Origin: Dehalococcoidia bacterium
GTDB taxonomy: Bacteria > Chloroflexota > Dehalococcoidia > UBA2979
Assembly: GCA_964291495.2 (NCBI GenBank)
Contig: OZ219871.1
Location: 1,120,001 to 1,184,000 of the forward strand
DNA length: 64,000 nucleotides
Reading direction: 5' to 3'
Below the pieces are notes generated by a model. That model worked only from the letters and a program-made list of their open reading frames with translations. It had not been told where the DNA came from and did not search any database. Position 1 is the first letter of the stretch. Every line of letters starts with the position of its first letter. A program made the position numbers and the translations under genes. This document shows, piece after piece, positions 1-64,000 of the stretch.

Positions 1-274
1 GGACAGCGCCGCCGGCACCACCTTCGACCCGGACAACATCCCGCCGATCGTCGCCTGGCTGCTCAGCGACGCCGCCGAGGGGGTCAACGGCCAGGTCTTC
101 GGCGTCGTCGGCCACCAGATCACGCTGCTCGAGCGCGCCGGCTGGGCCGCCTCGCTCGTGTCCGACTCCCCGTGGCGCCTCGAGGGCCCCGACGGCCTGA
201 CGGCCCGCATCCCGCAGGCCTTCGGAGACGACCTCTCGCTGCGCCGCTTCGTGTGGGAGCTGCCGGAGGAGTAG
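1..274 (+). CDS. C-terminal fragment of an SDR family oxidoreductase (truncated by window start)
   Basis: Frame 2 reads DPDNIPPIVAWLLSDAAEGVNGQVFGV..., the typical SDR C-terminal motif; stop TAG at 272-274. Confidence 0.75.
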   Translation, partial: DSAAGTTFDPDNIPPIVAWLLSDAAEGVNGQVFGVVGHQITLLERAGWAASLVSDSPWRLEGPDGLTARIPQAFGDDLSLRRFVWELPEE

Positions 275-395
275 CGAAGGCACTCGACCGCGCTTGAACG
301 CCCGACCGCGCCCCGATTCATCCTACCCTCGATCAACGCCCCGACTACCCTCGATCATCCAGCCACGTACGCGCGCGACCCGCGAGGCCCAGACA

Positions 396-2330
<1,935 letters not shown>

Positions 2331-2345
2331 GGGACCGCCCACGCG

Positions 2346-4178
2346 CTAGCGCGCCGCCTCCACCTCCACGGTGACGACGTCGATCTCGTGGTACTTGCGG
2401 TGCTGCACCGACGAGGCGTAGTGGCGTAACAGGCGGAACGAGAGCTCGTTGTCGTCCTGGCTCTGCGGCGTGTCTCCGAGGTAGGCCAACCGGTCCTCGA
2501 GGTTCTCGTCCTGTTCCTCGGAGGTCGCGACGAACTCCAGCTCGATCGTTCCGGAGCCGCTCCGCGTGCTGATGATCAGGTTCCGATCGCCACGCGTCAG
2601 CCGATCGGGTTCGAGCGTCAGCAGGCTCGCCAGCGTCTCCTCGCCCGCCGAACGCAGCCGATCCGTCGAGGGCTCGTCCCAGCCCGCCTTCCCGGCGATG
2701 CCGCGGAGGTACTCGTCGACCTTCGGCAGGGAGAGGATGTCCAGGTTCACGTTCAGACGGCTCGCGCGCGGCTGGGTCAGGTTGATCAGCACGGTGAAGA
2801 GGATCATCGCGACACAACCGGTGGTCAGGCCGTTGCTGAACAGGATCTCCCACGGCCCGCTGATCAGGTTCGGGAAGATCAGATCGTTCTGGAATCCCAC
2901 CCCGAGCCAGAACGAGACGCCCACGACCGTGGAAGTGCGCGGGTCCAGCCCTCCCTGGATCACCAGGCGCATGCCCTGCACGAACAACAGGGCCAGCATC
3001 ACGATCACGTACGCCGCGAACACCGGAGTCGGAATCGCCGTCAGCAGCGCGATCGCCTTCGGCAGCACCGCCACCACCAGCAGGATACCCCCGGCGTAGA
3101 CGCCGACGCTGCGCGCCGCCACGCCGGTGAGGAGCACGCGCGCGGAGTTCGCGGTCGGCACCGTGTTGGGCAGCCCGGACGCGACCGCCGCGAGCAGGTT
3201 GGTCACCGCCATGACGTTGAACGCGCCCTGGACCACGCGGAAGTCCGTCGCCCGGGGGCTGCGCCACGACACCTGCTGGATGGAGATGGTGTCGCTGATG
3301 CCGTAGATCGCCGCCGCCAGGTAGACGATCGCGAACCCCGGCAACAGCGTCCAGAACTCGACCCCGAAGTTGAAGCCGAACCCCGGCCAGCCGTCGAGCG
3401 GAACGCCTATCCAGGCCGCCTCGCCCACGCTGGCCGTGTCGTACAGGCCCACCGGCACCGCCACGACGCAACCCGCGAGGATCCCGATGAACGGCGTCCA
3501 CTGCTGCACGACCGGCGGCGCGAAGAGCCGCAGACCCATCATCACGCCCAGCGTGGTCCCGGCCACGGCAAGCGCTGCGGTGTCGGAGTCACCACCGGAT
3601 GCGTCCGACATCCTGTTCAGCAGGACCGACATGACCGTGGCCGCGAGCAGCATCAGCACCGTGCCCGTGACCGTCGGCGTGATGATCCTCCGCAGTAGCG
3701 AGAGACGCTGGATGAACACGAACAGCAGGATGGACGACACCACCATCGTGCTGGCCAGCAGCGCCGGCCCACCCTCCGACAGCGCGGAGATGACCACGGC
3801 GATGAACGCCGAGGTGCTTACAACCCCGATCGCGTAGCCCGAGCCGAAGCGCCCGAACTGGAAGACCTGTGCGATCGTGCCAAGCCCGCAGACCACCGCC
3901 GAGGCCGAGAACATCCACGGGGTGTATTCGCTCGGCTGACCGCTCGCCTCGACTACGATCGCCGTGATCGCGGCCAGCGTGACCAGGCGGCCGGCGATCG
4001 AGAGCAGGCCGTGGCCGAGGGCCGACAGCGGAGGGATCGGCTCGTCCGGCTCGTAGAGGATGTAGTCGTTGGTCTGTGCAGCCACCAGGCCCGATCCCGC
4101 CTGTAACGGTGAGCCCGCGAGACCGCCCACCGGAACCTCTAGTGCCAGCGAATCATACGTAACCATACGCATTTTCAT
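2346..4178 (-). CDS. NCS2/NAT (xanthine-uracil) family permease with C-terminal degenerate HATPase/RsbW-like domain
   Basis: Many TM segments, LRRIITPTVTGTV motif, NAT-signature-like ANSARVLLTG, and a ~140-aa soluble C-terminal extension; start uncertain. Confidence 0.8.
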   Translation of the reverse strand: MKMRMVTYDSLALEVPVGGLAGSPLQAGSGLVAAQTNDYILYEPDEPIPPLSALGHGLLSIAGRLVTLAAITAIVVEASGQPSEYTPWMFSASAVVCGLGTIAQVFQFGRFGSGYAIGVVSTSAFIAVVISALSEGGPALLASTMVVSSILLFVFIQRLSLLRRIITPTVTGTVLMLLAATVMSVLLNRMSDASGGDSDTAALAVAGTTLGVMMGLRLFAPPVVQQWTPFIGILAGCVVAVPVGLYDTASVGEAAWIGVPLDGWPGFGFNFGVEFWTLLPGFAIVYLAAAIYGISDTISIQQVSWRSPRATDFRVVQGAFNVMAVTNLLAAVASGLPNTVPTANSARVLLTGVAARSVGVYAGGILLVVAVLPKAIALLTAIPTPVFAAYVIVMLALLFVQGMRLVIQGGLDPRTSTVVGVSFWLGVGFQNDLIFPNLISGPWEILFSNGLTTGCVAMILFTVLINLTQPRASRLNVNLDILSLPKVDEYLRGIAGKAGWDEPSTDRLRSAGEETLASLLTLEPDRLTRGDRNLIISTRSGSGTIELEFVATSEEQDENLEDRLAYLGDTPQSQDDNELSFRLLRHYASSVQHRKYHEIDVVTVEVEAAR

Positions 4179-4212
4179 ACGGATCTCACGCAGGGACTCA
4201 TACGGATCTCAC
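4175..4212. repeat. Perfect 15-bp direct repeat TCATACGGATCTCAC x2
   Basis: Copies at 4175-4189 and 4198-4212; additional CATACG at 4154 and 4164. Confidence 0.85.
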
Positions 4213-4261
4213 ACAACACCCTGGCTCTCACCGCCCCTCGCGAACCGCGTATCATCGGCCC

Positions 4262-4561
4262 ATGCCCGGCACGCTGGCTGCCAACTACTGTCCCGAGGGC
4301 TGCTACTGGCCCTGCGAGCACCGCGCGCCGGGCGCCGCCGGAAGCACCCGCGGCGGCTGGACGCTCGGACCGAATCCCGGCGACGACCCCGAGGAGCTGG
4401 CCCTCGAGGAGTGGCAGCTCCACTCGATCGCCGGGATCCCGTACTCCCGGTCGATCCCGACCCTCAAGTTCTGCTCCGAGTGCGGCGAGTCCTTCGCCGA
4501 CTCCACCGAGCACTCGAGGGAGCACGCGCGCCTGCGCCAGCTCCGCGACGACCTCCGCTAG
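4262..4561 (+). CDS. Small Cys/His-rich hypothetical protein (putative Zn-binding)
   Basis: Host-like GC3 codon usage; CPEGCYWPCEH and CSECGESFADSTEHSREH motifs; TATCAT -10-like box just upstream of ATG. Confidence 0.7.
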   Translation: MPGTLAANYCPEGCYWPCEHRAPGAAGSTRGGWTLGPNPGDDPEELALEEWQLHSIAGIPYSRSIPTLKFCSECGESFADSTEHSREHARLRQLRDDLR

Positions 4562-4585
4562 CCTCCCGCAACTCTCGAGGCCGAA

Positions 4586-5040
4586 TCCGGTCCCCGCTCC
4601 CCTAGCGGGGGAGGGCGGAAGGGGAGGGGGGACGGAATGGGCCAGTCCGGTCCCCTCCCCCCTGGCGGGGGAGGGCGGAGGGTGAGGGGGAGCGCGCCCC
4701 GGCGCGCCCTCGAGGGCGCACCCAACCATCGAAGGTGGTAGCCCCGCCGCCGAGCCTGGATTCCGGCGTTCGCCGGAATGACGGAAACGGGATCCGGTCC
4801 CCTCTCCCCGAGGGAGAGGGCGGAGGGTGAGGGGGGACGGAAAGGGCCAGTCCGGTCCCCTCCCCCCTGGCGGGGGAGGGCGGAGGGTGAGGGGGAGCGC
4901 GCCCGGCGCGCCTTCGAGGGCGCACCCAACCATCGAAGGTGGTAGCCCCGCCGCCGAGCCTGGATTCCGGCGTTCGCCGGAATGACGGGAAGGGGATCCG
5001 GTCCCCTCTCCCCGAGGGAGAGGGCGGAGGGTGAGGGAGG
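4586..5040. repeat. Composite REP-like array with a ~205-bp tandem duplication
   Basis: Two near-identical units (~4631-4835 and ~4836-5040), each with CCCTCYCCC...GGGRGAGGG hairpins and CTGGATTCCGGCGTTCGCCGGAATGAC (4756-4782, 4960-4986). Confidence 0.9.
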
Positions 5041-5132
5041 CGCCCAATGCCGCGAGGAGCAACGGACCCGGCGAGGCGCACGCGAGCGCGCGCTGCGGGC
5101 TACGATGCCCGCACGAGCGAACGGAGGCAGCG

Positions 5133-5429
5133 ATGCCGAGACCACAGAAGCTGAGCGACGCCGAGATCGAGGAGCGCCTCGCGAGCCTTGAGGGCTGGAG
5201 CCGCGACGGCGACGAGATCGTGACGGAGTTCCAGCTGGAGGACTTCGTCGCGGCGGTCGGGCTGATCGCCCAGATCGGCGTGCTCGCCGAGCGGATGAAT
5301 CACCACCCGACGCTGACCAACACCTACAACCGCGTCGGCGTGGCCCTCAACACGCACGACGCCGGCGGCATCACCGAGTACGACTTCTCGCTCGCCGGCG
5401 AGATCAACGAGCGCGCGGGCAGGGGCTAG
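5133..5429 (+). CDS. phhB: Pterin-4-alpha-carbinolamine dehydratase
   Basis: AERMNHHP and LNTHDAGGITEYD motifs; GGAGG RBS before ATG 5133. Confidence 0.9.
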   Translation: MPRPQKLSDAEIEERLASLEGWSRDGDEIVTEFQLEDFVAAVGLIAQIGVLAERMNHHPTLTNTYNRVGVALNTHDAGGITEYDFSLAGEINERAGRG

Positions 5430-5434
5430 GTTCC

Positions 5435-6286
5435 ATGAGCCTCGACGGCCTGCGCATCGGCATCTCGCTCCCCGTCCGCGAGCTGGAGAACGACCTCGCG
5501 GCGATCCGCGACTTCGCCCGGACCGCCGAGGAGCTGGGCTTCACCCACCTGCGTATCCCCGACATGGTGATCCGGCCCGGCGGCGGGCACCTCCACGAGC
5601 CGCTGACGCTGCTCAGCTGGGTGGCGGCGCTGACCTCGGCGATCGAGCTGGTGCCCTCGGTGATCATCCTGCCGGTGCGGCAGACCGTGCTCGTCGCCAA
5701 GCAGACGGCGGAGCTCGACCTGCTCAGCGGCGGGCGGCTGCGGCTCGGCGTCGGCGTCGGGCGCAGCCCCGAGGAATACGCGGCGCTGGGGCAGGACTTC
5801 CGCACCCGCGGCCGCCGCTGCGACGAGCAGATCGAGCTGCTGCGCCTGCTCTGGACGCAGGACGAGGTGACCTTCGAGGGCCAGTGGGACCGCATCGAGG
5901 GCGCCGGCATCGACCCGCTCCCCGTGCAGCAGCCGATCCCGATCTGGATCGGCCCGGGCGGTGGCGGGCAGGCGCCCGCGGTGCTCCGCCGCGTCGGACG
6001 CCTCGCCGACGGCTGGTTCGCGATCATCCCGAGGGAGGCGCTGCCCGCCGCCAGCGCGCAGATCGCCGAGGAAGCCGAGGCGGCGGGGCGCGACCCCGCC
6101 GCGATTGGCGTCGAGAGCGCCGTCGCCATCACCGGCAAGCAGCCGGGCGAGTGGCTCGCCGAGGCGCAAGCCTGGGCCGAAGCCGGCGCGACGCACCTCT
6201 GCCTGCGCACGCTCGGCGGCGGCCTCGACGCGGCGGGCCACCTCGCCGCCCTGCGCGGGGCCCGCGAGGCCCTCGACGCCGCGTAG
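5435..6286 (+). CDS. LLM class (probably F420-dependent) oxidoreductase
   Basis: EPLTLLSWVAA, LVAKQTAELDLLSGGRLRLGVGVG, P.PVQQPIPIWIG motifs. Confidence 0.9.
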   Translation: MSLDGLRIGISLPVRELENDLAAIRDFARTAEELGFTHLRIPDMVIRPGGGHLHEPLTLLSWVAALTSAIELVPSVIILPVRQTVLVAKQTAELDLLSGGRLRLGVGVGRSPEEYAALGQDFRTRGRRCDEQIELLRLLWTQDEVTFEGQWDRIEGAGIDPLPVQQPIPIWIGPGGGGQAPAVLRRVGRLADGWFAIIPREALPAASAQIAEEAEAAGRDPAAIGVESAVAITGKQPGEWLAEAQAWAEAGATHLCLRTLGGGLDAAGHLAALRGAREALDAA

Positions 6287-6332
6287 GCCGATCCGGCTCC
6301 CTCCCCCCACAACGCACTGGCTTTCCCGCCGG

Positions 6333-6548
6333 GAGACCTTTGCGAAACTCCCACAAGCCCGATCCGGCTCCCTCTCCCTGGGGAGAGGGCGGGGGTGAGG
6401 GGAGGACTCCCGCGCGCCTCCGAAAGCCCCGATGGCGCAACGCATTTCCGGAGGGTGGACCCTCCCTCACCCTGACCCTCTCCCTCGGGGAGAGGGGACC
6501 GGAGGGGATGCGCTCGCTGCCCCGGGGAGAGGGTTTCGCAGCGGTCTC
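6333..6548. mobile_element. Candidate MITE with IS5/IS1106-like terminal inverted repeats, carrying two REP hairpins
   Basis: Left end GAGACCTTTGCGAAAC (6333), right end GTTTCGCAGCGGTCTC (to 6548; reverse complement GAGACCGCTGCGAAAC); no transposase; no clear target duplication. Confidence 0.55.
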
Positions 6549-6861
6549 AGGCGAGCTTGACGGCCGTCCCGTAGACCAGCACCTCGGCCGCGCCCTGGGC
6601 GACCGCGGCCGTCGCCATCCGCACGGCGACGATGGCGTCCGCGCCCTGCTGCTCCGCGTCCTCCCGCAGCGCCGCGAAGGCCTGCTCGCGAGACTCCACC
6701 AGCAGCTGCTGGTAGGCCCCGATCTCGCCGCCGACGAGGTTCTTGAGGCCCGCGAGGACATCGCGGCCGACGTGCCGCGCGCGCACGGCATTCGCCGTGA
6801 CGAGACCAATCGTCTGGCTGATCTCGCGGCCGGGGATGGTGTCGGAGGTCGTCATGATCAT
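6547..6861 (-). CDS. YbjQ/UPF0145 family protein
   Basis: MIMTTSDTIPG, AGLKNLVGGEI, GADAIVAVR, EVLVYGTAV. Confidence 0.9.
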   Translation of the reverse strand: MIMTTSDTIPGREISQTIGLVTANAVRARHVGRDVLAGLKNLVGGEIGAYQQLLVESREQAFAALREDAEQQGADAIVAVRMATAAVAQGAAEVLVYGTAVKLA

Positions 6862-6973
6862 CTGCGCGCTCCTTCGCTGTGCGCCCCCATCCTCGCTCAT
6901 CCGCACGCCGGGCGCAGGGCGGCGGCCCGAGACGGGCTACGCCAGGATCGAGGCGCTGCGCTAGGCTTGCTGC

Positions 6974-7666
6974 ATGGCACACCACGCAGCGGCGATCCTC
7001 GTGGCGGCGGGCGTCTCGCGGCGCATGGGCGGCGTCGACAAGGTCTGGGCCGAGGTCTGCGGCCGCGCGCTGCTCGCGCTGCCGCTGCAGCGCCTCGCAG
7101 CCGTCGAGGAGATCGAGGAGATCGTGGTCGTCGCGCCGGGCGCGCGCCACATCGACATCGGCGAGCTCGCGTTCGGGCTTGGCGTGAGCCCCAGGCTGCC
7201 GCTGCGCTGCGTCGAGGGCGGCGAGCGCCGCCGCGACTCGGTCGCGGCGGGGCTGGCGGCGCTGCCCGACGCGCGCTGGGTGCTGGTCCACGACTCGGCC
7301 CGGCCGCTGGCCAGCAGCGCGCTCGCCGCGAGGGCGCTCGCCGCGGCGCGCGAGGCCGGGGCCGCGGTCCCCGGGCTGCCCGTCGCCGACACGATCAAGC
7401 GCGTCGATGGCGAGGGGCTGGTGCGGGAGACGCCCGACCGCGCCTCGCTGCGCGCGATCCAGACGCCGCAGGCCTTCGACGCCGACCTGCTGCGCCGCGC
7501 CCACGCGACCATCGAGGGCGACGCCACCGACGACGCCGCGCTCGTCGAGCAGCTCGGCGCGCCCGTGCGCGTCATCGAGGGCGAACAACAGGCCTTCAAG
7601 GTGACGACCGCCGAGGACCTCGACCGCCTGCGCGCGCTGATCGGCGACGGCGGGGCGGCTCCCTGA
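6974..7666 (+). CDS. ispD: 2-C-methyl-D-erythritol 4-phosphate cytidylyltransferase
   Basis: AAGVSRRMG, GGERRRDSV, LVHDSARP, QTPQAF, TDD motifs. Confidence 0.95.
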   Translation: MAHHAAAILVAAGVSRRMGGVDKVWAEVCGRALLALPLQRLAAVEEIEEIVVVAPGARHIDIGELAFGLGVSPRLPLRCVEGGERRRDSVAAGLAALPDARWVLVHDSARPLASSALAARALAAAREAGAAVPGLPVADTIKRVDGEGLVRETPDRASLRAIQTPQAFDADLLRRAHATIEGDATDDAALVEQLGAPVRVIEGEQQAFKVTTAEDLDRLRALIGDGGAAP

Positions 7667-8145
7667 TGCGCATCGGCGCGGGCTACGACGTGCATCGCTT
7701 CGGCGAGGACGGGCAGCTGCGCCTCGGCGGCGTCGAGATCGCCGAGGCGCCCGCGCTGATCGGGCACAGCGACGGCGACGCGCTGATCCACGCGGTGATC
7801 GACGCGCTGCTCGGCGCGGCGGGCGAGGGCGACATCGGCGAGCACTTCCCGCCCGGCGACCCGGCGACGGCGGGCATCGACAGCCGCGAGCTGCTGACGC
7901 GCGTGATGCGGCTGGTCGCCGCGCGCGGCTACCGCGTCGTCAACGTCGACGCGACGGTCATCGCCGAGCGCCCCCGCCTGCGCCCGCACATCCCCGCCAT
8001 GCGCGAGGCCCTCGCCCGCGACCTCGGCGTCGAGGCCGGCGCCGTCAACGTCAAGGCCACGACCAACGAGGGCCTCGGCACGATCGGCGCCGGCGAAGCC
8101 CTGGCGGCCCACGCCGTCGCCCTGCTGGATGAGGGGGAGGGGTAG
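7666..8145 (+). CDS. ispF: 2-C-methyl-D-erythritol 2,4-cyclodiphosphate synthase
   Basis: MRIGAGYDVHRF, GHSDGDALIHA, GDIGEHFP, NVKATTNE; TGATG overlap with ispD. Confidence 0.95.
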   Translation: MRIGAGYDVHRFGEDGQLRLGGVEIAEAPALIGHSDGDALIHAVIDALLGAAGEGDIGEHFPPGDPATAGIDSRELLTRVMRLVAARGYRVVNVDATVIAERPRLRPHIPAMREALARDLGVEAGAVNVKATTNEGLGTIGAGEALAAHAVALLDEGEG

Positions 8146-8148
8146 GAG

Positions 8149-11100
8149 TTAGCCAGCCTCGGCGAGCAGTGCCCCGACGGCACGCTCGACCTCGCGACCC
8201 GCAGGCGAGTCAGCGAGCCACTGGCGCACGATGCGGCGGGCGTTGGCGCTGCTTACACCCTCCTGGCCTTCGAGTTGCCGCGCAGCGCCCTCGGCAGCCG
8301 CCTCGCCTGCCGCAGCCACCTCCACGTGGAGATCGTCACCAGAATCGAAGCGCGGGATAGGCAGGTTCCAGAGGTGCTTCTGTAAGTCGCGCGAACCCCA
8401 GAGGCCCTTGGGCCTAAGGGGCTCAACGGCTTCGCGGAGAACATCGCTGTTGATGACGGCGAGGAGGTACATAGCCTCTGGTTCGCTGCCGCATGGTATC
8501 CAAAAGAGATTCTTGTCGACGACGGCGTCGCGGTCGCGCAGCACCGCAGCCGTCGGTCGGCCCGAGCTTCCGTAAACAACGCGCAGCGCTGCGGCGCTTG
8601 TGGCGGCTTGCCACTCGATCTGCTTCGAGAGCTTGCGACGATAGTCCAGTTGACCCAAGAGCGTGAGGCGGTTCGCTGGCTTCTTGTTGGTGTCCCACAG
8701 ACCGCTGACCGTCCGCCAGCGCGCTCGCATCCGCCGTCCCAAGGGGCCCGGGTCGATACCACCAATGGCACTCGGGGTTCCGCTCGCAGGCAGCCGACGG
8801 ACATGGACGTCATCGGAGATCGGCAGCGCGGCCTTTAGCGGGGCGAGAGTGACGTAGGGCGCAACGCTCTCTCCCAGGTAGGCATCGAAGACGTGTGCGT
8901 TCTCGATCGTCTGGCCAACAATCGCGGTCAAGTCGAGATCGCGCCACGGCACCCTGTCCTGCTTCCCACGCCGTGGATTGACCATGGTGGTTCCAGCCGC
9001 GCGGATTAGGGCTGGATTCTCAATCTCCTCGACAATGAACAGGCAGCGTGGGATGAGTGAGGCACCCTGCTCGGCAAGGGGCCGGTACGGGGAACTCTTG
9101 CCTTCGACGGCGGTTGCCAGAGCGACGACGGTCCGCGTTACATCCGGATCGCCGGGCCGTCCTTCCCAGCGCTCCGCATTGCCAGCGAGCGCCACGGCGA
9201 CATCCCTAGCGTCCCGGCGGGCGAACACCACCGAACTGGGAATGGGGAAGAAGTCGTTGGGCTCGAGCCGCTCCAGATCCCAAGGCCGCTTGAAGCCGAA
9301 GTCTACGCTGTGCACCCGCCAGCGCCCGCTGCGCCACTTCGCGTGCTGCCCCGCGCCCAAGGCGCTGTGCGGCATCACCATCCCAATCACTCCGTCTTCG
9401 TCCAAGTACAGGTCGACGCAGCGCGCGAAGAACAGGCCCGCCACGTCCTGATGGGTGGCGTACTTGCCACCGACCCAGATGTCGTAGAGACGCTTGCTCT
9501 GCCGCTCCAGTTCCGTGCGGAGCACGTCGACGGTCTGGTTGTAGTTCAGCCACGGGGGGTTGCCGATGATTACGTCGGCCTTGCTTCGCGCCAGCGCCAC
9601 CGGCCGCACAAGGTTGCGGGTGTAGTACGCCCAGATGTGGTTGCGGCCCTCGGCATGCAACTCGCTCATCGTGCGGATTGCGGGTGTCAGGCTGTCACGC
9701 TGCGCCTCTGTCAGAGGATGGTCGGTTAGCTCCAGCAGCGGGTCTTCACCGCGCGCGATCGCGTCGGCGACACCGCTCATCACCGCATCGAAGAGGTCGG
9801 CCTGCTCGACGAGACTAGTCGGAAAGATCAACACGTTCTGCTGCTCGTCGCCTATCTCGATTCGTACCTCGGCCTCACTGAGGAGGTCTCCCGTATCGAA
9901 TCGCAGCTGCAGCGAATCGCCCAGATAGATGGGTGCCGAAACTGGACCCTCGAAGCCGTCCGCCGTCGCGCGCTCAATCAGGGGCTGGGCGGCGAGCGTC
10001 CAGGCGGAACGCGCAAGATGCACTGCCACCGGATGCACGTCGATCCCGACCACGACATCGCGCAACCGGACAAGTGCCTCGGCGGCTGTGAGGTTCGAGT
10101 GTTCGGCAGCTTCGACGTAGCGCCGCACCGCCTCGGCGATGAAGGTACCGGACCCGCACGCTGGGTCGAGCACACGCTGCTCCAGCGGGTCGTCAACCAA
10201 TTCATCGATGATCGCACTCGCCAGCCAGTCCGGGGTGTAGTACTCGCCGAGCTGCCGACGCTCGTCTGCCGGGATGACCGTCTCATAGAGGATGGCGGCG
10301 ATGTCGGCGGGTGCCTCATCCCAGTCGAAGCGGGCGAGGCGACGGGCGATCGCCGCAAGCAAGGGCTCGCCTCCCACCTCCCCCGGCCAACTGAAGAAGT
10401 CAGTCTCCACAATGCCCTGCAGCCCCGTCTGATCGCTGAACTGGCGGCCCTCCAGGAGGTCCGCCGGATTCGTTTGGGCCAGGTCCACGATGGGGATGCG
10501 GAACCGGGCCTGCACCGCCATGCCGGTCACGGCGGTCAAGTATGTGTGGCGGACGAACAGGTCGTCGGGATCGTCGACCAGGTTCGCGAATTCGCCCACG
10601 GCGGCCCGGAGCAAGTTGAACCAGAGCCGCCGCTTGACCGCAATCGTCTCGTCCTCGCGGTGCTCGCCGTATAGCTGCCGCAGCGCATCAAGATCGCGCT
10701 GGTAGAGGACGCTGTGGGCGCCGAAGCGATCTGCCACCGTCTCGCGGCTGGGCCGTATCTGCTCGGCTGCACCGAGGGCGTGATCGCGGAGCCACTCGTA
10801 CAGCGCGATCCACCGCTCGGCGCTCTCGAGCACGAATGCGTGCGGCGGGCTCGTGCGAACGGGGCCCGCGCCGGGCCAGCGCAGGAACCAGTGCTTGCCG
10901 TCCGTGAGCACGCCCATGCGCACGCCGTGACCAGCCTGCTGCGACGCCTCGAGGTAGTCGTCGATCTGCTCGATCCACTCGGTCTCGGGCTGGGGATACC
11001 CGGTGCGCCGCTTGAACTCCACGTAGGTGTCGAGGGCCGTCAAGTCGACGGCCTTGCGGCTCTCGTCGCCGGGATGGTCCTCCTCGCGGATCTCGTTGGC

Positions 11101-11238
11101 AGCGACGAGCTTCGTCGTAACCAGGAAATCGCGCACTGCGCTGGTGATGTTCGCCTCGGCCTCGCCGAGGTCATGTCGTCGCAGGATGGCCGCGGCCAGT
11201 TCGGGATACCTCGGATCGTTGTAGTCAATCGTCGCCAT
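8149..11238 (-). CDS. Type IIG-like restriction-modification enzyme (nuclease + N6-adenine methyltransferase + target recognition region)
   Basis: N-terminal D...VEFK and GVLTDG (PD-(D/E)xK type), GEYYTP, VLDPACGSGTF (motif I), IIGNPPW (motif IV); codon usage visibly less GC-biased than flanks. Confidence 0.88.
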   Translation of the reverse strand: MATIDYNDPRYPELAAAILRRHDLGEAEANITSAVRDFLVTTKLVAANEIREEDHPGDESRKAVDLTALDTYVEFKRRTGYPQPETEWIEQIDDYLEASQQAGHGVRMGVLTDGKHWFLRWPGAGPVRTSPPHAFVLESAERWIALYEWLRDHALGAAEQIRPSRETVADRFGAHSVLYQRDLDALRQLYGEHREDETIAVKRRLWFNLLRAAVGEFANLVDDPDDLFVRHTYLTAVTGMAVQARFRIPIVDLAQTNPADLLEGRQFSDQTGLQGIVETDFFSWPGEVGGEPLLAAIARRLARFDWDEAPADIAAILYETVIPADERRQLGEYYTPDWLASAIIDELVDDPLEQRVLDPACGSGTFIAEAVRRYVEAAEHSNLTAAEALVRLRDVVVGIDVHPVAVHLARSAWTLAAQPLIERATADGFEGPVSAPIYLGDSLQLRFDTGDLLSEAEVRIEIGDEQQNVLIFPTSLVEQADLFDAVMSGVADAIARGEDPLLELTDHPLTEAQRDSLTPAIRTMSELHAEGRNHIWAYYTRNLVRPVALARSKADVIIGNPPWLNYNQTVDVLRTELERQSKRLYDIWVGGKYATHQDVAGLFFARCVDLYLDEDGVIGMVMPHSALGAGQHAKWRSGRWRVHSVDFGFKRPWDLERLEPNDFFPIPSSVVFARRDARDVAVALAGNAERWEGRPGDPDVTRTVVALATAVEGKSSPYRPLAEQGASLIPRCLFIVEEIENPALIRAAGTTMVNPRRGKQDRVPWRDLDLTAIVGQTIENAHVFDAYLGESVAPYVTLAPLKAALPISDDVHVRRLPASGTPSAIGGIDPGPLGRRMRARWRTVSGLWDTNKKPANRLTLLGQLDYRRKLSKQIEWQAATSAAALRVVYGSSGRPTAAVLRDRDAVVDKNLFWIPCGSEPEAMYLLAVINSDVLREAVEPLRPKGLWGSRDLQKHLWNLPIPRFDSGDDLHVEVAAAGEAAAEGAARQLEGQEGVSSANARRIVRQWLADSPAGREVERAVGALLAEAG

Positions 11239-11350
11239 CACGTTCACCGTAGACGATCGCGCGGATAGTGGCAGCGCCCGCCCCCAACCCCGGCCTCCCC
11301 CCGCGCGTGTGCGATAATGGCGCGTACGGCGGAGCGGAGGGGCCCGCGAC

Positions 11351-12034
11351 ATGAGCTGGCTGCGCTTTCTGCGCGAGAACATCGAGGCGGCACAGGACCG
11401 CGATCCCGCGGCGCGCGGCGCGCTCGAGGTGCTGCTCACCTACCCCGGCATCCACGCGCTCATGGTGCACCGCATCACCCACGAGGCCGCACTGCTCGGC
11501 GTGCCGCTGCTGCCGCGCCTGATCTCGCACATCGCGCGCTTCCTCACCGGCATCGAGATCCACCCCGGCGCCACCATCGGGCGGCGCTGCTTCATCGACC
11601 ATGGCATGGGCGTCGTGATCGGCGAGACCACGATCATCGGCGACAACTGCCACCTCTACCAGGGCGTCACCCTTGGCGGCACCTCGACGCGGCGCGAGAA
11701 GCGCCACCCCACGCTCGAGGACGGCGTCGTGGTCGGCGCCGGGGCGAAGATCATCGGCGACGTCACGATCGGCCATAACTCGCGCATCGGCGCGGGCGCC
11801 GTCGTCGTCTCCAGCGTCCCGCCCAACGCAACCGTCGTCGGCGTGCCCGGCCATGTCGTCGCCTTCACCAACCAGAGCAACGACACCGTCGAACGCCTCC
11901 CGGACCCCGAGTGGGACCGCATCGAGGAGCTGGAGCGGCGCATTGCCCGCCTCGAGCGCGAGCGCCAGCCCACCCCGACCACCTCGGGGAGCTCGCCCGG
12001 CGGCTTCGACGGCGGCGCGTCGCGCGAGCCGTAG
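11351..12034 (+). CDS. cysE: Serine O-acetyltransferase
   Basis: [36 protein letters not shown]. Confidence 0.95.
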
Positions 12035-12074
12035 CCACCACGCGATCGCAGGCAGGACCAGCGGAGCGCGTGCG

Positions 12075-13523
12075 ATGCGTCTGACCAACACCCTCAGCGG
12101 CGCCGTCGAGACGTTTAGCCCCCTCGAGGACGGGCGCGTCGGCATCTACGTCTGCGGCGTCACGCCCTACGAGGAGAGCCACTTCGGCCATGCCCAGTAC
12201 GCGATCATCTTCGACGCCTTCGTGCGCTACCTGCGCTGGGAGGGCTCGCCCGGCGGCGGCGCCGAGGTGACCTACGTCTCCAACTACACCGACGTCGACG
12301 ACAAGGTGATCGACCGCGCCGCCGAGCTGGGCCGCGACCCGCTCGACCTCGTGAACGACCAGATCGAGCTGTGGGAGCGGCAGCAGCGCGCGCTCAACCT
12401 GCAGGAGCCGGACGTGCGCCCGCGCGTCACCGAGCACATCGAGACAATCATCGAGGCGATCGAGCGGATCATCGAGGCCGGCTACGGCTACGCCACCGCC
12501 GCCGGCGACGTCTACTACCGCGTGCGCGCGATGGAGGACTACGGGAAGCTCTCCCACCGCAACATCGAGGAGCTGCGCGCGGGCACGCGCGGCGAGCCCG
12601 GCGAGGGCAAGGAGTTCCCGCTCGACTTCGCACTCTGGAAGGCGATGAAGCCGGGCGAGCCGAACTGGCCCTCGCCGTGGGGCGCGGGGCGGCCCGGCTG
12701 GCACATCGAGTGCTCGGCGATGTCGCAGCGCTACCTCGGCGCCTCGTTCGACATCCACGGCGGCGGAGTTGACCTCGTCTTCCCGCACCACGAGAACGAG
12801 GTCGCGCAGGCCGAGGCGGTGAGCGGGCCCGGCTCGTTCGCCCGGACCTGGCTGCACAACGGCCTCGTCCAGCGCGACGGCGAGAAGATGTCGAAGTCGA
12901 TCGGCAACGTCGTGACCGTGCGCGATGCGCTCGACACCTGGCGGCCGGACGCGCTGCGCCTGTTCGTTCTCGAGAGCCACTACCGACGCCCCAACAACCT
13001 CACCGACGAGGCGATGGCGGCCGCCGAGCGCGGCCTCGACCGGCTGCTCGCCGCCGTCCGCGACGAGGGCGCGGGCGCGGGCCCGGCCTCGAGCGCCGGG
13101 CCGGCCGAGCGCGCCCGCTTCGTCGAGGCGCTCGAGGACGACTTCAGCACGCCGCGCGCGCTCGCCGCGGTCTTCGACCTCGCGCGCACCATCAACCGCG
13201 AGCGCGACGCCGGGGCGGACGTGCGCCCCGCGCAGGCGGTGCTGCGCGAGCTGGCCGGCGTGCTCGGCCTGCGCCTCGATGCGGCGGGCGAGGACGGCGA
13301 CGGCCTCGACGCCGTCGCGCTCTCCAAGCTGGCCGCGCGCCACGAGGTGGCCTGCGGCGGCAGCGACGCGGAGACGACGATCGAGGCGCTGCTGGCGCGC
13401 CGCCAGCAGGCGCGCGAGGAGCGCGACTTCGCCCTCGCCGACGCGATCCGCGCCGACCTCGCCGCCGCCGGCATCGAGGTGGAGGACACGCCTCGCGGCG
13501 CGCGCTGGAGCGCGGTGCGGTAG
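12075..13523 (+). CDS. cysS: Cysteine--tRNA ligase
   Basis: YVCGVTPY, HFGH (HIGH), PGWHIECSAM, DIHGGG.DL.FPHHENE, KMSKS. Confidence 0.96.
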   Translation: MRLTNTLSGAVETFSPLEDGRVGIYVCGVTPYEESHFGHAQYAIIFDAFVRYLRWEGSPGGGAEVTYVSNYTDVDDKVIDRAAELGRDPLDLVNDQIELWERQQRALNLQEPDVRPRVTEHIETIIEAIERIIEAGYGYATAAGDVYYRVRAMEDYGKLSHRNIEELRAGTRGEPGEGKEFPLDFALWKAMKPGEPNWPSPWGAGRPGWHIECSAMSQRYLGASFDIHGGGVDLVFPHHENEVAQAEAVSGPGSFARTWLHNGLVQRDGEKMSKSIGNVVTVRDALDTWRPDALRLFVLESHYRRPNNLTDEAMAAAERGLDRLLAAVRDEGAGAGPASSAGPAERARFVEALEDDFSTPRALAAVFDLARTINRERDAGADVRPAQAVLRELAGVLGLRLDAAGEDGDGLDAVALSKLAARHEVACGGSDAETTIEALLARRQQAREERDFALADAIRADLAAAGIEVEDTPRGARWSAVR

Positions 13524-13606
13524 GGCCGCACTGCGCATCGTGACTCCCCCTAGGCAGTTGCGCCTGTATGCTTGCCTGCGTCCCGGCAGCCCGAGGTGAC
13601 TAGCGC

Positions 13607-14776
13607 GTGATCGTCGGCGTTCCAGCAGAGTCGGTCGGAGGTGAGCGCAGGGTTGCGCTTGTCCCCGCCGTCGTCTCCCGGGTCGCCGACAGCGGCGCGG
13701 AGATGCTCGTCGAGAGCGGCGCCGGCAGCGCCGCCGGGTTCCCCGACGAGGACTACGCCGCGGCAGGCGCACGCATCGCCGCGAACGCCGCCGAGGTGCT
13801 GGCCGAGGCCGACGTCGTCGTCCGCCTCGCCGCGCCCGAGGGCGGCGCGGGCCTCGAGGGCCTGCGCGAGGGACAGACGCTCGTCGGGCTGCTCAACCCG
13901 CTCGGCAACGCCCCGGGCATCGCGTCCCTCGCCGAGCGGGGCGTCAGCGCCTTCGCGCTCGAGCTGCTGCCGAGGATCAGCCGCGCGCAGCCGATGGACG
14001 CGCTCACCTCGATGGCCACGATCGCCGGCTACAAGGCGGTCCTGGTGGCGGCGGACACGCTCTCGAAGCTGTTCCCGCTGATGATGACCGCCGCCGGGAC
14101 CGTCACGCCCGCCCGCGTGCTGGTGATCGGCGCCGGCGTCGCCGGCCTGCAGGCGATCGCCACCGCGCGGCGCCTCGGCGCGGTCGTGCATGCCTACGAC
14201 GTCCGCCCGGCCGTCGCCGAGCAGGTCGAGAGCCTCGGTGGGCGCTTCGTCGAGCTCGATCTCGACGCGGCCGACGCCGAGGACGCAGGCGGCTACGCGC
14301 AGGCGATGGGCGAGGAGTTCTACGCCCGCCAGCGCGAGCTGCTCGGGAACGTCGTCGCCGAGAGCGACGTGGTGATCACCACCGCAGCCGTGCCCGGCAG
14401 CGCCGCGCCGCTGCTCGTGACCGCAGACGCCGTCGGGCGGATGCGCTACGGCTCGGTGATCGTCGACCTCGCCGCCGAGACAGGCGGCAACTGCGAGCTG
14501 ACCCGCGCGGGCGAGGACGTGAGCACCGAAGGCGTCACCATCCTCGGCCCGCTCAACCTGCCCGCCGCGTTGCCCTTCGACGCCAGCCAGATGTACGCGC
14601 GGAACGTCACCGCGTTCCTCGAGCATGTGTTGCAGGACGGCGCGCTCGCGCTCGACCGCGACGACGAGATCGTGAGCGGCGCGCTCGTCACGCACGGCGG
14701 CCAGGTGGTGCACCCGCGGGTGCGCGAGCAGCTGGGCCTCGCGGCGCCTGAGCCTCAGCCTGCAAGAACGGAGTAG
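13607..14776 (+). CDS. pntA: NAD(P) transhydrogenase alpha subunit, domain I
   Basis: ERRVALVP, PRISRAQ.MDAL.S, GAGVAGLQAIATA, DLAAETGGNC. Confidence 0.95.
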   Translation: MIVGVPAESVGGERRVALVPAVVSRVADSGAEMLVESGAGSAAGFPDEDYAAAGARIAANAAEVLAEADVVVRLAAPEGGAGLEGLREGQTLVGLLNPLGNAPGIASLAERGVSAFALELLPRISRAQPMDALTSMATIAGYKAVLVAADTLSKLFPLMMTAAGTVTPARVLVIGAGVAGLQAIATARRLGAVVHAYDVRPAVAEQVESLGGRFVELDLDAADAEDAGGYAQAMGEEFYARQRELLGNVVAESDVVITTAAVPGSAAPLLVTADAVGRMRYGSVIVDLAAETGGNCELTRAGEDVSTEGVTILGPLNLPAALPFDASQMYARNVTAFLEHVLQDGALALDRDDEIVSGALVTHGGQVVHPRVREQLGLAAPEPQPARTE

Positions 14777-14779
14777 CCG

Positions 14780-15070
14780 ATGGAAGTCTTTGTCGCCGCG
14801 CTCACGATCTTCGTGCTCGCGCTGTTCGTCGGGTACGAGGTGATCACGAAGGTGCCGCCGCTGCTGCACACGCCGCTGATGTCCGGCGCCAACGCCATCT
14901 CCGGCATCACCCTCGTCGGCACGCTGGTCACCGCAGGCGCGCAACTCACCGTCCTGACCACGATCCTCGGCGTCGTGGCCGTGGCGATGGCGACCGCGAA
15001 CGTCGTCGGTGGGTTCCTCGTGACCCACCGCATGCTCTCGATGTTCCGCGACAGGGGTGACCGTGCCTGA
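14780..15070 (+). CDS. pntA: NAD(P) transhydrogenase alpha subunit, membrane part (alpha2)
   Basis: VPPLLHTPLMSGANAISG, NVVGGFLVTHRML. Confidence 0.95.
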   Translation: MEVFVAALTIFVLALFVGYEVITKVPPLLHTPLMSGANAISGITLVGTLVTAGAQLTVLTTILGVVAVAMATANVVGGFLVTHRMLSMFRDRGDRA

Positions 15071-16469
15071 GCTCCAGGCGGAGTGGATCGACCTCTTCTA
15101 CCTGGTAGCGGCGGTCCTCTTCATCCTCGCGCTGAAGGACATGTCGCACCCGCGCACCGCGGTGCGCGGCAACCTGCTCGGCTCCTCGGGCATGCTGCTC
15201 GCGATCATCGTCACGCTGACCGACCACCGCATCATCAGCTTCGAGGTCATCATCGCCGGGGTCGTCGTCGGCGCGCTGATCGGGGCCTTCATGGCCTACC
15301 GTGCGCCGCTCACGGCGATGCCGCAGGTGGTCGCGGTCTTCAACGGCTTCGGCGGCGGCGCCTCGGCGCTCGCCGTCGGCGCCGCGCTCGAGGAGGCGCT
15401 CAAGGGCGGCTTCGTCGAGGCCGTCGACTTCCAGTTCACCATCGCCGCGGTCGCCTCCGGGCTGATCGGCGGCGTCTCGATGACGGGCAGCGCGATCGCC
15501 TTCGGCAAGCTGCAGGGCCTCGTCACCGAGCGGCCGATCCTGCTGCCGGGCCGCCACTTCCTCAACGCGACGCTGTTCACGGTGTGTGTCGCGCTCGGCG
15601 TCTGGCTGATCGCCGACTCGGACCCCTCGCTGCCGTTCTGGCTGCTGGTCGCCTTCGCGGCCGCGCTCGGCATCATGCTGGTGATCCCGATCGGCGGGGC
15701 CGACATGCCCGTCGTGATCTCGCTGCTCAACGCCTACTCCGGTCTGGCGGCGGCGGGGCACGGCTGGGTGCTGAACAACAGCGTGCTGATCATCGCCGGC
15801 TCGCTGGTCGGCGCGGCCGGGTTCATCCTCACGGCGCTGATGTCGCAGGCGATGAACCGCTCGCTGCCGAACATCATGTTCGCCGGCGTCGGCGCCGAGG
15901 TCGCCTCGGACGAGGACAGCGACGATGTCTACGCCGGGCGCGTCAAGTCCGCGTCCGCCGACGAGGTCGCGATGCTCCTCGATGCTGCGCGCCGGGTGGT
16001 GGTGGCGCCGGGCTACGGGCTGGCGGTCGCGCAGGCGCAGTACGCGATCCACGACCTGATGGACCTCCTCGAGGAGCGCGGCGTCGAGGTGGAGTTCGCG
16101 ATCCATCCCGTCGCGGGGCGGATGCCGGGCCACATGAACGTGCTGCTGGCCGAGGCGGACATCCCCTACGAGCAGCTCAGGGAGATGGACGAGATCAACC
16201 CGACCTTCCGCCAGACCGACGTGGTGCTCGTCTTCGGCGCGAACGACGTGGTCAACCCGATGGCGCGCGAGGCGGACCCCTCGATCCCGATCGCCGGCAT
16301 GCCGATCCTCGACGTCGATCACGCGCGGACCGTGGTGATCGTGAAGCGCTCGATGAGCCCCGGCTTCGCCGGCATCCCGAACCCACTGTTCGCCGCCGAC
16401 AACACGCTCATGCTCTTCGCCGACGCCCGCGTCGCGGCCAACGAGCTGACGGCGGCGTTGCGGGGGTAG
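15057..16469 (+). CDS. pntB: NAD(P) transhydrogenase beta subunit
   Basis: MPQVVAVFNGFGG, IGGADMPVVISLLN, PGYGLAVAQAQ, HPVAGRMPGHMNVLLAEA. Confidence 0.96.
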   Translation: MTVPELQAEWIDLFYLVAAVLFILALKDMSHPRTAVRGNLLGSSGMLLAIIVTLTDHRIISFEVIIAGVVVGALIGAFMAYRAPLTAMPQVVAVFNGFGGGASALAVGAALEEALKGGFVEAVDFQFTIAAVASGLIGGVSMTGSAIAFGKLQGLVTERPILLPGRHFLNATLFTVCVALGVWLIADSDPSLPFWLLVAFAAALGIMLVIPIGGADMPVVISLLNAYSGLAAAGHGWVLNNSVLIIAGSLVGAAGFILTALMSQAMNRSLPNIMFAGVGAEVASDEDSDDVYAGRVKSASADEVAMLLDAARRVVVAPGYGLAVAQAQYAIHDLMDLLEERGVEVEFAIHPVAGRMPGHMNVLLAEADIPYEQLREMDEINPTFRQTDVVLVFGANDVVNPMAREADPSIPIAGMPILDVDHARTVVIVKRSMSPGFAGIPNPLFAADNTLMLFADARVAANELTAALRG

Positions 16470-16518
16470 GGGCGAACGGCACGGGGCGGTCGCCAACAGT
16501 CACGCCACCAGGTTCGGT

Positions 16519-16765
16519 ATGGAACGCAGCTACGTGATGAAGGTGTCGTCGAACGGGCGGGTGTCGATTCCGGCTGAGGTGCGTGCGCGCTGGAAGGCCG
16601 ACCGAATGCTCGTCATCGACCTCGGCGATCACCTTAGGGATGCGCCCGCTCCCTTCAAACCCCATCGCTGCTTTCCAGGGAAAGTACGCCGGGCGAGGGC
16701 CAAGCTCTGACGAGGCTCGCCGCGAAGCGCGGGCCGCGGACGCCGACCGGGAGCGTTGCCGCTGA
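16519..16765 (+). pseudogene. Frameshifted AbrB/MazE/SpoVT-family antitoxin-like gene
   Basis: KVSSNGRVSIPAEVR (AbrB motif) in one frame; MRPLPSNPIAAFQGKY... continues in the +1 frame after ~16636; no toxin ORF follows. Confidence 0.65.
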
Positions 16766-16820
16766 CGGCGGGACGCTGAACGCCTCGCGTACGCAGCGGT
16801 GCGGGTGGCGGCGCCTCGCG

Positions 16821-16850
16821 TTGACCCTCCTCGGAGGCCGTTTCTATACT
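16821..16850 (+). promoter_or_regulatory. Sigma70-type promoter of the tRNA-tuf cluster
   Basis: TTGACC-N18-TATACT about 60 nt upstream of tRNA-Thr. Confidence 0.7.
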
Positions 16851-16912
16851 TAACCGATCGCACTTGGCCGGTTGGCCGGGTGTGATTGTTTCATGTGCGC
16901 CGGCACTGTCGG

Positions 16913-16988
16913 GCCCGAGTGGCGCAATGGCAGCGCAGCCGATTTGTAATCGGCAGGTTAGCGGGTTCGAATCCCCTCTCGGGCTCCA
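16913..16988 (+). tRNA. tRNA-Thr(TGT)
   Basis: Acceptor GCCCGAG/CTCGGGC, anticodon arm GCCGA-TTTGTAA-TCGGC, GTTCGAATC, CCA. Confidence 0.95.
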
Positions 16989-17047
16989 CTCACTCCTGCG
17001 GGGTTGTGTGGAGGCGCGCGGGGTGAGGATGCCGGCCGTCGACGCCC

Positions 17048-17133
17048 GCAGGGGTGGGAGAGTGGTTAATTCCAGCGGTCTGTAAAACCGCCGCCTTACG
17101 GCTACGCAGGTTCGAATCCTGCCCCCTGCACCA
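17048..17133 (+). tRNA. tRNA-Tyr(GTA)
   Basis: Acceptor GCAGGGG/CCCCTGC, GCGGT-CTGTAAA-ACCGC, long variable arm, CCA. Confidence 0.95.
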
Positions 17134-17199
17134 GTCGCACGCGCCACCGAGGCTGGGAACCAGGGCACCGCCGCAGAGTGGCGCCAGAAGCGGAGATAT

Positions 17200-17275
17200 G
17201 CCCTCATAGCTCAGTCGGTAGAGCGCGTTCTTGGTAAGAACGAGGTCAGCGGTTCAAATCCGCTTGAGGGCTCCA
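17200..17275 (+). tRNA. tRNA-Thr(GGT)
   Basis: Acceptor GCCCTCA/TGAGGGC, GTTCT-TGGTA-AGAAC, GTTCAAATC, CCA. Confidence 0.95.
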
Positions 17276-17350
17276 CCACAGCGATCAGCCACAGCAGCGC
17301 CTCCCCCGGCAGGAGAGTCGGGGTAGGCGGGGGAGAACGGGAGCCGGAGG

Positions 17351-18550
<1,200 letters not shown>

Positions 18551-18586
18551 CGCGGACGCGGGCGGGACGCTCGAGGAGCGGAGATC

Positions 18587-18748
18587 ATGGCCAAGGGCGA
18601 CCGGGAGCACATCACGCTGGCGTGCACGCAGTGCCGCTCCCGCAACTACCACACGAGGAAGAACCGGCGGAACGATCCGGAGCGGCTGGAGCTGCGCAAG
18701 TTCTGCCGTCGCTGCCGGGCCCACCAGTCACACCGCGAAACGCGGTAG
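18587..18748 (+). CDS. rpmG: 50S ribosomal protein L33 (Zn-ribbon type; not in ORF track)
   Basis: [53 protein letters not shown]. Confidence 0.96.
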
Positions 18749-18790
18749 GCTGGCCCTTGAGGCCGAACAGACAGCCGAACGGAGCCGTCG

Positions 18791-19120
18791 ATGGGTCGAG
18801 CGCTGCGCAGGCAGCAAGAGCGCGCCCAGCGCCGCCAGCAGCGGCAGCAGCAGCGCGCCGCGGCCTCGGGCGGCGGCGGCCGCGGGCCCTCGATGAGCGT
18901 CTCGTCGCCGGCGGCGGGGGACGCCCGTCGTGGACGGCGCTGGGTTCCGCGCTGGATCGCCGACATCGTCAGCGAGCTGCGCAAGGTCACCTGGCCGAAC
19001 CGCCAGGAGGTCGGCTATCTGACCCTGGTGGTCGTGATCGTCTCGCTCTTCTTCGGGGCGATCCTCGGCGTCGCCGATCTGGGCTTCGGCTGGGTCATCG
19101 AGAACACGGTGCTGCGCTAG
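18791..19120 (+). CDS. secE: Preprotein translocase subunit SecE
   Basis: ELRKVTWP motif, single TM, located between rpmG and nusG. Confidence 0.93.
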   Translation: MGRALRRQQERAQRRQQRQQQRAAASGGGGRGPSMSVSSPAAGDARRGRRWVPRWIADIVSELRKVTWPNRQEVGYLTLVVVIVSLFFGAILGVADLGFGWVIENTVLR

Positions 19121-19136
19121 TGTTCGTGGAGGCAGC

Positions 19137-19781
19137 ATGACCAGCGACACGCAACCGCAACCGTCCCCCGCGCCGCCCAACCCGTTCACCGCGGAGCTGG
19201 AGGAGCGCGCCGGTCAGGCCGCCGGCCCCGCCGTGGCCGAGGACGACGGCCGGGCCTGGTACATCGTCCAGACCTACTCCGGCTACGAGAACAAGGTGAA
19301 GAAGAGCCTGGAGCAGCGCATCCAGCAGATGGACATGGCCGACCGCGTCTTCGAGGTGGTGATTCCCACCGAGGACGAGATCGAGATCCGCGACGGCCAG
19401 CGCAAGACCGTCTCCCGCAAGCTCTTCCCCGGCTACATCCTGGTCCAGATGCTGATGGGCGACGACTCCTGGTACGTGGTCCGCAACACCCCGGGCGTCA
19501 CCGGCTTCGCCGGCGCCAGCTCCGACGAGCGCTCGCGGCCGCCCGCCCTCGAGGACGAGGAAGTCGCGCGCATCCTGCGGCAGATGGACACCGGCACGCC
19601 GAGGATCAACGTCGGCTTCGCCGTCGGCGAGGCGGTGCGGGTGATCGACGGTCCGTTCGTCGACTTCGTCGGCCAGGTCGACGAGATCAACCTCGACAAG
19701 GGCAAGGTGCGGGTCATGGTCTCGATGTTCGGCCGGGAGACCCCGGTCGAGCTGGACTTCCTGCAGGTGGAGAAGCAGTAA
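19137..19781 (+). CDS. nusG: Transcription termination/antitermination factor NusG
   Basis: WYIVQTYSGYENKVK, FPGYILV, RNTPGVTGF, MFGRETPVEL. Confidence 0.97.
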   Translation: MTSDTQPQPSPAPPNPFTAELEERAGQAAGPAVAEDDGRAWYIVQTYSGYENKVKKSLEQRIQQMDMADRVFEVVIPTEDEIEIRDGQRKTVSRKLFPGYILVQMLMGDDSWYVVRNTPGVTGFAGASSDERSRPPALEDEEVARILRQMDTGTPRINVGFAVGEAVRVIDGPFVDFVGQVDEINLDKGKVRVMVSMFGRETPVELDFLQVEKQ

Positions 19782-19784
19782 CCG

Positions 19785-20210
19785 ATGGCGAAGCGAGTAC
19801 GCGCACTGGTCAAGTTGCAGATCCAGGCGGGGCGGGCGAACCCCGCGCCGCCGGTGGGCACCGCGCTGGGCCCGCACGGCATCAACATCATGGACTTCTG
19901 CAAGTCCTACAACGCGCGCACCCAGGCGCAGCAGGGCCAGATCATTCCCGCCGTCATCACCATCTACGAGGACCGCTCGTTCAGCTTCGAGCTGCGCACG
20001 CCGCCCGCCTCGGACCTGCTGCGCAAGGCCGCCGGCGTCGACAAGGGCGCGGCGAGCCAGCTCACCGAGGTGGTCGGCTCCGTCACGCAGGACCAGGTGC
20101 GCACCATCGCCGAAACCAAGCTCGTCGACCTCAACACCGACGACATGGACGCCGCCATGCGGATCATCGAGGGCACCGCGCGCTCGATGGGAATCGAGGT
20201 GATGCCGTAA
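19785..20210 (+). CDS. rplK: 50S ribosomal protein L11
   Basis: [19 protein letters not shown]. Confidence 0.98.
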
Positions 20211-20926
20211 TGGGCAAGCGAGGCAAGCGCTACGTCGAGGCCGCCTCGAAGGTGGACCGCCACGCGCTCTACCAGCCGGATGCGGCGCTCAGCGCCGTGA
20301 AGGAAACCGCAACCGCGAAGTTCGATGAGACCGTCGAGCTGCACCTCCGCACCGGCCTCGACGGCCGCCACGCGGAGCAGCAGATCCGGGGGGCCGTCAC
20401 CCTGCCGCACGGCCTCGGCAAGGAGCAGAAGGTCGCCGTCTTCGCCGAGGGCGAGGGCGCGATGCTCGCCAACGAGGCCGGCGCCGACCTCGTCGGAGCG
20501 GACGACCTGATCGCGCGTGTCTCGGACGGGTTCACGGACTTCGACGTCGCGCTCGCGCAGCGCGAGCTGATGGGCAAGGTCGGCCGGCTGGGCCGCATCC
20601 TCGGACCGCGCGGCCTGATGCCGAACCCGCGCAACAACACGGTGCTCGAGGCCAACGACATCCCGCGCGCCGTCAAGGAGGCGAAGTCCGGCCGCGTGGA
20701 GTACCGGCTGGACAAGACCAACTACGTGCATGCGCCGATCGGCAAGGTCTCCTTCAGCGAGGAGCAGCTGATGGAGAACCTGAGCGCGCTGCTCGGCGAG
20801 ATCGTGAAGTCGCGGCCCACGGATCTGAAGGGCCAGTACATCCGCGCCGCCACGCTGACCTCGACGATGGGGCCGGGCGTGCGCGTCGAGCTCGGGCCGC
20901 TGCTCGCGCTCGGCGCCGAGGGGTAG
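20210..20926 (+). CDS. rplA: 50S ribosomal protein L1
   Basis: KFDETVE, LPHGLGK, LGPRGLMPNP, STMGPG. Confidence 0.98.
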   Translation: MGKRGKRYVEAASKVDRHALYQPDAALSAVKETATAKFDETVELHLRTGLDGRHAEQQIRGAVTLPHGLGKEQKVAVFAEGEGAMLANEAGADLVGADDLIARVSDGFTDFDVALAQRELMGKVGRLGRILGPRGLMPNPRNNTVLEANDIPRAVKEAKSGRVEYRLDKTNYVHAPIGKVSFSEEQLMENLSALLGEIVKSRPTDLKGQYIRAATLTSTMGPGVRVELGPLLALGAEG

Positions 20927-21016
20927 GCGAAGCCCGGCATACCACCCGGAGACACGGGCGCTCGCGCGTAAGCGCGGGCGCGGTGGAGACTGTACCGGCG
21001 CCCACGGGGCGCGGAC

Positions 21017-21166
21017 ACCGGAGACCACGGGTTCCGGACGGGCGCACCGCCCGGCGGAAGAATGGCCGCAGGCCGCCCGTGCAGGTGGGATCAGGCGACA
21101 CGGCGACGCGCCTCCGGCCAGGCCCGGATGGCGCGGCGCGAACGCCCTCCCGCCGGAGGGCGTTTT
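21017..21166 (+). promoter_or_regulatory. L10 leader (rplJ-rplL autoregulatory RNA) with terminator-like hairpin
   Basis: CCGGAGACCACGGG...CCCGTGCAGG core in the rplA-rplJ spacer; hairpin AACGCCCTCC-CGCC-GGAGGGCGTT followed by T-run (21141-21166). Confidence 0.7.
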
Positions 21167-21200
21167 GTTCGCCCTCGAACGCAGCAGGAGAGGAGGCGCG

Positions 21201-21734
21201 GTGCCTACGGAGCGCAAGATCGCGCAGGTCGCCGAGCTCAAGGAGCTGATCGAGGGCGTGAACATCGCCATCGGCACGGCCTACCAGGGAATCCCGGTGC
21301 CGGACCAGACGCAGCTGCGGCGCGCGCTGCTGGCCGAAGGCGCCACCCTGCGCGTCATCAAGAACACGCTGCTGCAACGCGCCGCCGAGGAGAGCGGGCA
21401 ACCGCTCTTCGCCGAGCTGGCGCAGGGCCCGACAGCGCTCGTCACCCACCCGGACGACCCGGTGGCGGCGGCGCGAGCCGTACAGAACTACCGCCGCGAG
21501 AACCCGCAGACGCCGTTCGAGGTCCGCAACGCCGTCGTCGACGGCCAGCTCGTGGACGCCGCGTACATCGCCGATCTGGCGACGGTGCCGCCTCGCGAGG
21601 TGCTGATCGGGCGCATCGCGGGCGGGCTGACGGGCAAGATCGTCGAGCTGATGGGGCTGCTCGAGGCGTCGACTCGCGAGCTCGCGGGGCTGATCGACGC
21701 GCGCGCGGAGCAGCTCGAAGGAGCAGAAGCGTAG
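21201..21734 (+). CDS. rplJ: 50S ribosomal protein L10
   Basis: GTG start after AGGAGG; [13 protein letters not shown] motifs; synteny. Confidence 0.95.
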
Positions 21735-21795
21735 GCGCGGCGGCGCGCCAACGGAGCATTGCCGCCCCGATGGGCGGTTCGGAAGGAGCACGAGG

Positions 21796-22182
21796 ATGGC
21801 TAAGGTCGAGGAAGCCCTCGAGATCATCAAGGGCATGACGCTGCTCGAGCTGAGGGATCTCAACAAGGCGATCGAGGAAGAGTTCGGCGTGACCGCCGCG
21901 GCGCCCGTCGCGATGGCCGCCATGCCCGCTGCGGACGGCGGCGACAACGGCGCGGCCGCGGCCGAGGAGCAGTTCGAGTTCGACGTGATCCTCACCGACT
22001 TCGGGGCCAACAAGATCAACGTGATCAAGGCGGTGCGCGAGCTCACCTCGCTCGGCCTGAAGGACGCGAAGGACGTCGTCGAGTCCGCTCCCAAGGCGAT
22101 CCGCGAAGCGGTGACCAAGGACGAGGCCGACGCCGCGAAGAGCAAGCTCGAGGAGGCCGGCGCCACCGTCGAGGTCAAGTAA
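21796..22182 (+). CDS. rplL: 50S ribosomal protein L7/L12
   Basis: [33 protein letters not shown]. Confidence 0.98.
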
Positions 22183-22286
22183 CGGCACATCGTCAGCCGC
22201 TCGCGGCCGGCCGCCTGCGCCAGCCTGCCTGACGCAGGCCAGGCAGGGGGTCCGGCCCGGCAGCGGCTGAGTGTGAGGCTGGCCTT

Positions 22287-23055
22287 GTGGAGTGCTTCCT
22301 CTGCGAGCGCGAGGCGGCGCGAGAGTGCCCCCGCTGCGGTCTGCTCTACTGCATGGAGCACGGCGACGTGCTCTGCGAGCGGTGCATGGATCCGGCGCAC
22401 GCCCTGCCCTCGCACCGGCTGTATCGGGGCGCCCTGTTCGCGCTGGTGGCGGCCAGCGTGGTCGCGCTCTGGCTGCTCCTCTGGCCCTCGCTGGAGGGCG
22501 GCGGCGACGCAGCGGACGACGCGGTCGCCCGCCCCACGCCGAACCCGGTGATCGCGGTGGTCCCGTCGCCGACTGCGCCGCCGACTCCCGTCACCGACGC
22601 GACGCCGACCGCCACGCCCAGCCCCACGGTGGCCGCCACGCCGAGCCCGCTCGCCACGCCCACGCCGACCGCCACGCCGACTGCCTCGCCGAGCCCCACC
22701 GCGACCCCGCCTGCCTCGCCCACGCCGACGGCGACACCAACTCCGACCGCTACGCCGACGCCGACTCCAACTCCCACGCCGACGCCGACTCCCACGCCGA
22801 CGCCGCACCCCCGAACCGACGCCACGTGTGCCGCGGACCGCCTACATCGCGAACGTGGGGGCCGGGGGCGTACTGGAGCGCAGCGACTGCATCGACCAGT
22901 CCCGCGTGGTCGGGAGCGGCTGGTTCGACGGCGACGAGGTGACGGTCGAGGAGGAGGGTTCCGAGCGGTGTGAGGGCTGGTCCCGCATCGTCAGCAACGA
23001 AGACGAGCGGGAATCCTGGATACTCAACGAGTATCTTTCTGACGAAGCACCGTAG
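22287..23055 (+). CDS. Zn-finger / TM / Pro-Thr linker / SH3-like membrane protein, apparently frameshifted at ~22806
   Basis: CxxC-x7-CxxC-x4-C-x2-H-x4-CxxC, hydrophobic helix, (TP)n linker; removing C22806 joins [16 protein letters not shown]...GWSRIV...SWILNEYL in frame. Confidence 0.65.
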
Positions 23056-23068
23056 GGAGCGCCGGACG

Positions 23069-23563
23069 ATGATGCGCCACGAGATCATCGGCGAGATGCC
23101 CGGGAACCGCCTGACGCTGCTGCGCATGGTCCTCATGTACGCGCTGCTGACGGCCGGCGGCGGGAGCATCTCGCTCGTCTCCCTGCGCGCCGTCCTCGGA
23201 GGCTCCTACGGCGCGCTCATCCCGCTCACGATCCTGCTGCTCGTCACCGGCGCCTCGCTCTTCCAGCTGATCACGGCGCTGCTCGATCTGCGAGCGGAGC
23301 CGACCTTCACGCGCGGCCAGGTCGCCCGCCTCTGGACGAAGGGCGGCCTGTTCTGGTTCTTCCGCTCGCACTACGCGATGGTCAACCGCCAGGTCTTCGT
23401 CATGGCGGCGGACGTGTGGGTCCAGCTCGAGGAGGAGAACACCGTCGAGCTGCACCACTGGCCGCACACACGAACGCTGATCCGCGCCGTGCTGATCAGC
23501 GGCGATACCGACGAGCTTGTTGAGGGTGAACCCGTATCCCCCCTCGAGGACTCCCTGGCGTGA
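23069..23563 (+). CDS. Hypothetical membrane protein (two TM helices plus soluble C-terminus)
   Basis: Host-like codon usage, GGGAG RBS, GTGA overlap with radC. Confidence 0.75.
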   Translation: MMRHEIIGEMPGNRLTLLRMVLMYALLTAGGGSISLVSLRAVLGGSYGALIPLTILLLVTGASLFQLITALLDLRAEPTFTRGQVARLWTKGGLFWFFRSHYAMVNRQVFVMAADVWVQLEEENTVELHHWPHTRTLIRAVLISGDTDELVEGEPVSPLEDSLA

Positions 23564-24288
23564 CGGTCTCCGAACCGGATCCGGGGGCGCCCGCATACCG
23601 GCTGCGCGTCTCCGATCTGGCCTCGGGCGACCGTCCGCGCGAGCGGCTCGAGCAGCTCGGCGCGCAGGCGCTCACCACCTCGGAACTGCTCGCGATCCTG
23701 CTGCGCACCGGCACTCGCGAGGAGGGCGTGCTGCAGCTCGCGGAGCGCTTGCAGCGGGAGCACCGTGGCCTGCGCGGGCTGGCAGGGGCGGACATCGCCG
23801 AGCTGTCCGCGATCCGCGGCCTCGGGCCCGCGAAGGCGGCGACGATCGCCGCCGCCTTCGAGCTGGGCCGGCGGCGCGCCATGGAAGGCGACGACGAACG
23901 CCCCCTGATCGGCTCTCCCGAGGATGTCGCGCGGCTCCTGCAGCCGGAGCTGGAGCTGCTGCCCCAGGAAGAGTTCCGCGTGCTGACGCTCGACAACGGG
24001 CATCGCGTGCTGGCCAGCCGCATGCTGACCCGCGGCTCCGTCAGCAGCGCTCCCGTGCGGGTGGCCGAGGCGTTCCGCGAGGCCGTGCGCCGCAACGCGG
24101 CCGCGATCGCCGTCGCACACAACCACCCCAGCGGCGACCCCGCGCCGAGCCCGGACGACGTCGAGACGACACGCGCCCTCGAAGCGGCCGGGGACCTGCT
24201 CGGCATCCGGGTGCTGGACCACGTCGTGATCGGTCACGGCCGCTGGATCTCGATGCGCCAGCGCGGGCTCGGCTTCAGCTCGCCGTAG
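23560..24288 (+). CDS. radC: RadC / JAB-domain protein
   Basis: RPRERL, ELLAILLRTG, GLGPAKA, AHNHPSGDPAPS.DD, LDHVVIG. Confidence 0.95.
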   Translation: MTVSEPDPGAPAYRLRVSDLASGDRPRERLEQLGAQALTTSELLAILLRTGTREEGVLQLAERLQREHRGLRGLAGADIAELSAIRGLGPAKAATIAAAFELGRRRAMEGDDERPLIGSPEDVARLLQPELELLPQEEFRVLTLDNGHRVLASRMLTRGSVSSAPVRVAEAFREAVRRNAAAIAVAHNHPSGDPAPSPDDVETTRALEAAGDLLGIRVLDHVVIGHGRWISMRQRGLGFSSP

Positions 24289-24384
24289 GCGCGCCCGCCC
24301 GAGCCGCCCGCAACGGGCGGTCCCGAGCAGCGGCGCGTGCTACGATCTTCGCGCTGCCGGGGCGGGGCGGCGCAGCGGGGTCTG

Positions 24385-24933
24385 ATGCAGCCGTTGCACT
24401 GGCTCGATCTCGTCATCGTCGCCATCATCGCGTGGCTGACCCTGCGCGCACTCTCGGTCGGACTGATCCGCGAGGTCGTAACGGCCGTCTCGGTCTTCGG
24501 CGGCGCGATCCTCGCCGGACACTTCTACGCCGAGCTGGCGGACGACATCGCCTTCGCCATCGAGGATGAGACATGGCGGGAGTTCGTCGCGTTCGCGGCG
24601 ATCTTCGTGGGCGCGATCGTGATCGGCCAGATCGCGGCCGTGCTGCTCCGTCGCGCCTCCAGGCTGCTGCTGCTCGGTACCGCGGACCGTGTCGGCGGGG
24701 CGGTGTTCGGCTTCGTCACGGGTCTGATCGTCGTCGAAGTGTTGCTGCTCGCGGCCATCACCTTCCCGGTCTCCGGCCACCTCGATGCGGCGATCGAGGA
24801 CTCCACGCTCGCGCCCGCCTTCATCGAGGGCCTGCCGGTGATCCAGCGGCTGCTCCCGCAGGAGTTCGAGGCGGCGGCGGAGCAGTGGTCCGAGATCGTG
24901 GATCTCGGCAAGGCGCTGACGCCGAACCCCTGA
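24385..24933 (+). CDS. CvpA family membrane protein
   Basis: WLDLVIV, GLIREV, DRVGGAVFG. Confidence 0.88.
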   Translation: MQPLHWLDLVIVAIIAWLTLRALSVGLIREVVTAVSVFGGAILAGHFYAELADDIAFAIEDETWREFVAFAAIFVGAIVIGQIAAVLLRRASRLLLLGTADRVGGAVFGFVTGLIVVEVLLLAAITFPVSGHLDAAIEDSTLAPAFIEGLPVIQRLLPQEFEAAAEQWSEIVDLGKALTPNP

Positions 24934-25026
24934 GCGCTCCCCTCGAAGCGCGCCGCGGGCGGCCCGGCTGCTGGCCCTGCGGCCCCAATCCACTACACTG
25001 GCGTCCGAGGTGGAGAGGCGGAGGCG

Positions 25027-25566
25027 TTGCTCGACCGGCACGCGCTGGTGCTCAACCAGGACTACGAGCCACTGAACGTCTGCGGCGTCAGGCGCGCCTT
25101 CGCGCTGGTCTTCGGCGGGCGCGCGGAGTTGCTGGAGGCCGGCGTGGAACCGATCCGCGGTGTGGACCGGGAATATCCGGCGCCCTCCGTGATCCGGCTG
25201 CGCCGCCGCGTGCGCCGTCCGCGCCCGCAGGTGCGGCTGACGCGCCGCGAGGTCTTCGCCCGCGACCGCCAGCGCTGCCAGTACTGCGGGAACGGACACC
25301 AGGACCTGACGCTGGACCACGTCGTGCCGCGCCGCCGCGGCGGCTCGCACGTCTGGGAGAACATCGTGACCGCCTGCCAGCCCTGCAACCATCGCAAGGG
25401 CGGCCGCACCCCGCGCGAGGCGCGCATGCGGCTGCTCTCGCAGCCGGTGCGGCCCCGCCTCTCCGTCGCGCAGCAGCTCGCCGAGCACCTCCAGCGCTAC
25501 GAGGAATGGCGGCCGTTCTTCCTCGGCTGGCTCGACCGGGAGACGCAGCGGGCGCTCGCGATCTGA
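25027..25566 (+). CDS. HNH endonuclease (McrA-like housekeeping type)
   Basis: LVLNQDYEPL, PSVIRL, RD...CQYCG, TLDHVVP, WENIVTAC..CNHRKG. Confidence 0.92.
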   Translation: MLDRHALVLNQDYEPLNVCGVRRAFALVFGGRAELLEAGVEPIRGVDREYPAPSVIRLRRRVRRPRPQVRLTRREVFARDRQRCQYCGNGHQDLTLDHVVPRRRGGSHVWENIVTACQPCNHRKGGRTPREARMRLLSQPVRPRLSVAQQLAEHLQRYEEWRPFFLGWLDRETQRALAI

Positions 25567-25663
25567 CCGCGGCCGGCTCGCCCGGCGGGATGGGGCGTGA
25601 GCGCACGAGGGCGTATGCTCTCCTGCGGCGCCGGACGCCGCAGCACCACGAAGGGGAGCGCCC

Positions 25664-26134
25664 GTGAGCGTCGCGCAGCGACTCGATGAGCTGGGGATCG
25701 AGATCCCGCCGCCTCCGCCGCCGGTCGGCATGTACCGCGCCGCGCTGCGCAGCGGCAACTGGCTGATGGTCTCCGGTCAGCTCCCGATGCGCGACGGCGC
25801 GCTGGTGAACCCCGGACACGTCCGCAGCGACGAGGACATCGACGCCGGCCGCGAGGCCGCGCGCGTCGCAACGTTGAACGCGCTCGCCGCCGTGCAGGCG
25901 ATTCACGGCAGCCTCGAGGGCCTGCGCGTCGTGCGGCTCGTCGGCTACGTCGCCAGCGCCCCGGACTTCGCGGCCCACCCGGCGGTGGTGAACGGCGCCA
26001 GCGAGTTGCTGCTGGACCTCTTCGGCGACGACGCCGGTCTGGGCACGCGGCTCGCGATGGGCGTCGCCGCGCTGCCGCTCGGCGCGGCCGTCGAGATCGA
26101 CCTGATCCTCGAGGACATGGAGGCAGCGGCATGA
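25664..26134 (+). CDS. RidA/YjgF family protein
   Basis: VSGQLP, VVRLVGYVAS, VVNGASELL, LPLGAAVEI. Confidence 0.9.
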   Translation: MSVAQRLDELGIEIPPPPPPVGMYRAALRSGNWLMVSGQLPMRDGALVNPGHVRSDEDIDAGREAARVATLNALAAVQAIHGSLEGLRVVRLVGYVASAPDFAAHPAVVNGASELLLDLFGDDAGLGTRLAMGVAALPLGAAVEIDLILEDMEAAA

Positions 26135-26655
26135 CGACCGGCGACGAGCGCATCCTGGTCCAGAACCGTATCGACTTCGTCACGGGGGCGGTGCGCCGCT
26201 ACCTGCCGGACGCCGACGCCCTCACCCAGATCGCGGGCGAGGTGCAGGCGCTGATCGCCGGCCGCAACGGCTCCTCGCTGCGCAACGCGCCCGCCGAGGG
26301 CGAGTGGTCCGCGCTGCGCACGCTCGGCCACATGATTGCCTACGCCCGCGTCCTCCACGACCAGCTCGACCGCATGGCGCACATGACGGACCCCGTGCTG
26401 CCCATGACCGACGACGCGGAAATCGCCGAGCGGGAGGACTGGGAGTCGCGGGATCCCGAGGAGTTGAGCAGCCTCTTCGCGGACGCGATCGGCGAGACGG
26501 TGGAGCTGCTGAAGCACGTCCCGGACTCCTCGTGGGGCCGGGCCGGGCTGCACCCGATGATGGGGCGACGCTCGATCGTCCAGCAGGTGCGCGGCGCCAG
26601 CGCGCACCTGCGCAGCCACGTCGAGCAGATCGAGGCGGCAGTCGCCTCGGCGTGA
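26131..26655 (+). CDS. DinB family protein
   Basis: GEWSALRTLGHM, WGRAGLHP, H...HVEQI. Confidence 0.82.
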   Translation: MTTGDERILVQNRIDFVTGAVRRYLPDADALTQIAGEVQALIAGRNGSSLRNAPAEGEWSALRTLGHMIAYARVLHDQLDRMAHMTDPVLPMTDDAEIAEREDWESRDPEELSSLFADAIGETVELLKHVPDSSWGRAGLHPMMGRRSIVQQVRGASAHLRSHVEQIEAAVASA

Positions 26656-27109
26656 GGCCTGTCTACATTCAGGTTCGTGTCCGGGTAGGAGTCTAGCTGC
26701 AGAGCCGATCGCCACTCACCCAGGTGCGCGGCTAAGCCGTGGGTTGGATCTGTTCGGTGGTGAACGGAATACGCCCGAGTTCGTGACCATCGACCCCGAT
26801 GTGGAGGGCGTACCTGCCAAAGTGCGGGAACTCTATGCCAACCATGTTGGCGACGACTGGTGGTCGCCTCGATGGCTCCTTCTTCTCTAGGGATTTTTAT
26901 CGGGAACTCGACAGGGGCAAGGATGTCTACACCATCAGTGTCGATCAGGCTGAGGCGAACCGTCTTGGTACCCGCCTCTGTGACGCTGGCGCGGAGCCTA
27001 GCGAACAGGGAAATCCGCTCGTGGACGAACGGAGCCGCGTGAGCAAGAATCCGGTCGAAGCCGATTCCCCTTGCCGCTCAGGGATTCGTAGGTGCCTGGT
27101 TCTATATTC

Positions 27110-27889
27110 CTAACTCCCGCAACTGTCGATGTTCACCTGGGCCGGTGTGTCGAAGAGCTGCGAGATGTCGAACGTGAGCGTCGGCGTCTCGGGCGTGCGG
27201 ATACGCAGCGTCGAGCCCCCGCGCAAAGCGTCGATGAACGCGCCGGTAGCCGCCCGATCCTGAAGGTTCGGCGTCAGGCCGTGCCCGAGGTCGCCGAAGG
27301 CGTCCCACCGCCCAGATTGTGGGGACTGTCCGTCAACCCGGTACGCGACCGACACCTTTCTCGTCCGCGAATGGTACTCATCGGTGGACAGCCACACGGC
27401 CACGTACCCACGAGCGCTGGAGCAGTTGACGACCAACGATGCACTCTGGTCGAGCCCATAGTCATCAACGTACGGCGTGATCACCATCACGAAGGTGGAG
27501 AAGGTGTCTGTCAGTTCGTCGCGGTCCGTCCAGTAGTGAACCTCGCCCAGCGTACCCTCTCCCTCGAATGGCGCGGATGGCGTCCGTCCAGGGGTGGCCG
27601 TGCCCGTCGGGGCTGACGAGGTCGTTACCTCCACTGTGATCGGGATGGTCGAGCTATGCAGCCAGCGGCTGTGTCCCGGATCGGCCGGGAAGTACCGGCG
27701 GGCCGGCAGTATCCGCTCCTCCCACTCGTCACCGTCGCGAGGCTGGAGGGCAAACTCCGTGCGCCCATCATCGAGGCGCCGGGCAACGATGCGGACCTCG
27801 TACGTCTTCTCGATGGTCTCGGCGATCACGCCTCCGGCCAAGCCGAGCAGCGTGGCGGCGAGAACGGCGGCGAACAGAACGCGGCGCAT
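27110..27889 (-). CDS. Secreted hypothetical protein (signal peptide, small beta-rich module, T/P linker, C-terminal globular domain)
   Basis: MRRVLFAAVLAATLLGLAGGVIA signal; EVRIVARRLDDGRTEFALQ...ILPARRYFP...RWLHS module; GGGAGG RBS. Confidence 0.75.
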   Translation of the reverse strand: MRRVLFAAVLAATLLGLAGGVIAETIEKTYEVRIVARRLDDGRTEFALQPRDGDEWEERILPARRYFPADPGHSRWLHSSTIPITVEVTTSSAPTGTATPGRTPSAPFEGEGTLGEVHYWTDRDELTDTFSTFVMVITPYVDDYGLDQSASLVVNCSSARGYVAVWLSTDEYHSRTRKVSVAYRVDGQSPQSGRWDAFGDLGHGLTPNLQDRAATGAFIDALRGGSTLRIRTPETPTLTFDISQLFDTPAQVNIDSCGS

Positions 27890-27917
27890 GGGTGCCTCCC
27901 TGCGGGTGATCGAGGTA

Positions 27918-28009
27918 CCGACTCACCACAAGCAGCACACAGCGCTTCGCCGCAAGGGAGGCATGCGACCTCGACCGTGCGAGGCGCTGCGTAGGCTGTG
28001 GTGAGCCGG
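27918..28009. repeat. Long imperfect inverted repeat (~32-bp arms)
   Basis: CCGACTCACCACAAGCAGCACACAGCGCTTCGC versus reverse complement of right arm CCGGCTCACCACAGCCTACGCAGCGCCTCGC. Confidence 0.75.
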
Positions 28010-28134
28010 GCCGCAGGATAGCAGACGAGCGGGCGGGGTGTGCTACCATCCGCCGCCGATGGCTCCGGCGAGCCAGGGCCTGTGATAAGGTCTTTTGGAG
28101 TGGCGGGGTCTTGTACCCCGAAGGGGCGGCCACA

Positions 28135-28317
28135 ATGGATCGAAGCAAGCTGACAGATGCCGAGTTCGACGAGAGACTGCGCCAGCGCGTGCGCGAGGGC
28201 ACGCCGATGACCGCCGAGCAACGCCGGGAGCAGCGCATAAACTACGTCTACGGCGAAAGAGTGGGCAGGACCAAGCTTAGCCGGGAGCAGATCGCACAGA
28301 TCGTCGATCAAGCCTAA
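28135..28317 (+). CDS. Small helical protein directly upstream of Fic (putative antitoxin)
   Basis: 60 aa, MTAEQRREQRINYVYGE; stop 4 nt before Fic start. Confidence 0.7.
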   Translation: MDRSKLTDAEFDERLRQRVREGTPMTAEQRREQRINYVYGERVGRTKLSREQIAQIVDQA

Positions 28318-28321
28318 CCGC

Positions 28322-28918
28322 GTGGACATCTCGACCCTCACAGGTCTTGATGAGAACCATCCCACCTATGACAAGGTGGCTACCGCCAACCTGAACAGGC
28401 TGCATGGTCTCATGGAGTCGATGGTCGAGGCTGCCTTGGACCTCAAGAGGCCGATGGTCACGCATCATCTCATCAAGGGCCTCAACTCCCACGCGATAGC
28501 GGGCCTACACTCGGCTGCGGGGCAGTACCGCGCAACCAGCATTCACGTTGGCCAGCCCGGCCCTGACGCCTACATACCTCCGGAGCCTGGGCTCGTTCAG
28601 GTCTTGATGGACGACTTTGTCCGTGAGGTTGAGGATCGGTGGGAGTCGAGTGATGCGGTTTCCCTCGCCGCTTGGGTGCTGTGGCGCATCAATTTCATCC
28701 ACCCCTTCGTCAACGGAAACGGTCGCACCGCGAGAGCCGTCTGCTACTACATCATTTGCGCGAAGATCGGTGGGTGGCTGCCTGGTGAGATCATTCTCCC
28801 GAACCGGCTGAGGCAGCACAGGGAGGACTATTACAAGGCGCTGAGGTCCGCCGATGGCGGAGAGATCCAGCCGCTCACCGAGCTCGTCAAGAAGCTGCTC
28901 GACGCACAGCTCACCTGA
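28322..28918 (+). CDS. Fic family protein (stand-alone Fic domain)
   Basis: HPFVNGNGRTAR catalytic motif. Confidence 0.92.
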   Translation: MDISTLTGLDENHPTYDKVATANLNRLHGLMESMVEAALDLKRPMVTHHLIKGLNSHAIAGLHSAAGQYRATSIHVGQPGPDAYIPPEPGLVQVLMDDFVREVEDRWESSDAVSLAAWVLWRINFIHPFVNGNGRTARAVCYYIICAKIGGWLPGEIILPNRLRQHREDYYKALRSADGGEIQPLTELVKKLLDAQLT

Positions 28919-28942
28919 ATGTAGCCGGACCCGGCGCCCGCG

Positions 28943-29788
28943 CTACCCGCGCTCCACGGGCAACTCGGGACGTACTGCCCACTCGGACCAGGAGCCGTCG
29001 TAGTTGCGCGCCTGCTCGTAGCCGAGCAGCTCGTACATCACGAACCAGGCGACCGCCGAGCGCACGCCGCCGCCGCAGTACGGGTAGGCGGCGGCCGAAC
29101 CATCGACACCGGCCGCCGAGAAGAGCGCCAGCAGCTGCTCCAGCGGGAGCAGCCGTCCGTCCTCGCGGACCAGGCGCTCCCACTCCAGGTGCACCGCGCG
29201 CGGGATGCGCCCCATGCGCGGCGCCTCGGCGTGCCCGTGCGCCTCGCCCAGCCACTCGCCGTCCGAGCGGCAGTCGACGATGCGTGCCGGGCCGCCCTCG
29301 GCGGCTGCGAGCACGTCGCCCGCCAGGGCGAGGATCGAGGCGTCGGGCTCGGCCAGCGTGACGTCGCTCGGGCTGACGGGGGGAACCTCGGCGTCCACCG
29401 GCACCCCCGCCGCGCGCAGCGCCGGCACCGCGCCGTCTGCGAGGTGCACGCGCGGGAAGCGGTAGTAGCGCAGCGCCCAGTAGGCCCGCGCCGGCCAGGC
29501 CGAGCGCGCGCCGGCCGTGCAGACGATGCGCTGCTCCGGCGAGACGCCAAGGCCCGAGAGGTTCGCCGCCATGCGCTCTGGAGTCGGGACCAGCGCGCGG
29601 ACGCCGTCGCGATCCTCGGTGAAGTCGCCGTAGCCGTGCGCGTAGACCGCGCCGCGCACGTGCGCCGCGTCGTACTCGCCGCGGTCGTTGGCGATGTGCA
29701 GTACGCGGAGGTCCGCGTCGTCGACGTGCGCCGCAAGCCACGCGCCGTCGACGAGCGCGGGCACGAAGTCGTCACGCGGTCCGCTCAC
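28943..29788 (-). CDS. Tandem-rhodanese sulfurtransferase (SseA/TST-like)
   Basis: LVDGAWL, IVDCRS..EWLG, GRIPRA, YCGGGVRS, YDGSWSEW. Confidence 0.92.
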   Translation of the reverse strand: MSGPRDDFVPALVDGAWLAAHVDDADLRVLHIANDRGEYDAAHVRGAVYAHGYGDFTEDRDGVRALVPTPERMAANLSGLGVSPEQRIVCTAGARSAWPARAYWALRYYRFPRVHLADGAVPALRAAGVPVDAEVPPVSPSDVTLAEPDASILALAGDVLAAAEGGPARIVDCRSDGEWLGEAHGHAEAPRMGRIPRAVHLEWERLVREDGRLLPLEQLLALFSAAGVDGSAAAYPYCGGGVRSAVAWFVMYELLGYEQARNYDGSWSEWAVRPELPVERG

Positions 29789-29816
29789 GGGCCTTCTCCC
29801 TCACCCTCTCCTTCAG

Positions 29817-30036
29817 GAGACCTCTGCAGAACCGTCAGTCCGGCTCGCCCTCCCCGTCATCCGGCTCGCCCTGCCTGTCATCCGGCCCCTTCCCGTCATT
29901 CCGGCGAAAGCCGGAATCCAGGCACGCCCACCTACCGCCGAGCCCCCAGAGCGCCCGCTGGCGCAACAGGCCCCGTTGGTGCAACGTGGCCCGGAGGCTC
30001 CCTCACCCTCCGCCCTCTCCCTCGGGGAGAGGGGAC
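29817..30036. repeat. REP-like cluster
   Basis: GAGACCTCTGCAGAAC (29817), short repeats of GTCATCCGGC, GTCATTCCGGCGAAAGCCGGAATCCAG (29895-29921), CCCTCACCCTCCGCCCTCTCCCTCGGGGAGAGGGG (~30001-30035). Confidence 0.85.
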
Positions 30037-30041
30037 AGATG

Positions 30042-31139
30042 CTAGTTCTGCCCGCCGCCGCCCGAGCCGCCGGAGCCGCCCTGGCCGCCGCCGCCGGACC
30101 CGCGCCTGCGCCTGCGACCGCCTCGACGCCCGCGACGGCGCCGGCGGGCGGGCTTCTGGCCCTCGCCCTCTGCGCGCTCGGGGCGCTGCTCCGCCGGCCG
30201 CTCGTCCCCGGCGGGACCGCCCGCCGGCGCGTCGACCGCCTCGAGGGTGGCGATCAGCCCCTCGCTGCGGCGTTGAGCCTGCCGCCGCACCGGCTCCTCG
30301 ACCTGGTCCTCGAGCTCCTCGGGGCGCACGGCGTTGCCGTACTGGCTCGACAGCTCCTCGGCGGTCATCTCGATCACTTCGCCGCCGTCGTCGAGGCGCA
30401 TCCGCACCTGGCCCTTGAGCGTGTTGTGGGCGATCACGCGCGCCCGGCCCACAGGGGTCGTGACGCGCTTGCCGACCTTCGGCAGCGTGCCGCGCAGGCG
30501 GCGGTACTCGTCCACCTCGTAGGAGAGGCAGCAGAGCAGGCGTCCGCAGACGCCCGAGATCTTCGTCGGGTTGGGGGGCAGGTCCTGCTCCTTGGCCATC
30601 CGCATCGAGATCGCGGGGAAGGTCGTCTGCCAGGTGCGGCAGCAGAGCGCGAGGCCGCACACGCCCACGTCGCCGAGCGCCTTCGCGCGGTCGCGGTCCC
30701 CGACCTGCCGCACGTCGACCTCGACGCCGAGCAGATCGCGGCACATGGAGGTGAACCAGCGGTGCTGGATGCGCTCCGGCGCGGAGAACGTGATGCGGCA
30801 GTGCGAGCCCGCGAGGTTGTAGGTCAGGCTCGCGACGCGCACCCGCGGGTCATTGCGCGTCGCGAGCTCCTGCGCGCGGCGTAAGTCCTCCAGCGCGCGC
30901 TCGCGGTTCTCCCGCCAGGCGTCCACGTCCTCGCCCGTGGCGAGGCGCTCGATGACGCGCAGTGGGCCCTCCGGCTCGGCGGCCAGCGTCTGGTCCGGCG
31001 TGACCACCACCCAGCCCAGCTGCTCGCCCTGCCCAAGGTTGACGACCACGTAGTCGCCCAGCGCCGGCTCGAGGTCGTCTGCGCTGCACCACGTCAGCGG
31101 CCCCGCCTCGGTGAAACGGATCCCGACAATGCCTTCCAT
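30042..31139 (-). CDS. ricT: PSP1-domain protein RicT/YaaT family
   Basis: IVGIRF, RQVGDRD.AK, GVCGLALCC, MAKEQDL, ISGVCGRLLCCLSYE; follows holB. Confidence 0.9.
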   Translation of the reverse strand: MEGIVGIRFTEAGPLTWCSADDLEPALGDYVVVNLGQGEQLGWVVVTPDQTLAAEPEGPLRVIERLATGEDVDAWRENRERALEDLRRAQELATRNDPRVRVASLTYNLAGSHCRITFSAPERIQHRWFTSMCRDLLGVEVDVRQVGDRDRAKALGDVGVCGLALCCRTWQTTFPAISMRMAKEQDLPPNPTKISGVCGRLLCCLSYEVDEYRRLRGTLPKVGKRVTTPVGRARVIAHNTLKGQVRMRLDDGGEVIEMTAEELSSQYGNAVRPEELEDQVEEPVRRQAQRRSEGLIATLEAVDAPAGGPAGDERPAEQRPERAEGEGQKPARRRRRGRRGGRRRRRGSGGGGQGGSGGSGGGGQN

Positions 31140-31190
31140 GTGGTCCCGGCGGTCGCGACGCGGGCCTCTGCCTCGCAGGCGAGGGCCTGC

Positions 31191-32300
31191 TCAGGCGGGC
31201 GGCGCGGCGGCCGGACGGGCCTCCTCTCGGCTTGACTCCGGTTCGTCGAACTGCAGCTGCGGGAGGTCCAGCATCAGCACCTCCAGCGCGAGCTGCGGGT
31301 TGGTGTTCTCGATCAGGTGGCGGCGCGTCCGCTCCGTGGCGCGCAGCGCCAGCACCGCCTCGCGAGGCGAGCACGCGGCCGGCGTGGCCTCGCTGCGGCC
31401 CTCGGCGTCCGCGACCGCCGCCAGCGTGTCGCGCCACCACCAGCGCCAGACATCGAGCGTCTCGAGGACCGCCTGCCGCTCGCGGCGCCACGAGCCGGCG
31501 AGCCGCCCGGCGTGGTCGAAGCGCTCGTTGCGCGACGCCGCGCAGAGCCTCCGCAGATCCTCGATCGCCGTCTCGCGCAGCTGGCGCTGCGCCGGATCGC
31601 GGTGCAGCCGCAGCGCGAGCCCGTAGCGCCCGCGGCCCTGCGCGGCCAGCTCGCGCGCCTCGTCCGCGCCGAGGCCTTCGATGTCCTCGGCGAGCGCCTC
31701 GGCGAGCGCGGCACGCGGCAGTGGCCGCAGCGTCAGCTCGCGGCAGCGCGAGCGGATCGTCGGCAGCAGCTCGTCCGGGTCGACGGCCAGCAGGATCAGC
31801 AGCGCGCTGCCCGGCGGCTCCTCGAGCGTCTTGAGCAGCGACTGCGCCGCCTCGGTCTGCAGGTCGTTGGCGGTGTCGATGATGAAGATGCGCCGCGAGG
31901 CGTGGAACGGCGCGAGATTGGCGAGCTTCGAAAGGCGCCGCGCCTGGCAGATCCGGATCCGCGTCGAGCCGTCCGCCACGTGGTCGCGGTGCCCCTCCTC
32001 GTCGCACGGTCCGCCGATCGTGATGCGCTCCACGTCGGGCGCCTCGCCGGCCTCGATGCGCGTGCAGGCGCGGCATTCGAGGCAGGGGTCGACGCCCGCG
32101 GCGTCGACCTCGTCGCGCTGCTCGCAGTGCAGGGCCTGCACGAGCCGCCGCGCCAGCGTCGCCTTGCCCACGCCGTCGGGGCCGCTGAACAGCCAGGCAT
32201 GGCCGAGGCGACCGGACGCGAGGGCGGCGCGCAGCTCGGCCACGGGCTGCTCCAGCCCTCGCACGCCCCAGCGCGCGTCGCCGCCGGCTTCGGCGCTCAC
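31191..32300 (-). CDS. holB: DNA polymerase III subunit delta-prime
   Basis: HAWLFSGPDGVGK, C..C..C Zn motif, LLKTLEEPP, LLPTIRSRC. Confidence 0.92.
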   Translation of the reverse strand: MSAEAGGDARWGVRGLEQPVAELRAALASGRLGHAWLFSGPDGVGKATLARRLVQALHCEQRDEVDAAGVDPCLECRACTRIEAGEAPDVERITIGGPCDEEGHRDHVADGSTRIRICQARRLSKLANLAPFHASRRIFIIDTANDLQTEAAQSLLKTLEEPPGSALLILLAVDPDELLPTIRSRCRELTLRPLPRAALAEALAEDIEGLGADEARELAAQGRGRYGLALRLHRDPAQRQLRETAIEDLRRLCAASRNERFDHAGRLAGSWRRERQAVLETLDVWRWWWRDTLAAVADAEGRSEATPAACSPREAVLALRATERTRRHLIENTNPQLALEVLMLDLPQLQFDEPESSREEARPAAAPPA

Positions 32301-33637
32301 GGGCCCACGTCCAGCGCCATCAGGTCCTCGAAGGTCTGGCGGCGGCGCAGCAGCCGCGCCCCGCCGTCAGCGACCAGCACGACCGCGGGCCGCAGTGCGA
32401 GGTTGTAGTTCGACTCCATCGCGACCTGGTAGGCGCCGGCGGCGGGCATCGCGACGACCTCGCCGGCGCGCAGCCGCGGCGTCTCGATGTCGCTCGCCAG
32501 CAGGTCGCCGGACTCGCAGTACTTGCCGGCGATCGTCACGGTCTCCTCGGCGGGCGCCGTCGGGCGCTCGGCGGAGATCAGCTCGTACTGCGAGCCGTAC
32601 ATCGCCGGGCGGATGTTGTCCGCCATGCCGCCGTCGACCGAGACGTAGGTGCGCACGCCCTCGATCTCCTTGCGCGCGCCGACGGTGTAGAGGGCGAGCC
32701 CGGCGCGCCCGACCAGCGAGCGGCCCGGCTCAATCACCAGCCGCGGCAGCGGCAGGCCGCGCGCGTCCGCCTCGCGCCGCACGGTCCCGCAGACCACGCG
32801 CGCGTAGGCGGCAGGCGGCGGCGGCTCCTGCTCGCCGTGGTAGCCGATGGCGAAGCCACCCCCGACCGACAGCTCGTCGAACTCCAGCCCGAGCCGGTCG
32901 CGGCAGACCTCTGCCTGGAAGGCCGCGACGACCTCGATGCCGCGCTCGTACGGCGTCAGCTCGAAGATCGGGCTGCCGAGGTGCATGTGCAGCCCGCGCA
33001 GGTCGAGGTGTTCCCTGGCGGCGATGCGGCGCACCGCCTCCTCGGCGTCGCCGGTGGCGATCGCCACGCCGAACTTGCTGTCGAGGATGCCGGTCGTCGT
33101 CTTCTCGTGCGTGTAGGCGTCGACGCCGGGCGAGACGCGCAACAGCACCGGCTGATGCACGCCCGCCCCGGCCGCCGCCGCCTCGACCAGCTCGATCTCG
33201 CCGAGGTTGTCGATGACGACGCGACCGACGCCCGCCTCGACGGCGGCGCGCAGCTCCTCGCGCGACTTGTTGTTGCCGTGCAGGTAGATCGTGGAGGGGT
33301 CGACGCCGGCCGCGAGCATCACCGCCAGCTCTCCGCCGGAGACGGCGTCGAAGCCGTAGCCCTCGGCCGCGATCAGGCGGGCGAAGGGGCGGTTGAGGAA
33401 CGCCTTGGCGGCGTAGAGGGCCGTCGTCTCCTCGTGCTCGGCGCGGAACGCCTCGAGGAACCCGCGCGCCTGCCGCTGCAGCGTCGCGAGGTCGTAGACG
33501 TAGAGCGGGGTGCCGTACTCGCGCGCGAGCGCGGGCAGGTCGCAGCCGCCGACGGAGAGCGCGCCGGACTGGCCGAGGTCGGCGGTGACGGGCAAGAGAT
33601 GCGCCAGCGGCAGTGATGCCGTCGCGGAGGTAGCCAC
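32297..33637 (-). CDS. lysA: Diaminopimelate decarboxylase
   Basis: YGTPLYVYD, YAAKAF, HGNNKS, SKFG, HLGS, EPGRS, GKYCESGD; start GTG 33637 (or 33730). Confidence 0.95.
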   Translation of the reverse strand: MATSATASLPLAHLLPVTADLGQSGALSVGGCDLPALAREYGTPLYVYDLATLQRQARGFLEAFRAEHEETTALYAAKAFLNRPFARLIAAEGYGFDAVSGGELAVMLAAGVDPSTIYLHGNNKSREELRAAVEAGVGRVVIDNLGEIELVEAAAAGAGVHQPVLLRVSPGVDAYTHEKTTTGILDSKFGVAIATGDAEEAVRRIAAREHLDLRGLHMHLGSPIFELTPYERGIEVVAAFQAEVCRDRLGLEFDELSVGGGFAIGYHGEQEPPPPAAYARVVCGTVRREADARGLPLPRLVIEPGRSLVGRAGLALYTVGARKEIEGVRTYVSVDGGMADNIRPAMYGSQYELISAERPTAPAEETVTIAGKYCESGDLLASDIETPRLRAGEVVAMPAAGAYQVAMESNYNLALRPAVVLVADGGARLLRRRQTFEDLMALDVGP

Positions 33638-33846
33638 AGTGATCCCGCGTTCCCGCGGTGTCGTCGTATTCGGCCTCGCGGGCGGCGCTCCGGCCGGAGC
33701 CCGGGGAGCGCGCGCGAGGTTGGACGTCACACGTCGTTGTTCTGGCGGATTATCGCACGCCCGCCGCCGGACCGCACGGCGGGCTGGCCTTGTCTGCGGG
33801 CCTCGCGCAAGTCGCGCGGGGGTTCGTCACGGTCCACGCCTCCGGG

Positions 33847-35034
33847 TTAGTCCTCGATGTCAGCGTCCTGGAAGAGTGCGACGTAGGGATCGTAGATGAA
33901 CAAGCGGTTGCGCTTGCGGCCGGTGATCTCTGCCAACAGACCGAGATCAGCAAAGGCCCGCACCAGCGAGTTCGCCCGGGAGTGACTCAACCCCGCGCGC
34001 CGCTCCGCATCGCGGATGTCGACGAACGGAGCCGGGTAGAGCGACTCGAGCAAGCGTAGTCCGTTGTCCGCGCGCCGCCCGAGCGACCCAGCAACGAGTT
34101 CGCGGTGCTCCTCGCGTAGCGTGATCAGCCGGCGCGCCGTCTCGGTGGCTTCCGCCGCCACGATGCGCACGCCCTCGAGGAAGAATCGCAGCCAGCCCTC
34201 CCAGTCACCCCTGTCCCGCACCGCCTGCAGACGATCGTAGTACTCGGAACGATGGCGCCGCAGGTAGTGAGAGAGGTAGAGCAGCGGTCGCTTCAGGATG
34301 CCTGTCTCGCAGAGCAGGAACGTGATCAAGAGACGCCCAACACGTCCGTTCCCGTCGAGGAACGGGTGAATCGTCTCGAACTGCGCATGGACGAGCGCGA
34401 CCTTGATCAGCACAGGCAGGTCGCTCCCGTCGTGGATGAACGCCTCGAGTGCGCCGAGCGCATCGCGCATCTCCGCAGGCGGCGCCGGGACGAACGAGGC
34501 CGACGTCAGGGTGCTGCCCGGCGCGCCGATCCAGTTCTGCGAGGTGCGGAACTCACCGGGGTTACGCTCCGCGCCGCGCACACCGTCCAGCAGTACGCCA
34601 TGGATCTCGCGGATCAGCCGCAGCGAGACGGGCAACGATGCGAGACGCTCCAGCCCGTGATTCATTGCCGTCACGTAGTTGGCGACCTCGGCGGAGTCGT
34701 CCGGTGTCCGGGCCCGCGCCCGCTCCGACTCGAACTCAAGAAGATCAACGAGCGAGGCCTGCGTGCCTTCGATCTGACTCGACAAGACTGCCTCTCGCCG
34801 GACGTACATGTAGACGAACAGGTCCGGGTCGGGCAGCAGCTCCGAGGCGCCATCGAGCCGCCCTAACGCACGATCCGCTTCCGAGAGCAGCCGCACCAAC
34901 TCGGAATCGAGATTCGGGGGAGGGATGGGCGGAAGCGGCGCGGGAATGAACGCGCGGTAGCCAGCCGGGACGCGCACGTAACGCCCGGCGCGCGGCTCCG
35001 CTGGTGTCGCTTCCGGAACCTTCTCGTCAGCCAT
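33847..35034 (-). CDS. Fic family protein with N-terminal inhibitory helix and C-terminal HTH (class II)
   Basis: EAVLSSQIEGT (S-x3-E-G), FETIHPFLDGNGRVGRL, EITGRKRNRLF. Confidence 0.93.
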   Translation of the reverse strand: MADEKVPEATPAEPRAGRYVRVPAGYRAFIPAPLPPIPPPNLDSELVRLLSEADRALGRLDGASELLPDPDLFVYMYVRREAVLSSQIEGTQASLVDLLEFESERARARTPDDSAEVANYVTAMNHGLERLASLPVSLRLIREIHGVLLDGVRGAERNPGEFRTSQNWIGAPGSTLTSASFVPAPPAEMRDALGALEAFIHDGSDLPVLIKVALVHAQFETIHPFLDGNGRVGRLLITFLLCETGILKRPLLYLSHYLRRHRSEYYDRLQAVRDRGDWEGWLRFFLEGVRIVAAEATETARRLITLREEHRELVAGSLGRRADNGLRLLESLYPAPFVDIRDAERRAGLSHSRANSLVRAFADLGLLAEITGRKRNRLFIYDPYVALFQDADIED

Positions 35035-35068
35035 CTACGTACTATTATCACTTTACCTAGTTAATCGG

Positions 35069-35208
35069 CAATAGCGAGCCCCCAGCGGATGCCATTATGC
35101 TCGCTTCTGGCACTAAACGGTCCGTTCCCTTCGCTTTCTGTCGATTTCTCTACCGAAACGACAATAGCGAGTCAATCTTGGGCCTCTTACTGCCGCTTCC
35201 GGCACTAA
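35069..35208. repeat. Imperfect bipartite direct repeat upstream of the Fic gene
   Basis: CAATAGCGAG-N22/23-CGCTTCYGGCACTAA at 35069-35116 and 35162-35208. Confidence 0.7.
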
Positions 35209-35265
35209 CTCACCATGCGCGGGCGCGCTACCGTCGCTTTGCCCCAGGGAGAGACAATACCGCCC

Positions 35266-35691
35266 GTGGACGAGTGCGAGCCGACTGCCGAGCAGCGCGA
35301 GATCGACGCCCTCCTCGCGCGTTACGAGCGCGAGCTCGAGTACTTCGTCCTGACGCGCGACCGGCTGCTGCCGCTGATGCGCCAGCTCCTCGACGCGTTG
35401 CGGGACTGGGCGCGCAGCGGCGAGGACGCCGACGGACGGGCGGCCATGCTGCGCCGCGAGTACATCACGGAGCTCAACACGCTCGGCGGGCAAATCGACG
35501 ACTGGGTGCGCATTCGCGGCTCCGGGCTGCGCGTCTCCTCGCTCGCGGGCGGGATGTCCGACGAGCAGATCGAGCTTTTCAGCGCGCTGCAGTCGCGCGA
35601 GGTCGCCGAGGCCGTGGGTCGCGAGGAGTTCGACGCCGCGCAGGCCGAGCTGCGCGAGCTGCTGCTGATCTTCGAGGAGTTCGCCGGGTAG
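35266..35691 (+). CDS. Hypothetical helical protein
   Basis: Host-like codon usage; GACAAT 7 nt before GTG 35266; ORF track extends to 35215. Confidence 0.72.
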   Translation: MDECEPTAEQREIDALLARYERELEYFVLTRDRLLPLMRQLLDALRDWARSGEDADGRAAMLRREYITELNTLGGQIDDWVRIRGSGLRVSSLAGGMSDEQIELFSALQSREVAEAVGREEFDAAQAELRELLLIFEEFAG

Positions 35692-35694
35692 CGC

Positions 35695-37026
35695 TCAGAG
35701 CCGCCGCAGCGCCGAGGCGGGCGGCCTCGGGCGCGTCGCGAAGATGAAGCAGAGCGAGCCGAGCCCGGCCGCCACCGCCAGCAGCAGGAAGGCCGGCGTG
35801 TACGTCCCCTGCGCGTCGTAGATGACGCCGGCGATCAGCGGCCCGATCATCATCCCCGTCATCACGATCAGCGAGGAGAAACCCTGGATCTGCCCGTAGG
35901 AGCCCGGACCGAAGTAGTCCGCGCGCAGCGCCGAGGTGAGCGGCCCGCGCGCCCCCCAGGCCGTGCCCTGCACCGCGACGCCGACGGTCAACAGCCAGAA
36001 CGACGGGCTCCAGGCCAGCAGCAGCATCGCCGTCATGTGCCCGAACATCGCCGAGACGATGATGATGCGCTTGTTCATGCGGTCGCCGAACACCGCGCCG
36101 ATCAGCATGCCCACCACCAGCATCGCGGTGAGCAGCGCGATCAGCCGCGCCGCCGTCGCCGAGGACTCGCCGAAATCCCCGGTCACGTAGACGAAGAGAT
36201 GCACCGAGACGGCGCCGACCGTCACCAGCCCCGAGGCGTGCCCGAGCGAGAGCAGCCAGAACGCGCGCGTTCGCATCGCCTCGCGCACGGTGAAGCTCGT
36301 CTCCGGCATGGCTGCGGCAGCGGCCGCCGCAGCGGCGGGCGGGAGCCCGTCGGGTGTTCGCCCGTGGTCTCCGGGACGGGTCCGCACGAGGCTCGCGAGC
36401 GGCAGGCCGATCGCCAGCACGAGACCGCCCGAGACGAGCGCCGTGGTCCGCCAGCCCCAGCCCTCGAGCGCCAGGACCACCACCGGCGTTACGAGCCCGC
36501 CTGCCGCCACGCCCGTCGACATCACGCCCAGCGCCAGCGCGCGCCGGCGCTGGAACCAGTTCACCACCGCGACCGAGACGCTCAGCATCGAGGAGAGGCT
36601 GGCGCCGATCGCGATCAGCGCGAACGCCAGGTAGAACCCCAGCAGCGAGTCGATGAGGCTGAATGCGGCGAGGGCCAGCGCGAAGAGCACGACGCCGATT
36701 AGCATGATCAGCCGCGGACCGAAGCGATCGACCGCCCAGCCGTGGACCGGCCCGAGGACGCCCGTCTCCACGCGCTGCAGGGCGAAGGCGAGCGAGAGCT
36801 CCGCGCGGCTCCAGCCGAACTCCTCCTCGAGCACCTTCACGTAGGCCCCGAAGGCGTGGAACAGCAGTCCGCCGCCCACCACCATCAGGCCCCAGCCGGC
36901 GAAGACGATCCACCAGCCGTAGAAGATGCGCTCGCGGACGAATCGAGGCGTCCCGGGCGGCGGCGCGGAGGCGTCTCCCGATGCGCCGTTCCCTCCGGCG
37001 TCCGCTACCTCGACGACCTTCGCCAC
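35695..37026 (-). CDS. MFS transporter (OFA/MCT-like)
   Basis: FYGWWIV, EFGWSR, GWAVDRFGPR, WFQRRRALA, ADYFG. Confidence 0.92.
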   Translation of the reverse strand: MAKVVEVADAGGNGASGDASAPPPGTPRFVRERIFYGWWIVFAGWGLMVVGGGLLFHAFGAYVKVLEEEFGWSRAELSLAFALQRVETGVLGPVHGWAVDRFGPRLIMLIGVVLFALALAAFSLIDSLLGFYLAFALIAIGASLSSMLSVSVAVVNWFQRRRALALGVMSTGVAAGGLVTPVVVLALEGWGWRTTALVSGGLVLAIGLPLASLVRTRPGDHGRTPDGLPPAAAAAAAAAMPETSFTVREAMRTRAFWLLSLGHASGLVTVGAVSVHLFVYVTGDFGESSATAARLIALLTAMLVVGMLIGAVFGDRMNKRIIIVSAMFGHMTAMLLLAWSPSFWLLTVGVAVQGTAWGARGPLTSALRADYFGPGSYGQIQGFSSLIVMTGMMIGPLIAGVIYDAQGTYTPAFLLLAVAAGLGSLCFIFATRPRPPASALRRL

Positions 37027-37143
37027 CCGTGAAGACTCCTCGCCCTGTTCCGGTCGCTCCGGTCCGGCTTCGCGCCCCGGCTGCGTTGATGCGGCCCCGC
37101 CATCATAGGCAGGCGGCGCTACGCACCCGGCGGCGCGCTCCGG

Positions 37144-37557
37144 CTACCGCGCCTCCGCCCCGCCCTCGAGCGCGTCGAGGCGCCGCAGCAGCACGGACGC
37201 GCCGGCCACGTGCGCGCCCAGCGCCTCGACCTCGCGGCGCAGCGCGGCGTCCGAGGTGACGACGGTCAGGGTGGCCGGGTCCGGGTCCTCCGCTACCAGC
37301 TCGGCGATGCGTTCGTCGGCGGCGTTCCTGCCGCCGCGCCGCGCGTAGAGCACGCGCAGCGGCTCGCCCTCGGCACGCTCCGGCGGGCCTCCACGGCCGG
37401 GCCGTCCGTCGAAGACGACGGTCAGCTCGTCGCCGCTCGCCCCGGCGAGCGCCTCGAGGCGTCTCGCGATCCGCCGCGCGGCGGCGGCGCGATCGCGCCA
37501 CCAGCCGTCCGGCCGGGATCCGATCACGTTCATGCCATCGACGATCAGCCGCGCCAC
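37144..37557 (-). CDS. NYN/YacP-like PIN-fold ribonuclease
   Basis: LIVDGMNV, VVFDG, ADERI, VVTSD; GTG after CAGGAG. Confidence 0.85.
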   Translation of the reverse strand: MARLIVDGMNVIGSRPDGWWRDRAAAARRIARRLEALAGASGDELTVVFDGRPGRGGPPERAEGEPLRVLYARRGGRNAADERIAELVAEDPDPATLTVVTSDAALRREVEALGAHVAGASVLLRRLDALEGGAEAR

Positions 37558-37628
37558 GATTCGCTCCTGTGTCGTGCCCCGGCGCCAGGCCATCCTCGCA
37601 CGATGCGGCATGCGATCGTGAGGGCGAT

Positions 37629-37669
37629 CCGGTCCCCTCTCCCCGCGGGAGAGGGCGGAGGGTGAGGGA
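37629..37669. repeat. REP-like hairpin
   Basis: CCGGTCCCCTCTCCCCGCGGGAGAGGGCGGAGGGTGAGGG, same family as the 4586-5040 copies. Confidence 0.85.
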
Positions 37670-37740
37670 GAGCGGGCGCAGCCCGCCAGCCCCGCCGGGC
37701 ACGGCGCGATCGTGAGGGCGGCAGCGGCTACCCTCGCACC

Positions 37741-38949
37741 GTGACCACGACGCCCGGTCCTCCCGACGAGCCGATCGAATCGACGATCGCGACGACGCCG
37801 CGCGCGGCCGAGCCGCCGCCGCTGTTCACGCGCGGGCTATTGCTGCTCTGCACCGCCGTCTTCTTCCAGATGTTCAGCTTCCAGATGCTCCTCCCCGTGA
37901 TGCCGCTCTACCTGCTCGACATCGGCGGCAGCGAGGGGCAGGTGGGTCTGATCCTCGGCGTCACCGCCGGGACGGCGTTGCTGTTCCGCCCGCTGACGGG
38001 CTGGGTCGCCGACCGCTACGGGCGCAAACCGCTGCTGGTTGCCGGGAACGCCGACTTCGCGCTCTCGATGGCGCTCTACCCGTTCGCGCGCGCCGTCGCG
38101 CCGCTGCTCGGCGTGCGCTCCCTGCAAGGCGCCGGGCTCTCCGCCGTCAGCACGGCCGGCAGCACGATGGTCGCCGACCTCGCGCCCCCGCTGCGCCGCG
38201 CCGAGGCGATGGGCGTCTACGGCGTCGCCGTGAACGTCTCGAGCGCGATCGGGCCGCTGCTCGGCGCCACGATCGCGATCGGGGCCGGCTTCAACAGGGC
38301 CTTCCTCGTCGCCGGGGTGTTCGCGGTCATCGGCCTCGTCCTCACCTCGCGACTGCCGGAACCGCCGCGCCCCGCGGCTCCCGAGGGCGGGACGCGCTTC
38401 ACGCTGGTCAGCCGCGACGCGCTGTTCCCGGCCTCGATCGCGCTCTGCCTCTTCCCGCCGATCGGCGTCGTGCTCTCCTACGTCGCCGTCTTCGCGGACG
38501 CCGAGGGGCTAGGCAACCCCGGCCTCTTCTTCCTGCCCTACTCGCTGACGCTGATCGTGGTGCGCGTGCTCGCCGGAAGACTCTCCGACCGCTACGGGCG
38601 CCTGACCGTGCTGCTGCCGGCGATCATGGCGTTCATCGCCGCGCTGGTCGTGATCGCCTCGGCGAACCACGTGCTGGTGTTGCTGCTCGGTGCGCTGCTG
38701 CTCGGTCTGGGCTTCGGCATCGCGCACCCCACGATCCTGGCGATGGCGGTCGACCGCGCCCCGCCGGGCCGCCAGGGCGCCTCGATGAGCACGCTGATCG
38801 GCTCCTTCGACCTCGGCATCGGCGGCGGCTCCGCGCTCGCCGGGCTGGCCGTCGCCTTCGTGGGTCTGCGCGGCGTCTTCGTGCTCGCGGTGATTACCCC
38901 ACTGATCGCGGCACTCGTGCTCGCCGTGGTGCTGCGCCGCAACCGCTGA
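37741..38949 (+). CDS. MFS transporter
   Basis: GWVADRYGRK, GRLSDRYGR, about 12 TM. Confidence 0.92.
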   Translation: MTTTPGPPDEPIESTIATTPRAAEPPPLFTRGLLLLCTAVFFQMFSFQMLLPVMPLYLLDIGGSEGQVGLILGVTAGTALLFRPLTGWVADRYGRKPLLVAGNADFALSMALYPFARAVAPLLGVRSLQGAGLSAVSTAGSTMVADLAPPLRRAEAMGVYGVAVNVSSAIGPLLGATIAIGAGFNRAFLVAGVFAVIGLVLTSRLPEPPRPAAPEGGTRFTLVSRDALFPASIALCLFPPIGVVLSYVAVFADAEGLGNPGLFFLPYSLTLIVVRVLAGRLSDRYGRLTVLLPAIMAFIAALVVIASANHVLVLLLGALLLGLGFGIAHPTILAMAVDRAPPGRQGASMSTLIGSFDLGIGGGSALAGLAVAFVGLRGVFVLAVITPLIAALVLAVVLRRNR

Positions 38950-38967
38950 GGGCCCTGCGCCTCGCGC

Positions 38968-40023
38968 TCACGCCGCCGGGGCAGCCTCCGCACAGGTCGG
39001 GATCTGCTGCAACTCCGCGACGATTTCGCGCACCTGCGCCTCCTCGTCCGGGTTTCGCGGCTCCACCTCGAGGTTCACGGCCGTCGCGAGGCCGGCGTAC
39101 TTCTCGCGCATCTCCGCGGCGATCTCGTCCCAGCCGCCGATCGCGCAGAACTCCTCCAGCATCTCGTCGCTCACGCGGCTCGGCATCACGTCCCAGCGCC
39201 CTTCGATCGAGAGCCGCCGCAGCTCGGCGGCCGTCTCCTCCAGGCCATGCAGCGCGAGGATGCCCGCGTACGATCCCGTCGAGGAGTAGAACGCGATGCG
39301 ACGCCGCGCGACCTCGCGGGACTCCGCAAGCTCCTCCTCGTCGCGGCCCGTCACGATGAAGCCGCCCGAGCGCACCATCAGCTCGCCGGGGTCTCGCCCA
39401 GCCGCACGCGCGCCCTCGAAGACGCGTGGCAGCACCACCTCGCGCTGATGGCGGAAGCTGCTCAGGGGGTGGATGGCGATGCCGTCGCAGAGCTCGCCGG
39501 CGAGGCGCGTGTTGTAGGGGTTCACGGCCGAGATCACGACGCTGACGTCGGGGTGCTCGATCGGGCCGGGGTCGAAATCGGGGTTGGTCAGGGTGTAGCG
39601 GTAGTACTCGCCCTCGAAGTCCGGCTGGGCGCCGGTCTGCCAGCAGTGCCAGATGGCGCGGATGCAGCGGATGTAGTCGCGCAGCCGCGGGCCGGGCGGC
39701 CCCCAGGGCACGGAGAAGCGGCGCTCGTTGTGCCCCTTCACCTGCGTACCCAGCCCGAGCACGAAGCGCCCGCCCGAGTAGCGCGCGAGATCCCACGCCA
39801 GGTTCGCCGTGATGTAGGGCGCGCGCGGGAAGGCGATCGCGACGGAGGTCGTGAAGCGCACCCGCTCCGTGTGCTCCGCCACCAGCGTGAGCGGCAGGAA
39901 CGGATCGTGCTTCGACTCCGGGGTGGCGATCAGGTCGTACCCGAGGTCCTCGAGGGCGCGCGCCTTCGCGGGCACGTCCTTCAGGTCCACATTGCGGAGC
40001 GCGTGCCAGACCATCATGCCCAT
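38968..40023 (-). CDS. F420-dependent LLM class oxidoreductase (TIGR03617-like)
   Basis: ESKHDPFLPL, AIAFPRAP, GRFVLGLGTQVKGHNERRFSVPW. Confidence 0.9.
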   Translation of the reverse strand: MGMMVWHALRNVDLKDVPAKARALEDLGYDLIATPESKHDPFLPLTLVAEHTERVRFTTSVAIAFPRAPYITANLAWDLARYSGGRFVLGLGTQVKGHNERRFSVPWGPPGPRLRDYIRCIRAIWHCWQTGAQPDFEGEYYRYTLTNPDFDPGPIEHPDVSVVISAVNPYNTRLAGELCDGIAIHPLSSFRHQREVVLPRVFEGARAAGRDPGELMVRSGGFIVTGRDEEELAESREVARRRIAFYSSTGSYAGILALHGLEETAAELRRLSIEGRWDVMPSRVSDEMLEEFCAIGGWDEIAAEMREKYAGLATAVNLEVEPRNPDEEAQVREIVAELQQIPTCAEAAPAA

Positions 40024-40102
40024 CGGATCACCGCCATCCTCGAAGCAGGCTATTGCGCGCGAATTGTAGCGCCGGGCTGCGCGCAGCCGGACGCGGGCGC
40101 AA

Positions 40103-40131
40103 TTGACGGCCGCGGGCGCGGGGGCTTCAAT
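40103..40131 (+). promoter_or_regulatory. Sigma70-type promoter of tRNA-Thr(CGT)
   Basis: TTGACG-N17-TTCAAT, 26 nt upstream of the tRNA. Confidence 0.55.
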
Positions 40132-40157
40132 GATTCACGGGCAGTGCGCCCGCCAGA

Positions 40158-40232
40158 GCCGGTGTAGCTCAGAGGTAGAGCAGCTGTTTCGTAAACAGCA
40201 GGTCGAGGGTTCGAATCCCCCCGCCGGCTCCA
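40158..40232 (+). tRNA. tRNA-Thr(CGT)
   Basis: Acceptor GCCGGTG/CGCCGGC, GCTGT-TTCGTAA-ACAGC, GTTCGAATC, CCA. Confidence 0.95.
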
Positions 40233-40278
40233 GCCCCCACCCCCTCGAACCCAACCGATCGCCTGACCCTCGCGCGCG

Positions 40279-41550
40279 TCACGCCTCGAGGGCGGCGCGA
40301 CGCCGCTCCGCGCCCTGCGCGACGCCGAGCAGCAGCAGCGCGACGATCGCCCCACACGCGGCGAGCACGACGAAGGTCTCGCCGGTGCCCCAGCGCTCGC
40401 TGACGAAGCCCGTCGCGCTGCTCGCCGTCGATCCGACGCCGAAGACGAGCAGGAACCAGACCCCGAAGGAGCGCCCCACCATGCCCGGAGGCGCGTAGTC
40501 GGCGATCAGCCCGTTCATGATCGGCTGCTGCGCCCAGCTGCAGATCGCGAACCCGGTCGCCGCCAGCAGCAGCCCCACGCCGCCGACTCCGCCCATCGCG
40601 AAGAGGAAGAACGGCGTCGCCACCGCGTAGGGCAGGATCGCACGCTCGAGGGCGATGCGATCGCTCAGCCAGCCGCCGGTAACGAGGCCGATCACCGCCA
40701 GCAGCAGCGCCAGCGAGGCCGTCGCGCCGGCGATCGCCTCGGCGTCCCAGCCGAACAGCTCGAGCCCGAGCTCGCGCTCGAGGTGCACCGCGAGGAACGT
40801 CAGCGATCCTCGGTAGATGAAGCCCACGCCGACCGCCGCGGCGTAGAGCACGAGCAGCGGCCGCGTGAACCAGCCGCCCGGCGGGGGCGGCGTCGTGCGC
40901 CGTCGCGCGGGCGGCGTCGCCTGCTCCGTGCGGCCGGACTCTGCCGCGGCCCGTTGCGCCGTCTCGTAGTCCGGCGAGATCTGCCAGACGACGATCGCGA
41001 CGCCGGCCGCCAGCGCCGCGAACGCGACGTAAGCCACGCGCCAGTCGGTCGCGATCGCAATCCCGATCGCCACGCCCGGCGCGAAGGCGATGCCGACGAT
41101 CCCGGCGACGCCGTGCGTGGCGAGGGCGATCCCGCGGCGGCTTGCGACCGTCGCCACCATCGAGATGCCGGCGGGGTGGTAGAGCCCGATACCTGCACCC
41201 AGCAACGTGAGCGAGGCAGCCAGCAACCAGAGGTTCGGCGAGAGCGCGACGACGAGCGCGAACGCCGCCGCGCTGCCCATCGAGAGCGTCATGACGGCCC
41301 TCGGCCCGTAACGGTCGACAAGCCAGCCCGAGGGCAGCGCGAAGAGGCCGAAGGTCAGCGTGCCCGCGTTGCCGACCGCGCCGAGCATCGCGAGGTCCGC
41401 GCCGAACTCGAAGCCGATCCGCACCAGCAGCGCCGCGTACACCAGTTCCAGCGCGTGCGTACCCGCGTGCGCCAGCGAGGTGGACACGATCACGCGCCGC
41501 TCGAGACCCGTCCGTTCGTCCGGCGCCAGTGCGCCCGCCATCGTCGCCAT
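40279..41550 (-). CDS. MFS transporter (Fsr-like)
   Basis: GWLVDRYGPR, GLYHPAG, GWLSDR. Confidence 0.9.
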   Translation of the reverse strand: MATMAGALAPDERTGLERRVIVSTSLAHAGTHALELVYAALLVRIGFEFGADLAMLGAVGNAGTLTFGLFALPSGWLVDRYGPRAVMTLSMGSAAAFALVVALSPNLWLLAASLTLLGAGIGLYHPAGISMVATVASRRGIALATHGVAGIVGIAFAPGVAIGIAIATDWRVAYVAFAALAAGVAIVVWQISPDYETAQRAAAESGRTEQATPPARRRTTPPPPGGWFTRPLLVLYAAAVGVGFIYRGSLTFLAVHLERELGLELFGWDAEAIAGATASLALLLAVIGLVTGGWLSDRIALERAILPYAVATPFFLFAMGGVGGVGLLLAATGFAICSWAQQPIMNGLIADYAPPGMVGRSFGVWFLLVFGVGSTASSATGFVSERWGTGETFVVLAACGAIVALLLLGVAQGAERRRAALEA

Positions 41551-41717
41551 CGGCGCCGCCGTTCCGCCACCTCGGACTGCGCCGGGAGCATATCCGCCGA
41601 GCCCGCCCGGCCGCGAGGTTGCGCCCGGCCCGATCCTGTGGCGAGGATCACCGCCGGGCCGCGCGTCACGCCTCGTGGCCGCGACACCGCAGCCTCCGGA
41701 GGGAGAGCCGCCACGCC

Positions 41718-42452
41718 ATGAGCAAGCTCCGCGACCGCATCCGCCGCACCTTCCAGCGCCGCCCCGGCCCGCTCGGCTTCGCGCCGCGCAGCCGCCAGGC
41801 CGACGAGCACCGCTACGTGATCGTGATCGCCGAGGTCGCGGACGCCGCCGCCGCCACGGCCGCTGCCGACGCAGGCGCCGACGCGCTGCTACACGCGGGC
41901 GGGCGCGACGGCATCGAGGCCGTCGTCGAGGCCGCGGGCGACCTGCCGGTCGGCGCGCGCCTCGAGGCCGCCACGGGTGGCGACGCCGACGCGCTGATCG
42001 AGGCGGGGGCGGACTTCCTCGTCTTCGACGACGCGCAGACCGAGGCCGCCGCGCTGCTGCGCGACGAGCTCGGCCACGTCGCGCTGCTCGGCGACGCCGA
42101 CGCCTCGGAGGAGGAGCTGCGGCTGCTCCAGCCGCTCGATCTCGACGCGCTGCTCGTACCGCCGAGCGCGGGGGCCCTCAGCGTGCGCGATCAGCTGCGT
42201 ACGCGGCGCATCGCCGAGCTGACCCGCAAGCCGCTGATCGTCGCGGTCGCGGCCAGTGTGTCCACCGAGGAGCTGCGCATCTGGCGAGACGCCGGAGCAC
42301 CCGCCGCCCTCGCCACCGGCGACGCGGGCGACCTCGAGGGCGTCATCGCCGCCGCGCGCGAGGTTCCCGCGCCGCGCGAGCGCCGCGAGGAGCGCCCGGA
42401 CCCGCTGCTACCATCGTCCGCCGCCCCCGCGGACGACTTCGACGACGACTAG
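41718..42452 (+). CDS. Conserved hypothetical protein, possible TIM-barrel (aldolase-like) fold
   Basis: Alternating beta/alpha pattern (AGADALL, LPVGARL, AGADFLVF, RKPLIV, AGAPAAL); host codon usage. Confidence 0.7.
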   Translation: MSKLRDRIRRTFQRRPGPLGFAPRSRQADEHRYVIVIAEVADAAAATAAADAGADALLHAGGRDGIEAVVEAAGDLPVGARLEAATGGDADALIEAGADFLVFDDAQTEAAALLRDELGHVALLGDADASEEELRLLQPLDLDALLVPPSAGALSVRDQLRTRRIAELTRKPLIVAVAASVSTEELRIWRDAGAPAALATGDAGDLEGVIAAAREVPAPRERREERPDPLLPSSAAPADDFDDD

Positions 42453-44618
<2,166 letters not shown>

Positions 44619-44642
44619 TCGCCGGCGAGGGCGCTCTCGCGC

Positions 44643-45104
44643 CTACCCGGCGTCGGCGATGGCCTTGACCGCCTCGAGGGCGCCGTCGGGGTGGGCTTCC
44701 ATGTCGCCCTGGTCGTCGATCACCGTGCGCAGCACGCCCTCGGCGTCGAAGACGAAGGTGGCGCGCATCGCCGTCGGCCCCTGATCACGTTCCACCCCGA
44801 AGGTCGCGATCGTGCGGTTCGAGGGCCAGTCCGAGAGCAGCGGGAACTCCGCGCCGATCTCGCGGGCGAACGCGCCCTGGGTCGCCCAGGTGTCGGAGCT
44901 GACGCCCACCACGTGGGCGTTCATGGCCTTCAGCTCGCGGTAGTGCCGCTGAAAGCCCTCCATCTCGCGCGTTCAGCCGCCGGTGAAGGACATCGGGTAG
45001 AAGGCGATGACCGCGATCGCTCCTCGCAGCTGTTCGTCGGTGAAGCGCTCGCGATCGGGGTCGCGCAGCGAGAACTCGGGCATCGAATCGCCTGGCTGCA
45101 GCAT
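44643..45104 (-). CDS. Selenocysteine-containing peroxiredoxin (AhpE/BCP-like), U44 encoded by TGA at 44975-44973
   Basis: [16 protein letters not shown] in frame with the downstream ORF (VVGVSSD, FPLLSD, RATFVFD); GGAGG RBS before ATG 45104. Confidence 0.9.
44925..44957 (-). promoter_or_regulatory. Putative bacterial SECIS hairpin
   Basis: GGCUUUCAGC-GGCACUACCGCGA-GCUGAAGGCC; 10-bp stem (one G-U) beginning 15 nt after the UGA. Confidence 0.65.
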
Positions 45105-45138
45105 CGTTCCTCCTGTGTCGCCCGCGAGGGGCGACGGG

Positions 45139-45444
45139 CTAGTGCGAGTCTCCGTCGTGGTCGTCGCCGGCCATCTCGCCCTCGGAGAGGGCTCCGTGGG
45201 GGAGCTGGTAGTCCCAGTGCAGGCCGCGCTGACGGCGGTAGAGGTAGCCGATCGCGGCCAGCACCAGCGTCGCGGCGAGGGCGAGGCCGACCAGCAGCAG
45301 CGCCAGCGCCATGTCGCCGGGTGGGTCGAGCGCGGGATCGGGGTGGTCCGCCGCGGCGAGCGAGGGCAGCAGCGCCGCCAGCACGCCGGCCGCGATTCCA
45401 CCCGCCACGCCGCAACTTCGTCGCGTCAGCCGTGCCACGCCCAC
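45139..45444 (-). CDS. Small membrane protein (hypothetical; start uncertain)
   Basis: TM helix followed by [12 protein letters not shown] and an acidic/His tail; host codon usage in the 3' part. Confidence 0.6.
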
Positions 45445-45556
45445 CTCCGACTCAGCCTCCCGCCGGCCCTCGCGAGCGAGGCCGGCGTACGTCTCCGTCC
45501 GTTCGGCAGTCTACCACCGGCTGCCGTTGCGTCAGCGGAGCGGGGTGCGTCCTCGA

Positions 45557-45586
45557 TTGCCGCTGTTGCGGACCCACCCATATACT
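45557..45586 (+). promoter_or_regulatory. Sigma70-type promoter of the rpmH operon
   Basis: TTGCCG-N18-TATACT about 100 nt upstream of rpmH. Confidence 0.55.
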
Positions 45587-45687
45587 CCTCGGACACTCAC
45601 TTCGGCGGCCACCAACTTGCCGCACCGCACGATCGACCGTGCGATCGATCTCGCGACCGAGCGCCGCGACACCGGACGGAGTTTCAC

Positions 45688-45825
45688 GTGCCGAAGCGAA
45701 CATGGCAGCCCAAGCGGATCCCGAGGAAGCGAAAACACGGCTTCCGCGCGCGCATGGCGACCCGTGGCGGTCGCCAGGTGCTCAAGCGCCGCCGCGCTCG
45801 CGGCCGCACCCGTCTCGCGGTCTAG
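45688..45825 (+). CDS. rpmH: 50S ribosomal protein L34
   Basis: [45 protein letters not shown]. Confidence 0.97.
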
Positions 45826-45836
45826 CGCGAGGCCCC

Positions 45837-46244
45837 GTGGGCCGGTCCCGGCCACTCGACGTACAGGCTGCGGCGCCCTCGGCCGCGCGCCCCTGCGAGC
45901 GCCTGCGCCGGCGGCGCGACTTCGAGGCGCTGATGCGCGGACGAACGGGCGCACCCCCGGCGCGGCACCGCCTGCTTACGCTGCGCGCGAGGCCGAACGG
46001 CCTCGAGCAGTGCCGCGTCGGCTTCGCGGTGGGGCGACCGGTGGGCGGCGCCGTGGTGCGCAATCGCGTGAAGCGGCGGCTGCGCGAGATCGTGCGGGCG
46101 CTGCCCCTGGCGCCCGGCCACGACATCGTCATCGCCGCCCGGCCGGCGAGCCGCGAGGCGAGCTTCGAGGAGCTGCGCAACGCCCTCGCGAGCTGCGCGA
46201 GGCGCGCCGGGCTTGCGGGCCATGCCGCGGGCGGAAGGGGCTGA
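45837..46244 (+). CDS. rnpA: Ribonuclease P protein component (start uncertain)
   Basis: [30 protein letters not shown] (RNR motif). Confidence 0.93.
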
Positions 46245-46248
46245 GGCC

Positions 46249-46527
46249 GTGCTGAAGCCGTCCAGGCTGCTGCTGCGGCTGATTCGCGGCTACCAGCGGG
46301 CGATCTCGCCGCTGCTGCCGCCCGCCTGCCGCTACGCGCCGACCTGCTCGCAGTACGCCCTCGAGGCGATCGAGGCGCACGGAGCGCTGCGCGGCGTCTG
46401 GCTGGCGCTGAGGCGGCTGAGCCGCTGCCACCCCGGTCGCAAGGGCGGCTACGACCCGGTTCCCGGCCGGGACGGCGACCCTCGCACCGCCCGAACGGAC
46501 CTCCCGAGGGACGCGAAGGCGAGTTGA
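46249..46527 (+). CDS. yidD: Membrane protein insertion efficiency factor YidD
   Basis: [22 protein letters not shown]...GGYDPVP. Confidence 0.95.
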
Positions 46528-46539
46528 GACGATAAATCT

Positions 46540-47766
46540 ATGCATAACGAACCTCATGCAAGAGTTTTGAGCAGAATCGCAATCCGAGGCCCTGCAGCCT
46601 CTCCCTCCTCTGCTTATGTTTCACGTGAAACATCCATCGTTCGGCGAGGCCGTTCCAGACCGCTCACTGCGCTCCTCGCGCTGCTCCTCGTGCTGCCGCT
46701 GCTCGTCGCCTGCACGACCGACGTGAACAGCCCCGACGGCTGGGCCGGACCCGTCAGGGCCCGCGAATTCACCATCCTCCAGGAGAAGCCCGGCGAACTC
46801 GTCGCGGTCCGCCTCGGCAGTACCGACAATCCCGGCACCCCCGACACCGACGAGCGCGTCGCCTGGCGCTTCCCGGGCGACGCCGATGTCGACCTCGACG
46901 CCGTCTACGCCGACCCGATCCTCGATGGCAACACGCTCTACGTCGCGGGCTACTCGGGCGAGGTCGTCGCCCTCGACCTCTCGTTCGAGCCGCCGCGCAT
47001 CATCTGGCTGCGCGATCTCGACGAGACCATCATCGCCACGCCCGCATTCGACGGCCAAACGCTCTACATCGGCACCGAGGCGGGCGCGATCGTCCCGATC
47101 ACCGTCGCCAGCGGTGCCGTCGGGGCGCCGATTGCACAAGCAGGAGAGCGGATCTGGTCCGAGGTGCTCCTCGAGGACGGCGCGCTCTACGTCGCGGCCC
47201 TCGACAAGCGCGTACGGGCGATCAGACCCGGCGGCGGCACGATCTGGGCCCAGCCAACGGAGTTGAGCGGCGCCGTGCCCGGCGACACGGCGATCGAGGG
47301 CGGGCTGCTGGTCGTCGGCTCGTTCGATCGCCGGCTGCACGCCCTCGACGCCGATACGGGCGCCGAGGAATGGGCGTTCGACGGCGACGGCTGGTTCTGG
47401 GCGCGCCCCGTGATCGCCGGCGACACCGTCTACGCCGCCTCGACGCGCGGGAGCATCTACGCCCTCAACGCGGGCGGCGGCGACTCCAACCGCGTGCGCT
47501 GGCACTTCAACCAGCTCGACAGCGAGATCCGCGCCGCGCCCGTCCTCGCGCGAGGCGTCCTCGTCGTGGCCGCCGAGGAAGCGACGATCTGGGGCATCGA
47601 TCCCGCCACCGGGGACCTCCGCTGGAGCGCGCCGCTGCCCGGCCACCGTTTCCTCGCCAACCCGCTCGTGCTCGACTCGAGCCTGATTTATGCAACCACA
47701 CGAGGCGATCTCGTCGAGATCGACCCGCAATCCGGCCGCGCCGCGATCCTCTACGAGCGGCGGTGA
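46540..47766 (+). CDS. PQQ-like beta-propeller (BamB-like) lipoprotein (start uncertain)
   Basis: Hydrophobic signal ending LLVAC; repeated LYVA/ALD...G..W propeller motifs. Confidence 0.88.
   Translation: MHNEPHARVLSRIAIRGPAASPSSAYVSRETSIVRRGRSRPLTALLALLLVLPLLVACTTDVNSPDGWAGPVRAREFTILQEKPGELVAVRLGSTDNPGTPDTDERVAWRFPGDADVDLDAVYADPILDGNTLYVAGYSGEVVALDLSFEPPRIIWLRDLDETIIATPAFDGQTLYIGTEAGAIVPITVASGAVGAPIAQAGERIWSEVLLEDGALYVAALDKRVRAIRPGGGTIWAQPTELSGAVPGDTAIEGGLLVVGSFDRRLHALDADTGAEEWAFDGDGWFWARPVIAGDTVYAASTRGSIYALNAGGGDSNRVRWHFNQLDSEIRAAPVLARGVLVVAAEEATIWGIDPATGDLRWSAPLPGHRFLANPLVLDSSLIYATTRGDLVEIDPQSGRAAILYERR
46617..46632. promoter_or_regulatory. parS: parS centromere site
   Basis: Perfect palindrome TGTTTCACGTGAAACA; parAB lie ~4.3 kb downstream. 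Confidence 0.93.
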
Positions 47767-47800
47767 GGCCAATGATGAGCGGGGAGACGGCGGAGCGACG

Positions 47801-49012
47801 ATGACCGACACCTGGCAGCTGCTGCTGGAGACGCCGCTCGTCAACCTCATGGTGCTGCTCAGCGTCGTCTCGTTCGGCTCCTACGGGGCCGCGATCCTCG
47901 TCTTCACCGTGATCACGCGCGTCGTCACCTTCCCGCTGACCATGCGCACGCTGCGCGCCACGCGTGGACTGCAGGAACTGCAGCCCGATATGCAGGCGAT
48001 CCAGAAGCGCTACTCCGACCCGAAGCGCCGCTCCGAGGAGCAGATGAAGCTCTACCGGCGCAAGACACTGGCTTGCGAGGACGGCGGTGTCGCCGCGGCG
48101 GTCCTCGGATACCCGGTTGAGTGCGATTGGAAGGGTCAGGACACCGACAAGGGCGAGCTGTTCGAGCAATACGCCACGCACCTCGAGCGCATGCACGGCG
48201 TGCGCGTCTCCGACGCCTCCGCGCGGCAACTGAAGCGCGCCCGCAAGGCGATGAGCGGCGGCATCAACCCGATCGGCTGCCTCGGACCGCAGTTGGTCCA
48301 GCTGCCGATCTTCATTGCGCTCTTCTCCGTGATCCGGCTCACGCTCTCGCAGTCGCCCGAGGACATCCTCGAGCTCTCGGACCGGCTCTACGACTACGGA
48401 CCGCTGCAGAACGCGATCCCGCTCGAGACCAGCTTTCTGGGCATGAACCTCTCCGCGAACGGCAGTTTCATCCTGGTCATCGTCATTTTCTGCTCGATGT
48501 GGCTCACGCAGCGCATCTCCTCGTCGCGCGCGGCGGCGCAGGCAGGGAGCCAGCAGGCGCAGACGCAGCAGATGATGCAGTGGATGCTGCCGCTGATGTT
48601 CGGCTGGTTCGCGATGTTCGTGCCGGCCGGCCTCGGCCTCTACTGGGCGGCGAGCACGCTGATCGGCCTGGTGCTGCAGTGGGTCTTCGTCGGGCCGGGC
48701 GACTTCACCTGGGGATCGCTGATCCCCGGCTTCGTGCGGACCCGGATCGGGCTGCCCGCGGAGATCGAGACGCGCACCGAACGCGAACGACGGCTCGAGC
48801 GCGAACAGCGCCGGGCCGCCTCCGGCGACCCGGAGGACGATACGGACGGCGCTGAGCCGCCGGGCGCAGACGGCGCCGGCGGAGACGGGGGAGGACGTGA
48901 TGAGCGTCGAGGAGGTAAGCGGAAGGACGGTCGAAGACGCCGTCGAACGGGCTCTCGCCAGGCTCGGGGTGGCTCGCGATCGCGTCGACGTCGAGGTAAT
49001 CCGCGAGGGTAA
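47801..49012 (+). CDS. yidC: Membrane protein insertase YidC/Oxa1 (short type) with ~65-aa insertion
   Basis: SYGAAILVFTVITR..TFPL, LQPDMQAIQKRY, MKLY...GINPIGC, VQLPIFIALF, PAGLGLYW. Confidence 0.93.
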   Translation: MTDTWQLLLETPLVNLMVLLSVVSFGSYGAAILVFTVITRVVTFPLTMRTLRATRGLQELQPDMQAIQKRYSDPKRRSEEQMKLYRRKTLACEDGGVAAAVLGYPVECDWKGQDTDKGELFEQYATHLERMHGVRVSDASARQLKRARKAMSGGINPIGCLGPQLVQLPIFIALFSVIRLTLSQSPEDILELSDRLYDYGPLQNAIPLETSFLGMNLSANGSFILVIVIFCSMWLTQRISSSRAAAQAGSQQAQTQQMMQWMLPLMFGWFAMFVPAGLGLYWAASTLIGLVLQWVFVGPGDFTWGSLIPGFVRTRIGLPAEIETRTERERRLEREQRRAASGDPEDDTDGAEPPGADGAGGDGGGRDERRGGKRKDGRRRRRTGSRQARGGSRSRRRRGNPRG

Positions 49013-50039
49013 GCGCGGCCTGCTCGGCTTCGGCGGCGAGGACGCCATCGTTCGCGTCACCACTAAGGGCGACGCGGCAACGCCGGCCCGCGGACGCCAG
49101 GGCCGGCGCGGCGGCAACGGCGGCGGCGGCCGCGACGACGCCCAGCGCGGCGAGGGTCCGGCCCGCGAGGGCCGCGGCGGCGGCCGGCGAGGACGGCGCG
49201 GCGGCCGCGGGGGACGCGGACGCCGGCGCGGCGGAGACCGCGCTCGCGAGCGCAGCGGCGGCGAGAACCGGGACCGCGACCGTGACCGCGAGCGCATGCC
49301 TTTCGAGGGTGAATTGCCACTCGTGCCGGGCGCGCCGGACGACCTGCCGGCGGCCCCGACCGCCGACGCCGAAGACGAGATCGACTTCGCGGGCAGCACA
49401 CTGCGCGAGGTGCTCACGTTGCTCGGGCTGCTGGACACGCAGATCGAGGCGCGCGAACCGGAGACTCCCGGCGACGGCGTGGGCCGCACCGCCCAGGTCT
49501 TCGAGATCACGGGCGACACGGAAGACGCCTCGGACGAGCTCGGCCTGCTGATCGGCCGTCGCGGCGAGACTCTCGGCGCGCTCCAGTACCTGCTCAACGT
49601 GATCACCCGCCACCACTACGGCGAGGCCAACCACGTCTTCTCCGTCGACGTCGAGGGCTACAAGCGCCGCCGCGAGCGCTCGCTCGTCGAGATGGCGCGC
49701 CGCGTCGCCGCCGAGGTGCGCGACACCGGAGACGTGATCACCCTCGAGCCGATGAAGCCGGCCGAGCGCCGCATCGTGCACCTCACCCTCAGCGAGGAGC
49801 CGGGCGTCACCACGGAGAGCGTCGGCTCCGGCAACGAACGCCAGGTCGAGGTGCTCCCCACCGACTACAACGACTACGAGGATGACTACGACGATTATGA
49901 TGAGGAGGCGCAGTACGACGGCGACGAACCCGTCGCCGAGCTCGACGAGGACGATGCCGATCCCGTCGAGGACTACGACGACGCGGGCGACGAGGACGGC
50001 GAGGCCGACGACGAGGACGGCGAGGGGCCGAACCGGTAG
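48900..50039 (+). CDS. jag: RNA-binding protein Jag/KhpB/EloR (Jag_N, KH, R3H)
   Basis: GRTVEDAVERAL, GLLIGRRGETLGALQYL, DVEGYK.RR, LEPMKPAERRIVH. Confidence 0.93.
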   Translation: MSVEEVSGRTVEDAVERALARLGVARDRVDVEVIREGKRGLLGFGGEDAIVRVTTKGDAATPARGRQGRRGGNGGGGRDDAQRGEGPAREGRGGGRRGRRGGRGGRGRRRGGDRARERSGGENRDRDRDRERMPFEGELPLVPGAPDDLPAAPTADAEDEIDFAGSTLREVLTLLGLLDTQIEAREPETPGDGVGRTAQVFEITGDTEDASDELGLLIGRRGETLGALQYLLNVITRHHYGEANHVFSVDVEGYKRRRERSLVEMARRVAAEVRDTGDVITLEPMKPAERRIVHLTLSEEPGVTTESVGSGNERQVEVLPTDYNDYEDDYDDYDEEAQYDGDEPVAELDEDDADPVEDYDDAGDEDGEADDEDGEGPNR

Positions 50040-50053
50040 GGAGCACGCCAGAC

Positions 50054-50959
50054 GTGCGGCAGCGGCATCCCGGCCAGGGCGCGGCGGACCGCGAGCCCTC
50101 GCGTGCGCCGTCCGTGCTGATCGCGGGCGCCGTCACATGGGATGACTTCGGAGCGGAGCAGCGTCCAGGCGGGGCCGTGCTCTACGCCGCCCGTGCGGCG
50201 GCAGCCCTCGGGCTGCGTGCGCGGATCCTCGCTCTCGCCGGCGCGGACGCCCATCTCGACGCGCTTGAGGGGCATGACGTCACCGTCGGCGAGTCACCTC
50301 GTACACTCAGGTTCGTACATATGTTCTCACCCGAGGCCCCTCCTCGGCGCGAGCTACGCGTCGTCGCCCGGCCGGGGCGCGCACTGAGCGCGTCCGACCT
50401 CCCGGCCGCGCCCGAGGACGACCTCGACCTGCTCGTGCTCGCCCCGCTGCTCCCGGACGACATCGATCTCGGCTCCTTCGCCCGGGTGCGCGCGCGGCGA
50501 CGCGCCCTGCTCGCGCAGGGCCTGCTGCGCGAGGTCGGCGCGGACGGCCTCGTGACCCACGCGAGCGAACCCCCGACCCGACTGCTCGACGCCGTCGATG
50601 GGCGAACCAGCGTCTTCCTCTCCGAGGACGAGATCGTGCGCTGGGACGCGTCGGCGCTCGCCTCGCTCGCCGCCAGTGCCGAGCGCGTCGTCGTCACGCG
50701 CGGCGCGCGCGGCGCCACGATCCTGCGAGGCGGCACGCGCATCGAGACCCCGGCACAGCAAGCAGAATCGGTCGATTCCACCGGCTGCGGCGACGTGTAT
50801 TCGGTTGCGTACATGATCGCGCTCGCCTCGGGAGCGGACGACGCCCAGGCGGCGGCGATCGGCGCGGAGCTCGCCTCGGCGGCCCTCGGGCTGCGGGGCC
50901 CGCAGCCCCTGCCCGCGGTCCGCAGCGACCTCCGCAGCGAAGCGCACGCCGGGGTGTGA
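50054..50959 (+). CDS. PfkB family carbohydrate kinase (start uncertain)
   Basis: PGGAVLYAA, VVVTRGARGA, VDSTGCGDVY. Confidence 0.85.
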   Translation: MRQRHPGQGAADREPSRAPSVLIAGAVTWDDFGAEQRPGGAVLYAARAAAALGLRARILALAGADAHLDALEGHDVTVGESPRTLRFVHMFSPEAPPRRELRVVARPGRALSASDLPAAPEDDLDLLVLAPLLPDDIDLGSFARVRARRRALLAQGLLREVGADGLVTHASEPPTRLLDAVDGRTSVFLSEDEIVRWDASALASLAASAERVVVTRGARGATILRGGTRIETPAQQAESVDSTGCGDVYSVAYMIALASGADDAQAAAIGAELASAALGLRGPQPLPAVRSDLRSEAHAGV

Positions 50960-50960
50960 C

Positions 50961-51749
50961 GTGGGCGCCGTGATCGCGGTCGTGAACCAGAAGGGCGGCG
51001 TCGGCAAGACAACCACGGCGATCTCCCTCGGCGCGGCACTCGGCGATCGCGGACTGCGCGTCCTGCTCGTCGACGCCGACCCGCAGGCGAACGCGACCTC
51101 GGCGCTCGGGCAGCCGCGCAACGAGGACGGCGGCCTCTACGACGCGCTCGTCGGCGAGCGCCCGCTCGACGGCTCGCTCGTCGAGACCGGCGCGCGAGGG
51201 CTCTCGCTCGCCCCGGCCACGCTGGACCTCGCAGGCGCCGAGGTGGAGCTGGTGCCGGTCATGGCGCGAGAGTTCCGGATGCGGCGCGCGCTCGCGCCGC
51301 TGCGCGACGGCTTCGACCTGATCCTGATCGACTGTCCGCCCTCGCTGGGCCTGCTGACGGTCAACGCGCTGGCCGCGGCCGACTGGGCGCTCGCGCCGGT
51401 GCAGACGGAGTACCTGGCGCTCGAGGGGCTGCTGCACCTCTCGCAGACGATCAGCCTCGTGCAGCACAACCTCAACCCGGAGCTGCGCGTGCTCGGCATC
51501 GTGCTCACGATGTTCGACGGCCGCACCAACCTCGCCCGCCAGGTCGAGGAGGAGGTGCGAAAGCACTTCGACAGCACCTTCACGTCCGTGATCCCGCGCT
51601 CGGTGCGACTCTCCGAGGCGCCGAGCCACGGGCAGGCGATCGAGCAGTACGACCCCGCCTCGGCCGGCGCCGAGGCCTACCGGCGGCTCGCCGACGAGCT
51701 GATTGAGCGGCTTGCACTCCCCGGGACGGAGGTTTCCGGTGACGACTGA
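50961..51749 (+). CDS. parA: Chromosome partitioning ATPase ParA/Soj
   Basis: NQKGGVGKTTT, DADPQANAT, IDCPPSLG, IPRSVRLSEAPSHG. Confidence 0.97.
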   Translation: MGAVIAVVNQKGGVGKTTTAISLGAALGDRGLRVLLVDADPQANATSALGQPRNEDGGLYDALVGERPLDGSLVETGARGLSLAPATLDLAGAEVELVPVMAREFRMRRALAPLRDGFDLILIDCPPSLGLLTVNALAAADWALAPVQTEYLALEGLLHLSQTISLVQHNLNPELRVLGIVLTMFDGRTNLARQVEEEVRKHFDSTFTSVIPRSVRLSEAPSHGQAIEQYDPASAGAEAYRRLADELIERLALPGTEVSGDD

Positions 51750-52650
51750 TCGAGGACCGGCAAGGGGCCTCGGACGCGGCCTCGGGGCACTCATCCCCGG
51801 CGGAGACGCGCCCGGCGACCTCGCCGGGCGGCCCGTGACCGAGATCGCCATCGCGGAGATCGAGGCGAATCCGCACCAGCCGCGGCTGATGATGGACGAC
51901 GAGGCGCTCGACGAGCTGACGCAGTCGGTGCGCGAGCACGGCGTGATCCAGCCGCTGATCGTGACGGAGCTGCCTCGGGCCGAGCCCGGCGGTCCCCGCT
52001 ACCGGCTGATCGCCGGCGAGCGACGGCTGCGCGCGGCCGCCGCGGCCGGCCTCGAGCGCGTGCCGGTCACGCTGCGCGAGACGACCGACCGCGACCAGCT
52101 GGAGCTGGCGCTGATCGAGAACGTCCAGCGCGAGGACCTGAGCCCGATCGAGGAGGCGCGCGCCTACCGCCGCCTGATCGACGAGTTCGGGCTGACGCAG
52201 CAGCAGACCGCGGACCGCGTCGGCTGCTCGCGGGCGAAGGTGGCGAACCGGCTGCGGCTGTTGGAGCTGCCCCCGGAGGCGATCGAGGCGCTGCAGGCCG
52301 CCCGGATCAGCGAGGGCCACGCGCGCGCACTGCTGGGCGCGCCTTCCATCGAGGCGCGCCTCGCGATCCTCGCGCGCATCGAGCGCGAGGGCCTGAGCGT
52401 GCGCCAGACGGAACGCCTCGCCCGCCGCGCACAGGCGACGGGGACCGCGCTCCCCACCGCGAGCGGCGCGGTGCGCGACCCGCAGATCGAGTCGCTCGAG
52501 GACGCGCTGCGCATGCAGCTCGGCACGAAGGTGGGGCTGCGGCGCGGACGCGGCGGACGCGGCACGCTCACGATCCACTTCCACAGCGACGAGGAGTTGG
52601 ACGGAGTGCTCGAGCGGCTGCTGCCCGAGTGGCTCGCCGAGCAGGCGTGA
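51739..52650 (+). CDS. parB: Chromosome partitioning protein ParB/Spo0J
   Basis: RGLGRGLGALI, NPHQPR, LIAGERRLRA, ENVQREDLSPIEEA, ISEGHARALL. Confidence 0.97.
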   Translation: MTTDRGPARGLGRGLGALIPGGDAPGDLAGRPVTEIAIAEIEANPHQPRLMMDDEALDELTQSVREHGVIQPLIVTELPRAEPGGPRYRLIAGERRLRAAAAAGLERVPVTLRETTDRDQLELALIENVQREDLSPIEEARAYRRLIDEFGLTQQQTADRVGCSRAKVANRLRLLELPPEAIEALQAARISEGHARALLGAPSIEARLAILARIEREGLSVRQTERLARRAQATGTALPTASGAVRDPQIESLEDALRMQLGTKVGLRRGRGGRGTLTIHFHSDEELDGVLERLLPEWLAEQA

Positions 52651-52749
52651 CCCCACCGGCCTACGCCTCGCGCCGATCGGCGGCTATCCTCTCCGCTGTT
52701 CGGGCCCTGAGGCCGTAGCGTTCCGCACGGACTGAACGAGGTCGGGTCG

Positions 52750-55185
52750 ATGGCGCACGCGCTCGATGGCATCCGCATCGTCGAGGTCGGCGAGGGCAAG
52801 CAGCTCGCCTACTGCGGCAAGCTGCTGCGCGACCTCGGCGCCGAGGTGATCAAGGTCGAGCCGCCCGGCGGCGACCAGCTGCGCCTGCACGGCCCCTTCC
52901 CCAACGACGAGCCGGGCCCCGAGCAGAGCGGCCTCTTCATCTACTTCAACGGCGGCAAGCAGGGCGCGCGGCTGGACCTCGGACGCTCCGAGGACCGCGC
53001 GGCGCTGGGCCGCCTGATCGACGGCGCGGACGTGCTGCTGCTGGGCATGCGCCCTTCGCAGGCGCGGGCGGCGGGCCTCGATCCCGACGCGTTGCTGGCG
53101 AAGCGGCCGGGCCTCGTCGTCGCGACGGCGACGATCTACGGCTTCACGGGGCCCTACGCCGAGTGGCTCGGCTACCCGATCCACGCCTACGCCGGCTCCA
53201 GCGTCGCCCACCGCGTCGGCGACCCGGAGCGCGAGCCGCTCAACGCCCCGCTCGACGGCGCCGACATCCATCACGGCGCGGTGCAGCTCGCGGGCGCGAT
53301 CCTGACCGCGCTGCTGCACAAGGCGAAGACCGGCGAGGGACAGCTCGTCGACGTCGGCAGCCTCGAGGCCTCGAACCTCGCGATCTGGGGTCACGGCATC
53401 GCGCAGATCGTGTACCTCGGCTACCTCACGCCGGAGCGCAACGGCTTCCAGATCAGCGGCGGCGTCTGGGGGGCGTGGCCGACGAAGGACGGGCACTTCG
53501 CGATCATGACGCAGGTGCCGCGGCACTGGCAGGACTTCATGATCGGCCTCGGCGACCCCGAGTGGGCGCACCATCCGATCTTCTGGAAGCTCGGCCACGC
53601 CGGCATCCGGCGCGACATCACGCCCGAGCAGGGCGAGGAGATCCAGCAACTCCTGCGCGGCCCCTTCTCCGAGCTGCTCAAGCAGTGGACCAACGCCGAG
53701 CTCTGGGAGTTGTGCCGCCGCGAGCGCATCGCCTGCCAGCCCGTGCTCACCATCCCCGAGGTCTGCGAGGCCGACCACCCGAACGAGCGCGACTGGCTGA
53801 CCGAGGCGCCGGGGCCGCACCCGCCGTTGCGCGTGCCCGGCCGCCCCTACCACCTCTCGAAGACGCCGTGGCGGGAGCCGGGCCCGCCGCCCCGCCTCGA
53901 CGAGCCCTCGGTAAGCGCGTGGCAGGGCGAGCACCAGCCCCCATCCCCGCTGCGCACGCGAGCGGACGCGCTGATCGAGCCACGCAACGCGGGCCAGCCG
54001 CTCGCGGGCCTGCGCATCCTCGACCTCGGCATCGTCTGGGCCGGGCCGCAGACGATTCGCTTCCTCGCCGACTTCGGCGCGGACGTGATCAAGCTCACCA
54101 CCAACACGCGGCCCTGGATGTCGGGTGTGCGCGGCGGCTCCGACCCCGCCGATCCGATGTCGTGGGAGTGGATCCTGCGCAACCGCCGCTCGGTGAACAT
54201 CGACCTGCGCCACCCGGAGGGGCCGGACCTGGTGCGCCGCCTCGCCACCGTCTCCGACGTGGTGCTCGAGAACTTCGGCTCCGGCACCGCCGAGCGGATC
54301 GGCATCGGCTACGAGGCGCTTTCGAGGGACAATCCCGGCCTCGTCATGATCTCGATGCCGCCTGCGGGCACGACCGGCCCATGGTCGGACCTCGTCTCCT
54401 ACGGCCCGACGCTGACCGGGCTCAACGGCATGAAGGCGATCAGCGGCTACCCCGAGGACGGCTCGATCTCCGAGGAGGCGGCCGAGCTGGACCCGATCGC
54501 CGCCGCCTACGGCGCGCTCGCGATCCTCGCGGCGGTGATGCACCACTGCCGCACGGGCGAGGGCCAGCACATCGAGCTGGGGCAGGCGCAGGCCGGGTTC
54601 ACCGGCCTCGCCGAGGGTGTGATCGATTACACGTGGAACGGTCGCGACGTCGGCCCCGTCGGCAACACGCACCGCTTCCTCGCGCCGCACGGCATCTACC
54701 GCACGGTCGGCGAGGACGACTGGATCGCGATCGCCTGCGACGGCGACGAGCAGTGGCGCACCCTCGCGGGCGTCGCCGGGCGGCCCGACTGGCTCGAGCG
54801 TGAGGACTTCGCCTCGCCCGCGGCGCGGCGCGCGGCGCGACACGCGATCGACGCAGAGCTCGACGCCTGGACGCGCGACAAGGAGAAGCGCGAGCTGGCG
54901 GAACGCCTGCAGGCGGCGGGCGTGCCCGCCTTCCCCGTCCTCGAGGGCATGGAGGTGATCGCCGACCCGATGCTGCGCGAGCGGCGGGCGGAGTTCGAGC
55001 TGCACCCCGACTTCACGGTGGACGAGCTGCTCAACGGCATCGCCTGGCACCTCTCGAAGACCCCGCCGCGGTTGCGCCGGCCCGCGCCCGCCTTCGGCGG
55101 ACACAACGTCGAGGTGCTCGGCGAGTACCTCGGCCTGACGGAGGCCGAGGTGCGGGCGATGGAGGAGTCGGGCCTGCTCGCGTAG
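52750..55185 (+). CDS. Family III (CaiB/BaiF) CoA-transferase, two fused domains
   Basis: Two repeats: LDGIRIVE...LGAEVIKVEPP and LAGLRILD...FGADVIKL. Confidence 0.92.
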   Translation: MAHALDGIRIVEVGEGKQLAYCGKLLRDLGAEVIKVEPPGGDQLRLHGPFPNDEPGPEQSGLFIYFNGGKQGARLDLGRSEDRAALGRLIDGADVLLLGMRPSQARAAGLDPDALLAKRPGLVVATATIYGFTGPYAEWLGYPIHAYAGSSVAHRVGDPEREPLNAPLDGADIHHGAVQLAGAILTALLHKAKTGEGQLVDVGSLEASNLAIWGHGIAQIVYLGYLTPERNGFQISGGVWGAWPTKDGHFAIMTQVPRHWQDFMIGLGDPEWAHHPIFWKLGHAGIRRDITPEQGEEIQQLLRGPFSELLKQWTNAELWELCRRERIACQPVLTIPEVCEADHPNERDWLTEAPGPHPPLRVPGRPYHLSKTPWREPGPPPRLDEPSVSAWQGEHQPPSPLRTRADALIEPRNAGQPLAGLRILDLGIVWAGPQTIRFLADFGADVIKLTTNTRPWMSGVRGGSDPADPMSWEWILRNRRSVNIDLRHPEGPDLVRRLATVSDVVLENFGSGTAERIGIGYEALSRDNPGLVMISMPPAGTTGPWSDLVSYGPTLTGLNGMKAISGYPEDGSISEEAAELDPIAAAYGALAILAAVMHHCRTGEGQHIELGQAQAGFTGLAEGVIDYTWNGRDVGPVGNTHRFLAPHGIYRTVGEDDWIAIACDGDEQWRTLAGVAGRPDWLEREDFASPAARRAARHAIDAELDAWTRDKEKRELAERLQAAGVPAFPVLEGMEVIADPMLRERRAEFELHPDFTVDELLNGIAWHLSKTPPRLRRPAPAFGGHNVEVLGEYLGLTEAEVRAMEESGLLA

Positions 55186-55210
55186 GCGCGCGGCGACAAA
55201 GGAGGACGAG

Positions 55211-56002
55211 ATGAGCGACGACGGACAACTGATCATCGAGGAGCGCGACCGCATCGCGTTCGTGACCTTCAACCGGCCCGAGAAACTCAACGCCTGGACG
55301 TTCGAGATGAGCAACGAGCTTCGCGAGTACCTCTGGGGGCTCAACGAGGGCGAGTACCGCATCCGCTGCGTCGTGATGACCGGCTCCGGGCGCGCCTTCT
55401 GCTCGGGTGCGGACGTCGGCAACCTCGCAGCGCGCCAGGGCGGCGAGCGGCCGCCCTGGCGGCCGCCGCACCCGGAGGCGCACATCACCGAGGCGCTGCG
55501 CCGCTGCAACGCGCCGGTGATCGCCGCGATCAACGGCTACGCGCTGGGCATGGGCCTCGGCATCGCGATGTCCTGCGACATCCGCATCGCCGCGGACGAC
55601 GCGCGCTTCCAGGTGGCGCAGATGAAGCGCGGCCTCACCGCCGACACCGCCCTCGCCCACTCGCTCCCCGCCGCGATCGGCGCCGAGCGCGCGATGGAGC
55701 TGATGTTCACCGCCCGCATGATCGAGGCGGACGAGGCGGAGCGGATCGGCCTCGTGCTGAAGGTCGTGCCCGCCGACGACCTGCTGGACGAGGCCGAGGC
55801 GCTGGCGCGCGAGATCGCAAAGAACGGCCCGCTCGGCGTCGCCGCCGCGAAGCGCACGGTCTACCTCCGTGACGACGACGCCTTCCAGCGCGCGCACGAC
55901 TTCCTCGGCCTGACGATGGACCGCCTGTTCATGACCGAGGACGCCCGCGAGGGCATCAGCTCCTTCGCCGAGCGCCGCGAGCCGGAGTTCCCCGGCCGCT
56001 AG
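55211..56002 (+). CDS. Enoyl-CoA hydratase/isomerase family protein
   Basis: NRPEKLNA, AFCSGAD, PVIAAINGYALG, EDAREG. Confidence 0.92.
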   Translation: MSDDGQLIIEERDRIAFVTFNRPEKLNAWTFEMSNELREYLWGLNEGEYRIRCVVMTGSGRAFCSGADVGNLAARQGGERPPWRPPHPEAHITEALRRCNAPVIAAINGYALGMGLGIAMSCDIRIAADDARFQVAQMKRGLTADTALAHSLPAAIGAERAMELMFTARMIEADEAERIGLVLKVVPADDLLDEAEALAREIAKNGPLGVAAAKRTVYLRDDDAFQRAHDFLGLTMDRLFMTEDAREGISSFAERREPEFPGR

Positions 56003-56017
56003 GCGGTGTCCGCCTCC

Positions 56018-56402
56018 GGCCCCTCTCCGGCCCCTCTCGCGGGGAGAGGGCGGGGGTGAGGGGGCTCGCCCGTCGCCCGCTTGCCGGCTCGATCGGTGGT
56101 TGCGCCCCCGAGGGCTCATGCCCGTCGGGCGTCGGACGAGCACGCGCTACGCGCGGCTCGGCCCACCCACCCGCCCCGGATCTTCTTTCCTGTGGGGGCT
56201 TCGCCCCCACGCCCCCGCTGCTGCTCGCCTCGGAGGGCCCGTACGCTCTCCAGGGCCCTTTCCCGGCGGGCGTCGGAGCGAGCACGCTGCTCGGCTCGGC
56301 TGGATTCCGGCCTTCGCCGGAATGACGAAGAGGGGGAAGCCTCACCCGTGCGGGCCCCGATCCGGCCCCCTCTCCTGGGGGAGAGGGCGGGGGTGAGGGG
56401 GC
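56018..56402. repeat. Composite REP-like cluster
   Basis: Two CCCTCTC...GAGAGGGCGGGGGTGAGGGG copies, GTGGGGGCTTCGCCCCCAC hairpin, CTGGATTCCGGCCTTCGCCGGAATGAC (56300-56326), direct repeat GGGCGTCGGA(G)CGAGCACGC x2. Confidence 0.85.
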
Positions 56403-56481
56403 ACGCCGGACTCGCGAGGACGCACACACGCCCATTGGCCGCCCGGCCCCTCGCTCCAGGGCTCGTGCCGGGCCGCTCTCT

Positions 56482-57279
56482 CTAGTAGTGGATCGCGGCG
56501 CCCGACCCGCCGCCTGTGGCGATCGCGTCGCCGTTGATCGAGATCGACTTCGGGGAGGCGAGGAAGGCGACGACGTAGGCGACCTCGCGCGCGTCGACGA
56601 GGTGGCGGATCGAGTTGCCCTCGGCGAGACGGCGCTCGACCTCCTCCTCCGGTTCGCCCGCCGCGACCCGCGCGGCGATCATCTCCGTCGTGCGCTCGGT
56701 GCGCGTGCCGCCGGGGTGGACGACGGTGACGTTGATGCCGTGCGGGCCGAGCTCGTCCGCCAGGTTCTTCGTCAGCGCGGCCACGCCGACGTTGCGGATG
56801 CTGCCGGAGGTGTTGCCGGCGCGGCGCGCGCCGAGGCCGGAGATGTTGACGATCCGCCCCCAGCCCTGCTCGCGCATGATCGGCGCCACCGCCCGCGCGG
56901 TGCGCAGGTAGCCCAGCACCTTCACCTCGATGTCCGCGCGCACGTGATCGTCGGTCAACTCGTCCAGCGGGACCGGCGGCAGCGCGCTGCCCGGCGAGGC
57001 GGCGTTGTTGACGAGGATGTCGATCCGCCCGAACGCCTCGTGCGCGGCCTGCACCATCGCCTGCACCGAGGAGTCGTCGGATGTGTCGGCGGTCAGCGGA
57101 AGCACGCGGCGGCCGCTCTCCCCGGCGATCTCGGCGGCGGTCGCCTCCAGCGCCTCGCGCCCACGCGCGACGGCTGCGACGTCGGCGCCCTCGAGGGCCA
57201 GTTCACGCGCCACCGCCTTGCCGATGCCGCGGCTCGCGCCGGTGACGATCGCCACCTTCCCCGTCAGCTCCAGGTCCAT
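56482..57279 (-). CDS. SDR family oxidoreductase
   Basis: TGASRGIG, DILVNNA, GRIVNISG, LADELGPHGINV. Confidence 0.92.
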   Translation of the reverse strand: MDLELTGKVAIVTGASRGIGKAVARELALEGADVAAVARGREALEATAAEIAGESGRRVLPLTADTSDDSSVQAMVQAAHEAFGRIDILVNNAASPGSALPPVPLDELTDDHVRADIEVKVLGYLRTARAVAPIMREQGWGRIVNISGLGARRAGNTSGSIRNVGVAALTKNLADELGPHGINVTVVHPGGTRTERTTEMIAARVAAGEPEEEVERRLAEGNSIRHLVDAREVAYVVAFLASPKSISINGDAIATGGGSGAAIHY

Positions 57280-57401
57280 GCCGTGCCTCCCGCCTCGCAT
57301 CGCGCTCGCGCCGCCGCGCATCGTACGCCCCGCGGCGAGGGCCGGTGTATCCTCGCCGCGCGGTGGGCGGCGCGCCAGCGCGGCCGGGGAGGGCGAGGCG
57401 C

Positions 57402-58604
57402 ATGACGACGCAGACACGCGGGCGGGACGCCGTCTTCCTCTCGGGCGTGCGCAGCGGCTTCGGCAGCTTCGGCGGCTCGCTGAAGGACCTCAGCGCCACG
57501 CAGCTCGGCGCGACCATCGCGCGAGACGCGATCGCCGCCTCCGGCGCGTCCGCCGAGGAGTTCGACCACGTCGTCTTCGGCAACGTCCAGCAGACCTCCT
57601 CGGACGCGATCTACCTCGCGCGCCACATCGGCCTCGAGGCGGGGCTGCCAATCGAGACGCCCGCGCTGACCGTGAACCGCCTCTGCGGCTCCGGCTTCGA
57701 GGCGGTCACGCAGGGCGCGCAGCAGATCATGCTCGGCCGCTCGGAGCTGGTGCTCGCCGGCGGCACAGAGTCGATGAGCCAGGCGCCGCACGTCGTGCGG
57801 GGCGCGCGCTGGGGTCTGCGCCTCGCCGCGCAGGCGGAGTTGGAGGACTCGCTCTGGGAGTGCCTCAGCGATCGCTACTGCGGCCTCTCGATGGGGGAGA
57901 CCGCGGACAACCTCGCGCAGCGCTACGAGCTGGATCGCGACGAGGTCGACGAGTACGCGCTCGGCTCGCAGCAGCGCGCACGGCAGGCCTGGGAGGACGG
58001 CGTCTTCGAGAACGAGGTGACCCCGATCATGGTCGGACGGCGCGGCCGCGAGACGGAGTTCCGCGCCGACGAGCACATCCGCGCCGACACCACCCTCGAG
58101 GGTCTCGGGGAGCTGCCGACGGTCTTCCGCCAGGGTGGCGTCACCACCGCCGGCAACGCCTCCGGCATCTGCGACGGCGCGGCGGCGCTCGTCGTGGCCA
58201 GCGAGGACTACGCCGCGGCGAACGACCTCGAGCCGATCGGCCGGCTGATCGGCTGGGCGGTCGCGGGGGTGGACCCGGCGCACATGGGCATCGGACCCGC
58301 GCCCGCGATCCGCGACGTGCTGGAGCAGACCGGCCTGAGCCTCGACGAGCTGGACCTGATCGAGGTCAACGAGGCGTTCTCCGCGCAATACCTCGCGGTC
58401 GAGCGCGAGCTGGGCCTGGATCGCGAGCGGACGAACGTGCACGGCGGCGCGATCGCGATCGGGCACCCGGTCGGCGCGAGCGGCGCGCGCATCACGGCGC
58501 ACCTGCTGCACGCGCTGCGCCGTGAGGGCAAGCGCTACGGCCTCGGCTCCGCCTGCATCGGCGGGGGCCAGGGCGCGGCGCTGATCGTCGAGGCGTTCAA
58601 CTAG
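57402..58604 (+). CDS. Acetyl-CoA C-acyltransferase (thiolase)
   Basis: [40 protein letters not shown]. Confidence 0.95.
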
Positions 58605-58637
58605 CCGCGCATCCGGCGCGGGTTACGTAGCAGGAGG

Positions 58638-59537
58638 ATGAAGATGGCTGAGAGCGGCGTTCGCAGCGTCGGAGTGCTCGGCTGCGGACAGATGGGCGGC
58701 GGCATCGCCCAGGTCTGCGCCACGGCCGGCTTCGAGACCCACGTACGCGAGGCAGGCGAGGAGCCGCTGGAGCGAGGCATGGCCTCGATCCTCCGCGCGC
58801 TCGACTCGGCCGCCGCGCGCGGCCGGCTGTCCGCCGAGGACCGCGCCGCGATCGAGGGGCGGCTCCACCCGACGACCGACCTCGCCGACCTCGCCGCCTG
58901 CGACATCGTGGTCGAGGCGGTGACCGAGGATATCGACCTCAAGTGCGCGGTCTGGCGCGAGGCGGACGCGGCAGTTCAGCCGGACGCCGTCTTCGCCTCG
59001 AACACCTCGAGCCTGACGATCGCGGCGATGGCCGGGTCGACCGGCCGGGCGGACCGCTTCGTGGGGATGCATTTCTTCTTCCCCGTGCCGGCGATGCGGC
59101 TGGTCGAGGTGGTACGGACAGTGACCACCTCGGACGAGACGTTCGAGCGCGCGACGGCGTTCGCGAGCGAGATCGGCAAGGAGCCGATCGCGGCGAAGGA
59201 CCAGTCCGGCTTCACCGTGAACCTGCTGCTGGTGCCCTACCTGCTGGACGCGATCCGTGCGCTCGAGCGTGGCGTCGCCAGCACCGAGGACATCGACCGC
59301 GGGATGCAGCTCGGCTGCGGCCACCCGATGGGGCCGCTCACGCTCTGCGACCTCGTGGGGCTCGACGTACTGCACCAGGTGGCGGAGTACATGTACGCGG
59401 AGCACCGCGAGACGCGCTACGCGCCGCCGCCGCTGCTGACGCGGATGACGCTGGTGGGGCTGCACGGCCGCAAGACCGGCCGCGGCTTCTACGACTACTC
59501 GGCGGACCCGCCGACGCCGCTCGGGCTCGGGGTGTAG
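58638..59537 (+). CDS. 3-hydroxybutyryl/3-hydroxyacyl-CoA dehydrogenase
   Basis: GCGQMGGGIA, VEAVTE, ASNTSSL, GMHFF.P, HPMGPL, GRKTGRGFYDY. Confidence 0.95.
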   Translation: MKMAESGVRSVGVLGCGQMGGGIAQVCATAGFETHVREAGEEPLERGMASILRALDSAAARGRLSAEDRAAIEGRLHPTTDLADLAACDIVVEAVTEDIDLKCAVWREADAAVQPDAVFASNTSSLTIAAMAGSTGRADRFVGMHFFFPVPAMRLVEVVRTVTTSDETFERATAFASEIGKEPIAAKDQSGFTVNLLLVPYLLDAIRALERGVASTEDIDRGMQLGCGHPMGPLTLCDLVGLDVLHQVAEYMYAEHRETRYAPPPLLTRMTLVGLHGRKTGRGFYDYSADPPTPLGLGV

Positions 59538-59549
59538 CACCTCGCACCT

Positions 59550-60836
59550 TCAGCGGGCCCCGGTGGGCTCGAACTGCAGCTGCGGGAGCCGCGAGACGAT
59601 GGCGAAGAGCAGCGCCGCCAGACCGAACGAGCCGACGAACATCACCAGCGCGAGGTCGTAGCTGCCCGTCACGTCGAAGATCCAGCCGGCGACCACCGGG
59701 CTGACGACCAGCCCCGCCTCCTCGATCACGAACATCGCGCCGAGCAGCGTGGCGAAGTGGGCGAGGCCGAACATCCTCGTCAGCAGCATCGCCTCGATGA
59801 TCGGGCCGCCGCCCGTGCCGCAGACCCAGAGCAGCACGAACAGCGTGATGCCGACCGCGCCCGAGTCAAGCAGGAGCGCCACCAGCCCGCTTACGAGGCA
59901 GGCGCACATCGCCATCACCAGGTACTCGAAACGGCTCAAGCGGTCCGCGATGAGCCCGAAGGCCAGCCGCGAGCCGATCCCCAGCGTCGCCATCGCCGAG
60001 ACGATCAACGCCGCATCCGCGCGCGACACCCCGAGCGAGACGTAGAGCGGGATCTGGTGCACCAGCATCCCGAACATGCCGAAGAACAGGAACGTGAACC
60101 CGAACGCGACCAGCCAGAAGTGCGGGGTCGCCAGCGCGGCCCGCAGCGTGAGACCGCTCAGCCGTGATGCGGCCTCACTCGGCTCGACGGGCGCGTCCGC
60201 GGGCGCCCGAGCACCGTCCGGTTGCGCCCCGACGTCCGAGGGGTGGTTGCGCACCAGCAACGTGCCGAGCGGCAGGTAGAGCAGCGAGATCACGACGCCG
60301 GAGAAGATGAACGACGGCCCCCAGCCCAGCGTGTCGATCACCAACCGCATCGAGGGCACGACCACGACGCCACCGAGCGCAAACCCCGTCCCGAGGATGC
60401 TGAGCGCGATCCCGCGCCGGCGATCGAACCACCTCGAGATCAGCGCCTGGAAGGGGATGAAGAACATCATCTGGCGGAAGACGCCGTTGATCGCCGAGTA
60501 GACGTACCACTGCCACAGCTCGCTCGTCGTCGCGAGCAGGCCGTAACTCAGCGCCGTCGTGACCGCGCCGAAGAGAATCACCTCGCGCGGACCGCGCGCG
60601 TCGATCCAGCGCCCGGTCAGCAGGCCCGAGAAGCCGCTGCAGAGCAGCCCCAGCGAGAGCGCGCCGGAGACCTCGCCGCGGGACCAGCCGAACTCATCCT
60701 CGAGCGGCGAGATGTAGAGGCCGAAGGCCCAGAAGGAGACGCCGCTGCCGAGCGCCATCGCGGCGATCGAACCGGCCAGCAACCACCAGCCGTAGTAGAC
60801 CTGCCGCGGCCGGCGCAGCCACAACGGGAGACTCAT
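59550..60836 (-). CDS. MFS transporter (OFA/MCT-like)
   Basis: YYGWW, EFGWSR, WFDRRRGIA, GWIFDVTGSY. Confidence 0.92.
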   Translation of the reverse strand: MSLPLWLRRPRQVYYGWWLLAGSIAAMALGSGVSFWAFGLYISPLEDEFGWSRGEVSGALSLGLLCSGFSGLLTGRWIDARGPREVILFGAVTTALSYGLLATTSELWQWYVYSAINGVFRQMMFFIPFQALISRWFDRRRGIALSILGTGFALGGVVVVPSMRLVIDTLGWGPSFIFSGVVISLLYLPLGTLLVRNHPSDVGAQPDGARAPADAPVEPSEAASRLSGLTLRAALATPHFWLVAFGFTFLFFGMFGMLVHQIPLYVSLGVSRADAALIVSAMATLGIGSRLAFGLIADRLSRFEYLVMAMCACLVSGLVALLLDSGAVGITLFVLLWVCGTGGGPIIEAMLLTRMFGLAHFATLLGAMFVIEEAGLVVSPVVAGWIFDVTGSYDLALVMFVGSFGLAALLFAIVSRLPQLQFEPTGAR

Positions 60837-60866
60837 CGCGGTGTCGCGGCGCGCCGCGCTCGCCCG

Positions 60867-61961
60867 CTAGCCCAGCTCGAGGATCGAGCGCCCCGAGATC
60901 TGGCCCGCCTCGAGCGCGTCCGTCGCCTCGTTGATCGCGTCGAGCGGGTAGCGCGTGGTGACGAGCGCGTCGAGGTCCAGCTCGCCCTCGTGGTACCAGC
61001 GCAGGAACATCGGGAAGTCGCGGTCCGGCCGGCAGGAGCCGCCGATGCTGCCGATGTACTTCTTCTCGGCGATCAGCATGTCCCGCGCATCGAGCTCGAC
61101 CGGCGTCTGCGGAACCCCGACGAGCACGGCCGTCCCGCCCGTGCTGCGGCCGATCACGCCCCCGCGCACCGCCGGCATGATCTGCTCCATCGTCTGGCGC
61201 ACGCCGATGCAGTCGAAGGCGTAGTCGACGCCACTGACCGGCTCCCCGTTGAGCCTCAGCTCGTCGGGCCGCCGCGTCAGCTCGTGAATGCGCTCGACGG
61301 GGTCGACCTCGGAGGCGTTGACGCCGATTGTCGCGCCGAAGCGCCTCGCGAAGTCCAGTTTCTCCTCGTCGAGGTCGACGGCGATGATCGGGTCCGCGCC
61401 GACAACCGCGGCGGCGGTGATCGCGGAGAGGCCGACCCCGCCGACGCCAAAGACGGCGACGCTCTCGCCGCGCTGCACGCCGGCGGTGTGATAGACGGCG
61501 CCGGCGCCGGTCATCACCGCGCAGCCGATGATCGCGGTCACGTCCGTGGGCGCGTCGTCCGGCAGCCGGACGACGAACTGCTCGTCTGCGATCGTGTGGT
61601 CCGCCCACGTGAACGTGTTCTGGGAGTGGGCGACGCTGCCGTCGCCGAGCGTGAGGCTGGCCATCTCCGGCAGCCTCGACGCCTCGGGGTCACGCACCAC
61701 CCAGGTGACCATCACGCGATCGCCCTCGCGGACGTGGTCCACCTCGGAGCCAGCGGCGAGTACGACGCCCGTCGACTCGTGGCCCAGCAACTGCTGGCGC
61801 TCCCGAGGACCATGCATCTGGTGCAGCTGCGAGTGACAGACGCCGCTCGCGAGCTGCTTCACCACGACCTGGTGCGGGCCGGGGTCGGGCAGGTCGACCT
61901 CCTCGATGCGCAGCGGGCCGGGGCCCTGCGGGCAGACGACGACGCGGGCGGGAGTGGGCAT
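60867..61961 (-). CDS. Zn-dependent medium-chain alcohol dehydrogenase
   Basis: GVCHSQLH, LGHE, GCAVMTGAGA, VFGVGGVG. Confidence 0.92.
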   Translation of the reverse strand: MPTPARVVVCPQGPGPLRIEEVDLPDPGPHQVVVKQLASGVCHSQLHQMHGPRERQQLLGHESTGVVLAAGSEVDHVREGDRVMVTWVVRDPEASRLPEMASLTLGDGSVAHSQNTFTWADHTIADEQFVVRLPDDAPTDVTAIIGCAVMTGAGAVYHTAGVQRGESVAVFGVGGVGLSAITAAAVVGADPIIAVDLDEEKLDFARRFGATIGVNASEVDPVERIHELTRRPDELRLNGEPVSGVDYAFDCIGVRQTMEQIMPAVRGGVIGRSTGGTAVLVGVPQTPVELDARDMLIAEKKYIGSIGGSCRPDRDFPMFLRWYHEGELDLDALVTTRYPLDAINEATDALEAGQISGRSILELG

Positions 61962-62021
61962 GTCACGCCTCCGTGCTCTTCGCTCGGCTCATGGTAGCGG
62001 CTGGATGCGGGCGAGCGGCGG

Positions 62022-63269
62022 CTAGATCACCCCGTCGCGGCGCAGCGCCTCGAGCTCGTCCGCGCCGAGGCCAAGCGCGCCGTAGACCTCGGCGTTGTGC
62101 TCGCCGGTGAGGGGGGCGCGACGGGTCGTGCCGAGCGGGGTCTCGGACCAGATGCCCCAGGCGCCGGAGTAGCGGAAGCGCTCGCCCAGCTCGGGGTGCT
62201 CGATCTCCTGCCAGTAGCCGCGGTCCTCCCAGTGCGGGTCCGGGAGGATCTCGTCGAGGCTGCGCACCGCGCCCCAGGCGTGGCTGCGCTCCTGCGCGCC
62301 CCGGTAGGCCTCCTCGGCGGGCACGTTCGGGAAGAAGTCGCGCAGCACGTCGCTGATGTGGTTCTGCTCCTCCACGATCTGATCCTGCTCCGCGAAACGC
62401 TCGTCCAGCAGGTCGTCCGCGGCGTCGTACTGGTCCAGCCACTCGCCGATGCTGCGCAGCTGCGGAGGCGAGAGCCGCTGGTTGAACATCGCGTTCACGT
62501 ACTTGCCATCGGCGCACTCGAACTGCGTGTGCGGGCGCGGCAACGACCACGCGGCGTGGCGGCCCGTCTGCCGCCGCAGCTCGCGCCCGGTGGCGAAGTA
62601 GATCGGCACCGCCATCTCCGTCGTCAGCGCGCAGGCGTCGTGGATCGAGACGTCGAGGAACTGCCCCTCGCCCGTGAACTCACGATCGAGCAGCGCGGTG
62701 GCGATCGCCAGCAGCGCGTAGTGGCCGCCGATGTGCCAGGCATTGCCGCCGCCCGGCGCGATCGGCGGGGCGTCCGGGGCCTCGTCCTCGTCGTAGCCGG
62801 AGGAGGCCATCTGCCCGCCGGCGGCCATGTGCACGAGGTCCGTCGCGATGTAGTCGCGCCACGGCCCGTCCTGCCCGAACGGCGAGAGCGAGCAGTAGAC
62901 GAGCTCCGGGTCCGCGCCGCGCAGCTCCTCCGGCCCGAGGCCGAGCGCCGGCAGCGTGCCGGGGCGCGTGGTCTCAAGCAGCACGTCGGCCCCGCCGACG
63001 AGCGTGCGGAACAGCTCCGCGCCGCGCGGATCCTCGAGGTCCAGCGTGATGCCGCGCTTGCCGCAGTTGTAGTGCCAGAAGGAGAGCGAGCGCTCGCGGT
63101 GCGGCTCGTCGTGGTAGTACGGGCCCACCTCGCGCTCGCTCGAGCCGCCCGGCGGCTCGACCTTGATCACGTCGGCGCCCAGCTCGGCGAGCAGGCGGCC
63201 GCACCAGCGACTGGCCTCGCCACCCAGCTCGACGACGCGCAAGTCGGCGAAGGGGCGGTTGTCGCTCAT
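62022..63269 (-). CDS. Family III CoA-transferase subunit
   Basis: LRVVEL, LGADVIKVEPPGG, NCGKRGITLDL, SPFGQDGP, GEGQFLDVS. Confidence 0.92.
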   Translation of the reverse strand: MSDNRPFADLRVVELGGEASRWCGRLLAELGADVIKVEPPGGSSEREVGPYYHDEPHRERSLSFWHYNCGKRGITLDLEDPRGAELFRTLVGGADVLLETTRPGTLPALGLGPEELRGADPELVYCSLSPFGQDGPWRDYIATDLVHMAAGGQMASSGYDEDEAPDAPPIAPGGGNAWHIGGHYALLAIATALLDREFTGEGQFLDVSIHDACALTTEMAVPIYFATGRELRRQTGRHAAWSLPRPHTQFECADGKYVNAMFNQRLSPPQLRSIGEWLDQYDAADDLLDERFAEQDQIVEEQNHISDVLRDFFPNVPAEEAYRGAQERSHAWGAVRSLDEILPDPHWEDRGYWQEIEHPELGERFRYSGAWGIWSETPLGTTRRAPLTGEHNAEVYGALGLGADELEALRRDGVI

Positions 63270-64000
63270 GGCGCCTCCTCCGTCCCGGCCTCCGAGGTCT
63301 CATCGAGCAGGTAGGGCTCGAGCGGCTCGCTCGGCGGCCAGAGCCAGCCATCGTCGTAGCCGGCGCGCAACTCCTCCTCGCTGAGGCCGAGCATGCCGCA
63401 CAGCACCTCGCGGTTGTGCTCCCCTGCAAACGGCGCGATGCGCCGCGCCGTGGTCTCGTTGACCGCGGATTGCCACGGCAGGTTCTGGTAGCCCCGCTCG
63501 CCCACCACCGGGTGGGGGTGGTGCGAGAAGAGGCCGCGCTGGCGCAGCTGCGGGTCGTGCTCGACGCGATTCTCGTTGCTCTGCACGGGCATCGCCGGCA
63601 CGCCCGCTGCCTGGCAGCGCTCGGCCAGCTCATACTTGCCGAGGGTCAACGTCCACGCCTCGATCCGCTCGTCAAGCTCCTCCTGGTGCTCGAGGCGGCC
63701 CTCGAGGCTGTCGAAGCGCGCCTCGGCGGCCCACTCCGGCGAACCCATCACGCCCTGCAAGGCCCGCCAGTCGGCGTCGTCGCGGCAGACGATGGCGCAC
63801 CAGTCGTTGTAGCCGCCGCCGGCGCTGCGGTAGGCGTTGTGCGGGGCGGCGATGGCGCCGCGGTAGTTGTGCAGCAGCGGCGTGCCGGGCCAGTGCGCGC
63901 GGTTGCCGGGCGGGAAGCCCTCGCGGCGCGCGGGCCGCCCGTTCACCGTCGCGTCGAGGATTGCGGAGCCCGCGAGGCCGATCCCGAGCCCGGCCTGCGA
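63266..64000 (-). CDS. Family III CoA-transferase, C-terminal part (truncated by window end)
   Basis: APHNAYR, WCAIVC, DPQLRQRG, APFAGEHN; ATGA overlap with the next subunit. Confidence 0.88.
   Translation of the reverse strand, partial: SQAGLGIGLAGSAILDATVNGRPARREGFPPGNRAHWPGTPLLHNYRGAIAAPHNAYRSAGGGYNDWCAIVCRDDADWRALQGVMGSPEWAAEARFDSLEGRLEHQEELDERIEAWTLTLGKYELAERCQAAGVPAMPVQSNENRVEHDPQLRQRGLFSHHPHPVVGERGYQNLPWQSAVNETTARRIAPFAGEHNREVLCGMLGLSEEELRAGYDDGWLWPPSEPLEPYLLDETSEAGTEEAP

Follow-up and report, generated by a model that had tools for sequence, protein, structure and literature searches.

The membrane-protein insertase YidC is universal and essential, and of its essential parts the cytoplasmic C1 hairpin is the one least understood. 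Passages of three papers describe contacts of the Escherichia coli C1 with substrates, SRP, FtsY and SecY (PMC5766551, PMC8595059, PMC7618853), and one of these states of the hairpin that "its exact role is unknown" (PMC5766551). The short-form YidCs, represented by Bacillus halodurans YidC2 (PDB 3WO6/3WO7) and the E. coli core (3WVF), belong to the same family as the protein reported here and have in common with it the TM1 groove arginine, the CH1/CH2 hairpin, TM2 to TM5 and a basic C-terminal tail, as well as the gene order rpmH-rnpA-yidD-...-yidC-jag. In contrast to them, the YidC of one genus of Dehalococcoidia (Chloroflexota) carries 65 extra residues between CH2 and TM2, which are predicted to make up a Cys2His2 domain of their own.

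Variation in this region of the family has precedents. According to a passage in PMC8675477, the H2/3 hairpin of the Oxa1 superfamily, which is equivalent to CH1/CH2, is hypervariable, and in GET1 it has been elongated as an adaptation to recognizing GET3. However, in the GET1 coiled coil and the tethered hairpin of EMC3, both eukaryotic paralogues, the helices themselves are elongated or retethered, whereas the carrier protein, a bacterial YidC, has at the base of CH2 what appears to be a foreign globular domain. Whole domains are also accommodated in YidC loops, as illustrated by the E. coli P1 domain (a loop described in PMC5766551) and by the PBP_like_2 insert (L065) in a different family of Chloroflexota, but these are extracytoplasmic, preceding the core or following TM2 (Pfam positions 91-104), while the insert reported here is placed by homology in the cytoplasmic C1.

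By analogy of design, the insert may also be compared with the SecA C-terminal metal-binding domain (SEC-C, PF02810), likewise a small Cys/His module on the export machinery, which in E. coli binds SecB and ribosomes and has iron as its proposed in vivo ligand (10.1101/613315). SEC-C differs in motif and length and forms a terminal tail, whereas the insert is internal, and PF02810 has no match in the carrier YidC or in the insert at E<=10. The genome has its own SEC-C motif at G000:C5:1264596-1264649, in an 866-residue frame. The idea that the insert compensates for a lost SecA metal-binding motif was rejected, as PF02810 is present in 19/19 genomes of the genus, and in 33/48 others.

The family that the insert resembles, DUF1059 (PF06348), consists of free proteins of about 55-75 residues, while the insert forms part of a membrane protein; the literature found gives no function for it, and either terms the family of unknown function or merely lists it. 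A published description of a YidC with an inserted DUF1059 was not found in the literature, in line with the reading made from the sequence alone, which knew of none. Based on the analysis below, we propose as the probable explanation that a single DUF1059 insertion in the ancestor of the genus was retained and provides an added docking surface.

A 65-codon in-frame insertion between CH2 and TM2 of YidC

The window, which here means the whole 64,000-nucleotide stretch of contig OZ219871.1 that was analysed, contains the following features of yidC.

47801..49012, + strand: yidC coding sequence including the stop (PF02096, 5.2e-40)
47801..48061, + strand: N-terminal helix, TM1 with the groove arginine R41, and CH1/CH2 hairpin, ending in MKLYRR
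48062..48256, + strand: 65-codon DUF1059-type insertion (KTLAC...RKAMS), without counterpart in sister genera
48074..48076, + strand: Cys93 codon, candidate metal ligand 1 (TGC in 18 genomes, TGT in one)
48089..48115, + strand: lineage-specific hydrophobic 9-residue loop VAAAVLGYP between the cysteines, a gap in the hhalign and BLASTP alignments
48122..48124, + strand: Cys109 codon, candidate ligand 2, inside the conserved ECDWK (TGC in 19/19)
48179..48181, + strand: His128 codon, candidate ligand 3 (CAC in 19/19)
48194..48196, + strand: His133 codon, candidate ligand 4 (CAC in 17 genomes, CAT in two)
48197..48256, + strand: basic C-terminal segment of the insert (GVRVSDASARQLKRARKAMS, net +5), which runs into TM2 and aligns with the C-terminal part of DUF1059
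48257..48700, + strand: YidC core TM2 to TM5, from GGINPIGC, assigned from Pfam profile positions 62-160, the 3WO6 alignment and hydropathy
48701..49009, + strand: long arginine-rich cytoplasmic C-terminal tail (residues 300-404, net charge +10), the last approximately 113 bases of which overlap the start of jag

The gene begins at the ATG at 47801, the start common to its homologues (MTDTWQ...), with the mechanical open reading frame starting at 47690, and encodes a membrane protein of 403 residues in which the insert is an internal domain. Both PF02096 (137.5 bits, cut-off 35) and TIGR03592 (143.7 bits, cut-off 84.3) match above their cut-offs, confirming the initial identification as YidC, and the PF02096 match falls into two stretches because of the insert. 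The product of 47801..48061 aligns with chain positions 13-87 of 3WO6, and residues 154-298 of the window YidC (P0001) align with chain positions 104-234; residues 6-88 align with E. coli YidC 332-414. R41 is invariant in both alignments (36 and 34 sequences) and is matched in 3WO6 by the arginine within "...ILIRLALLPLT". The peaks of hydropathy and the charges of the loops agree with the predicted layout of a five-helix core and hairpin, and the solved YidCs align on either side of the insert. One YidC homologue is present in the genome, which is 93.7 % complete, the two Pfam matches being halves of that single protein, and this sole status argues that the carrier YidC is probably functional.

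Translation of 47798-49009 and of 48059-48259 gives ...SEEQMKLYRR-KTLACEDGGVAAAVLGYPVECDWKGQDTDKGELFEQYATHLERMHGVRVSDASARQLKRARKAMS-GGINPIGC..., so that the insert comprises residues 89-153, in frame, between MKLYRR, which ends CH2, and GGINP, which opens TM2. The sequence-only reading had quoted exactly this string as an in-frame insert of about 65 residues; its start at 48058, however, is one base out of frame and leads to a stop when read from there, the codon frame running from 48059. The YidCs of five sister genera match residues 5-88 and 154-404, with the DNA of the two matches abutting, and the MAFFT alignment with sister genera contains a single 65-column gap. At this site MKLY(K/R)E-x-GVNP runs uninterrupted in the sister genera, all other YidCs examined, including five split or oversized ones of the phylum, read LY(K/R)E-x-G-x-NP, and the PF02096 profile is interrupted by the insert at positions 61-65. 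The alignments to E. coli YidC and 3WO6, together with a C1 net charge of +6, bear out the proposed placement in the C1 region, and the insert is therefore predicted, from homology and charge, to lie in the cytoplasm.

In composition the insert differs little from its host gene. An excess of A/T-ending codons had been noticed at the start of the insert and is weakly borne out, in that GC3 is 0.86 in the insert versus 0.95 in either flanking part of the gene, but overall GC is the same as in the flanks (0.65-0.70), and the GC of the insert against the rest of the gene gives no compositional sign of recent transfer.

Retention and selection within one genus

The insert is found in 19/19 genomes of one genus of uncultured sponge-associated Dehalococcoidia. 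Outside the genus it occurs in 0/6 genomes of the same family, in 0/16 of other families in the class, and in none of 69 genomes from 20 sister genera, which answers how widespread it is among related genomes, a question the sequence-only reading had raised. The PF02096 match is split at profile positions 61-65 in 8/8 sampled genomes of the genus and single in the 69/69 other-genus genomes with a match, and a 200-genome sample of the phylum contains no insertion at the CH2/TM2 site. A pattern scan of 185,579 species genomes returned 16 loci, all in Dehalococcoidia or Chloroflexi MAGs and all with coordinates that match genomes of the genus; among 1.84 billion proteins only three representative proteins carry the insert, and tblastn with the insert found no match in the plasmid collection. 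The observation is not due to chance, the same insert with the same four residues occurring in 19/19 genomes.

Several observations accompany these searches. Four further proteins of the representative search (P0053-P0056) matched in 4-7 short stretches, and were treated as spurious because P0053 and P0055 are repeat proteins. In contigs from RNA libraries, run X23 leaves 48085-48371 uncovered, a hole that is uninformative, and its contig reaching the 5' junction extends about 5 letters past it. Run X3 contains a 1358-letter contig in which 48057 and 48259 are separated by 6 other letters; it looks like the yidC of an insert-less relative in the same sample, its shorter side of 27 letters being too small to serve as evidence.

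Among the 42 database proteins found with the insert, 35 were aligned together with the window YidC (36 rows). C93 and H133 are invariant in 36/36, and C109 and H128 in 35/36, the lone exception (P0044) having part of its insert read in another frame; conservation of the ligands among carriers, the absence of which had been named earlier as a refutation, was found. All four residues are kept in 19/19 genomes of the genus, where their codons have synonymous changes and no replacement changes. Nine further residues of the insert are invariant in the genus (K89, T90, G97, A99, D110, W111, E120, Y125 and R131), with G97 and A99, in the region of the hydrophobic loop, invariant among the carriers, and two changes in CH2 beside the insert, T82Q and E88R, are specific to carriers. 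Median dN/dS over 171 pairs is 0.435 for the insert, 0.24-0.25 for the YidC core and 0.885 for the C-terminal tail. The insert is under purifying selection, and its value, approximately 1.8 times that of the core, fits a domain that needs merely to stay folded.

These values also bear on the alternative that the insert is a tolerated passenger, namely a DUF1059 domain that entered at a site able to tolerate it and does nothing by itself, with selection maintaining its folding and ligands since an unfolded 65-residue loop at the CH2/TM2 junction would harm the sole, essential insertase. The higher dN/dS of the insert than of the core speaks for it, as do the domains gained by other YidC loops in the phylum, which indicate that YidC tolerates insertions, and the lack of any co-occurring loss of the SecA motif, PF02810 being present across the genus (19/19) and in 33/48 others. 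However, the insert has been retained in 19/19 genomes, with no loss and no decay, although YidC cores within the genus diverge down to 70 % identity and inserts down to 45 %, and the nine invariant non-ligand residues and the carrier-specific T82Q and E88R likewise argue against mere tolerance. We regard the passenger reading as possible but rather unlikely.

The Cys2His2 pattern and kinship with DUF1059

The candidate ligands of the insert are spaced C-x15-C-x18-H-x4-H, exactly as first noticed. A classical C2H2 zinc finger has the pattern C-x2-4-C-x12-H-x3-5-H, of which the His-His spacing alone fits, and no zinc-finger Pfam family is listed for the carrier YidC or the insert. When 19 inserts and 29 stand-alone DUF1059 proteins are aligned together (48 rows), the four Cys and His are invariant, in 48/48 rows as in the 29 stand-alone ones considered by themselves, and no other column is; this pattern suggests that DUF1059 may bind metal. 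Searches of the PDB by sequence with the insert and with the DUF1059 profile gave nothing better than E 1.1, and NCBIfam has no match for the insert.

The sequence-only reading had taken the insert for a metal- or redox-responsive module, which we consider speculative. According to such a reading, occupancy or oxidation of the Cys2His2 site would fold or unfold the module, shift the C1 hairpin and so gate the insertase in response to metal supply or oxidative stress. Four invariant Cys/His at a mechanically critical junction would suit a switch, for which the SecA metal-binding domain, with its SecB and ribosome binding and proposed iron, offers a precedent (10.1101/613315), and one passage places a DUF1059 gene in a [NiFe]-hydrogenase cluster adjoining metal-insertion genes (PMC9561532). 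Nevertheless, Cys2His2 sites are mostly structural, and the neighbourhoods of yidC and of the stand-alone DUF1059 genes give no pointer to metal or redox control. For the latter, 85/95 flanking ORFs at 30 loci were scanned, the 10 left out mostly overlapping the DUF1059 gene, and the neighbours of 29 genes include no recurrent partner, those most often repeated being enoyl-CoA hydratase (two loci), BTAD regulators (three) and DUF362 (two near-identical loci). We therefore judge a switch of this kind to be quite unlikely.

As to the fold family, the likeness to DUF1059 that had been noted holds at the level of profiles, but falls short in the single window copy, which scores 15.8 bits (E 0.017) against PF06348, below the Pfam cut-off of 21.1. 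PF06348 matches at E<=1 in 19/19 copies of the genus, 5 of which reach 21.1 bits and 14 of which stay below, and at E<=10 in 27/36 carriers (best 5.1e-4). The insert profile compared with stand-alone DUF1059 by hhalign gave a probability of 96.8 % (E 2.8e-10, 53 columns), pairing insert positions 1-64 with family positions 3-55 and placing the four Cys/His in register; the insert profile also ranks 12/29 stand-alone proteins higher than any of 580 shuffled controls. BLASTP aligned one insert with one stand-alone protein at 33 % identity and E 8e-8 and gave a second pair at E 1e-5, both having KT-x-x-C ... CDWK ... H-x4-H in common. The features common to the insert and the stand-alone proteins, including P0045 of the same genome and those of the "CDWK" type (L038, P0072), comprise C/C/H/H, the KT-x-x-C start, CDW(K), E-L, H-x4-H and a basic end. 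Judged by these profile comparisons, the insert is homologous to DUF1059 over the whole domain.

It is, however, not a plain DUF1059 domain, having nine extra residues between the cysteines. The Cys-Cys spacing is 15 in the insert (16 in one genome), versus 6-8 in 27/29 stand-alone proteins and 1 in the other two, and the extra 9-residue loop accounts for the difference. Searching the whole family with the insert profile brought up no closely related stand-alone protein (best 20.6 bits, partial), and the stand-alone copy of the genome itself, P0045, is not the nearest relative (2.6 bits). In the tree the inserts form their own cluster on a long stem (1.18), and the tree singles out no donor; a long-branch row, L058, falls among the inserts. 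A DUF1059 search for longer proteins found only two, neither of them a YidC, which is weak evidence.

Convergence, in which the insert is unrelated to DUF1059 and came to its Cys2His2 pattern independently, draws on the window copy lying under the Pfam cut-off, on the different Cys-Cys spacing, and on a HMMER search of 1.84 billion proteins with the insert profile that returned no stand-alone DUF1059 at E<=0.001. Against these stand the end-to-end hhalign match with its four residues in register, the five copies over the cut-off, the 12 proteins above all 580 shuffles and the two BLASTP pairs with their common motif, and convergence thus appears very improbable. An assembly or annotation artefact, for which no support was found beyond the one database protein (P0044) frame-shifted within the insert, has a negligible chance, because the insert is present in 19 genomes, some of them closed or nearly closed, in 42 database proteins from several sources, and in a 4620-letter contig from an independent study that spans yidC with 66 base differences and zero indels in the insert.

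Proposed role of the insert and what it means

According to the single-insertion explanation that we favour, a complete DUF1059 domain would have entered yidC once, in frame, at the exact CH2/TM2 junction in the ancestor of one Dehalococcoidia genus, and it has since been under purifying selection in the sole YidC of these genomes. The domain, on the cytoplasmic side, would fold about a single metal ion, with Zn2+ the simplest candidate, coordinated by the putative ligands C93, C109, H128 and H133; fold and metal binding are suggested by the likeness to DUF1059 and the Cys/His pattern. Its basic C-terminal segment may follow the membrane surface into TM2, while the acidic N-terminal half with the hydrophobic loop could enlarge the C1 platform where the hydrophilic groove opens to the cytoplasm. 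Since this platform contacts substrates and targeting partners in E. coli, the insert may offer an additional surface on which a targeting factor or a class of substrates docks or is positioned, rather than work as a catalytic unit, a role proposed by analogy with the E. coli C1 and with GET1.

The scope of the finding is narrow, namely one genus of uncultured sponge-associated Dehalococcoidia, with a functional role that we infer. Within it, a foreign, presumably folded domain sits at the CH2/TM2 junction of the sole YidC and has been retained through the divergence of the genus, and the carrier protein offers a direct test of how much geometric freedom this junction allows and of what docks there.

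A stronger claim seems to us unlikely, namely that the module in the C1 hairpin either senses metal or redox state as a switch or serves specifically as the receptor for some targeting or assembly factor peculiar to the lineage. If it were true, metal supply or oxidative state would gate or redirect the universal insertase of these sponge symbionts, and the orphan DUF1059 would receive its first function, as a portable Cys2His2 sensing or docking module. As it stands, the signature of DUF1059 is sharpened to four invariant Cys/His, and this orphan family gains a first functional context, which would be the cytoplasmic face of the membrane-protein insertion machinery.

The yidC locus and the boundaries of the insert

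The yidC gene of the window lies in a locus of the classical type (rpmH, rnpA, yidD, a beta-propeller gene, yidC, jag/khpB, a pfkB kinase gene and parA), with the following features around it:

46213-46527: yidD, preceding the beta-propeller gene
46540-47766: PQQ/BamB-like beta-propeller gene (PF13360, 6.1e-30), between yidD and yidC
47690-49012, + strand: yidC ORF, YidC/Oxa1 insertase (PF02096, 5.2e-40; TIGR03592, 6.6e-42)
from 48897: jag/khpB, after yidC

Alignment of homologues places their start at the ATG at 47801 (MTDTWQ...). The beta-propeller gene lies directly upstream of yidC in 18/18 loci of the genus, a single genus of uncultured sponge-associated Dehalococcoidia, and also in 5/5 loci of its sister genera, and is therefore unconnected with the insert. 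Additionally, the yidC 3′ end, which encodes an arginine-rich tail, overlaps the start of jag/khpB by ~113-116 bases in different frames (48897-49012), with GTG 48897 or ATG 48900 as start candidates and a GGGGGAGG-like site upstream. Both frames are kept in relatives, where alignment to the Jag N-terminus begins at locus position 2351 and yidC ends at 2463-2466 (loci L006 and L010), and a frame shift in this overlap has produced a YidC-Jag fusion in one database protein (P0021). The window also holds a tRNA cluster, Thr(TGT)-Tyr(GTA)-Thr(GGT), at 16913-17275 and a separate tRNA-Thr(CGT) at 40158-40232, beyond which no Rfam family was found at gathering score within the window.

The MKLYRR-insert-GINPIGC string quoted in the sequence-only reading occurs exactly in the translation of the window; its start had been put at 48058, which is one base out of frame. 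In five sister genera within the family, yidC yields two matches to the window's YidC (P0001), at residues 5-88 and 154-404, that abut in the DNA, and the proteins of these genera read MKLY(K/R)E-(H/S/A)-GV(N/S)PLGCLG at the junction, while a MAFFT alignment of carriers versus sister genera opens one 65-column gap opposite KTLAC...RKAMS. The abutting matches and the single gap therefore define the insertion as residues 89-153, window 48062-48256, where it interrupts the Pfam YidC profile at positions 61-65. The insert is present in other sequence data as well. The stretch was found in runs from 18 studies, mostly labelled sponge metagenome; a 4620-letter contig that does not come from the likely source study covers the gene from end to end, differing at 66 bases and having a single indel (3 letters, near 48898) that falls beyond the insert, and a contig from a third run covers 48127-48642 without difference and bridges the 3′ junction of the insert.

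Relationship of the insert to DUF1059

The DUF1059 model (PF06348), to which the insert had been likened in the sequence-only reading, matched the window copy (15.8 bits, E 0.017) but under the 21.1 cut-off. It matched 27 of the 36 carriers scanned at E<=10 (best 5.1e-4) and the inserts of all 19 genus genomes at E<=1, with the cut-off reached by 5 copies. The likeness was confirmed by profile-profile comparison, a shuffle control and pairwise BLASTP. When the 19 inserts and 29 stand-alone DUF1059 proteins, the latter drawn from genomes within the class, were each aligned and the two profiles compared, they matched end to end (96.8 % probability, E 2.8e-10); the sole large gap is accounted for by 9 residues that the insert has in addition between its two cysteines. 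The only invariant columns are C6, C13, H32 and H37 in the stand-alone family and, in the joint 48-row alignment, insert C5, C21, H40 and H45, namely C93, C109, H128 and H133 of YidC. In addition, 12/29 stand-alone proteins scored over the best of 580 shuffled controls with an HMM of the inserts, and BLASTP matched the insert to 'CDWK'-type stand-alone DUF1059 proteins (E 8e-8 and 1e-5) and to the genome's own stand-alone DUF1059 protein, P0045 (E 6e-4). The insert thus comprises a whole DUF1059 domain plus an added hydrophobic loop, VAAAVLGYP. Since it departs from the family in Cys-Cys spacing and in free-standing size, and since the window copy falls below the Pfam threshold, we file it not as a typical member; by its sequence, it is a divergent, embedded DUF1059 homologue.

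The domain tree fits a single origin of the inserts, with a long stem and no discernible donor branch, and a family-wide search with the insert profile did not find a close stand-alone relative. P0045 was rejected as the nearest relative by insert-HMM scoring. This 55-residue protein is encoded on contig C5 of the same genome (L001:1495-1659), ~530 kb from yidC and adjoining a nitroreductase-family gene; genes of its type occur in 7/19 genus genomes, and lie only ~6 kb from yidC in three (G011, G012, G014). Other DUF1059 arrangements were also seen: tandem repeats, as two domains in one ORF (L051:1495-1920, +) and as two adjacent matches on contig C46 of genome G163, and a protein (P0072) with an N-terminal 'CDWK'-type DUF1059 followed by ~180 residues without Pfam match.

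Distribution and maintenance of the insert

When 5.8 billion proteins were searched by word index, with residues 80-165 as query, 42 were returned, all YidC, of which 35 were aligned with P0001; P0004, P0013, P0015, P0016, P0029, P0032 and P0034 were omitted merely for shortness. Conservation of the ligands proposed from the sequence alone was confirmed, with C93 and H133 invariant in 36/36 and C109 and H128 in 35/36 of these proteins, and all four in 19/19 genus genomes. The only exception, P0044, known from one contig, reads ~35 insert residues in another frame before returning, that is, with two compensating shifts, which are probably sequencing error. Among 1.84 billion representatives, the HMMER hits of the insert profile were 3 YidC proteins and 4 repeat proteins, the latter regarded as spurious.

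Among related genomes, the insert occurs in 19/19 genomes of the genus, in 0/6 genomes of the family's other genera and in 0/16 genomes from further families of the class. A broader sampling of the family covered 81 genomes in 21 genera, where the YidC profile is split at positions 61-65 in 8/8 genus genomes; 69/73 genomes of other genera have exactly one YidC match, full length and unsplit in 66 and cut by contig ends in 3, and the remaining 4, of 52-86 % completeness, have none. YidC is present in 200/200 further genomes of the phylum (G338, G207 and G320, flagged unpublished, are counted solely in this tally), with two matches in 18: 11 in family f80, 2 in f91 and 5 (G216, G220, G197, G235, G256) with paralogues on separate loci. 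In the 3 f80 and 2 f91 genomes examined, it is the extracytoplasmic loop following TM2 that is split (profile positions 91-104), and the long single matches of families f72 and f83 have the canonical LYKE-x-G-x-NP junction. A pattern scan of 185,579 genomes, one per species, gave 16 loci, all titled Dehalococcoidia or Chloroflexi MAGs, with coordinates agreeing with the genus genomes found before. Within the collections covered, presence in this genus only therefore points to a single insertion in one genus.

The loop after TM2 has taken up other insertions and seems to be an accretion hot spot of this phylum. In one Chloroflexota family (L065:304-1956, -; also L066 and L067), ~270 residues matching a PBP_like_2 substrate-binding-protein domain (PF12849, 4e-13) are inserted there, and 11/11 sampled genomes of this family show two Pfam YidC matches. 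Two further families have ~250 residues without Pfam match (L068:1336-2823, +) and ~100 cysteine-containing residues (L075, L077) at the same loop.

The genome has one YidC, its two Pfam matches being two halves of one gene, and the same holds for 7 other genus genomes. Pairwise comparison of the 19 genes (171 pairs) gave the highest median dN/dS in the C-tail (0.885), followed by the insert (0.435) and then by TM2-TM5 (0.25) and the N-terminal part (0.24); this ranking alone is meaningful, because a GC3 of 95 % probably inflates the absolute figures. Changes at the codons of the candidate ligands are all synonymous (TGT in 1/19 at C93, CAT in 2/19 at H133), with zero replacements.

Position in the C1 hairpin and possible role

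Alignment to solved YidCs equates residues 6-88 with E. coli YidC 332-414 and residues 154-298 with chain positions 104-234 of 3WO6, which places the insert at the CH2 end of the predicted C1 hairpin, directly before the 'NP' opening the next transmembrane helix. Hydropathy and net charge (C1 +6, loop after TM2 -5, tail +10) agree with a cytoplasmic location. Just before the insert, CH2 differs consistently between carriers and non-carriers (82 Q versus T, 88 R versus E). The module could sit at the CH2 base, beside the cytoplasmic opening of the hydrophilic groove; its N-terminal 45 residues are acidic (net -5) and its last 20 basic (net +5), and this basic end may lie on the inner membrane surface, continuing into TM2. 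Four invariant Cys2His2 residues, with nothing else invariant in a ~55-residue domain, would be the signature of a metal site stabilising a small fold, with Zn2+ as the simplest candidate.

The E. coli C1 loop is described as essential and as cross-linking to SRP, FtsY, SecY and SecE (PMC5766551), C1 is considered the probable place where substrates make their initial contact (PMC8595059, PMC7618853), and the equivalent H2/3 hairpin of the Oxa1 superfamily is presented as a hypervariable element, adapted in GET1 to receive a targeting factor (PMC8675477). From these roles, we therefore read the insert as most likely enlarging or re-shaping this docking platform. The chief alternative sees in it a passenger, a tolerated domain kept folded by selection, with which the higher dN/dS of the insert agrees. 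Residues besides the candidate ligands are invariant in the 19 genomes (K89, T90, G97, A99, D110, W111, E120, Y125, L129, R131, V135, D139, A140, A148 and R149) and all 19 have retained the insert, both of which agree with a role. A metal- or redox-gated switch is possible, its sole support being the ligand set and, as precedent, the metal-binding tail of SecA (10.1101/613315), and a metal-binding and regulatory reading of the insert is plausible. SecA in the genus genomes retains its own metal-binding motif, and the insert is therefore no replacement for it.

Public records name the carriers just 'YidC/Oxa1 family membrane protein insertase'. In the full-text literature searched, DUF1059 is of unknown function or merely listed and PF06348 is not mentioned, and titles and abstracts on YidC with Chloroflexi, C1 loop/zinc or domain insertion describe no domain inserted in C1; the sequence-only reading, which knew of no description, is upheld within this literature, which does not extend to supplements and subscription journals.

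In conclusion, a YidC with a DUF1059 insert, its DUF1059 homology and the conservation of its candidate ligands are confirmed. The distribution of the insert is narrow, and, by analogy with the E. coli and GET1 hairpins, it would most likely enlarge or re-shape the C1 docking platform of the insertase in this genus.
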